Source of the DNA: an uncultured Bacilli bacterium
GTDB taxonomy: Bacteria; Bacillota_I; Bacilli_A; RF39; UBA660
NCBI GenBank assembly: GCA_904420615.1
Contig: CAJFVY010000035.1
Location: 1-40,698 of the forward strand
Direction: 5' to 3'
DNA length: 40,698 nt
Shown: positions 1 through 40,698 of the stretch, piece by piece
Layout: each line of letters starts with the position of its first letter
Numbering within the stretch: the first letter of the stretch is position 1
The notes under the pieces: generated by a model
What the model saw: only the letters and a program-made list of their open reading frames with translations
Told to the model about the DNA's origin: nothing
Databases searched by the model: none
Translations under genes and position numbers: made by a program

Positions 1-128
1 AACCCAAAAAGAATTCATTCTTCTATAGGGTATTATTCACCTATCGAGTTTGAAAAAATCTACTTTAATTCAAAAAAAGAAGGGAAACCCCCCTCTAAAA
101 ACAGTACCAAATATTGACATAACTCCCA
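1..128 (+). mobile_element. IS3-family insertion sequence, 3' end (transposase OrfB C-terminus 1..117 plus right inverted repeat)
   Basis: Frame 1 reads NPKRIHSSIGYYSPIEFEKIYF...* (stop 115-117), matching the IS3 OrfB tail motif (N.xR.HSxLGYxSP.EFE). It is followed by GTACCAAATATTGACATAACTCCCA ending in CA at 128 (5'-TG on the reverse strand), typical of IS3 ends. Confidence 0.8.
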
Positions 129-240
129 ACTTTATTTTTCATATGTCTCACCTTTGTCTTTCTAGGTTAATCATACCATATAATGATTTTCAAAATCAAT
201 CCCTTTGACAAGTAAACTTTCATTTTAGACAACTATAGAC

Positions 241-270
241 AAAAAGTTACTAATAAGGAGTAACTTTTTA
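241..270 (-). terminator. Intrinsic terminator after aspS
   Basis: AAAAAGTTACT...AGTAACTTTTT inverted repeat with A/T tails immediately after the aspS stop. Confidence 0.65.
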
Positions 271-271
271 G

Positions 272-2014
272 TTAACGTAACTTAATATGTGCTTCTCTTA
301 ATTGTAATTCACTTACTTCGCTTGGAGCTCCCATCAAGTTATCAGCACCATTTGCATTTAATGGGAATGGAATTGTCTCTCTAATAGAATCTTCATCTAA
401 TAACATCATTAACATTCTATCAATTCCAGGAGCCATTCCAGCATGAGGTGGAGCACCATATTGAAAAGCCTCATATAAAGCTTTAAATCTAGTTTTTATA
501 TCTTCTTCTTTATAACCAGCTATTTCAAAAGCTTTACGCATAATATTTAAATCATGATTACGAACGGCACCACTAGCTAATTCAACACCATTACAAACAA
601 AGTCAAATTGATATGCCAAAATATCTTCTTTATTAGGATTATCTAAAGCTTCTAAACCGCCTTTTGGCATACTAAAAGGATTATGCATGAAAATATATTT
701 TTCTTCTTCTTCGCTCCATTCGTACATTGGAAAATCATTAATAATACAGAATTCAAAGCGATCATTATCTAATAACTCTAACTTACGACCTAATTCATTT
801 CTAATTTCTCCTGCTAGAGTTGCTGCTTTCATACGATCGGCAATAAAGAATAATACATCTTGTTTATGAAGTCCTGCCTTATCAATAATATCTTTTCTTT
901 CATCATCTGATAAGAACTTATCGATAGGACCTGCGAATGACATATCGTCATTTACTTTAATATAACCAATTCCTGGCATACCAATACTTTTAGCAAAATC
1001 AACTACTTCATTAAACCAAGAATTAGATTTACTAGCAATATTTTCTACTTTAATACCCTTAACCGTAACTCCTCTAAATGGACGGAATTCTGTTTCTTCG
1101 AATTGTTCAGTTAAATCAATAATAATAAGAGGATTTCTTAAATCAGGTTTATCTGTTCCATATTTTTCCATAGCTTCTTTATAACTAATTCTTGGAAAAG
1201 GACGATCACTAACCTTTTTATCCGAAAATTTCTTAAAAGTCTTATAGAATATTTTCTCTCCAACTTCTAAAACATCATCTTCCTCCGCAAAAGCCATTTC
1301 AAAATCTAATTGATAAAATTCTCCATAGACACGATCACTTCTTGCATCCTCATCACGAAAACATGGAGCAATTTGAAAATAGCGATCAAAACCAGCACAC
1401 ATTAATAGCTGTTTAAATTGTTGAGGAGCTTGAGGTAGTGCATAAAACTTTCCTTGATATTTACGACTTGGTACAATAAAGTCTCTAGCTCCTTCTGGAC
1501 TAGATGCTGTCAAAATAGGAGTTGTAATTTCTAAGAAATGATCATCCGTCATCTCTTCACGCAAGAAAGAAATGACCTTACTCCTAAATATAATATTATC
1601 TTTTACTTTAGGATTTCTTAAGTCCAAATAACGATATTTTAAACGTACATCCTCTCCTACTTCTTTACTAGTAATAACTTCAAAAGGTAATACGTTTTTA
1701 CACTTACCTAGTACTTCAATCTTATCTACTAAAAGCTCAATTTTACCTGTTTTAATCTTTGGATTATAATCCTCTTCTTTTCTTTTTCTAACAGTTCCAG
1801 AAACACTAATACTAGACTCTCTAGTTAAACCATCAAAAATACTATCATCATTACTAACTAACTGTAAAGTTCCAAACTGATCACGAAGATCAACGAAAAT
1901 TACACCACCATGATCACGAATATTTTCAATAAAACCAGCTACTTTAACATTTTTACCGACATCATCTTTTTCTAGTTTTGACGCTAAATGATCTCTATAT
2001 TTATTTGCCTTCAT
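272..2014 (-). CDS. aspS: Aspartate--tRNA ligase, probably non-discriminating Asp/Asn type
   Basis: OB-fold RDHGGVIFVDLRD, motif 2 FRDEDARSDR, YGAPPHAGMAPGIDR motif 3. His in RDHGG is the non-discriminating signature; operon with gatCAB. Confidence 0.96.
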   Translation of the reverse strand: MKANKYRDHLASKLEKDDVGKNVKVAGFIENIRDHGGVIFVDLRDQFGTLQLVSNDDSIFDGLTRESSISVSGTVRKRKEEDYNPKIKTGKIELLVDKIEVLGKCKNVLPFEVITSKEVGEDVRLKYRYLDLRNPKVKDNIIFRSKVISFLREEMTDDHFLEITTPILTASSPEGARDFIVPSRKYQGKFYALPQAPQQFKQLLMCAGFDRYFQIAPCFRDEDARSDRVYGEFYQLDFEMAFAEEDDVLEVGEKIFYKTFKKFSDKKVSDRPFPRISYKEAMEKYGTDKPDLRNPLIIIDLTEQFEETEFRPFRGVTVKGIKVENIASKSNSWFNEVVDFAKSIGMPGIGYIKVNDDMSFAGPIDKFLSDDERKDIIDKAGLHKQDVLFFIADRMKAATLAGEIRNELGRKLELLDNDRFEFCIINDFPMYEWSEEEEKYIFMHNPFSMPKGGLEALDNPNKEDILAYQFDFVCNGVELASGAVRNHDLNIMRKAFEIAGYKEEDIKTRFKALYEAFQYGAPPHAGMAPGIDRMLMMLLDEDSIRETIPFPLNANGADNLMGAPSEVSELQLREAHIKLR

Positions 2015-3446
2015 ACTCTTTTTTCCTTTCTTCTAATTGTTGTTTTATTAAATCCAAAGTCCTATTTGGATTTGCTTGTCTATTACTCTTTTGCATTACT
2101 TTTCCCATGAAAAAGTTTACCACATATTGATTATCTTCTTCAAGATATTGTCTTAATTGTTCAGGATTTTCTGAAAAGACAGCTTTAATATAATCAAGTA
2201 ATACTTGGTCATCATCAATTTGACTTAAAGAAGATTCTTCTATAATTTCTACTGGATCTTTTTTCTTTTCGATAGCTTGATACATAATCTTCTTACCATG
2301 ATCTAAAGATATTTTACCTTTATGAACATAATCAATAATACCACTTAACATCTTAGGTGTAATAAAGAATTCATCTAATCCTATTTCTAGTTTATTTAAA
2401 GAACTAAGTACACTAGTTGTAACAAAATTAACAGCTAATTCAATATCACTACCATAACTTAATACTTCTTCAAAATAATCAGCTATATCCCTGTTCTTAG
2501 ATAATACCTGTGCATCATACTCACTTAAATGATATTCTTTTATATACTTTTCAAAGCGATCTAACTTTAACATTGGAATACTTTTTTCTAGTTCTTCTTT
2601 ATAAGCATCTGTTAATTTAACTGGTGGAATATTAGGTTCTACATAATATTTATAGTCTATGGCATCTACCTTTTCTCTCATCGAATACGTTTTACCATCT
2701 TCATCAATTCTTCTTGTTTCTTGTACTACTTCTTTGCCTTCATCTAAAAGAGCACTTTGACGTTTAATTTCATATAAAATTGCGGCTTTGACACTATTAA
2801 AAGCATTGATATTTTTCATCTCTACTTTAGTACCTAATTTAGTTTCGCCTTTCTTTTTCAAGGAGATATTGACATCGCATCTCATTTGTCCTTTATCGCT
2901 TTTTGCTTCACTAACACCACAGAATAAGAATACATCACGTAAGTCTTCTAGGAAAGTTACAGCTTCTTCTGCACTAGAAATACATGGCTCGGTTACAATT
3001 TCCATTAAAGGAATACCACTACGATTATAGTCAATCAAAGAATACGTATTATAATGATCCAAACTAGCCGTATCTTCTTCTAGATGCAATTGATGAATTA
3101 AAATTCGTTTCGTTTTACCATCTACCATAATATCTAAATAACCATTTCTTCCCATAGGTTTCGTCATTTGGGTAATTTGATAACCCTTTGGAAGATCAGC
3201 ATAGAAATAGTTCTTACGATCAAAAATTACTTCATCCGGTGTCGTACAATGTAGGGCCATAGCCGTTTTTAAGGCTTTACGACAAGCTTCTTCGTTTACA
3301 ACAGGTAAGATACCAGGTAGGCCTAAATCTACTGGTGCGACATTAATATTTGGAATATGTGTATATTCGTTACGTGCACTAGAAAAGTTTTTAGACTTTG
3401 TATCTAACTCACAATGTACTTCTAAACCAATTACTACTTCATACAT
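2001..3446 (-). CDS. gatB: Asp-tRNA(Asn)/Glu-tRNA(Gln) amidotransferase subunit B
   Basis: VIGLEVH, FDRKNYFYADLPKGYQITQ, HLEED, MRCDVNIS motifs. Confidence 0.97.
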   Translation of the reverse strand: MYEVVIGLEVHCELDTKSKNFSSARNEYTHIPNINVAPVDLGLPGILPVVNEEACRKALKTAMALHCTTPDEVIFDRKNYFYADLPKGYQITQMTKPMGRNGYLDIMVDGKTKRILIHQLHLEEDTASLDHYNTYSLIDYNRSGIPLMEIVTEPCISSAEEAVTFLEDLRDVFLFCGVSEAKSDKGQMRCDVNISLKKKGETKLGTKVEMKNINAFNSVKAAILYEIKRQSALLDEGKEVVQETRRIDEDGKTYSMREKVDAIDYKYYVEPNIPPVKLTDAYKEELEKSIPMLKLDRFEKYIKEYHLSEYDAQVLSKNRDIADYFEEVLSYGSDIELAVNFVTTSVLSSLNKLEIGLDEFFITPKMLSGIIDYVHKGKISLDHGKKIMYQAIEKKKDPVEIIEESSLSQIDDDQVLLDYIKAVFSENPEQLRQYLEEDNQYVVNFFMGKVMQKSNRQANPNRTLDLIKQQLEERKKEYEGK

Positions 3447-4903
3447 CTTTCATCACCTGCTTTCATACCTTTTAATCCTGTTATTTTCTCTATTTGATAA
3501 GCCATATTTAAAACAACATCATCTTCTTTTACTTTACCTGTTAAATTGATACCAATTGGACAGTGATCAATAAAGCCACTTGGTAAAGTAATACTAGGAA
3601 AACCACCAAAATTACCAATAGCCATGTGATTTTCCATTAATAAGTAACGTTCTGATAATTGATCTGTTGCTTCGTTAAAATGAGGTGCTGCTCCGCCACT
3701 ACATGGTAAGATCATTCCGTCATAAGTTTTAAATAGTTCATTCATCTTATCTACAATTAATCTTCTAATACGGCAAGCATTTAAATATAATTTTTCTTGA
3801 TTTTCTTTTTGTAAAATATAACTTCCTAAAACAAATCGACGTTTAATTAATTCAGAAAAACCTTTCGTCCTAGCATCAAACATAATCTCCAGAACAGTAT
3901 TACCTTCTCCTCTTGGACCAAACTGTATTCCCGTTAAGTTAGCATTATTACTAGTAGCTTCAGCACAAGAAATACACATATAAGTAGGATAAATAGCCGC
4001 TAATAAGTCTTGATCAATTGATACTTCTTCCACTATAAAGCCATTTTCTTTCATTTTATCTAATAATTCATAAAAATTGTCTAACACTTCTAAGACCGTT
4101 TTATCTTTTTCTTTATCATACTGACTACGATCACAAATTTCCTTAATATAGAAAATTTTACGCCCCTTAATAGAATTATCTAGGGTTTCTGTTAAGTCTT
4201 TACCATCATCTTTTAAACTTGTCATATCATGAGGATCATATCCTTTGATAATATTGGTAACTACTGCGATATCATAGACAGAACGAGCAAAGCAACCAAC
4301 ATGATCTAAACTAGATGCAAAAGCAAATAATCCATATCTTGAAATTAACCCATAAGTTGGTTTAAATCCTACAACGCCCCCGAAAGCAGCTGGTTTACGG
4401 ATAGAATCTCCTGTATCGGAACCAATCGCAAAAGGTACAATACCAAGGGCAACAGCAGCAGCACTACCGGCACTACTACCACCAATTTCACGAGTTTTAT
4501 CCCATGGGTTATATACAATTCCTGTATGTCCAGTCGTACCAGTTCCTCCCATAGCTAACTCATCAAGAACTGTTTTACCAACTAATACTCCTCCTGCTTC
4601 CTTTAATTTCTTATAAACTGTGGCATCAAAAACAGGAATATAATCTTTTAAAATATTACTAGATGCTGTAGTTAAAATATTACTCGTTGAAATATTATCT
4701 TTCAAAGCATATGGTATACCAGTAATAATGGTATCTTTCTTCTTTTTCATTTTATACTTATCAATAATTGTTACAAAAGGGTTATACTCTTCTTGATATT
4801 GATGAGCTAATTTATTAGCTTCTTGAAATAATTCTTCACTTGTCACTTCGTCTTTATCTAAAGCTTCTCTTAATTCTTTTAAAGTCATTTTACTATATTC
4901 CAT
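3434..4903 (-). CDS. gatA: Amidotransferase subunit A (amidase signature)
   Basis: KDN, GGSSAGSAAAV, GSDTGDSIRKPA amidase motifs; lies between gatC and gatB. Confidence 0.96.
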   Translation of the reverse strand: MEYSKMTLKELREALDKDEVTSEELFQEANKLAHQYQEEYNPFVTIIDKYKMKKKKDTIITGIPYALKDNISTSNILTTASSNILKDYIPVFDATVYKKLKEAGGVLVGKTVLDELAMGGTGTTGHTGIVYNPWDKTREIGGSSAGSAAAVALGIVPFAIGSDTGDSIRKPAAFGGVVGFKPTYGLISRYGLFAFASSLDHVGCFARSVYDIAVVTNIIKGYDPHDMTSLKDDGKDLTETLDNSIKGRKIFYIKEICDRSQYDKEKDKTVLEVLDNFYELLDKMKENGFIVEEVSIDQDLLAAIYPTYMCISCAEATSNNANLTGIQFGPRGEGNTVLEIMFDARTKGFSELIKRRFVLGSYILQKENQEKLYLNACRIRRLIVDKMNELFKTYDGMILPCSGGAAPHFNEATDQLSERYLLMENHMAIGNFGGFPSITLPSGFIDHCPIGINLTGKVKEDDVVLNMAYQIEKITGLKGMKAGDERCMK

Positions 4904-4904
4904 T

Positions 4905-5201
4905 TTATTCCACCACCTTTGGTACTTTTACTTGATCATTAATCTGATGCTTACAGTTGGCTAATACTTCGTTTACTGTTAGAGTTTCATTTTCATCTAC
5001 TTCATCCTTTCTCCATTCTACATCATAAGTAATATAAGGAAAAGTCATAGGTTTTACCTCTTTAATATTAGGAATCTCTCCTATTAAATCCATTTGCTTT
5101 AAAATAATTTTAAATTCTTTTTCTAATGTTTCATATTCTTCTTCCTTCATATCAAACATTAATTTAGAAGCATACTTTTTTAAATCCTCTTTACTAACCA
5201 T
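4905..5201 (-). CDS. gatC: Amidotransferase subunit C
   Basis: 98 aa, C-terminal VKVPKVVE, first gene of the gatCAB operon. Confidence 0.92.
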   Translation of the reverse strand: MVSKEDLKKYASKLMFDMKEEEYETLEKEFKIILKQMDLIGEIPNIKEVKPMTFPYITYDVEWRKDEVDENETLTVNEVLANCKHQINDQVKVPKVVE

Positions 5202-5224
5202 TTTTCATCATCCTTTCTAACAAC

Positions 5225-5450
5225 AAAAAATTCTCAATCCCATAAGGGACGAGAATTATAAACCCGCGGTACCACCCAATTTATTACCAGACACGATAAT
5301 CGCTTTCTTTGATAACGAGGTTATCCCCGGCTTAGTCTACTAAATTTCTTTAAGCACTCCGAAGTGTTATTCACTATAACCATTTATTTGCTCTCACCAA
5401 CCACAAACTCTCTTAAAAATAAGTTATAATTACTTCTCTTCATCATCATT
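5225..5450 (-). promoter_or_regulatory. T-box riboswitch with Asn (AAC) specifier
   Basis: Minus strand: stem I with AGAGA and GGTGAGA elements, specifier loop GTGAATAACACTTC (AAC at 5368-5366), AGTA box, T-box AATTGGGTGGTACCGCG (5280-5265), terminator AATTCTCGTCCCTTATGGGATTGAGAATTTTTT. Confidence 0.92.
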
Positions 5451-5461
5451 TTGACAAGTCT

Positions 5462-5490
5462 ATTTTACTATTATTCTACCAAGATGTCAA
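5462..5490 (-). promoter_or_regulatory. Sigma-A promoter of the T-box/gatCAB-aspS operon
   Basis: TTGACA-17 nt-TAAAAT on the minus strand. Confidence 0.8.
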
Positions 5491-5515
5491 TTTTTTAAAC
5501 TATAAATTTTATCTT

Positions 5516-6199
5516 TTAAACTCTATTTAGCACTTTACGGTAAGTATTAACTGCTTTTCTGCCACTATCTTGATTTGCTACTAATCTTATATTACCAAGA
5601 TAATCTTCATTTTCTAAAATATCTTGATTACGTGCTAAACAACTAGCATAATAAGATTGTACATCACCATTAGCATGAGCAACAGCATCTGCTAATAGTA
5701 GTGTATTCTCTCCAGCATATAAGCGAACTTTTTCATCACAAATAACTCTACTAGCATTTAAAGCTTTATTTACATCATCTGTCTTAGATACTGTGTCAAC
5801 ATAGTTACTATAATCATGATCATTATAAGGAACAACACGACTTAATTTTAATAATTGTTGTAATTTTTGCTTAGAAACTTCCTCTTTTTCAGCCTCTTCC
5901 TTTACTGCTGCCACAATAGTGGTTTTATCATCATCTGTGCTTTCTTCAAAGTTTGCATCACTAAACAATACAACCATAGATTGTTGTAATAATGAATTTT
6001 CCATATTTGTTATAGAATCTAATATTTCTACATCTTGTACATTACTAACAAAATCCTCTACTTTAAAACTACGATCTGATAAATAAGCAAGTACATTGTA
6101 ATAATCCTCATTTCCTACTATCTTTGCTAATAGAGGTGTCATCTTCTCCGCTACTTCAGGTGCTACATTTTTTAACAATTCAATTACTATACCTTTCAT
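5516..6199 (-). CDS. Hypothetical protein (227 aa)
   Basis: Long ORF with AAAGGGAG RBS; no recognisable motif. Confidence 0.7.
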   Translation of the reverse strand: MKGIVIELLKNVAPEVAEKMTPLLAKIVGNEDYYNVLAYLSDRSFKVEDFVSNVQDVEILDSITNMENSLLQQSMVVLFSDANFEESTDDDKTTIVAAVKEEAEKEEVSKQKLQQLLKLSRVVPYNDHDYSNYVDTVSKTDDVNKALNASRVICDEKVRLYAGENTLLLADAVAHANGDVQSYYASCLARNQDILENEDYLGNIRLVANQDSGRKAVNTYRKVLNRV

Positions 6200-6281
6200 T
6201 CTATTTTCTCCCTTTCATGTAAAGATAGCATGTATTATATCATTTTTTTGTCGAATAAGCAAGGGTTTTTTATTAAACATT

Positions 6282-6821
6282 TTATCGAATCATCGTGTAT
6301 ACTTTCTCATCATAGTACTTATCTTCTAATTTATAACCATCATGTTTTATGGATTCAAACTGCATGTCAAGACTTTCTGCCAAGTGAATAGAATCAATAT
6401 TTTCTACTACAATATCTGCTTCAACCCTATGAAATTTTAACTCCTGAAAGGCAAAATCGAGTATTTTTTCTACCGCTTCTTTGGCATAACCTTGTTTATT
6501 ATATCGATAACTAATAATATAACCTATTTTACAATTATTATTTAAAGTATCTTTAGAATGAAGATGGATAGCCCCAATCATTTCATTACTATTCTTTTCA
6601 ACAATTCCCCATCTAAAATGGTTCCCATTAAGATACCATTCTTTATATTTAGAAACCAAATCCTGGTACTCCCCTAAACTTTTAAAGGGTACCTGATAAT
6701 AAAACTTATACCAATCAAAATTATTAAAAATGTTTTGATATAACATCTTAGCATCTATATCTGTAATCTTCCGAAGCATTAACCTTTCTGTTTCTAATTC
6801 TTTATATTTATCTTCAATCAT
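6282..6821 (-). CDS. GNAT N-acetyltransferase, RimJ/RimL family
   Basis: LETERLMLR, IGY...YNKQGYAKEA, ENIDSIHLAESL motifs. Confidence 0.9.
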   Translation of the reverse strand: MIEDKYKELETERLMLRKITDIDAKMLYQNIFNNFDWYKFYYQVPFKSLGEYQDLVSKYKEWYLNGNHFRWGIVEKNSNEMIGAIHLHSKDTLNNNCKIGYIISYRYNKQGYAKEAVEKILDFAFQELKFHRVEADIVVENIDSIHLAESLDMQFESIKHDGYKLEDKYYDEKVYTMIR

Positions 6822-6838
6822 GTTTATTTTTCTCCTTT

Positions 6839-7951
6839 TTATATTTGATCAGAATCTAGTAAGAATATTGGTAATGGAAACCACGATTCTAATAATTCAT
6901 TTACTCTATTTTTCTCTAACACAACACTATTAGTTTGTAATATTATTTTTTGCATTGCGTCATAAGAAACTTCTAAATCAAAGTGTTTACTTTTGTTACT
7001 AACAATTGCTTTTCCTTCATAAACTTCAATAGTAAAAGTATCGTAAGCAATTACCTTGATTCCTAAAGAACCTTCTTTTAAGATTTCATGTCTTAAACGA
7101 TAATTTAAAAAAACAGAAATTACTTTTTCTAGATGAATAATTTGAAAAAGCTTATTATTTTTATTATATATCATTTTATTGCTAGTATTTTCTTTATCAT
7201 AATCGCTATTCAATATCTTTCTTTTTATTTCATCAAGTTGTTTATATGCCATAAATGTAGTAATTATTCCTTTTAGTTGTTTCTTGTCTTCTACTTTTAT
7301 TTCTTCTATTTCATTTTCAAGAGGAAAATAAACTAAATAACCAATTATATGACTTTGATGTAAAATAAAATATCCTTCTTTACACCACTGAATACAATTA
7401 TCTATAAAGTCTTTCTTGGTTCTCTTTATATATAGTTCACTTTGTTCATAAAGGGGCAAAGAATAATCTACATATTCATTATTACCATCTTCCATTTTAC
7501 AAAAATGAATATCAGGATTTATATTACGAGAAGCAGAATAAGATACATAATAGCACTGATTGCTAGATTCATATAAAAAATGATGATAACGCTCATATTT
7601 ACCACTTAAAAAAGCCATATCACAATTTTGTTCTCTTAATAATTTATTAGCATAATTAAGCATTTGTTGCATTAACCCCTGATTACGATAATCTTTATGT
7701 ACACAAACACTACCAATCTCCCCTATTTTTAACGTGTCTTCTAAACATACTAAATCTCTACAAAGCAAACAAAAAATAGCAACGATCTTATCATCTTCTT
7801 TTATTATATAATGATTTTTCATTCTGTTTTTATTTTCATTATATAATACTGGTACACTTTTTACCATATCTTTTTCAAAGCATAAATTAACAAGCTTAAT
7901 TATCTCATCTGCATCTTGATCTTGTGCTATCTCTATTTTTAGATCATTCAT
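6839..7951 (-). CDS. Eis-like GNAT acetyltransferase with C-terminal SCP2-like domain
   Basis: IGSVCVHKDYRNQGLM acetyl-CoA motif, YERYHHFLYE, C-terminal WFPLPIF, 370 aa. Confidence 0.75.
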   Translation of the reverse strand: MNDLKIEIAQDQDADEIIKLVNLCFEKDMVKSVPVLYNENKNRMKNHYIIKEDDKIVAIFCLLCRDLVCLEDTLKIGEIGSVCVHKDYRNQGLMQQMLNYANKLLREQNCDMAFLSGKYERYHHFLYESSNQCYYVSYSASRNINPDIHFCKMEDGNNEYVDYSLPLYEQSELYIKRTKKDFIDNCIQWCKEGYFILHQSHIIGYLVYFPLENEIEEIKVEDKKQLKGIITTFMAYKQLDEIKRKILNSDYDKENTSNKMIYNKNNKLFQIIHLEKVISVFLNYRLRHEILKEGSLGIKVIAYDTFTIEVYEGKAIVSNKSKHFDLEVSYDAMQKIILQTNSVVLEKNRVNELLESWFPLPIFLLDSDQI

Positions 7952-8097
7952 ATTCTTACCTCATTTTCATCATAATTCAATATTACTATATCATAATTTA
8001 TATATATTACAAAACTAAAATATAAAAGGTAATTCGTAAATTTATACTTGTTTTAACATAATCGTGTATAATAGAATATATGCATATTTAATGGTGA

Positions 8098-8291
8098 AAA
8101 AATTATGAAGATGGAAAACAAATACAAATTATAATGACAAATGGGAATATTATTCTAGCTTCATCTTATAATACGAGATTATATATGAAGACACAGAACC
8201 ATTCAGTATAGAAGATATTACCATTTCTATATCTCCTAGTACTAATGAAATAGGATTTATAGGGCCTCAAAAGATACTTCTAAAATATTAG
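8098..8291 (+). pseudogene. Possible degraded gene fragment (two overlapping frames, no start)
   Basis: Frame A reads NYEDGKQIQIIMTNGNIILASSYNTRL, then frame B YEDTEPFSIEDITISISPSTNEIGFIGPQKILLKY*; followed by a hairpin (ACAGTAG...CTACTGTTTT). Confidence 0.35.
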
Positions 8292-8388
8292 AAAAAAACA
8301 GTAGTAACTAATCCGCTACTGTTTTCTTGACAAAAAAGTATAACCCAAATTTTGTGGCTTAAAAAGTTATATTGACTAACTTTTATGA

Positions 8389-10395
8389 CTATAATTCATA
8401 TATAACTAGTTCCTCTCTTGCTCTAGTACATGCTACATAATACAAATATTTATCTAATTTAAAATTATTATCTTGATCAATAATAATTACACAATCAAAC
8501 TCTAAACCTTTAGCAATATAAGAAGGAACTACCACTAAATTTTTTATAAACTTTTTACTATCCTCATTTAATAGACTAATATTCACTTCATCTTTTAATA
8601 AATGATAAATAGCATTAGCTTTTCTTTCCTCTTTCGTAATAATAGCAAGAGATTTATATATTCTAGTATAACTTACAATATCTTCTAGTAAACTTTCCTT
8701 AAAAGAACCAATATTTTTTCTTATCAAAACATCTTTGTTATTACTCTTTTTTATCGCATTCAGATAATTTAAATTTAAAATCTTATTGTTATAATCCATT
8801 ATTTCTTTTGTAGACCGATAAGTTTTTAAAAGTTCTAAATATTTACTATCTGGAAAAATTGTTTTTAATTCTTCTAATGAATTATACTTCCAATAAGGAT
8901 TGATATTTTGATTTACATCTCCCAATATAGTAAAAGAGGCTTTTGGAAACATTTCTTTAATAATAACATATTGTAAATAATTATAATCCTGAGCTTCATC
9001 AATTACTACTTGTTTAATATAATTATTATAAGGAAAACCAAATAACTTACCTTTTATATAAGATATTAATAATGCATCAGCATAACCAATCATCTTAGTA
9101 TTTTTAATCTCTAATTTATATTTTGTATAGGAACTTTTAAAGAAATTTTTATATATTTCTTTTATATTTAAATTAATATTGATATTATCCTTGATTATTT
9201 TTCTAATAGAAGCTTTTTTCTTACTGCTAGATCCATAATATTTTAATGATAAATAATTGGCTGCCTCGTCTATTCGTTCTAATAATGGAAAACGGCTATA
9301 TTTTTCTTTTAATAAATAATTAAGTTCCTCTTTATCTATTTCATTGACCTTATCTATATCTATATTATTCAAAACTTTAAAGTTACAAATTAAATCATGT
9401 ATATAGCAATCTAAATCACTAATAATTTCTTTACTTTGTTTATATTTTATAATCTCCTGATCTTCTTTTGTCCCCTCATAATAATGACTAATAAAAGAAG
9501 GAAAGCTTTCAATATTTTTATATTCTTTTAAAAAGTAACTTAAATAATCACTAAAAGTTGTTTCTTCAGTATTTGCCTCACCTAGTTCTGGTAAAACATT
9601 AGAAATATATTCTGAAAAAATAGCATTTGGTGAAAAAATTAACACATTATTAGAACTTAAATTTTTAATACGATATAAAAGAAAAGCAATTCTATGAAGG
9701 GCAACAGATGTTTTACCACTTCCTGCTATTCCTTGAACAATTAAGTTATTATCATCCAAGTTACGTATTACTTTATTTTGTTCAGCTTGAATCGTATTAA
9801 CGATATTCTTCATTTTTTCATCATCTGTAGTAGCAATTACCTTTTGTAATAGTTCGTCATCAATATTTAAAGAATTATCAAAGACATTTACTAATTTTCT
9901 ATTTTCAATAATATATTGTCTTTTTCTTTGAAGGTTTCCCTCATAAACACAGTTATCTACTTGATACTTGCAGGCTCCTACTTCATAGTCATAAAATAGA
10001 CTACAAATAGGACTACGCCAATCATAAAGAATATTATTATTTAAATCGTCTTTTAAATAGGTTAAAGACATATAAATATTAAATAATTGATGATCACTAT
10101 CTTCATAGATAAAAGATGCAAAATAAGGTTTATCTTTAATAGTAATTAAAGATTTATAATATTTTCTTTTGCCAAGTATTCTTCTTGCTTCCATTTCATC
10201 ACTAGTCATCACTTGATTAAATTCTTGTTTATCAAAAGAAGCTCTATCTTGATAATTTAGTTTTCTAAAACTAATAAGCTCTTCTTCTTTCAGAAAAAGA
10301 TTACTGCTAATTTTTTCAATTTCTTCATCTAAATCTTTAATAACTTTCTTCAATTTTTGTTTTTCTTTTCTTATTTCTTCTTTACTAATAGACAT
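8389..10395 (-). CDS. helD: HelD-like RNA polymerase recycling ATPase (SF1 helicase-like)
   Basis: DKPYFA, DWRSPICSLFY, IVNTIQAEQNKVIR, QGIAGSGKTSVALHRIAFLLY, DEAQD, KGLEFD, YVACTRA. Confidence 0.85.
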   Translation of the reverse strand: MSISKEEIRKEKQKLKKVIKDLDEEIEKISSNLFLKEEELISFRKLNYQDRASFDKQEFNQVMTSDEMEARRILGKRKYYKSLITIKDKPYFASFIYEDSDHQLFNIYMSLTYLKDDLNNNILYDWRSPICSLFYDYEVGACKYQVDNCVYEGNLQRKRQYIIENRKLVNVFDNSLNIDDELLQKVIATTDDEKMKNIVNTIQAEQNKVIRNLDDNNLIVQGIAGSGKTSVALHRIAFLLYRIKNLSSNNVLIFSPNAIFSEYISNVLPELGEANTEETTFSDYLSYFLKEYKNIESFPSFISHYYEGTKEDQEIIKYKQSKEIISDLDCYIHDLICNFKVLNNIDIDKVNEIDKEELNYLLKEKYSRFPLLERIDEAANYLSLKYYGSSSKKKASIRKIIKDNININLNIKEIYKNFFKSSYTKYKLEIKNTKMIGYADALLISYIKGKLFGFPYNNYIKQVVIDEAQDYNYLQYVIIKEMFPKASFTILGDVNQNINPYWKYNSLEELKTIFPDSKYLELLKTYRSTKEIMDYNNKILNLNYLNAIKKSNNKDVLIRKNIGSFKESLLEDIVSYTRIYKSLAIITKEERKANAIYHLLKDEVNISLLNEDSKKFIKNLVVVPSYIAKGLEFDCVIIIDQDNNFKLDKYLYYVACTRAREELVIYEL

Positions 10396-10507
10396 TCTTA
10401 CCCTCCTCTTTTAATTAGTAAAGTTCTTTTGAAAACTAAGAAAACCTACATAAGTTAATATGTAGTATAATTTAAAGAAATAGGTTTTAAGCATAAACGT
10501 CACTAAG

Positions 10508-10536
10508 AATATAGCAAAGAATGATGTTCTTGTAAA
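10508..10536 (-). promoter_or_regulatory. Sigma-A promoter of helD
   Basis: TTTACA-17 nt-TATATT (with TG at the extended -10 position) about 110 nt upstream of the helD start. Confidence 0.6.
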
Positions 10537-10562
10537 GATTTTTGTAATATTATTAACTATTT

Positions 10563-11141
10563 TTAGAAAGCTGGTTTTGCTCTATCTATCTTTTTTACTC
10601 TTCCGCGGATTTCTTTATCTAATACATGTAAAGTACTTTTAAAATTCATCTTTGATAGGACATGTAAGACATAAGCATCAACCATAGATAATTTTTCATA
10701 GTTTTCTAATCTTTCATCTTTCTTTATTTTTTGACTTAACTCTTCTAGTGGTTGATCTTTTAAATCAGTTATTCTATCTTTTGCTTTTTTTAATTCAGAA
10801 GAAGTCAATTTATCAAGCATTAAATCCTCAAGAGAATTTCCCATATAATGATATACTTCACTATACTCATGAATAGAGCATTCACCTTTTGCATATTTCT
10901 TAAATAAAAGTGCCATATGATCTCTTTCTTTATATTTGGCTAGTTCTACACTTTCCTCTTCCGATAATTCTAAATAACTTTTTGAGCTAAAGTATGCTTT
11001 TCTTGCTTTTTCATGTTCACTTTCATGGGATAACCACTTAATCCATTCTGCAATAAGATCCAAATTGCCTGCTATATCTCCATGAATTAGTTTACTTCCT
11101 GATTTTTGTGCCTCTTTGATTAATTCTCTAGATTTAAACAT
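10563..11141 (-). CDS. Hypothetical protein (192 aa)
   Basis: ORF with AAAGGATG RBS; charged and likely helical, no motif recognised. Confidence 0.7.
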   Translation of the reverse strand: MFKSRELIKEAQKSGSKLIHGDIAGNLDLIAEWIKWLSHESEHEKARKAYFSSKSYLELSEEESVELAKYKERDHMALLFKKYAKGECSIHEYSEVYHYMGNSLEDLMLDKLTSSELKKAKDRITDLKDQPLEELSQKIKKDERLENYEKLSMVDAYVLHVLSKMNFKSTLHVLDKEIRGRVKKIDRAKPAF

Positions 11142-11182
11142 ATTCTCTTCATCCTTTCTAATTTATAAAAACTTATATTATA

Positions 11183-11878
11183 TTAGTTATTAATATTAAT
11201 TAATGTCTTTACTTTCTGTTGCTTGTTTTGCTCTAATTCTTCTTTTTGTTTTGTTGTTAAAGGAACATAGCCTGCCCCACAATCAAAATATTTTTCATTA
11301 TCAAATGAATATAATTGTAATGACCTATCGGGATATAAAACTTCTCTAGAAAAATGTCGAACTCTGCTAGTTAAATAAGTGTTTAAAGTATTGGCTTTTC
11401 TTTCTTTATTATGTAAATTTCTAAGATTATAAATAGTAGGTTTAACTAATCTTTCAACATCACTATTCAATATATATCCTTCTTCATCAAAAGATAGATC
11501 TAATGTATCCATATATTCTTTTATTTCACCAAAATCTTTTTCATTAATTTTCTCTATGATACCTAGTAAAGTTTGTGTTTTATTCTTTACTATTGATATA
11601 TATGTTTTAAAATATCGTAATATTTGAGGAGCATCCATACATCTTTCTTCTTTTATACAAACTGCTACTTCTCGAACTGGATAAGCGGTTTGTAAATCAA
11701 ATGCCTGGTTTAAATATCCCATTATATTTTCTAATGTAACAGATACTCTCACCTTATCTACAGAGCTTTTTAGGTCTTCAAAATTCATTTCCATAATTTC
11801 TTCTAAGGAAGCTACTAAAACCTTAGGATTCACATAATTTTTACCTTCATTAGCTATATTTAACTCTATATTTTCCAT
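11183..11878 (-). CDS. Hypothetical protein, paralog of 12074..12775
   Basis: GGAG RBS; shares LDLSFDEE, SDVERL, PTIYNL..LHNK, TYLT.R, GYVPLT with its neighbour. Confidence 0.85.
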   Translation of the reverse strand: MENIELNIANEGKNYVNPKVLVASLEEIMEMNFEDLKSSVDKVRVSVTLENIMGYLNQAFDLQTAYPVREVAVCIKEERCMDAPQILRYFKTYISIVKNKTQTLLGIIEKINEKDFGEIKEYMDTLDLSFDEEGYILNSDVERLVKPTIYNLRNLHNKERKANTLNTYLTSRVRHFSREVLYPDRSLQLYSFDNEKYFDCGAGYVPLTTKQKEELEQNKQQKVKTLININN

Positions 11879-12073
11879 ATTAATACTACTCCAATTTGTA
11901 TCTACTTACTTCACAATGATACATTACCATTCTATAGCCATAAGAAAGAAATTGTCAATTATTTAAATAAAATTATTTCAAATACTAGTTTGTAAAATAT
12001 TTCTTATGTGAATAGAAAAGAAAAAAGTACTGAACTTTTATCAAATACTTTTCATACTTTATAAATCTAAATC

Positions 12074-12775
12074 TTAAAACCAAGCAGGTAAGCTTTTTAC
12101 AAATGTCTTTATGGTGTCTTTATCTTTTTGTTGTATTTTCTGTTTTTGATTTTCTGTTAGTGGAACATATCCTCCATATTCTTCATTATCAAGCGATTTA
12201 ACTTGTAAAGAAGAAGAAGGATATAAACACTCATAAGAACTACCATATGGCATCCTAGTAGTTAAATAAGTTCCCATAGCATTTGATTCATCTACTTTAT
12301 TATGTAAATCTGTAAGATTATAAATAGTAGGAGCAATCAATCTTTCAACATCACTACTTAATATATTTTTCTCTTCATCAAAGGATAAATCTAACTCATC
12401 TATATATTCTTTAACAGAATCTAAATCTTTAATACTAAGTTTTCCTATCAATTCTAATAAAGTTTGTGATTTTGTTTTAACTATATTAATATATCTTTTT
12501 AAATATTCTAAAATATCAGGAGCTTGAGCATATCTTTCTCCTTTTATAACACCCATTATTTCACTTTCAGGGTACATTTGTTGTTCATTAAAAACACGAT
12601 CTAAGTAACTATTTACTTCTTGTAATGTAATAGTAACTCCTATTTCATTCACTGAAGTTTTCAAATCTTCAAGATTCTTTCCTGTAATTCTTTCTAAAGC
12701 TGTTATTATAGCCTTAGGATCTACATATTTTAATTCCTGGTCCTTTCTATTCTCTGTTAAATTTAATTGTTTCAT
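12074..12775 (-). CDS. Hypothetical protein, paralog of 11183..11878
   Basis: Same conserved blocks as the adjacent gene over the full length. Confidence 0.85.
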   Translation of the reverse strand: MKQLNLTENRKDQELKYVDPKAIITALERITGKNLEDLKTSVNEIGVTITLQEVNSYLDRVFNEQQMYPESEIMGVIKGERYAQAPDILEYLKRYINIVKTKSQTLLELIGKLSIKDLDSVKEYIDELDLSFDEEKNILSSDVERLIAPTIYNLTDLHNKVDESNAMGTYLTTRMPYGSSYECLYPSSSLQVKSLDNEEYGGYVPLTENQKQKIQQKDKDTIKTFVKSLPAWF

Positions 12776-12858
12776 CCTATTGAATTCCTTTCATTATATA
12801 CACTACTGTCAATATTATTTTAGCATATTATCTTTATATAAAACAAGAAGTTTATATC

Positions 12859-14070
12859 TTAACTATAAATACTATTTGTCATCTTACTTACGGCTATAAA
12901 AATATAAGAAATCTTATACCATGTTTGAAAATTTACGGTACCCGTAGGAGATAGATTAAATACTTCCTGAAATTTTCTAACGGCTCTAGTAGTAGCACTA
13001 TCAAATAAGCCTGACGGATTTTCAATCATGGGAATTCCTGGGTAACTACTACGAATATAATTTAAAGTATTTTGTAATCTATAAACATCTATACTGCAAT
13101 CTCCTTCTTCTAAGGTTGTTGTAAAAGAATATGGGTAACTTTGAGTAACTTCTGCTTCATAAATATTAATATTATTCCCATAATAATATCTTAAAATTTC
13201 TAAATAGTTATACCCCCTATCTCCTAATTCTTTTGAACCCCATTGACTCATATTTCCCGGTTCTGTTGTACTACTCTTATAATGAGCAAGTAAAGGCTCC
13301 ACTCTATATCCTTGACGAATGTAATTGGTAAATATTTCATCTACTACTCTAGAAATAGGTTCAAATATTGTACCATTTACTGTATATTTCTGATCATAAC
13401 TAGTAGTAGATGTGATTGTAAAATCATATCCCCTACTTCTATACCATTCTGTAAAAATACGATTTAGCGTATAAGAAATGATTGCTAAGACATTGGCTTT
13501 TATCGTTTCCTCAGGCCAAGTACTATAAATTTCACTACTTGCTACATTCTTTATATAGTCAATAAACGGGACAGTATAATTAGGTGCACTAGAATTAGAA
13601 GGAATACCATCATGTACAATAATATTTGCAGGAATCACTACTTCAGATAAAACATTGAGATTAATTTCTTCTTCCTGTTCTTCTGTTATATTTTGGGGAT
13701 ATTCTTGCCATAAAGTACTAGGTGTGATAGTAGAAGTATCTTCCCCTTGATTTTCATCTATAGAAGTTAAATAAATATTTTGAATAGAAGTAACTCCATC
13801 AAAAATTTGTACACCTACTATTTTAGTAGGAGTAAGACCTAATGCCGTTACTAACACATCATAAGTCTCATAAGGCCTCACCTCATGTTGTTCTTCTAAA
13901 GAATAACTTTTATCTACTGTTTGCAAAGTAATTGGAGGAGTCTTACCATCTTCATCCGTCATCTCAGTTATTAAGTTAACACCATTTTTAGATACTGTTA
14001 CCATTGCATTTGGAACAGGATTTGCAATTGTATCACTATAAACATTAACAACTAAATATCCATTTGCCAT
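12859..14070 (-). CDS. sleC: SleC-like spore cortex-lytic enzyme (pro-region, SpoIID/LytB-type catalytic domain, C-terminal PG-binding domain)
   Basis: IIVHDGIPS...YTVPFIDYIKNVASSEIYSTWP, LNRIFTEWYRSRGYDFTIT, MSQWGSKELG, ILRYYYG, AVRKFQEVFNL.PTGTV...TW, all characteristic of clostridial SleC. Confidence 0.8.
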   Translation of the reverse strand: MANGYLVVNVYSDTIANPVPNAMVTVSKNGVNLITEMTDEDGKTPPITLQTVDKSYSLEEQHEVRPYETYDVLVTALGLTPTKIVGVQIFDGVTSIQNIYLTSIDENQGEDTSTITPSTLWQEYPQNITEEQEEEINLNVLSEVVIPANIIVHDGIPSNSSAPNYTVPFIDYIKNVASSEIYSTWPEETIKANVLAIISYTLNRIFTEWYRSRGYDFTITSTTSYDQKYTVNGTIFEPISRVVDEIFTNYIRQGYRVEPLLAHYKSSTTEPGNMSQWGSKELGDRGYNYLEILRYYYGNNINIYEAEVTQSYPYSFTTTLEEGDCSIDVYRLQNTLNYIRSSYPGIPMIENPSGLFDSATTRAVRKFQEVFNLSPTGTVNFQTWYKISYIFIAVSKMTNSIYS

Positions 14071-14166
14071 ATTTCACCTTCTTATATAATAGAAACCTAT
14101 TATATCCTTTCTTTATAGTATATGAATTTTTATAAACAAATGCATATAATTTACTGAGGTGATATC

Positions 14167-15273
14167 ATGCAAGATAATAATTTACAACTAGGAGATAGTG
14201 GTGATCTTGTCCGTATATTACAAGAAAAATTAAAAATACTAGGATTTTACAATGCTATTATCACAGGAGACTTTGGGCTTGCTACCGAAGCTGGAGTAAT
14301 TGCTTTTCAACAAACATATGATTTAGAACCAACAGGTGTTGTTAATAATGAAATGTGGCAATTACTTTTTGAATTAACAGAAGTAGCTTCCCCCATTACA
14401 CTAAGTGAGTATCCCATTTTAGAAATAGGGTCTAGTGGACCTTATGTAAGAGAATTGCAAACCAACTTAAAAACACTTTTATATTATACTGGAGATATTA
14501 ATTCATATTTTGATACAGAAACACAACTAGCTGTTAAAAGATTTCAGTTTCATAATAATTTAACAACTACTGGAATTGTAAATGCACAAACTTGGAATTC
14601 ATTAAATACTTTGTTTGGAAATTTAAATGAATGTGCTATTTCTGGTACAGAAAATAACTATATTACTTATATTGTAGAAGCTGGGGATACTTTATATGCT
14701 ATTGCTAGAAGATATAATACCACAGTAGATGCTATTAAAGAACTTAACAATTTAACTAGCAATACTTTAAGCATTGGACAAGTTTTAAGAATACCTTCTA
14801 CTAATGAAACTACTCCTACTGTTACTTATACTGTTAAGGCGGGGGATACTTTGTATGCCATTGCTAGAAAGTATAATACTACAGTAGATGCTATTAAAAG
14901 TCTGAATAATCTAACTAACAATACTCTAAGTATTGGACAGGTTTTACAAATTCCTTCTAATAATGAAACTACCCCTACTATTACTTATATTGTTAAAGCA
15001 GGTGATACTTTATATGCTATTGCTAGAAAATATAATACTACAGTAGATGCTATTAAAAGTCTGAATAATCTAACTAGCAATACTCTAAGTATTGGACAAA
15101 TCTTACAAATACCCTCTACTAATGAAACTACTCCTACTATCACTTATATTGTTAAAGCAGGTGATACTTTGTATGCCATTGCTAGAAGATATAATACTAC
15201 AGTAGATGCTATTAAAGCTCTTAATAATCTAACTAGTAATACCTTAAGTATTGGACAAGTTTTATTAATTTAA
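14167..15273 (+). CDS. Peptidoglycan-binding protein: 2 PG_binding_1 domains plus 4 LysM domains, no catalytic domain evident
   Basis: Two copies of L.xGxSG..V..LQ..L...G.F...T...V..FQ....L..TG.V...W and four YxVxAGDTLYAIARxYNTTVDAIK.LNNL...LSIGQ.L.I repeats; GAGGTGA RBS. Confidence 0.9.
   Translation: MQDNNLQLGDSGDLVRILQEKLKILGFYNAIITGDFGLATEAGVIAFQQTYDLEPTGVVNNEMWQLLFELTEVASPITLSEYPILEIGSSGPYVRELQTNLKTLLYYTGDINSYFDTETQLAVKRFQFHNNLTTTGIVNAQTWNSLNTLFGNLNECAISGTENNYITYIVEAGDTLYAIARRYNTTVDAIKELNNLTSNTLSIGQVLRIPSTNETTPTVTYTVKAGDTLYAIARKYNTTVDAIKSLNNLTNNTLSIGQVLQIPSNNETTPTITYIVKAGDTLYAIARKYNTTVDAIKSLNNLTSNTLSIGQILQIPSTNETTPTITYIVKAGDTLYAIARRYNTTVDAIKALNNLTSNTLSIGQVLLI
14662..15270 (+). repeat. 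Intragenic tandem repeat, 4 x 159 bp (LysM plus linker)
   Basis: Units begin near 14662, 14821, 14980 and 15139 with near-identical DNA. Confidence 0.9.
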
Positions 15274-15290
15274 AATTAACATTATTACAA

Positions 15291-15329
15291 AATAAAGGCA
15301 CAGCCTAAGAATGCTACTGTGCCTTTATT
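15291..15329. terminator. Bidirectional intrinsic terminator
   Basis: AATAAAGGCACAG...CTGTGCCTTTATT between convergent genes. Confidence 0.8.
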
Positions 15330-15891
15330 AATAATGGGTTCTAAGTTCATACACAATTACTTTTTCTTTTTTTATACCTACGTCTTTATTGAATAAAGAA
15401 AATTCAACAATGGAATCTTGTAAATTATGATCAATTACATATTGATATATAATATCGAAATGAGGTATATTATTTAATCTTTTATCAAAAATATCACTTT
15501 TAAAATTAAAGGTTGGCTCTACTAAAGCATCCCTTACGGAAGCTGCCGCATCAGTAGATAAAGTTGCATAAACTTCACCATTAGATAAAAATTCAATTTC
15601 TCCAACTAACAATTGATTTTCAACATAATTTATAGAACTAACATTAATTGTAAATAAATTATATTCTTTTATCTCTTCTAATACTTTATCATAATCAACT
15701 TTCAATTTAAAAACTCCGCAAGCTTTAGATCTATCTCTTATAGCATAATAATTAGCAGGATAAGTTTTTAAAAATTCCCTTACTTTTTCATCTTCTCCCT
15801 TTTTAAATAACTGTTCAGGAAACTTATTTAAACCAAGTTCTGTAATTTTTTTAATACTTTCTAATTTATTATTGATAATCAAACTAAACAC
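15328..15891 (-). CDS. Hypothetical protein (187 aa), possibly degenerate ATP-grasp-like
   Basis: GTG start with GAAAGGA RBS; YAIR and IVEFS...IVYELRT loosely resemble ATP-grasp motifs. Confidence 0.65.
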   Translation of the reverse strand: MFSLIINNKLESIKKITELGLNKFPEQLFKKGEDEKVREFLKTYPANYYAIRDRSKACGVFKLKVDYDKVLEEIKEYNLFTINVSSINYVENQLLVGEIEFLSNGEVYATLSTDAAASVRDALVEPTFNFKSDIFDKRLNNIPHFDIIYQYVIDHNLQDSIVEFSLFNKDVGIKKEKVIVYELRTHY

Positions 15892-15911
15892 TTCCTTTCA
15901 GCAGTTTCAGT

Positions 15912-16946
15912 TTATGCTAACTTTGTGTTTTTATATTCTTTTATCTTTTTTATTATAATTGGGTAAAAATCATCAATCCTTTTATAAATATTTCTTTGTC
16001 TTTCATATTGACATAAAGAATTAACTATAGGCTCAATATATATAAAACTATTTTCTTTTTCATCTTCTATTAGTTCTTGTGCCCATTTATAATCACCATA
16101 CACATTTATTATATATCTTATTTCAAGAGCTCTTACGATGTGTTCGTTTATAATATGAGTATCATATGGATAAGCTTGTCTTTTCATACTTTCCCTTATA
16201 TCATCAAAGAAATTTGTATCTTTTGTTAAAATCTTTAACTTATCTGTTATAGGATTAATATATGCATGACTAAATTCATGAAATGGATTAAAAAGTGTTA
16301 TTTTTTCATGATTAGTACTATCAAATAAAGTTTCTGCTTGCATTCCCTCAAATACTGGAAAACAATCATAAACTTCATTATCATTACTGCAATAAAAACC
16401 ACCATTAGTCATAAAAGGAATTAAGTTAACTATTAATTTTTTATTTAAATTATATCCATAATACTTAAAAAAATAGTTAGAAAGATTATACTTTTTAAAG
16501 GCATAAGACATTCCATTAATCCATTTAGCATATAAAGTTCTATGAGAATTATAAAACTCATAAAAATCAATTTCATTACTAAAAGTATTTAATTCGTTAA
16601 TAAAATCAAAAATTTTCTCATCACCTTGTAATCTATCCAAGTAACAATAATCAGTCAATTTATTAGTATTTAATTTTGAATCTAACTGCAAAAACAAATC
16701 TAGAGGAGCATCATAATTAAAGGAATGTTTTTCTACTAAAGCTTCAAATTTTTTTATTAATTTATGATTTTTATATTTAGAAAAATGTTTTAAAATATCA
16801 TTTACATAAAACTCATTTCCACATTTATTAAATAATTGCTTATACTTTTCATGATAATTACTAATCCACATAATTACCCCAAGCAATTCTGTTCTATAAT
16901 CTACTTCTATATAAATATTATCTATTTTTACTCTAACACTTTCCAT
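15912..16946 (-). CDS. DUF4932-like putative metallopeptidase (HExxH)
   Basis: VDYRTELLGVI N-terminal block, HEFSHAYINP, INEHIVRALEIR. Start moved to ATG 16946 (AGAAGGA RBS). Confidence 0.7.
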   Translation of the reverse strand: MESVRVKIDNIYIEVDYRTELLGVIMWISNYHEKYKQLFNKCGNEFYVNDILKHFSKYKNHKLIKKFEALVEKHSFNYDAPLDLFLQLDSKLNTNKLTDYCYLDRLQGDEKIFDFINELNTFSNEIDFYEFYNSHRTLYAKWINGMSYAFKKYNLSNYFFKYYGYNLNKKLIVNLIPFMTNGGFYCSNDNEVYDCFPVFEGMQAETLFDSTNHEKITLFNPFHEFSHAYINPITDKLKILTKDTNFFDDIRESMKRQAYPYDTHIINEHIVRALEIRYIINVYGDYKWAQELIEDEKENSFIYIEPIVNSLCQYERQRNIYKRIDDFYPIIIKKIKEYKNTKLA

Positions 16947-17014
16947 ATTTATCATTCCTTCTAAAGTAATTAATTTCATAATTAATTGGTCCAATTTCTT
17001 ACAATCTTTATATA

Positions 17015-17589
17015 TTACAAGACTTCTTCTACTACTGCAGTACCTGCAAATAAATACTCCTTTATATTTTTTTTTTACTTCCTGTCCAATACAACCTTGC
17101 TTGTTCTTTCTTTTTATTCAAAGAAATATTTTGCCTTAAGATAAAAGAAGCGTCACCAAGAAAAACTTTGCCGGTTAATTTTAATTTTAGTAATTGAAAA
17201 TTTTTCTTATTAGTCCTTTTAAAAATATTAATCCATTCGTTTATTTCTTCCTCAGTTTTACAAACATATAAACATTTTAATCTAGATGGCAATTCTGAAT
17301 TAATTTCTTTTCTTACCTCTTCAAACATTAATTCTCTTGTAATCATAGCATCATCATTTATTGTTTTAAAAATTAAATTAGCAATCTCTTTATTAAGTAT
17401 TAAATTATTGTTTTTTCGCATTTCCATTAAAAACTGATTAGCATCTTTTTCACTTTCTAAATGTTCACAATTATAAATCTCGTAATAAAAATTATTAAAT
17501 TCTTCACCGATTTTTAAAACATCACCTACTTTTAACTTATTACCTGTATTAATATGATAATAAACTTCATCAATTATATTACTTAGCAT
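17015..17589 (-). pseudogene. DUF2441-family protein, frameshifted in a poly(A)10 tract
   Basis: RELMFEEVRKEINSELPSRLKCLYV and A..YW.G motifs; the expected C-terminus (IKEYLFAGTAVVEEVL*) lies in another frame after the A10 run at 17067-17076. Confidence 0.7.
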
Positions 17590-17627
17590 TTTAAATCACC
17601 TTTTTCTTAAACATTTATACTATTTTA

Positions 17628-18090
17628 TCACAAATTTGTATATATTAAAACTTCCATTAACAAAGTAAATAACTCATTCAAATAAATTTTTATATTATTT
17701 CCATATATTACCGGACTAGAAGTAATGTTTTGAGGAGTAGTTGGATAGCAAGCATGTTTTATTAAGACTTTTTCTACTTTAATATCTGTTTCGTAAGTTA
17801 CAACTAGTGTATTATTTTCTGTTAATTTATTTTTATTTTCTATCATTTTATCTATTTTTTCCTGATTTCTGGCGATTGTTGATAATTACTTTTTTATATC
17901 CATTAGTGGAAGAAGGCTTACTATAATTAGAACTATCTTTATCGTTATTATTTTTTAATCTTTCATTTTCAAGTAATAATTCTTGAACTTTTTTATTTGC
18001 CTTTTCTAGTTCTTTTGTAAGTTTCTTATTATTTTCATTTAATTCTTCAAATTGTTTATAAACATCATGTACATATCCTTTTGTTGTCAT
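17628..18090 (-). mobile_element. Degraded IS66-family transposase remnant (two fragments)
   Basis: Coiled coil followed by KDSSNYSKPSSTNG...RQKSGK (IS66 TnpC N-terminus, DUF6444-like); second fragment contains SPVIYGNNIK; no DDE domain. Confidence 0.7.
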
Positions 18091-18161
18091 ATCTAATACC
18101 TACCTTTGTTTTTATTATAAACAAACTGTAACTTCTAAATTGTCATAAATTTAGTAAATTA

Positions 18162-18190
18162 TTGTTTTAAGAACAAGCGTTCGTTATAAT
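18162..18190 (+). promoter_or_regulatory. Sigma-A promoter with LexA/DinR (Cheo) box in the spacer
   Basis: TTGTTT(18162-18167)-17 nt-TATAAT(18185-18190); GAACAAGCGTTC at 18171-18182 fits GAAC-RNRY-GTTC. Confidence 0.7.
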
Positions 18191-18252
18191 ATATTTAGGA
18201 ACATTTAATAGTTGGGTGCTACCTCTGACTTTACAGATAGGAGGTGATGCTT

Positions 18253-18336
18253 GTGAGTAAGAAAAATTTTTTGATCTTTTCTTTAATCATTATCATCCTT
18301 TTACTTATAGCATTACTTTTTGTAATTCTAAAATAA
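18253..18336 (+). CDS. Small hydrophobic peptide (27 aa), putative type I toxin
   Basis: AGGAGGTG RBS, GTG start, MSKKNFLIFSLIIIILLLIALLFVILK*; single transmembrane segment; structured 5' and 3' UTRs. Confidence 0.75.
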   Translation: MSKKNFLIFSLIIIILLLIALLFVILK

Positions 18337-18460
18337 AAATGCACCTAACTCAAGCTTTGAATTAGGTGCTACACAAATTATTGGGTAACACTCAACACGG
18401 CAATATTGAATGTTCCTTTAATATTTTATGATTTTTTCTTCATCCATATACATAATAACA

Positions 18461-18488
18461 CAAAAACGACTTTCTGACAAGTCGTTTT
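18461..18488 (-). terminator. Intrinsic terminator downstream of tRNA-Arg
   Basis: AAAACGACTT...AAGTCGTTTT inverted repeat. Confidence 0.7.
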
Positions 18489-18524
18489 CTATTGTTACGC
18501 GAAAGTTCGCGTTTACTATCAATC

Positions 18525-18601
18525 TGGTGTCCCAGAAGGGATTCGAACCCCTGACACCCGCCTTAGAAGGGCGATGCTCTATCCAGCTGAGCTACTGGGA
18601 C
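18525..18601 (-). tRNA. tRNA-Arg (TCT)
   Basis: GTCCCAGTAGCTCAGCTGGATAGAGCA-TCGCC CTTCTAA GGCGG-...GGTTCGAATCC...GGGACACCA; 77 nt with encoded CCA. Confidence 0.97.
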
Positions 18602-18921
18602 AAAAATGATATTTTTTTCAAATACCAATATAAATATATACCAAAAAATACAAGTTGGCAAGCAAAAAGTGAGAATATTATGTATTTTTTACAATGGGAA
18701 GTACATACAATATCAAAAAAAATAAACTTTAATATACTAGTAAATCTAGTAACTTTTCCTATATATCTAATACTTTACCACTATTGTTTCTTCTAATTTT
18801 GCAACACATTGTTCAAACTGATATCGTGCAACTCTTTTTTCCATGTATTTTCTCACTAACTAGTAATAAAATCAAAGATATACATTTAAGAGCCATTTAA
18901 AATGGCCCTTACTAATTTATA

Positions 18922-19695
18922 TTAATGAGCATATTGAATAGTCTTATCCACTACTGTCTTAATATCACGTTCATTAAATGGTTTTCTAATGACATCAACA
19001 ATTGGATATTCAAATGCTTTTGCTAGTAAATCATTACTACCAAGACCTGTAATAATAGAAACTGGGATCTTATCAAATAAATTATTATTCTTAAAATATT
19101 CTAATACTTGGAAACCATTTACATTTGGCATATTAAGATCTAATAACATACCAACAATTTTAGTATTAGAAGAATTAATAATTCTTAAAGCTTCTTCTCC
19201 ATCACTAGCCATTAATACTTCAAATTGATTATTAAAAATCTTTTGAATAAAGTTCTTAATAACAGCTGAATCATCAACCACAATTAAAGCTCTATCTAAT
19301 TTGGGCATTGTATAAGTAGTTGTAGTTCCAACTTCTTCTAATCCTAAATATTGTTTTACTAAATGAACAATACGATCTAACTCTTGAATAAAAGAATCAA
19401 AATTTTCTGTCACATAGTACATATTATTTTGTTTACTAGCCATTTCATGTTGATAGGCAAGATCTGCTAAATGATCAAATCCAAAATATTTAGAATCACT
19501 CTTAAGTCCATGAACTAAGATAGAATAATTAGCCATATCTCCTGTTTCTTTATATTGTTTAATTTTAGATTCTTTTTCATCTACATCTTCTAAGAAATCA
19601 CTTAAAGTATCATCATAAGTTGCCATATCCCCAAATAACTCCAAACTTTTTTTTACATTTACTCCATTATTAATTAACAAATTTACATCTCTCAT
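18922..19695 (-). CDS. HPt plus receiver domain protein (no output domain)
   Basis: N-terminal VHGLKSDSKYFG...LADLAYQHE (HPt); C-terminal VDDS...LLDLNMPNVNG...ITG...KPF (REC). Confidence 0.88.
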   Translation of the reverse strand: MRDVNLLINNGVNVKKSLELFGDMATYDDTLSDFLEDVDEKESKIKQYKETGDMANYSILVHGLKSDSKYFGFDHLADLAYQHEMASKQNNMYYVTENFDSFIQELDRIVHLVKQYLGLEEVGTTTTYTMPKLDRALIVVDDSAVIKNFIQKIFNNQFEVLMASDGEEALRIINSSNTKIVGMLLDLNMPNVNGFQVLEYFKNNNLFDKIPVSIITGLGSNDLLAKAFEYPIVDVIRKPFNERDIKTVVDKTIQYAH

Positions 19696-21521
19696 TATTT
19701 TTCCTCCTTAGTTAAATATTTATCGAGAACTTCATCTAGTTCCTTTTTATTAATTGGTTTAGCCAAATAATCATCAAATCCTAAAGCTAAATAGTCTTCT
19801 TTCATACCACTAACAGCATTTGCAGTCAACACAACAACAGGTGTCTTAAAATCAGGATTTTCTTTCAATTTAGCAAATGTTTGTTTACCACTCATTACAG
19901 GCATCATATCATCCAATAAAATTAAATCATAATACTCACTAGCTACTTTGTCTAAACATTCTTGCCCACTCATGACTGAAGTAATATCAACTTTATATGG
20001 AACCAGTAGACGGCCTGCAACCTTTAAATTAAGTTTATTATCATCTACTATCAATACCTTCTTGCCAGGATAAATTTTAATTTCATTAGAAACTATCTCT
20101 TTCTTTTCTTGTGCTTTTTGAGTAACTATTCTTTGATCAATCGATACCGTAAACTTGCTTCCTTTACCATAAACACTTTGTACTACTAAACCGCCATGCA
20201 TTAATTCTACTAATTTTTTAGTGATTGCAAGCCCAAGACCAGTTCCTTCAATCGTAATATTCCGTTCCTCATCAAATCTCGTAAACTTATCAAAAAGCTT
20301 ATCAATTTTATCTTTTTTAATACCAATACCAGTATCTTCTACAGCAATAATTAACCTACATACATCATTATGAATAACAGAATTAACATAAAAATCAATA
20401 GAACCCTTTTCAGTATATTTTACAGCATTCGTTAGAATATTCAGTATAACTTGTTTTACTCTAGCATAATCTCCATATAGTGTATCAGGAATATCTTCTG
20501 AGAAGTGAGTTCGGAATTCAATTGGTTTTTCATTTCCTAACCTAGCTTTCGTAAGGACGACTAGTTCATTTAAAATTTGATATGGATGATACGTAGTATT
20601 TACAATTTCTAATTTACCTGCTTCAATTTTAGAAATATCTAGAATACCATTTACTATTTCTAAAAGGCTATCAGATGCCATTATAATATCTTTTACATCT
20701 TCTTTAGCTTTAGATGGTAAGCCTTCTTCCTCTGACAATACCTGGGAAAGACCTGTAATAGCATTAAGTGGTGTTCTAATTTCATGAGACATATTAGATA
20801 AAAATTCTGTCTTAGCCCTATTTGCTTTATCAGCTTGATTTCGAGCAATATTTAATTCTTCTATCATCTTCATATCTGGATTTTCAAGAGTAAAATACAT
20901 AAGGAAAGTAACAAAGGCTTCTACTGACGTCAAAAGAATCATAGATGGGAACATATATTGTATAAAAGTAGCTATAATACCTAAAAACATAAAAATAAAT
21001 AAGGGAAAGAATTTCTTAATATTAACACTACGAATATTACAAAGCATAACAATAATCATAGCAAAAATGCCTATAAACGATATAATATAAACACCATTAA
21101 CAGCAGGTCCATATGGGAAAATAGCATTTTTTTCTGTATTGAAATACATCGGCAATGCTATAACGCATAAAACAGACGCCAAAAATATGACTGTTAGTAT
21201 TTTTATTAATCGTTTACAGGCATTAAATGTCTTATCTTTTTTAGAGATAACAAAAACATACATAACAAATAAATACATCCATGACATAAAGTAAATCAAA
21301 ACGCTTTTAGTCAATAAAAAATAAATAATAGATGAGGTACTAACTCCTAAATAATTGATAATAAAACTAATATTATCTAAAAGTACACCGACTAGAGTCA
21401 CCACAATTAAAATAGAATAAATTTTATTTTCCAAATAATCAATCCGCTTTTTGGAATAATAAACTATTACTATTAAGAATATATAAAATAAACTGCACAC
21501 CGAAAATGCTAAACTATTCAT
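19695..21521 (-). CDS. Membrane-bound hybrid sensor histidine kinase (multi-TM, HisKA, HATPase, REC)
   Basis: About 7 hydrophobic segments, FLSNMSHEIRTPLN, NILTNAVKYT, DTGIG, GTGLGL, C-terminal VDDN...LLDDMMP...KP. Confidence 0.93.
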   Translation of the reverse strand: MNSLAFSVCSLFYIFLIVIVYYSKKRIDYLENKIYSILIVVTLVGVLLDNISFIINYLGVSTSSIIYFLLTKSVLIYFMSWMYLFVMYVFVISKKDKTFNACKRLIKILTVIFLASVLCVIALPMYFNTEKNAIFPYGPAVNGVYIISFIGIFAMIIVMLCNIRSVNIKKFFPLFIFMFLGIIATFIQYMFPSMILLTSVEAFVTFLMYFTLENPDMKMIEELNIARNQADKANRAKTEFLSNMSHEIRTPLNAITGLSQVLSEEEGLPSKAKEDVKDIIMASDSLLEIVNGILDISKIEAGKLEIVNTTYHPYQILNELVVLTKARLGNEKPIEFRTHFSEDIPDTLYGDYARVKQVILNILTNAVKYTEKGSIDFYVNSVIHNDVCRLIIAVEDTGIGIKKDKIDKLFDKFTRFDEERNITIEGTGLGLAITKKLVELMHGGLVVQSVYGKGSKFTVSIDQRIVTQKAQEKKEIVSNEIKIYPGKKVLIVDDNKLNLKVAGRLLVPYKVDITSVMSGQECLDKVASEYYDLILLDDMMPVMSGKQTFAKLKENPDFKTPVVVLTANAVSGMKEDYLALGFDDYLAKPINKKELDEVLDKYLTKEEK

Positions 21522-21653
21522 ATTCTACACTTCCTATTTCTATATTAAGTATGCCACAGAAATATTTTGAACGCAACAAATTGTTTATTTTTTAACAGTT
21601 TATTTTACATTTTATAGGTAAATTAAAATAAGCAGAATAAACTGCTTATTTAA

Positions 21654-23477
21654 CTATTTTTTTACTTTCACATTTTGTTTTGTTGTATTTTCGGAATATT
21701 TTATTTGTGCAATGGCTTGTATCTCTAAAGTACGAAAATCAATTTTACCATTAGGTGTATAAAGTAGTTTATCAACGGATTCAACATATCCTGGAACAAC
21801 CTCAGCTGATATAGATTTAGCAACAAAATCAGTTACATATTTTTTTAATTCATTTTCAGATAGTTTATTTTTGTAGTTTTCTTTTAATACTGTATATACA
21901 TAAGGAACTGTTCTGCGAACCTCATCCGGAACTCCTACTACTACACATTGATCAATAAATGGTAAGTGACTAATAGCTTCTTCCATTATTGGTGGATAGA
22001 CTTTATCAACTCCACATACAAATTGTCTCTTATAGCGTCCTTCAACATGAATCTCACCATCATGATCTATAGAACCAAAATCTCCTGTATAAAACCAGCC
22101 ATCTTTAAAGGCCTTAGCCGTTTCTTCAGGATTATTGTAATAACCCAAAGCCATGGATCTACCTGTTACGACAATTTCACTACGTTGATCATACTTTAAT
22201 TCCTCACCTGTTTCACGATCAACAATTTTGACATTATTGAAAGGAAGTGGATAGCCTACTGTACCAATTTTATTCTTTTCACCACATTTTACTGCAACTA
22301 CTCCACACATTTCAGTATTACCATAACCATTAAATATAGCATTTTTCATACCACGATTCAAATAAAATTGGTTTAACTCATTATATTTACTTATATTTAA
22401 TTTCTCGCCACCAGTTACCGCTACTTTAACATATGATAAGTCGGCATGTTGTAGTTCTCTACTTTTAGCTCCTGCTTCATAATGGATAGGACCGCCATAA
22501 ATTACGTTTGGTTTTAGTTCTACAATTTCTTTACCAAAAGTAGCTGGAGAAGAAGTAGGAAGCATATACATATGTAAACGCTTACATAAAGACAAATGCA
22601 TTGTTGAAAGACCATATGCCATAAATTGTGGTAATGGATTATATAGGGTATCTCCTGCCACTACATCACCCATTAGATATTTATGTTGATAAACAGTAGC
22701 ATTAAGAGCATCATCTGATAAAATAACTCCTTTATGTACTCCAGTAGTTCCACCAGTATGAACCATTAAGAAACCACCATTGCTAGCCAAAGCACATTCT
22801 ACCATTTTACTATCTTTAAACATGTTAATATACTTATTTTTTTTAGAAAGTGGAAGGTTTCCTTCAAAAAAGTATTTCAAATTAGCTACATTTTCAAACA
22901 ACTTAAATTTGATATCTTTATCCTCTTTTTTTATAGCAGATTGAAGTGGTGATACGATAGAAACAAAATCTAAAGGATGTTCTTTTCTGATTTTTTTAAC
23001 ACTACTATATACATTATTAATTCCTAGAAAAGCTTTTACATCACCATTTACAATATCATGTCTTAAAGTTTCTAAATTAGAGCGTGGATCAATATTGCAT
23101 GGTATAGCACCAATTTTATTTAAAGCATAAATAGCATAAACAGATTCTGGCATATTAGCAAGAGCTAATCCTACGATATCTCCCTTTGTAATTCCTTTCT
23201 TAATAAAAGCTTTTTGAAACTCTTCTATTCTAGTATGAATTTCTTCTGCCGTTATTTTATTCTTAATATATTCAATTAATATATCATTCATATGATCTTT
23301 TGTAGATTCATAAAAATAATCATATAAAGACATCTTAGGAAAATCAGTTTCTGATATTCCTTCTGGATAATGTTTTAACCATGGTTTATCAATACTTGGA
23401 TACCCTGTTAAAGTGTTTTTTAAAGCATAATCTTTAGCTTTAAAGTTTTCATTTGCTACTTCTAAATTTTTCATCAA
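21654..23477 (-). CDS. Class I adenylate-forming enzyme (acyl-CoA ligase-like)
   Basis: HTGGTTGVHKGV P-loop, GYGNTE, WFYTGDFG, GRYK, PNGKID; AGGAGG RBS. Confidence 0.9.
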   Translation of the reverse strand: MMKNLEVANENFKAKDYALKNTLTGYPSIDKPWLKHYPEGISETDFPKMSLYDYFYESTKDHMNDILIEYIKNKITAEEIHTRIEEFQKAFIKKGITKGDIVGLALANMPESVYAIYALNKIGAIPCNIDPRSNLETLRHDIVNGDVKAFLGINNVYSSVKKIRKEHPLDFVSIVSPLQSAIKKEDKDIKFKLFENVANLKYFFEGNLPLSKKNKYINMFKDSKMVECALASNGGFLMVHTGGTTGVHKGVILSDDALNATVYQHKYLMGDVVAGDTLYNPLPQFMAYGLSTMHLSLCKRLHMYMLPTSSPATFGKEIVELKPNVIYGGPIHYEAGAKSRELQHADLSYVKVAVTGGEKLNISKYNELNQFYLNRGMKNAIFNGYGNTEMCGVVAVKCGEKNKIGTVGYPLPFNNVKIVDRETGEELKYDQRSEIVVTGRSMALGYYNNPEETAKAFKDGWFYTGDFGSIDHDGEIHVEGRYKRQFVCGVDKVYPPIMEEAISHLPFIDQCVVVGVPDEVRRTVPYVYTVLKENYKNKLSENELKKYVTDFVAKSISAEVVPGYVESVDKLLYTPNGKIDFRTLEIQAIAQIKYSENTTKQNVKVKK

Positions 23478-23607
23478 CTATTCCTCCTAAAAATAAAAGA
23501 GATGGTTCTTTCCATCTCTTTTTTATTACCTATCGAGAGAAGGAGCGAGCAAAATATTAAATTATAATACTTCTACAACGTCAATACTTCTCCGACATTT
23601 GTAGACT

Positions 23608-23635
23608 ATTATATTGGCATTTAATAAAATGTCAA
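23608..23635 (-). promoter_or_regulatory. Consensus sigma-A promoter upstream of the structured leader of the adenylate-forming enzyme
   Basis: TTGACA-16 nt-TATAAT on the minus strand. Confidence 0.75.
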
Positions 23636-23835
23636 GTATTTTGCGTTACTTTCTCGAGTTCATCACGGCAATAAGATTTTACTTCATGATTTTCAAGTTC
23701 TACTTGTAACAGATTACCAATTTTAAAGACGATCGTCCCTACTTCTTTGGTATCAACTACCATTACCGTATCATCTACGTAAAAATCATCATTATCATTA
23801 TCGTCATATGTTGTATTTCTAACAATCAAGCCCAT
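23632..23835 (-). CDS. Small hypothetical protein (67 aa, possibly KOW/SH3-like)
   Basis: GAAGGAG RBS; F.VDD.V.V...KEVGTIV pattern. Confidence 0.6.
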   Translation of the reverse strand: MGLIVRNTTYDDNDNDDFYVDDTVMVVDTKEVGTIVFKIGNLLQVELENHEVKSYCRDELEKVTQNT

Positions 23836-23900
23836 AAAAATCTCCTTCTCATCTTAATTAGAGTATAACATATTTTTTTATTAATACAAAGAAAAAAAGC

Positions 23901-24119
23901 TTACGCTTCTTGTTTTTCTTCATCTTTTGTTACAACAACTTTACCTTTGTAACTTCCACAATTAGGGCAAACACGATGAGGTTTAATCATTTCACCGCAA
24001 TTAGAACATTTAACCATACCAGGTAGATCTAAAGCATTATGACTCCTTCTCATTCTCTTTCTTGTCTTTGATACTTTTCTAAAAGGTACAGCAAACATTT
24101 GAATTTCTAATTTTAACAT
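23901..24119 (-). CDS. rpmF: 50S ribosomal protein L32 (Zn-ribbon type) with 9-aa N-terminal extension
   Basis: [22 protein letters not shown]...[13 protein letters not shown]. Start placed at ATG 24119 by the AAGGAGTGA RBS, not at 24194. Confidence 0.95.
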
Positions 24120-24138
24120 GTTTTCACTCCTTCCTATA

Positions 24139-24585
24139 TTAAAGCAAATCTTTAAATGGATTTTCTTTAACTGGACCTTGATATTCGTCTTCACTTATCA
24201 CTTTCCAGCCATCCCCAGAGAATTGTTCATAGTTTGTTACTAATGAATAATGCATAGGGATCTCTAGTAGAATATTTTCCCATAAAATGGCTAGAATATC
24301 AAGTCTATTTTCATCTTTTTTTAAATTTTCGGTAACATCTTCCTCTATTTCACAAGAAAATGGATAACTTACCTCTTCTAATGAAACAGAATCTGGAATT
24401 ACCATGGTACCAGAAATTATAGCATTTAAAGTTAATTTTTCTTCAAAATAAGTTAATTCACCTTTTATATTTACCGGATCTAACTTTATAATTTCATTAT
24501 CTTTATATATATCTTTAGGAATTTCAATTGTTTCATCTATTGGTAAACTGGTAGTTGCACCTTGTAATAATTCTGTTATTATCAT
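24139..24585 (-). CDS. YceD/DUF177 family protein
   Basis: [30 protein letters not shown]; conserved position upstream of rpmF. Confidence 0.88.
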
Positions 24586-24593
24586 AATCTTAC

Positions 24594-25103
24594 CTATTTC
24601 TTTAACATCATAACAAACATCATGATGATACTAAATCCTAAAGACATATTTTCTTTTAATACGCATGTTTTTTCATACACACTCACTACATCATCCACTA
24701 AGTCAACAATCCAACTTTCTAAATATTTCGGAATATGTCTTCCAACCGGAAACATATGAGCTTTAATAATATCTTCTTCTAGTTGAGTAAGTTCAAAATG
24801 TTTCTTTGAATTTTCCAAAGCAACATTGGGATGATTTACTAGCCTTTTTACTTTCCCCTCATCATTTATATCTTCGAAAAAAAAGTCATGCAAAGCTGCT
24901 GCTCGTGCTGTCTCTTTATAATTTAAGCGTAAAGCTTTTGTAATTCTATATGAATAATAACTGACTCTTATCATATGATCATAACGATTCATACCATGAT
25001 GAATGCAGTCTTTTGTTTTTTGATATTCTTCATTTTCAATGATTGGCATGATGACTTGATTAAATTCTCGATCATAATAATTTGTTTTAATTTTCATCAA
25101 CAA
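24594..25103 (-). CDS. HD-domain phosphohydrolase
   Basis: HHGMNRYDHMIRVS, AALHDFF, HP..AL, IIKAHMFP, ESWIVDLVD. Confidence 0.88.
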   Translation of the reverse strand: MLMKIKTNYYDREFNQVIMPIIENEEYQKTKDCIHHGMNRYDHMIRVSYYSYRITKALRLNYKETARAAALHDFFFEDINDEGKVKRLVNHPNVALENSKKHFELTQLEEDIIKAHMFPVGRHIPKYLESWIVDLVDDVVSVYEKTCVLKENMSLGFSIIMMFVMMLKK

Positions 25104-25249
25104 TCCTACTTTCTTTCAAACATAGATAGTTTAGCATACTTTTTTTCTTTTTTCAAGAAAAGATTATTGCTTCCATAATATTGACTGTCAACTAACTACA
25201 GTATTATATGAAAAATAAAGCGAATATATTATGTTATTCTGTTATTCAT

Positions 25250-26314
25250 TTAATCTGTAATTTGATTTTTAACAATCTTTACACCTTTTTTGATATCATT
25301 TTTAAAGAAACGATAACTAGCAGATATTAAAATATATACTGGAAGTGCTACCACGATACCTAAAAATCCACCCAAGGTACCACCTACTGATACTGCCATA
25401 ATGGTAACTAATGGATTGACTTTATTGGTTTTACCATATACTTTTGGTGATATAAAATAGCCATCGATTTGTGGAAAAATAATACATACTACTAAAGTAG
25501 CAATAAATACTTGCATACTAACTGTAGATGCTATTAAAAGGGCTAATAAATTGGTAACTAAACCACCAAAGTATGGAATAACAGAGGCAATACAAGCTAA
25601 GAAACCAAAAAATAGCCAATATGGATGTCCCACTAAGAAAAACACGATAGAATATTCAAAAAATTGAATAATCATAAATAGACCAAGACCTTTTAAATAA
25701 TTTCCAAATTCTTTATCTAATGTTTTAACATATTGATACCATTTTCTTTTTGTACTTCTTAAAAAGTCTTTGATTGCTGTTCTAATTTTATCCATATATG
25801 CTAAAAAATAAATAGTAACTACAGTTATAATAACAGCTTGTCCTAGGAATGAGACAGTTTTTCCAACAAAATCAATGGTTCCTTGTTGAATAATATTGCC
25901 AAGTCCATGAATAAGACTATCTAAGTAAGAATCTACTCCACTTTCTAAATCAGATAAATTCAAATTAAATTTAGCACCAATATCTTGAATGACAGTCCCA
26001 ATACTAGAAGAAAAAGAAACTAATTGGTTATATAAAAGTGGTAGACTAATTATTAAGATCAGAGCAATTAATAAAAAGAATCCCACAACGACAGCTGTAA
26101 TTGCTAATGACTTTCTAACTCCTTTTTTTTGTAACCAATTGACTAGTGGATGTAATGCGTAAGCAATGACAAAGGCAATTAAAAATGGCATACAAACACT
26201 TATTACTGACATAAGTATATTAAACCAAGTTCCTATATTAGTTACACAGATATATAACAATCCCATTAATATTAAAAAGTTTAATAGCTTATAGTTTAGT
26301 CTATTCTTATACAT
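25250..26314 (-). CDS. AI-2E family transporter
   Basis: PFLIAFVIAYALHPLV, IPYFG, Q..G.FISPKVYG, GFLGIVVALP. Confidence 0.9.
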   Translation of the reverse strand: MYKNRLNYKLLNFLILMGLLYICVTNIGTWFNILMSVISVCMPFLIAFVIAYALHPLVNWLQKKGVRKSLAITAVVVGFFLLIALILIISLPLLYNQLVSFSSSIGTVIQDIGAKFNLNLSDLESGVDSYLDSLIHGLGNIIQQGTIDFVGKTVSFLGQAVIITVVTIYFLAYMDKIRTAIKDFLRSTKRKWYQYVKTLDKEFGNYLKGLGLFMIIQFFEYSIVFFLVGHPYWLFFGFLACIASVIPYFGGLVTNLLALLIASTVSMQVFIATLVVCIIFPQIDGYFISPKVYGKTNKVNPLVTIMAVSVGGTLGGFLGIVVALPVYILISASYRFFKNDIKKGVKIVKNQITD

Positions 26315-26318
26315 TTTT

Positions 26319-26750
26319 TCACCTCTCTATCACAATTGTTACGGGTCCATCATTTATAGAACTAATTTGCATATTAGCTCCAAATACACCTGTTTTTGTC
26401 TTAATTTCTTTATTTAACATCTCATTAAAGTATTGATAAAGCAAGGAAGCCTTTGGCTTTGCAAGTGCTCTTGCAAAACTAGGACGATTGCCGCTTTCTA
26501 AAGTTGCATATAAAGTAAACTGTGGAATAGATAAAATTTCACCATCTACATCTTTTACTGATAACGTCATTTTTCCATTCTCATCAAAAATGCGCAAGTG
26601 GATAATTTTATTTACCATCCACAAAATTTTCTCTTTATTATCTCCTTCTTCAAAAGCTACTAAAAGCAAGAGCCCTTTTTCTATACTACTAAATGTCTTA
26701 TTTTTAATAATACAGCTAGCATTTTTACAACGTTCTACAATTACTTTCAT
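26319..26750 (-). CDS. dtd: D-aminoacyl-tRNA deacylase
   Basis: LRIFDE, QFTLY, GNRPSF, GVFGANM, NDGPVT; directly after rel. Confidence 0.95.
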   Translation of the reverse strand: MKVIVERCKNASCIIKNKTFSSIEKGLLLLVAFEEGDNKEKILWMVNKIIHLRIFDENGKMTLSVKDVDGEILSIPQFTLYATLESGNRPSFARALAKPKASLLYQYFNEMLNKEIKTKTGVFGANMQISSINDGPVTIVIER

Positions 26751-28903
26751 TGAATTAACCTCTCAACATTATCAATATATGGTTCTTTTTTTAATTCTAG
26801 TAATAATTTATTTAAATGATCTAAATTACGTACATAACTAGTCATTTCATAGACATTTGTACTACCCTTTGTAATTACCTTTACAGCATCTATATTAACA
26901 TCTAATTTACTAGTTATTTTAATAATATCTGCTAATTTATTTTCATTGGTATTAGAGTATACAATTAAGTCTGTTTCATATTTAGAGTTTGGCTTATTTG
27001 TCCAAGATACTTCTATACATCTATCTTCCATTCTAGCTAAATTATGACAGTTACTCCTATGGATACTAATTCCATTTCCTCTTGTAATATAACCAATAAT
27101 GGGATCACCATAAACAGGATCACAACAAGATGCAAAACTTACTTTAATATTGTCGATACCTGCAACCATAACATCAGATGAAGTTTCTGAAAGTTTAATT
27201 GGAGCTGGACTTTTTGGTTTTTCTTCCTCTTCTTCTTCGGGTTTAAATACAACCTGAATAACAGTATGTGCTCCGTAATGACCATTACCAATATTTAAAT
27301 AAAGGTCTTCTACATCTTCTAATTTTAGAGTAGCAAACACTTTCTTTAAATTTTCTTCTTTCATAAATTCTTGAATACTATATTTTTGTTTACGTAATTC
27401 TTTTTCTAAGATATCCTTACCACGTTCTATCAAGACTTCATGTTCACTTTTAGAAAAATAACTTCTGATTTTATTTCTAGCCTGTGTTGTTTTTACGATA
27501 TTTAACCATTCTTTACTTGGATGAGATGTTTTATTGGTATTAATTTTAACAATATCATTATTTTTGAGTTCATAATTCAAAGGAACGATCTGGCCATTAA
27601 CAATAGCCCCGACAGTAGTTTCTCCTACTTTAGTATGTACACGATAAGCAAAATCTAGTGGTGTTGCACCCTGTGGTAACTCAATTACATCCCCCTTTGG
27701 AGTAAAGACATAAATATTATTATTTAATACTTCATCCTTAACACTATTCACAAAGTCTTCACTACTCATTTTATCTTGAGATAATTCAATAATAGATTTG
27801 AAAAATTGTAATTTTTGTTCTGTAGTAGACTGTAAATTGGCTGTTACCTTAGAGCCACCATTTTCTTTATAAGCCCAGTGAGAGGCTATACCATTCTCAG
27901 CTACTTCATCCATTTCATATGTTCTTATTTGAATTTCAAATAAATAACCATCAATTCCAAAGACAGTCGTATGCAAAGACTGATACATATTAGGTTTTGG
28001 CATAGCAATATAGTCTTTAAAACGATTAGGAATAGGACGAAACTTAGCATGAATAATTCCGAGTGATAAGTAACAGTCTTGTTCCGTATCAACTAAAATA
28101 CGTAATGCTAATAAATCATAGATATCACTAAACTTACGACCATGATCTAATTTATTATAAATACTATATATACTTTTAGAACGTCCCTTTATTTGATGTG
28201 GAATATTATGTTCATTCAATAATTCACTTACTTCTTTTAACATATCATTAACAGCTGCATCACGTTCTACTTTTGTTTTATTTAGTTTTTCAGCAATATC
28301 ATAAAAAACAGCTGGTTTTAAATAGCGTAGACATAAATCTTCTAATTCACTTTTTATTTTATGAATACCTAAATGATGAGCAATAGGAGCAAATATTTCA
28401 AGAGTTTCTCTTGCTTTCTTCTTTTGTTTATCTAATGGTAGCGCCCAAAGAGTACGCATATTGTGCAAACGATCAGCTAGTTTGATAATAATAACTCTTA
28501 CATCCTCACTCATACCAACAATAATCTTCTTATAATATTCAATTAAATAATCATTATCAGTTGCAAAATGTATTCGACTCAACTTAGTAACGCCATCTAC
28601 AAGTTTAAAAACTGTATCACCAAAATTTTCTTTTATTTCTTCTTCACTACAGTCACAATCTTCTAAAACATCATGAAGTAAAGCTGCTTCAATACTTTCT
28701 TTATCAGCATAAACAGTTGTTAAAATATAAGCAACATTTAGGGGATGAATAATATATTCTTCCCCACTCTTTCGAAATTGTCCTCTATGTTTTTCTTTGG
28801 CAAATAAATAGGCTTTTCTAATCTCTTCTTGATCTTTTGAATCCTTCGTATAAAAACTTACTTTTTCCATTAAATCATTAATCGTAATATTTTTTCTTAC
28901 CAT
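26747..28903 (-). CDS. relA: Bifunctional (p)ppGpp synthetase/hydrolase Rel
   Basis: H.GQ.RKSGE.YI.HP, HDVLED intact hydrolase, RFKD, YQSLHT, EIQIRT, TGS, CC and ACT domains. Confidence 0.97.
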   Translation of the reverse strand: MVRKNITINDLMEKVSFYTKDSKDQEEIRKAYLFAKEKHRGQFRKSGEEYIIHPLNVAYILTTVYADKESIEAALLHDVLEDCDCSEEEIKENFGDTVFKLVDGVTKLSRIHFATDNDYLIEYYKKIIVGMSEDVRVIIIKLADRLHNMRTLWALPLDKQKKKARETLEIFAPIAHHLGIHKIKSELEDLCLRYLKPAVFYDIAEKLNKTKVERDAAVNDMLKEVSELLNEHNIPHQIKGRSKSIYSIYNKLDHGRKFSDIYDLLALRILVDTEQDCYLSLGIIHAKFRPIPNRFKDYIAMPKPNMYQSLHTTVFGIDGYLFEIQIRTYEMDEVAENGIASHWAYKENGGSKVTANLQSTTEQKLQFFKSIIELSQDKMSSEDFVNSVKDEVLNNNIYVFTPKGDVIELPQGATPLDFAYRVHTKVGETTVGAIVNGQIVPLNYELKNNDIVKINTNKTSHPSKEWLNIVKTTQARNKIRSYFSKSEHEVLIERGKDILEKELRKQKYSIQEFMKEENLKKVFATLKLEDVEDLYLNIGNGHYGAHTVIQVVFKPEEEEEEKPKSPAPIKLSETSSDVMVAGIDNIKVSFASCCDPVYGDPIIGYITRGNGISIHRSNCHNLARMEDRCIEVSWTNKPNSKYETDLIVYSNTNENKLADIIKITSKLDVNIDAVKVITKGSTNVYEMTSYVRNLDHLNKLLLELKKEPYIDNVERLIQ

Positions 28904-28923
28904 TTAGAAAAACCTCCTTTTTC

Positions 28924-31167
28924 TTAATCATTTATTCCTTTAATTGTACGTTCTTGCACTTCTTTTCTTACAACTTTTTTAGAACCATCTTTTCCTAATT
29001 GTCTTTTAGTAAATAGATACCAAAGGAATCCAGCAATAAAGATAGAAGAATAAGTTCCTGCTATTAAGCCAATTAATAAAGCTACATCAAATCCTAAAAT
29101 TTCATGGCTTCCTAAAATCATTAGAGTAACAACTGGAATAATGGTAGTAATAGATGTATAAATAGATCTTACAATCGTTTGATGAATACTTAAATTAATA
29201 AGATCTTTTAATTCATTGTCTTTCATTTTTTCTAGTTGTTTATTCTTTCTATTCTCACGAATTCGGTCAAAGACTACAATTGTATTATTGATAGAATATC
29301 CAATAATAGCTAATACTGCTGCAATAAACATAGAGTCTATTTCAATTTGTAAGATAGCCATCATGGCAATCATGATAAAAGCATCATGTACCAAGCAAAG
29401 AACAGAACTAATAGCAAATCCAAAGGCAAAGCGAATACTAACATAAAGAATAATACCAACAAAGGAAATTAGGATAGCTAAAACTGCATTCTTAATTAAG
29501 TCTTGTTTTACAACATTTGATATTACTTGTATATCTACATCAGCTTCATATTTATCTGCAAAATAATTTTGAACAGTATCAATACTATCTTCTTGTAAGA
29601 TATCTTCTATGCGAATTGATAAGCCATTATTCGTTGTTTTAGTCTCTACTTCAGTTAATGAAAGTTCTTCCAAGTCACTTTCTATTTCTTCATTTGTAAT
29701 ATTAGCTTCCGTGTTTAAAGTAATTTCACTACCACCCTGATAGTCAATTCCTAAATGAAATCCTTTAGTACTAAAGAAAATCACACCAACAATTACAATA
29801 ATAAGAGAAAGACCAATAAAGTATTTACTATATTTTAAATAATTATGTGGTTTTACCTTTTGTACTTCCTCTAATGTTGTTTTCTTCTCATTAATAAATA
29901 ATTTCGTTTTATTATTAAAGTAACCAGTCTTAATAAATAGTTTTAATAATCCTCTAGTAATAGCAACCATAGTTAACATAGTAACAATAATATTAATGAT
30001 TAACATCGTCGCAAATCCTTTTACACTACTCTCACCAAAGATGAACATAATGATAGCTACTAAAAGAGTAGTTAAATTGGAATCTAATATTGTATTAAAA
30101 CTTAATTTACTACCAGTCTTAAAGGCACTTTCAAGACTTCTTCCTTTACGCAATTCTTCTTTTATTCTAGCAAACATCAAGACATTGGAGTCTACCGCCA
30201 TACCAATACCTACAATTAAGGCTGCTATTCCAGGTAAAGTTAATACTCCACCAATTAACCAGAATAAAGCAAAAACTAAGATAGTGTATAGTAAAATTGC
30301 AATTGCTGAGATAAATCCTGCAAAATGATATATAGCAATCAACATGGCAACAATTAAAACTACTCCTACGATTCCTGCTACTAACATAGTATTTAAGGTA
30401 TTATCGCCAAAAGAAGCTCCAACTGTTTGGCTAGAAATTTCTGTTAATTTTGTAGGTAAACTACCTGAATTAATCAAATCAACTAAATCTTGAGCTTCAT
30501 CTGTTGTAAAATTTCCCTGAATAATAACATCACTAGCAAAACCTTGAGAAACAGTCGCAGCACTTAAACAATGACTATCTTCACTAGTACCACAAGTTAA
30601 CTGACTATTCGCATAACTATCTGTTGTCTCATCATAATCAAGCCAAATAACAATAATATTGTTTTCATAATCCTTTACTCTATTTGTAACTTCATAAAAA
30701 GTATCCTTATCTTTAACACTAAGCGAAATAGCAGGACGTCCTTCAGAATCAGTAGTTACTCTTGCTCCCCCACTATTTAATACATCACCAGTCATTAATA
30801 AGTTATCATCTGCATCACGAAATGATAAACTAGCAACCGTTGATAATACTTCTCTTGCCTCTTCTTGATTCGTAACACCAGCTAATTGTACACGAATCTT
30901 ATCAGGAGATTCTAAGGTAATTTCTGGTTCTAAAACTCCAAGAGAATCAATTCTTCTTTGCATACTCTTATAAGTAGCCGTCAACTGCTCATCTGTCATT
31001 TCACTACCATCTAATGGCTCTACTTGATACAAAATCTCAAAACCACCTTGCAAATCAAGTCCAAATTTTAAAGCATTAAACATTGGTCTAAATAATAAAC
31101 ATATTAAAACACCTAATAATATTAACGTAATACTTAATGTAATTACTTTTCCTCTTTCTTTTTTCAT
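28924..31167 (-). CDS. secDF: Fused protein translocase subunit SecDF
   Basis: FGLDLQGG, GMAVDSNV..FARIKEE, LGIDYQGG, GYSINNTIVVFDRIRE. Confidence 0.96.
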   Translation of the reverse strand: MKKERGKVITLSITLILLGVLICLLFRPMFNALKFGLDLQGGFEILYQVEPLDGSEMTDEQLTATYKSMQRRIDSLGVLEPEITLESPDKIRVQLAGVTNQEEAREVLSTVASLSFRDADDNLLMTGDVLNSGGARVTTDSEGRPAISLSVKDKDTFYEVTNRVKDYENNIIVIWLDYDETTDSYANSQLTCGTSEDSHCLSAATVSQGFASDVIIQGNFTTDEAQDLVDLINSGSLPTKLTEISSQTVGASFGDNTLNTMLVAGIVGVVLIVAMLIAIYHFAGFISAIAILLYTILVFALFWLIGGVLTLPGIAALIVGIGMAVDSNVLMFARIKEELRKGRSLESAFKTGSKLSFNTILDSNLTTLLVAIIMFIFGESSVKGFATMLIINIIVTMLTMVAITRGLLKLFIKTGYFNNKTKLFINEKKTTLEEVQKVKPHNYLKYSKYFIGLSLIIVIVGVIFFSTKGFHLGIDYQGGSEITLNTEANITNEEIESDLEELSLTEVETKTTNNGLSIRIEDILQEDSIDTVQNYFADKYEADVDIQVISNVVKQDLIKNAVLAILISFVGIILYVSIRFAFGFAISSVLCLVHDAFIMIAMMAILQIEIDSMFIAAVLAIIGYSINNTIVVFDRIRENRKNKQLEKMKDNELKDLINLSIHQTIVRSIYTSITTIIPVVTLMILGSHEILGFDVALLIGLIAGTYSSIFIAGFLWYLFTKRQLGKDGSKKVVRKEVQERTIKGIND

Positions 31168-31177
31168 GTCTTCACCT

Positions 31178-31474
31178 CTATATAATTTCTAAATTTGTGG
31201 TATCTTTTACTATAATAGTTTCTTTACTATTTTTAATAAATTCATTTAATGACTTTAAATCGGCATTTAAAATATCATGAACAATGTCAAAAAGGACTAA
31301 GTTATGTGCCTTTGTCCATTTGGTCTTTATTAAATAATTCCAAATATCTACTGTTCTAATATAAGTAATACCAAGACGTTTGAATTCATTACATTTGGCT
31401 TCTAAAGCAGGTTTTACTCTTTTATATAATTCTTCCTTGCTTTTGAATTCGAAGTCCATATTACCACCATCCAA
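31178..31474 (-). CDS. comN: ComN-like post-transcriptional regulator (true start probably 31459)
   Basis: VKPALEAKCNEF..LG...I...DIWNYL...W...L..IVHDIL; upstream of secDF as in Bacillus. Confidence 0.75.
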   Translation of the reverse strand: MDGGNMDFEFKSKEELYKRVKPALEAKCNEFKRLGITYIRTVDIWNYLIKTKWTKAHNLVLFDIVHDILNADLKSLNEFIKNSKETIIVKDTTNLEII

Positions 31475-31520
31475 ACAATTTAATTATATTGTATTTTTTA
31501 TAATTTGGAAAGTATAATTC

Positions 31521-32243
31521 TCATTTTTTCTTATGATTTAACTGATTTTTCATTAACTTATCTAAATATTGTTTTAATCTTGCTAAGATATTATCATCTG
31601 ATGTTTTTCTTAAACGAGGAAAAGCATTTAACATATGACGAATTAAAAGAGAATGATTTAATAACTCTTTTTTTATCATAGCTCGAATTTCAGCTGTCGC
31701 ATCTTTCTTTTTAAATTCTTGACTTGCAATCTTAACTTTTACTAGTGTTATAATCGTAATAATCACATCTGTAACAAAAGCAATAAGCAAAACTAAACTA
31801 ATCGTAATTAAAAGCCATTCTGGCATAGAAAGATATATATGCACTAAAAAGGGTGATATCACATAAAGACAAAAAAATCCTCCAATTCCAAAGAGGAAAG
31901 AATTCTCAAGGCAAACTCTACCACAGATATTAAACTTTTTATCACTGTAATCCCACCAACGAGATCCAAATATCTTTTCTAATATCAAACTTGTAAAGTA
32001 TTCCATTACAGTAGAAATAAATGCTCCCATGACAAAAACAACAAAGGGATCTTCCCTATATCTTACAAGCAATAACGTAATGATGATACAACTAAATCCA
32101 TAAATAGGCAAATAAGGCCCTAAACAAAATCCCCTATTTAAAACTAATTTATGTTCATTTAAAGAACAACTAATTACTTCTACAAGATATCCTAAAAAAG
32201 AATAAGATAAAAAAATCAAAAACCAAAGACAAAATAAATACAA
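31521..32243 (-). CDS. Putative ABC-transporter type IV permease (CmpB/DUF1113-like)
   Basis: YSFLGY..E, NRGF..GPYLPIYG, EY.T, RWWDYS, N..GRVCL. Confidence 0.85.
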   Translation of the reverse strand: MYLFCLWFLIFLSYSFLGYLVEVISCSLNEHKLVLNRGFCLGPYLPIYGFSCIIITLLLVRYREDPFVVFVMGAFISTVMEYFTSLILEKIFGSRWWDYSDKKFNICGRVCLENSFLFGIGGFFCLYVISPFLVHIYLSMPEWLLITISLVLLIAFVTDVIITIITLVKVKIASQEFKKKDATAEIRAMIKKELLNHSLLIRHMLNAFPRLRKTSDDNILARLKQYLDKLMKNQLNHKKK

Positions 32244-32256
32244 CCTACTTCACTCC

Positions 32257-33018
32257 TTAGTGTACATGAATAAATAAAGTAATGACTAATAATAAAATTC
32301 CCGTAATAAAACCAGCTACAGTAACTTTTTTATTAGATGTTTTTATAATTCTTGGATATAATTCCATCACTACTATATAGCATAACATACCTAAAGTAAG
32401 TGCTAATAAAGATCCCATTACAATATCGTTCACATCACTAATATTAAAACAATATGGTATTAAACCGCCAATAAAACTAGATATAATAAAAAGAATTAAA
32501 TAAAATATATAAGAACGATGTTTTGTATGACTTTGATAAAAGGTACTACTAATAACCATTCCTAAAGGAATATTATGAAGACCTACTCCAAGACTCATCA
32601 TAATACCGAGTGAAATATCGCTACTAGCGGCAATAAAAATAGCCATCCCTTCAATAATATTATGAAGTACTAAAGCAAAAGTTGTTAAAGTACCAATATG
32701 AGCAATATTATCCTCCATTTCTGTTTTCGTCATTTTATTATGTTGATGTTTTGGAACAAAAGAATCCAATATTTTAAATAGTAAGAAACCCACCATAGAG
32801 AAAATAAGAAATAAAAAGATATATTTCATAGTCAAGTGCTCTATCGTTTCTGGTAATAAATCTGTTAAAATCAGCATGACAATAATACCAAAAGCCATAG
32901 CTAGAATAAAATCCATTACTTTAGATTTCTTATTAAGGAAAAAGGCTAAAATTACTCCAATTAAGATGAAAATTCCTAAAAGAAAAGTTAATAGTAAAGC
33001 AATATTACGTCCATTCAC
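32257..33018 (-). CDS. ZIP-family metal transporter
   Basis: LHNIIEGMA, GLHNIPLGM, multiple TM segments. Confidence 0.9.
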   Translation of the reverse strand: MNGRNIALLLTFLLGIFILIGVILAFFLNKKSKVMDFILAMAFGIIVMLILTDLLPETIEHLTMKYIFLFLIFSMVGFLLFKILDSFVPKHQHNKMTKTEMEDNIAHIGTLTTFALVLHNIIEGMAIFIAASSDISLGIMMSLGVGLHNIPLGMVISSTFYQSHTKHRSYIFYLILFIISSFIGGLIPYCFNISDVNDIVMGSLLALTLGMLCYIVVMELYPRIIKTSNKKVTVAGFITGILLLVITLFIHVH

Positions 33019-33030
33019 AGTGTATCACTC

Positions 33031-33843
33031 CTAAAACAAAACGGTTATTAAAACAACAATTGCTAAAATAATACGATAAATCATAAAGATTTTGAAATCA
33101 TGTTTACGCAAATATTTTAACAAAAACTTAATACATAATAAGCCAATAATAAAAGATACTAAAATACCTAAAATGAAAATTAATGGTTCACTAGCAATAA
33201 TAGAAATAGTAGATGATTTAAATAGTTGTATAACACATGCTCCTAAAACAACTGGTGCTGATAAGTAAAACGAAAATTTAGCAGCATCAGCACGATTTAC
33301 TTTAGCAACTCTTGCAGCAGTTATAGTAGTACCACTGCGACTAAAGCCTGGAATAAGAGCAAAAACTTGGGCACAACCAATTAAAAAAGCCTCTTTAAAA
33401 TTAATTTCTTTTACTGTTTTTTCTTCTTTACTCTTCTTATCGACTACATAAATAACAATACCCATAAAAATAAGGGCAAAGGCAATTAAAACATAATTAG
33501 TCCTAATCATATCTTCAATGACATCTTCAAATAGTACCCCAACAATTGCTGCTGGAATAGTTGCTACCACTAATTGCCAGAAAAGGCGTCCGTCTTTTTC
33601 TTTTGTGCCTTTTGTTAAGCCACTTGTAATCATTTTCCAAAAATCACTAAAAAAGAATACTAAAATAGCTAGTAGTGTTCCTAAATGTAGAGCTATATCA
33701 AAACATAAAGCTGTACTAGCAGTCATAGAACCAATTCCAAACACATCACGGAAAATAATCAAGTGTGCGCTTGATGAAATAGGTAAAAACTCCGCAATTC
33801 CCTGTATAAAGGCTAAAATAACAGTAGATATTATATCATTCAC
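33031..33843 (-). CDS. uppP: Undecaprenyl-diphosphate phosphatase
   Basis: QGIAEFLPISSSAHL, PGFSRSGTTI. Confidence 0.96.
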   Translation of the reverse strand: MNDIISTVILAFIQGIAEFLPISSSAHLIIFRDVFGIGSMTASTALCFDIALHLGTLLAILVFFFSDFWKMITSGLTKGTKEKDGRLFWQLVVATIPAAIVGVLFEDVIEDMIRTNYVLIAFALIFMGIVIYVVDKKSKEEKTVKEINFKEAFLIGCAQVFALIPGFSRSGTTITAARVAKVNRADAAKFSFYLSAPVVLGACVIQLFKSSTISIIASEPLIFILGILVSFIIGLLCIKFLLKYLRKHDFKIFMIYRIILAIVVLITVLF

Positions 33844-33941
33844 AATTTATCACTCCCACTTAATATGATTATAACAAAAAAATAAGTCTATGAAAACTTA
33901 TTTTTGAAATCATTTAACACATTTTATTATTAATTACAAAT

Positions 33942-33979
33942 AAAAAACTCCACTTAACTTCTGAAAGGGAGTTACTTTT
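33942..33979 (-). terminator. Probable terminator of the tRNA-Ile2/Leu transcript
   Basis: Minus strand AACTCCCC...GTGGAGTT followed by a T-run. Confidence 0.5.
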
Positions 33980-34013
33980 AAACGAGCAATACAGTGTTCG
34001 TATTAATCTTTTA

Positions 34014-34097
34014 TGGTGCGGGTAACAGGAGTTGAACCTGCACGTCATAGACACTAGATCCTAAGTCTAGCGCGTCTGCCAATTCCGCCATACCCGC
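34014..34097 (-). tRNA. tRNA-Leu (TAG)
   Basis: GCGGGTATGGCGGAATTGGCAGACGCG-CTAGA CTTAGGA TCTAG-long variable arm-...CCCGCACCA. Confidence 0.96.
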
Positions 34098-34103
34098 ATA
34101 TGT

Positions 34104-34180
34104 TGGTGGACCCTGATGGACTCGAACCATCGACCGTCCGGTTATGAGCCGGATGCTCTAACCAACTGAGCTAAGGGTCC
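34104..34180 (-). tRNA. tRNA-Ile2 (CAT anticodon, lysidine-modified)
   Basis: GGACCCTTAGCTCAGTTGGTTAGAGCA-TCCGG CTCATAA CCGGA; body resembles Firmicute Ile2 rather than elongator or initiator Met. Confidence 0.88.
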
Positions 34181-34239
34181 ATTGCTTCTTAATAATATCA
34201 TAAAAAAAAAGAGCTGACAACCCTTTTTTCAAAAAACAT

Positions 34240-34659
34240 TTATTTGTTTAACATATTTAATAAATTAATCTTAAACATATCTTTTTCTGGATGTGATTTA
34301 GAAATCATGACACCTTTATAAGCTGATAATTCTGCACGATGTCCTTCATCTAAAATACCCTCTGGTGTAATATTAGTAAGTAATATTATATTCTTATCTA
34401 AATACACAGTATAATGAACACGTATTTCACCATGTACTTTAGCAAATAACTCATCAGTTGGTAATTTTAATTCATAATTTACTGTTTTTGCTTTTAAATC
34501 TTCACTTACTTTCTCACCTAAAAAATGACCTTTTCTAAGTTCTGGATAATATTCGAATGTTAACTTTTTATAAGCTAACATATTATACTTTCTAACAGAA
34601 CGTTCTTTCTTTCTGAAATCATTTTCATCTAAATATTCAAATACATATGAATGATCCAT
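34240..34659 (-). CDS. Hypothetical protein (139 aa)
   Basis: AGGGGG RBS; possible distant RelE/ParE-like beta sheet. Confidence 0.75.
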   Translation of the reverse strand: MDHSYVFEYLDENDFRKKERSVRKYNMLAYKKLTFEYYPELRKGHFLGEKVSEDLKAKTVNYELKLPTDELFAKVHGEIRVHYTVYLDKNIILLTNITPEGILDEGHRAELSAYKGVMISKSHPEKDMFKINLLNMLNK

Positions 34660-34725
34660 AATCTTTCCCCCCTAAACTCTTTTACCCTGAAGTTGGCTTT
34701 ATTATACAACAAAATTAACAAAATG

Positions 34726-37700
34726 TCAAATATTTTCTATTTTTGTAAGGGTTTCTTGCATAATAGAGTATAAATAGCAGGTAACTGGTAAGTGTAATTT
34801 ATCTGTAATAATCGTTTTATAACCTCTTAATTGATCTAAATAAGCAGAATCTTTTACATTACTAAGCTTATAATCAATAATAATAGCATCTTTCTTACTT
34901 ACCAGTAATAAATCTATGATTCCATGTCTTATTTTAGAACCATCCCGAGTCATAAATTCATATTCTTGATATACTTTATAATCTTTTATATTACTAAAAA
35001 GATCATTATGTAAAAAAGCAGATATTTTATTCTTTAATTTTTCATCATGAATAATTGGCATTTTTTTATTTTTAATGTCACATCGCTCTAAAATTTCATG
35101 AACTTTAGTTCCATATTCCAATAACTCTAATTCTTCTTGTGTTTTACTCTTTAAACTTGTTTTAGAAAATGTTTCGCTATTAAGATCTTCACTACTATAT
35201 TGTGATGGTATTAGTACTTCTTCTTTTTCTTTGAAAGAAGTAATTTGACTATCTTTTTTTACTTCTAAATATGATTTTGTTATATGATCTATTTTATTAA
35301 TTTCTTTTATATTATTTTGAAATAGAATACTAACACTTTTCATAATCTTATAAAAAGAATTATAACTATAGCGTATACTATTATCTACTAACTCCCCTAC
35401 TTCTTCATAACTTTCAAATTGAGGAAGTACCAAAATCATTTTTTCTCTAGCTCTAGTTAAGGCTACATAAAGAAGTCTTATTCTTTCACTAATATCTTCT
35501 TGAGTCATTTTTTCTACTAATAAAGTACGAGTGATAATGTCACTTTCTTCATCAGGATCACTAATTACTATTCCAAAATCAGCATCGAATAATACTCGCT
35601 TTTTAGTATCATCATTATTAAATTTCTTAGTAAACCCCGCAAAATAGCATAATGGATATTCTAATCCCTTAGAAGTATGTATTGTCATAATCTTGACGCT
35701 AGATCCTTCTTTATAACGAATAGGAAGTCTAATTTCTAGGCCACTCGCTGTTAAATCTTTAAAATAGTTTGCTATTTCTTCAATAGTAAAGTTACTCTTT
35801 TCAAGGGAATGAATCAACTGGTAAAAATATTCTAGTCTAGCAGAATAATTATCTATCTGTCCCACAAGTGTTAATTTCTGTTCATAGTTTAGTTTTGTAA
35901 TCATAGTTAAGAAATATTGACTAGGTGTCATAGTATCATAATCTACTATTACACTGGCAAAGTCTTGATAAAGATTACTTTTTTTTATATCACCATTTAA
36001 TTCATTATAAATTTCTTCATCTGTTTTTTGATATAGAAAACTACGCGCTAAAGAAGTATAAGCTGTTTTAAACTCTGAATCTATAAGGTTATTTCTCATC
36101 TTAAAGGCCATAATAAAGATATTTTTAATCAAAAACAAGTCCATTTTCCCATTTGATGATTCATCTTTCCAAATAATAAGAGGAATACCTAAATATTCAA
36201 AAATCTGTTTATATCTAACAAAATCGGTAGATCTATCTAATAAAATAACGATATCACTATATTCTAGTTTTCTTAATTTATTTTCATCTTTATCAAAGAC
36301 AAAATAATTACTATTCATTTTTTCTTTAATGTCATTCGCAATAATAAAGGCTTCTTTCTCAACAGTGGTATATTCTTTATCTTGATCATCATAACTTAAT
36401 ATCTCTAGCTTACAAGGAGTTTCTACTTTAGCTTCATTCTCATAAACTTGATTACCAAATACCATCGCATGCCCATCAGTATAAGTTGCTCCTCCTAACG
36501 GACTATCCATAACATGACTAAAAATAGTATTAATGTCAGCTAATACTTCTTTCCTACTACGAAAGTTCTTAACAAGATCAATTACCATTCCATCATCATG
36601 TTGTTTATAACGATCATATTTATCCTTAAAAATCAAAGGATTAGCATTACGAAAACGATAAATAGATTGTTTTATATCTCCTACCATATAAACATTATGT
36701 TTAGCTATATAACTGATAAAACACTCTTGAATATCATTCGTATCTTGATATTCATCAATTAAAATTTCTTGAAATGAATCTCTTAACTCATTTCTTACTT
36801 CTTCAAAATCTCGTACTAACTCTATTGCCATCTTTTCAATATCTAAAAAAGTATAATACTGCTTTTCTTCTTTATATGCCTTTATTTTTTGATTTAATCT
36901 TGTAATACACTCTATAATAAATTCTGCTAACTCCTTGGTTGAAAATAACTTCTCATAAATCTCTTTTTCATCTTGATAAGAAAAATAACTATGAATTTCT
37001 TTTAACATCTTAGCTAATTTTGTCTTACTAGTCTTTAACTCTTCACTACTATTCTTTGGTAAATTAGGTAAAGCACTAGGTAATTTTTCTTTTCTTTTTT
37101 GATATTCTTGTTCACTAAAGAAAGGATCTAACAAAACATGTAGCTTTTCCTGAAACTTTCCTTCACTATAAGATAATACAATTTGATATTCTTCTTCTAA
37201 AGCATTTATTTTTTGATCTAATACTTGATTATATAATGTTATATAATGATTTAAATTAGAAGGAGAATAATACCAATCCATATACTTTTCTATATATTCA
37301 TCACGATTTAATAATAAATCCATCTTATCATCTAATTCTAAAATAATATTTTTTAAAGACTTATCATCTTTTAAACATAATAAATGGATCATCTTTTCAA
37401 AATTAGGAGTAGGATTTTGATAATATTCTAAAAAAAGTTCATCAATTAATTTTTGCTTTGCAAGTTGTAAAACAGAATTTTCAGCAATCGTAATATTAGA
37501 AGATACATGCAAAAAGTCAGCATATTTCCGTACTACTGATAGAGAAAAAGAATCAAAAGTAGTAATATAGCTATTATCCATCAATAATAATTCTTCTTGG
37601 AAATTTTCCTTCATTAATTTCTGTCTAATTCTCGCTTGCATTTCCATAGCTGCTTTATTAGTAAAGGTTAAGATTAATAACTGATTAATATGAATTCCCT

Positions 37701-37836
37701 GTTTTACTTTTCGTAATACTCTTTCTGTCAATACAGCTGTTTTACCACTACCAGCTCCAGCACTAACTAATACATTAAAGCCTTCTACATCAATAGCTTG
37801 TTGCTGTTCAGGAGTAAATTTAGGCATCTTCTTCAC
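34726..37836 (-). CDS. addA: AddA/RecB-like helicase-nuclease (true start probably 37827)
   Basis: SAGAGSGKT, DEYQDTN, VGDIKQSIYRFR, NFRS, MTIHTSKGLEY, YVALTRA, C-terminal GIIDLL...IIDYK nuclease. Confidence 0.92.
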   Translation of the reverse strand: MKKMPKFTPEQQQAIDVEGFNVLVSAGAGSGKTAVLTERVLRKVKQGIHINQLLILTFTNKAAMEMQARIRQKLMKENFQEELLLMDNSYITTFDSFSLSVVRKYADFLHVSSNITIAENSVLQLAKQKLIDELFLEYYQNPTPNFEKMIHLLCLKDDKSLKNIILELDDKMDLLLNRDEYIEKYMDWYYSPSNLNHYITLYNQVLDQKINALEEEYQIVLSYSEGKFQEKLHVLLDPFFSEQEYQKRKEKLPSALPNLPKNSSEELKTSKTKLAKMLKEIHSYFSYQDEKEIYEKLFSTKELAEFIIECITRLNQKIKAYKEEKQYYTFLDIEKMAIELVRDFEEVRNELRDSFQEILIDEYQDTNDIQECFISYIAKHNVYMVGDIKQSIYRFRNANPLIFKDKYDRYKQHDDGMVIDLVKNFRSRKEVLADINTIFSHVMDSPLGGATYTDGHAMVFGNQVYENEAKVETPCKLEILSYDDQDKEYTTVEKEAFIIANDIKEKMNSNYFVFDKDENKLRKLEYSDIVILLDRSTDFVRYKQIFEYLGIPLIIWKDESSNGKMDLFLIKNIFIMAFKMRNNLIDSEFKTAYTSLARSFLYQKTDEEIYNELNGDIKKSNLYQDFASVIVDYDTMTPSQYFLTMITKLNYEQKLTLVGQIDNYSARLEYFYQLIHSLEKSNFTIEEIANYFKDLTASGLEIRLPIRYKEGSSVKIMTIHTSKGLEYPLCYFAGFTKKFNNDDTKKRVLFDADFGIVISDPDEESDIITRTLLVEKMTQEDISERIRLLYVALTRAREKMILVLPQFESYEEVGELVDNSIRYSYNSFYKIMKSVSILFQNNIKEINKIDHITKSYLEVKKDSQITSFKEKEEVLIPSQYSSEDLNSETFSKTSLKSKTQEELELLEYGTKVHEILERCDIKNKKMPIIHDEKLKNKISAFLHNDLFSNIKDYKVYQEYEFMTRDGSKIRHGIIDLLLVSKKDAIIIDYKLSNVKDSAYLDQLRGYKTIITDKLHLPVTCYLYSIMQETLTKIENI

Positions 37837-40105
37837 CTTCTTCTTTTTCTAGATATACATAATCATTTGCTTCATAAAAACAAAGCTCATAAAAAGGACA
37901 ATTCTCACAACTAATATTTTTTTGATTAACTATTTTAGGTTGTATCATAAATTTACTATTTAGAATATCGTCTTTAAACTCTTTTATTTTATGATCTACC
38001 ATTTCAACCATCATATCTTTTTCCTTATTAGTAAATGTCTTCATACGACTACTAATAGTATTTTGTTTCGTAAAAGATAGTCCTTTAATTAGTTCACTAT
38101 GTTGATAATTTTCATCTAAAAGACTTAAAGATTCTTCATCATTAGAAACAATTCCAAACAACTTCAAGTTTTTATCTTTATCTTGTAAATCTTTTATAGA
38201 TGGTAATAAAGGTTGATAAAACAAGCCACTACAAAAAGAATTAGAAAATAATTTACTCTTTTCTACTAAGTATAGATAAAAAGGTAATTGCATATAAAGT
38301 CCATCTTTTAAATAATCTAATATTAATTTTACATTTCCTGTTTTATAATCAACAATAGCATAATAAGTAATACCATTCACTGTATGATAAAACAATTTAT
38401 CAATAATCCCTTTTATCTTAATAGAGGAATCTGTAATTTCTATTTTCTTTTCTAAGTATCTATTAGTTAAAAGTGTACTTTCTTCTTTTTCTTTAATAGT
38501 CTTAATAATTTCTTTTAATTCTTCTTTTAATTTAACCATCAAGAATTGTTCTCTTACATCTAACTCTTCTATATCTACATACTGTTGATAAATTTTCTCA
38601 AAATCAAAATTACTATCATACATATGAAGCAAGACTCCATGATAAATATTACCTAGTTTCTGATTAAAGGTTTTTATAAATTCTGATAAATTTAATACGT
38701 ATTTGACATAATATCGGAAAGGACATAAAGCATAATCATTCAAGTTAGTATAAGAAAAAACTAATGGCTTTAGAGGAACAGAAAATTCTTTAAATTGATG
38801 ATCATACGAACGATAACTATCTTCTATTTCTTTTGTAAATATTTGTTTTAAGTCTTTATTTTGTTCATGATAAGTATAATAATAATCAAGAAAAGAAGTA
38901 GCCATATATCTATTATAATCTTTACTATAACAATATTTAGCTTTTTCTCCTTCTTCTACTTTTATATTATCTTCACTAATATAACTACTAGGATTAAAAG
39001 TAGATTGTAAAGAGGTATCTATATAAGATAGAAAAAGATGTTTTACACTAGTTAAGGCAAGCTTAGTAATCTTTTTGTTTTTTATATTCTTCTCAGTAGA
39101 AGTTAAGAGTCCTAATTCTTGTTTTTCTCTATCACTAAAGTATTCTTCATCTTTATAAGTCTTTGGAATTCTTCCTTGATTAAAGCCTAACACAAAAAGA
39201 TAATCATCTTCTTCCAAATAGTTAGGAATAGTAATTGTTTCTTCACAAATAGAAACTGCATCTTTCTTTTTTATAACTTTAAAAGATGTATTTTCTAATT
39301 CTTGTGCTAATAATAATGAGTAATAAGGACTATCTTTAGCATAAAGAAGTCTTTCATTAATAGAAAGTAAAGTTTGTTTATACTTATCGTCTAATTCTTC
39401 AATAATTGTTTGATCTAACAAGTAATTATGACCAATAGTAGTTTCTAATAAGCTAAAATGAAAGTTTAAGTTCAAAGGAATATCAAACTTTTGAAAGATT
39501 GTATATAAAAGATAATGATAAGACTCATCAATACCCGCTAAAAAGATATGATCATAACGAATTCCTTGATAATTTAAATCTCTGATCTGGCTTGCAATAG
39601 CTGTTATTTCTTCACGCATAGTTTCATAATGAGAGCAAAAAGGAAAAGGATATTCTTGTTCCACACTAGAATATATATTAGCATGTACTTCTTCTAACAT
39701 TTTTTCTTCGTATGGCTCTAAAAAAGGATAACCCATAACAATTACTTTTTTAGTAGTAATATATTCATGAAAAGAAGAGTCATATTCAAGTAAATTATGT
39801 TCTTCTAATTCTTTTTTTATTTTTTGTAAACGAATTGCTTTAGACGTTTTATAGGTCTTATTATCATCAACAGCATAAATTTTTTTTAATATTTCATCAA
39901 TAACATCTAATGAATCTTGATACTTCTCTAATAAATATAGCTTAGCTTCTTTCTTTATTTTAAATAAATATTTTTCTTTAAAAGAATTTAAATCATCAAA
40001 TAAAATATTATAAATTGTATCATAACTACTAAGTTCTAATAAAATCTTTTCTTTCAATTTTTGAGGAATAATAAAATAAATATTATCAGCAAGATATTCT
40101 TTCAT
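37820..40105 (-). CDS. addB: AddB-like PD-(D/E)XK nuclease subunit
   Basis: LCPFRYY..Y.L.L, GIIDK...IVDYKTG, Q..FY, CENCPFYELC (Fe-S staple cysteines); adjacent to addA. Confidence 0.88.
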   Translation of the reverse strand: MKEYLADNIYFIIPQKLKEKILLELSSYDTIYNILFDDLNSFKEKYLFKIKKEAKLYLLEKYQDSLDVIDEILKKIYAVDDNKTYKTSKAIRLQKIKKELEEHNLLEYDSSFHEYITTKKVIVMGYPFLEPYEEKMLEEVHANIYSSVEQEYPFPFCSHYETMREEITAIASQIRDLNYQGIRYDHIFLAGIDESYHYLLYTIFQKFDIPLNLNFHFSLLETTIGHNYLLDQTIIEELDDKYKQTLLSINERLLYAKDSPYYSLLLAQELENTSFKVIKKKDAVSICEETITIPNYLEEDDYLFVLGFNQGRIPKTYKDEEYFSDREKQELGLLTSTEKNIKNKKITKLALTSVKHLFLSYIDTSLQSTFNPSSYISEDNIKVEEGEKAKYCYSKDYNRYMATSFLDYYYTYHEQNKDLKQIFTKEIEDSYRSYDHQFKEFSVPLKPLVFSYTNLNDYALCPFRYYVKYVLNLSEFIKTFNQKLGNIYHGVLLHMYDSNFDFEKIYQQYVDIEELDVREQFLMVKLKEELKEIIKTIKEKEESTLLTNRYLEKKIEITDSSIKIKGIIDKLFYHTVNGITYYAIVDYKTGNVKLILDYLKDGLYMQLPFYLYLVEKSKLFSNSFCSGLFYQPLLPSIKDLQDKDKNLKLFGIVSNDEESLSLLDENYQHSELIKGLSFTKQNTISSRMKTFTNKEKDMMVEMVDHKIKEFKDDILNSKFMIQPKIVNQKNISCENCPFYELCFYEANDYVYLEKEEGEEDA

Positions 40106-40241
40106 CTTTTCCTCCTTCTATTAACATAATCTTTTTCATATAACCAATATCAATATATAATACATTTGTTTGGAAGTCAATCTTATTTTGAACATAACAA
40201 AAAGAACTAACTATATTATATAGTCACTTCTCTTCTATTTA

Positions 40242-40697
40242 TTATTTATTTTCTAATGTTTTAGATCTTTTTCTATAGTATAAATATAAAATGGTTGCCA
40301 TTACTAAGACTATAGCTAAGCTTATTGCTATATAAGTACTACTAATAGTGATAGGATTCTTGATTACTGTTACTTCTATTTCATAAGTTGTTCCATCTTC
40401 TCCTACTCCTCTTATCGTTGTTATTCCTTCTTTTATTCCTAGAATTTTACCATCTTCTATTTTAGCTATACTTTCATTTTCACTAGTCCAAGTGATATTA
40501 CCACTTAGATCTACTGTTTCTGTAAAAGCACTATTATCATCTACACTACTTCCTTCTTCTATTGTTACTTTTCCTTTATAACTATTCTTTTTAGCTTCTA
40601 CCAAAATATACGGATTATCACTCGTTCCATCTCCTACTAGTGTCATTCCTTCTGTTGATAGATTGATGACAGGACGGATACTAGGATTTTCTACAAT
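40242..40697 (-). CDS. C-terminal part of a surface protein (GxGTxxxPY motif, Ig-like Big_2 domain, C-terminal membrane anchor); 5' end outside the window
   Basis: Frame open to the window edge (IRPVINL...GDGTSDNPY), WTSENESIAKIEDGKI.G..EG.T.I, NPIT plus hydrophobic helix plus RKRSK. Confidence 0.8.
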   Translation of the reverse strand: MVENPSIRPVINLSTEGMTLVGDGTSDNPYILVEAKKNSYKGKVTIEEGSSVDDNSAFTETVDLSGNITWTSENESIAKIEDGKILGIKEGITTIRGVGEDGTTYEIEVTVIKNPITISSTYIAISLAIVLVMATILYLYYRKRSKTLENK

Positions 40698-40698
40698 A

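Follow-up and report, generated by a model that had tools for sequence, protein, structure and literature searches.

The rpmF gene of this uncultured member of the Bacilli very likely encodes, from the ATG at 24119, a precursor of ribosomal protein bL32 that carries a leader resembling that of ribosomal protein L27 and that would be cut by Prp between Phe9 and Ala10 to give mature bL32. Among the genomes compared, the leader is a patchy trait within one family, UBA660, of small-genome gut and rumen Bacilli. Because the L32 leader copies the L27 cleavage signal, Prp probably matures two ribosomal proteins, L27 and L32, in those UBA660 bacteria that carry it. The gene lies in the window, by which we mean the whole stretch of DNA analysed, 40,698 nucleotides in length; the features of the locus are collected in Table 1.

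Table 1. Features of the rpmF locus, with positions numbered along the window
Feature	Position	Strand	Basis
rpmF, precursor of ribosomal protein bL32 (72 aa + stop)	23901..24119	minus	ORF, sequence, PF01783 match
Nine-codon leader MLKLEIQMF (P9-P1), putative Prp-type cleavage signal	24093..24119	minus	outside the Pfam model and the solved chains; conservation
rpmF start ATG	24119-24117	minus	Shine-Dalgarno upstream
Shine-Dalgarno GGAAGGAG for ATG 24119	24127..24134	minus	AGGAG core 24131-24127, 7 nt upstream of the ATG
Internal ATG, Met8 (P2), not a start	24096..24098	minus	comparative codon and Shine-Dalgarno data
Predicted scissile bond Phe9 (24095-24093) / Ala10 GCT (24092-24090)	24090..24095	minus	inferred from the motif
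Predicted mature bL32, AVPFRK..., zinc ribbon CxxC...CxxC	23904..24092	minus	Pfam match, solved chains
rpmF stop codon	23903-23901	minus	
yceD (DUF177)	24139..24585	minus	stop 24141-24139; PF02620 at 30.4 bits, below the curated cut-off of 33.2

The rpmF product matches the Pfam model PF01783 (Ribosomal_L32p) at 92.1 bits, with a cut-off of 21.3, and positions 1-55 of the model fall on residues 10-64 of the product. The four-cysteine zinc ribbon of the family (CxxC...CxxC) is present, and this is the single L32 match in the assembly (1.07 Mb in 92 contigs, 92% complete). Among 39 distinct solved bL32 sequences found in the PDB, 37 are bacterial, and in all 37 the alignment starts at residue 10 of the query (in a few at 11 or 13) and at residues 1-5 of the chain; in the best Firmicute chains it is residue 2, the alanine after the initiator methionine, that corresponds to Ala10. 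Since both the Pfam model and the solved chains begin at Ala10, the leader consists of extra residues that end exactly where the family starts. A cut between Phe9 and Ala10 would therefore leave the canonical bL32 N-terminus (Pfam position 1), and an earlier reading of this DNA, made from the sequence only, was right that cleavage after the phenylalanine would give exactly the AVP terminus.

In other bacteria the AVP terminus arises by removal of the initiator methionine. A methionine aminopeptidase is present in this genome (TIGR00500, 328 bits), so the same terminus could be obtained without any leader; loss of that enzyme, considered as the reason for having a leader, is ruled out by the same match.

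The genes yceD and rpmF are a usual pair. Only 19 nt separate the yceD stop from the rpmF ATG here, a spacing at which RNA coverage would be unable to settle the start codon. The strong ribosome-binding site that the sequence-only reading placed before the ATG at 24119 is there, and no GGAG, GAGG or AGGA word lies upstream of the internal ATG at 24098 in this genome, in keeping with its statement that the internal methionine (MFAVP) has no such site.

The extension and its ribosome-binding site recur in relatives, as that reading needed them to. All 22 loci found in other species of the genus read M-L-[KA]-L-D-I-Q-[ML]-F before AVPFRK, while two more genomes of the genus yielded no locus, yet have long open frames; in other genera the leader is found in 27 of 29 loci. 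One locus from another family (L014, in genome G038) matched neither of the patterns used for sorting loci and was left out. From 169 junction-bearing loci we drew 121 distinct contexts. A Shine-Dalgarno 4-mer stands 3-11 nt (mode 7) upstream of the leader start in every one of the 121, and the leader is nine codons long in 93 of them and eight in 16. P6 is leucine in 118 contexts. All 121 have Asp, Asn or Glu at P5 (GAT 60, GAC 37, AAT 15, GAA 5, AAC 4) and Ile or Leu at P4, the latter through five codons (ATT, ATC, ATA, TTA, CTT). P7 is variable, and past P9 there is no conservation and stop codons occur. The P3 glutamine and P1 phenylalanine were imposed by the pattern with which the contexts were collected, so their constancy in this set is no evidence. 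At P6, P5 and P4, where residues are kept through synonymous changes, the comparison indicates that the leader is coding sequence under selection.

The leader is also present in 119 of the best 120 public homologues, with the glutamine in all of the listed leaders but one. Public gene callers predict the long form, of 67-72 aa. Most of the best 120 entries are nameless, and the sole named one is called 'large subunit ribosomal protein L32'; the propeptide has been overlooked because annotation pipelines call the long ORF yet label it plain L32.

Could translation start instead at the internal ATG (Met8), giving a product that begins MF-AVP and leaving the upstream codons untranslated? The codon before the phenylalanine is indeed ATG here and in 19 of 61 family junctions. 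In a hand count over rows with one genome per genus, however, 5 of the 61 have TTG there and 37 have a codon that is not a start (TTA, CTA, CTT, AGA, ACT, GCG, ATT), and the internal methionine cannot for that reason be the general start. A Shine-Dalgarno word precedes none of the 72 internal ATGs found at P2, against 121 of 121 leader starts. The upstream codons combine amino-acid conservation with synonymous change. Two leaderless relatives (L061 and L062) carry the same AGGAGTGA box directly upstream of M-AVP. Internal initiation had been named beforehand as an outcome that would overturn the reading; these comparative data already contradict it, and we regard it as very improbable. In the aligned contexts P2 varies, and Met8 is just one of the residues tolerated there; it does not mark a start.

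Both the enzyme and its usual substrate are encoded in this genome. On contig C73, rplU, prp and rpmA are consecutive and are followed by obg, which supplies the gene row that the sequence-only reading had asked for. The predicted Prp is 105 aa long, matches PF04327 at 77-78 bits, has the GHA and IVC motifs, and can be aligned over its full length with S. aureus Prp (4peo/7kld, E 5e-10); its His/Cys dyad is intact, and neither His21 nor Cys33 varies among 29 aligned Prps of family UBA660. The L27 of this genome begins MKKLLLLDIQFF, continues AHKKGQSS, and thus has a leader ending LLDIQFF/AHKK; residue 13, the one that follows ...DIQFF, is where the Pfam L27 model begins. The two leaders have the same motif, as had been expected: L-[DE]-I-Q-x-F/A is common to L27 and L32 and stands immediately before the first residue of each family model. 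The rpmF leader fits the Prp-substrate motif, hydrophobic-x-hydrophobic-Gln-x-Phe followed by Ala or Ser. In a six-frame scan of the 1.07 Mb genome, which covered 3456 stop-to-stop frames 50 aa or longer, a loose version of the motif, [ILVM].[ILV]Q.F[AS], has 6 matches, and only L27 and L32 have it at the N-terminus of a recognisable gene. All of the in silico tests that had been named beforehand as able to refute the reading came out in favour of it. The S. aureus L27 leader had been given as MLKLNLQFF, with which the published SaPrp inhibitor peptide Ac-KLNLQFF agrees (PMC9261936, accessible text); the accessible text of a review prints the SaL27 N-terminus as MLRLDLQFF'ASKK (PMC9405229).

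The accessible text of the same review (PMC9405229) also sets out the specificity of S. aureus Prp (SaPrp). Catalysis depends on P1 Phe, a flexible loop is organised by P3 Gln, a desolvated pocket at the dimer interface takes up the leucines of P4 and P6, P1' is limited in size to a small residue, and Ser38 hydrogen-bonds to the P1-P2 backbone. Going by that account and by the aligned sequences, the positions read by SaPrp are the positions conserved in the L32 leader. The review also reports that C. difficile Prp failed to cut the S. aureus peptide, so likeness to the motif is by itself no guarantee of cleavage by a given Prp.

We predicted the complex of a Prp dimer (29-row alignment) with residues 1-40 of L32 (44-row alignment) in three runs. 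The scores were 0.69, 0.16 and 0.71 (median 0.69; best control, an unrelated one, 0.42), although they may reflect the solved structure of S. aureus Prp with a KLNLQFF peptide (7KLD). Among solved complexes 58 of 80 attain the score mark used, and among mismatched pairs 2 of 110 do; contact agreement between runs was at least 22%, and the pLDDT of the partner was no lower than 42. The best run places L32 residues 1-13 on residues 20-23, 33-34 and 36-38 of one Prp copy, with Phe9 against Cys33, Ala36 and Ser37, while Leu4 packs against the other copy at residues 85, 88 and 89. What the model conveys is that the L32 leader is taken for an L27-like ligand, which is a matter of likeness and not of binding.

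The leader might bind Prp mainly for some purpose other than L32 maturation, for example as a competitor that tunes L27 processing; alternatively, another protease might remove it. Support for the former comes from the accessible text of PMC9405229, where the cleaved leader peptide is a competitive inhibitor of SaPrp and Prp binds its substrate tightly, and the latter has some precedent in a 2026 S. pneumoniae preprint, which in its accessible part concerns an alternate protease able to rescue bL27. A competitor would not, however, require a leader that ends precisely at the canonical mature terminus, and nothing in our data points to a second protease. We think it quite improbable that either explanation is the right one, and favour cleavage of the L32 leader by Prp.

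If one protease reads both leaders, how closely do they resemble each other within a genome? We compared leader pairs in 37 genomes at P7, P6, P5, P4 and P2 (185 cells). The L32 and L27 residues are identical in 123 of the 185 cells; shuffling the pairs gives a mean of 111 (sd 3.7), with 9 of 10000 shuffles reaching 123, but kinship is ignored in this test and, since leaders are shared by kin, it overstates the co-variation. At P4 the pairs are I/I in 30 genomes, L/L in 5 and mixed in 2. The same string occurs in both proteins, in one genome each, for K-L-N-I-Q-L-F, L-E-L-Q-L-F and L-Q-R-F. On the tree described below, P4 offers only 3 independent contrasts, in which L27 goes in the same direction in 2.8 on average and in the opposite direction never, a number of contrasts too small for significance (sign test p 0.25). 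Co-variation of the two leaders, as judged from these alignments, is weak once phylogeny is allowed for. There is also a systematic difference: Met is frequent at P2 of the L32 leader and Asp predominates at P5, while in the L27 leader P2 is Leu or Phe and P5 is in many cases Asn, so the two leaders are not interchangeable copies.

We extended the motif scan to 100 further genera of the family (101 genomes in all). The motif is found in at least one place in 91 of the 101 genomes, with 2 matches in the reversed control, and the usual count per genome is one (L27) or two (L27 and L32). We inspected 17 sites from 9 genomes whose counts were not explained by L27 and L32. Seven of the sites were L27, two were prophage tail proteins, one was inside a 93-aa frame, and seven were in frames shorter than 51 aa, which we take as chance.

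The two prophage proteins were found in related genomes. One is a tape measure protein (PF20155; phrog_9959) that has the motif at its N-terminus, and the other, a DUF859 siphovirus tail protein (phrog_372), begins MMKLNIQLF/AS.

To judge from their N-termini, these tail proteins fit the known use of Prp by phages and would support the idea that the signal is portable.

The leader might also be translated and then retained, as a lineage-specific extension of bL32 that stays on the ribosome. Such extensions are known among ribosomal proteins, and in the solved L32 chains of T. thermophilus and D. radiodurans the N-terminus is longer by 3-4 residues. It would nevertheless be hard to explain why a retained extension should match the L27 leader at just those positions that Prp reads, stop exactly at the first residue of the family, or follow, as it seems to, the leader on L27 in its own genome, and elsewhere the motif is seen only on L27 and on phage tail proteins. 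We consider retention improbable, and return to a leader removed by Prp.

The distribution of the leader was followed with a junction search, using a degenerate DNA pattern for Q-x-F/A-V-P-x-[basic]-[basic]-x-S-K, which does not pick up variants with, for example, AVA or GALP following the phenylalanine. The junction was found in 60 of 200 genera of family UBA660 (one genome each), with none in the reversed control, and, in a second sample, in 17 of 49 genomes of the family compared with none of 351 genomes from 30 other families of the class. The attribution of the trait to 'this lineage' thus stands for family UBA660, but it is patchy there and absent from those 351 genomes elsewhere in the class. 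The single sister-family genome of the same order that was available (n=1) has no leader, its alignment starting from residue 8. In a further search only the genome under study had the junction, which was found in 0 of 300 other genomes. All the genomes in this broader sample belong to the same class.

We had considered using the start of the alignment as a proxy for the leader, but a check of the sequences in 20 + 20 family rows ruled this out. Among 20 rows that start at query residue 1-6, with stops or with a start at 4-5, 18 were leaderless and 2 had the leader; among 20 that start at residue 1-2 without stops, 19 had it and one (G047) did not. Alignment starts are unreliable on this evidence, and the count of the junction pattern was used for the distribution instead.

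Uncultured MAGs from gut and rumen, under the labels Bacilli, Tenericutes, Mollicutes or Erysipelotrichaceae, make up the nearest named records along with Clostridium sp. CAG:451 and Candidatus Onthousia (Bacilli incertae sedis at NCBI). Among the first 120 metagenome matches listed, 110 are L32 by a four-cysteine test, 6 more are partial or frameshifted L32 genes by reading, and 4 are unrelated, on contigs of 43-55% G+C. The L32-like matches listed are on contigs of 21-39% G+C that resemble family UBA660 (the contigs have no taxonomy), and there is no sign of a second leader-bearing lineage among these first 120 matches.

A quick tree was made from L21, Prp and mature L27 (284 columns) for 60 genomes, of which 38 have the leader, 21 are leaderless and one is a sister-family outgroup; the genomes were chosen by hand by the authors, so the proportions of leader-bearing and leaderless genomes in this sample carry no meaning. 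The leader trait changes 8 times on the tree, at least 4 of the changes being forced by well-supported branches, and gains and losses are not distinguished. With the trait shuffled the mean is 17.4 changes, and 0 of 500 shuffles is as low as 8; the trait is clustered but patchy. The 8 changes suggest that the leader has been gained or lost several times and is dispensable, and its absence from about 70% of UBA660 genera also suggests that it is dispensable.

These observations could be joined in the following mechanism. Translation from the ATG at 24119 would yield pre-bL32 with the nine-residue MLKLEIQMF at its N-terminus, a leader that would mimic the bL27 leader MKKLLLLDIQFF. The Prp dimer would recognise P6 Leu, P4 Ile, P3 Gln, P1 Phe and a small P1', and would cut between Phe9 and Ala10 to give mature bL32 beginning AVPFRK. 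Until then, we infer, the leader may delay or escort bL32, keeping it out of the assembling subunit or in the hands of Prp, and Prp would thus gate the entry of two 50S proteins in leader-bearing bacteria. The sequence-only reading spoke of an assembly checkpoint, a role that the L32 leader may have.

The purpose of a removable leader on Firmicute bL27 is an open question, on which the L32 leader bears. Finding the same signal on a second ribosomal protein, present or absent among sister genera, implies that the signal is transferable between ribosomal proteins, and leader-bearing and leaderless sister genera would make a clean comparative system for leader function. A bolder and quite tentative generalization, to which we give less than even credence, is that the Prp leader is a portable maturation tag, which within one family has been attached to another large-subunit protein and also to tail proteins of phages. 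If that were true, Prp would guard 50S assembly through several substrates, the leader would serve a general purpose (escort, timing or quality control through Prp binding) that goes beyond shielding the peptidyl-transferase centre from bL27, and repeated gains and losses in one family would provide natural with/without pairs for the study of leader function. Prp is pursued as a narrow-spectrum antibiotic target, and commensal gut lineages that are predicted to rely on it for two ribosomal proteins would bear on the selectivity of Prp drugs.

The accessible literature gives as Prp substrates bL27, gp46 and gp47 of phage 80alpha and, as a proposal, FlhB. A 2025 preprint, in its accessible part, calls it unclear whether Prp acts on further substrates and reports no convincing match to the L27 leader in S. 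pneumoniae. We found no link of L32 or rpmF with Prp in the literature searched, the primary papers of Wall et al. (2015, 2017), Wall's thesis and the supplements being outside its scope, which is in keeping with the remark of the sequence-only reading that it knew of no such description for L32. Within the accessible texts, 'L32' occurs once in the Prp review (PMC9405229), as a tunnel protein, and is absent from PMC9261936 and from two S. pneumoniae preprints. What would be new here is the extension of the known system of Prp and leader to a second ribosomal protein in one family.

The closest known system is the bL27 leader and Prp of the Firmicutes and their relatives (MEROPS C108). As there, a leader of 8-12 residues stands at the N-terminus of a 50S protein, with a hydrophobic-x-hydrophobic-Gln-x-Phe sequence before a small residue, and the predicted cut exposes the canonical N-terminus. 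The L32 case differs in that it concerns another ribosomal protein, encoded elsewhere (yceD-rpmF), in that the bL27 leader occurs across whole phyla and the L32 leader in about 30% of one family's genera, and in the P2 and P5 preferences noted above. The two also differ in rationale. The bL27 tail reaches the peptidyl-transferase centre, so the bL27 leader has an obvious blocking role; the N-terminal tail of bL32 is probably buried in 23S rRNA. For the bL32 leader such a rationale is not obvious.

Two other proteins or sets of proteins outside L27 have been connected with Prp. [quoted passage not shown] They differ from it as phage proteins that exploit a host enzyme, whereas here a second host ribosomal protein carries the signal, and the prophages of family UBA660 have the motif on tail proteins and not on capsid proteins. 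The N-terminus of FlhB, in B. subtilis and others, has been proposed as a second Prp substrate by its match to the L27 leader alone (PMC9405229, accessible text). Like L32, it is a cellular protein proposed from likeness to the motif, but it is a membrane export-gate protein, not a ribosomal one, and no FlhB family match was found in this genome (92% complete).

The mitochondrial counterpart of bL32 itself provides the last comparison. As described in the accessible text of PMC5438985, the m-AAA protease must remove the N-terminal region of MrpL32 (bL32m) before ribosome assembly; in yeast the protease, which is ATP-dependent and processive, takes off 71 residues and halts at the folded zinc domain. 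The protein family is the same, and in both cases N-terminal proteolysis would precede large-subunit assembly. In bL32m, however, the cut is set by structure, whereas the rpmF leader has nine residues and an end set by sequence. The long unstructured presequence, degraded processively as far as the zinc domain, that goes with maturation of the m-AAA or FtsH type is absent from the rpmF product. By this analogy bL32m is a functional parallel only, with a mechanism unrelated to Prp, and if the Prp leader does serve as a portable tag, these bacteria would have an independent counterpart of the proteolytic licensing of mitochondrial bL32m.

Immediately upstream of rpmF lies a yceD/DUF177 gene, whose product scores 30.4 bits, below the Pfam gathering threshold of 33.2, with an alignment confined to the model's C-terminal half; on account of this sub-threshold score and partial match, we regard the gene as a divergent member of its family. 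The short reading frame on the other side of rpmF encodes a protein with an acidic N-terminal half (DDNDNDDFYVDD), for which a Pfam search returned no match. The promoter-like site and the hairpin that follow (see table) both lie upstream of the gene for an AMP-binding enzyme, and the hairpin is the only terminator-like structure in the region.

Features flanking rpmF in the window, and prophage tail protein genes of related genomes that carry the leader motif
Feature	Position	Strand	Remarks
yceD/DUF177 gene	24139-24585	-	upstream of rpmF
67-aa ORF	23632-23835	-	directly 3' of rpmF; own AGAAGGAGA box
Perfect TTGACA-16-TATAAT promoter-like site	23608-23635	-	overlaps end of 67-aa ORF
Terminator-like hairpin	23495-23522	-	after promoter-like site
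Gene for AMP-binding enzyme (607 aa)	21654-23477
Tape measure protein (PF20155, phrog_9959)	L260, G133:C16:3389-4400		N-terminus ..LKLDIQMF, then ADGE
DUF859 siphovirus tail protein (phrog_372)	L268, G071:C39:4555-5570		N-terminus MMKLNIQLF, then ASGN

Members of the family differ in the mature N-terminus predicted for bL27, which reads AHKKGQ, AHHKGQ, AHVKAQ or ASKKGV (rpmA loci L145-L171 and L230-L259), and many genera lack one of the two lysines. This loss is unusual, because the N-terminal tail of bL27 extends to the peptidyl-transferase centre. An odd junction was also seen in the L32 of one genus (L221, G090:C2:32556-33000), where MKLDIQLF is followed by GALPARR in place of the expected AVP, reflecting either an extra glycine at P1' or a shifted mature terminus.

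All genomes returned by a phylum-level search around the source genome belong to the same class, in families with genomes of 0.5-3.8 Mb. In the taxonomy used for these searches the phylum appears to hold just this one class, and ordinary Bacillota are therefore outside the reach of phylum-level searches.

In related genomes, the same leader motif was found at the N-terminus of two prophage tail proteins, a tape measure protein and a siphovirus tail protein. Judging from these N-termini, phages of this family seem to use the host Prp for tail proteins too, beyond its use for capsid proteins.
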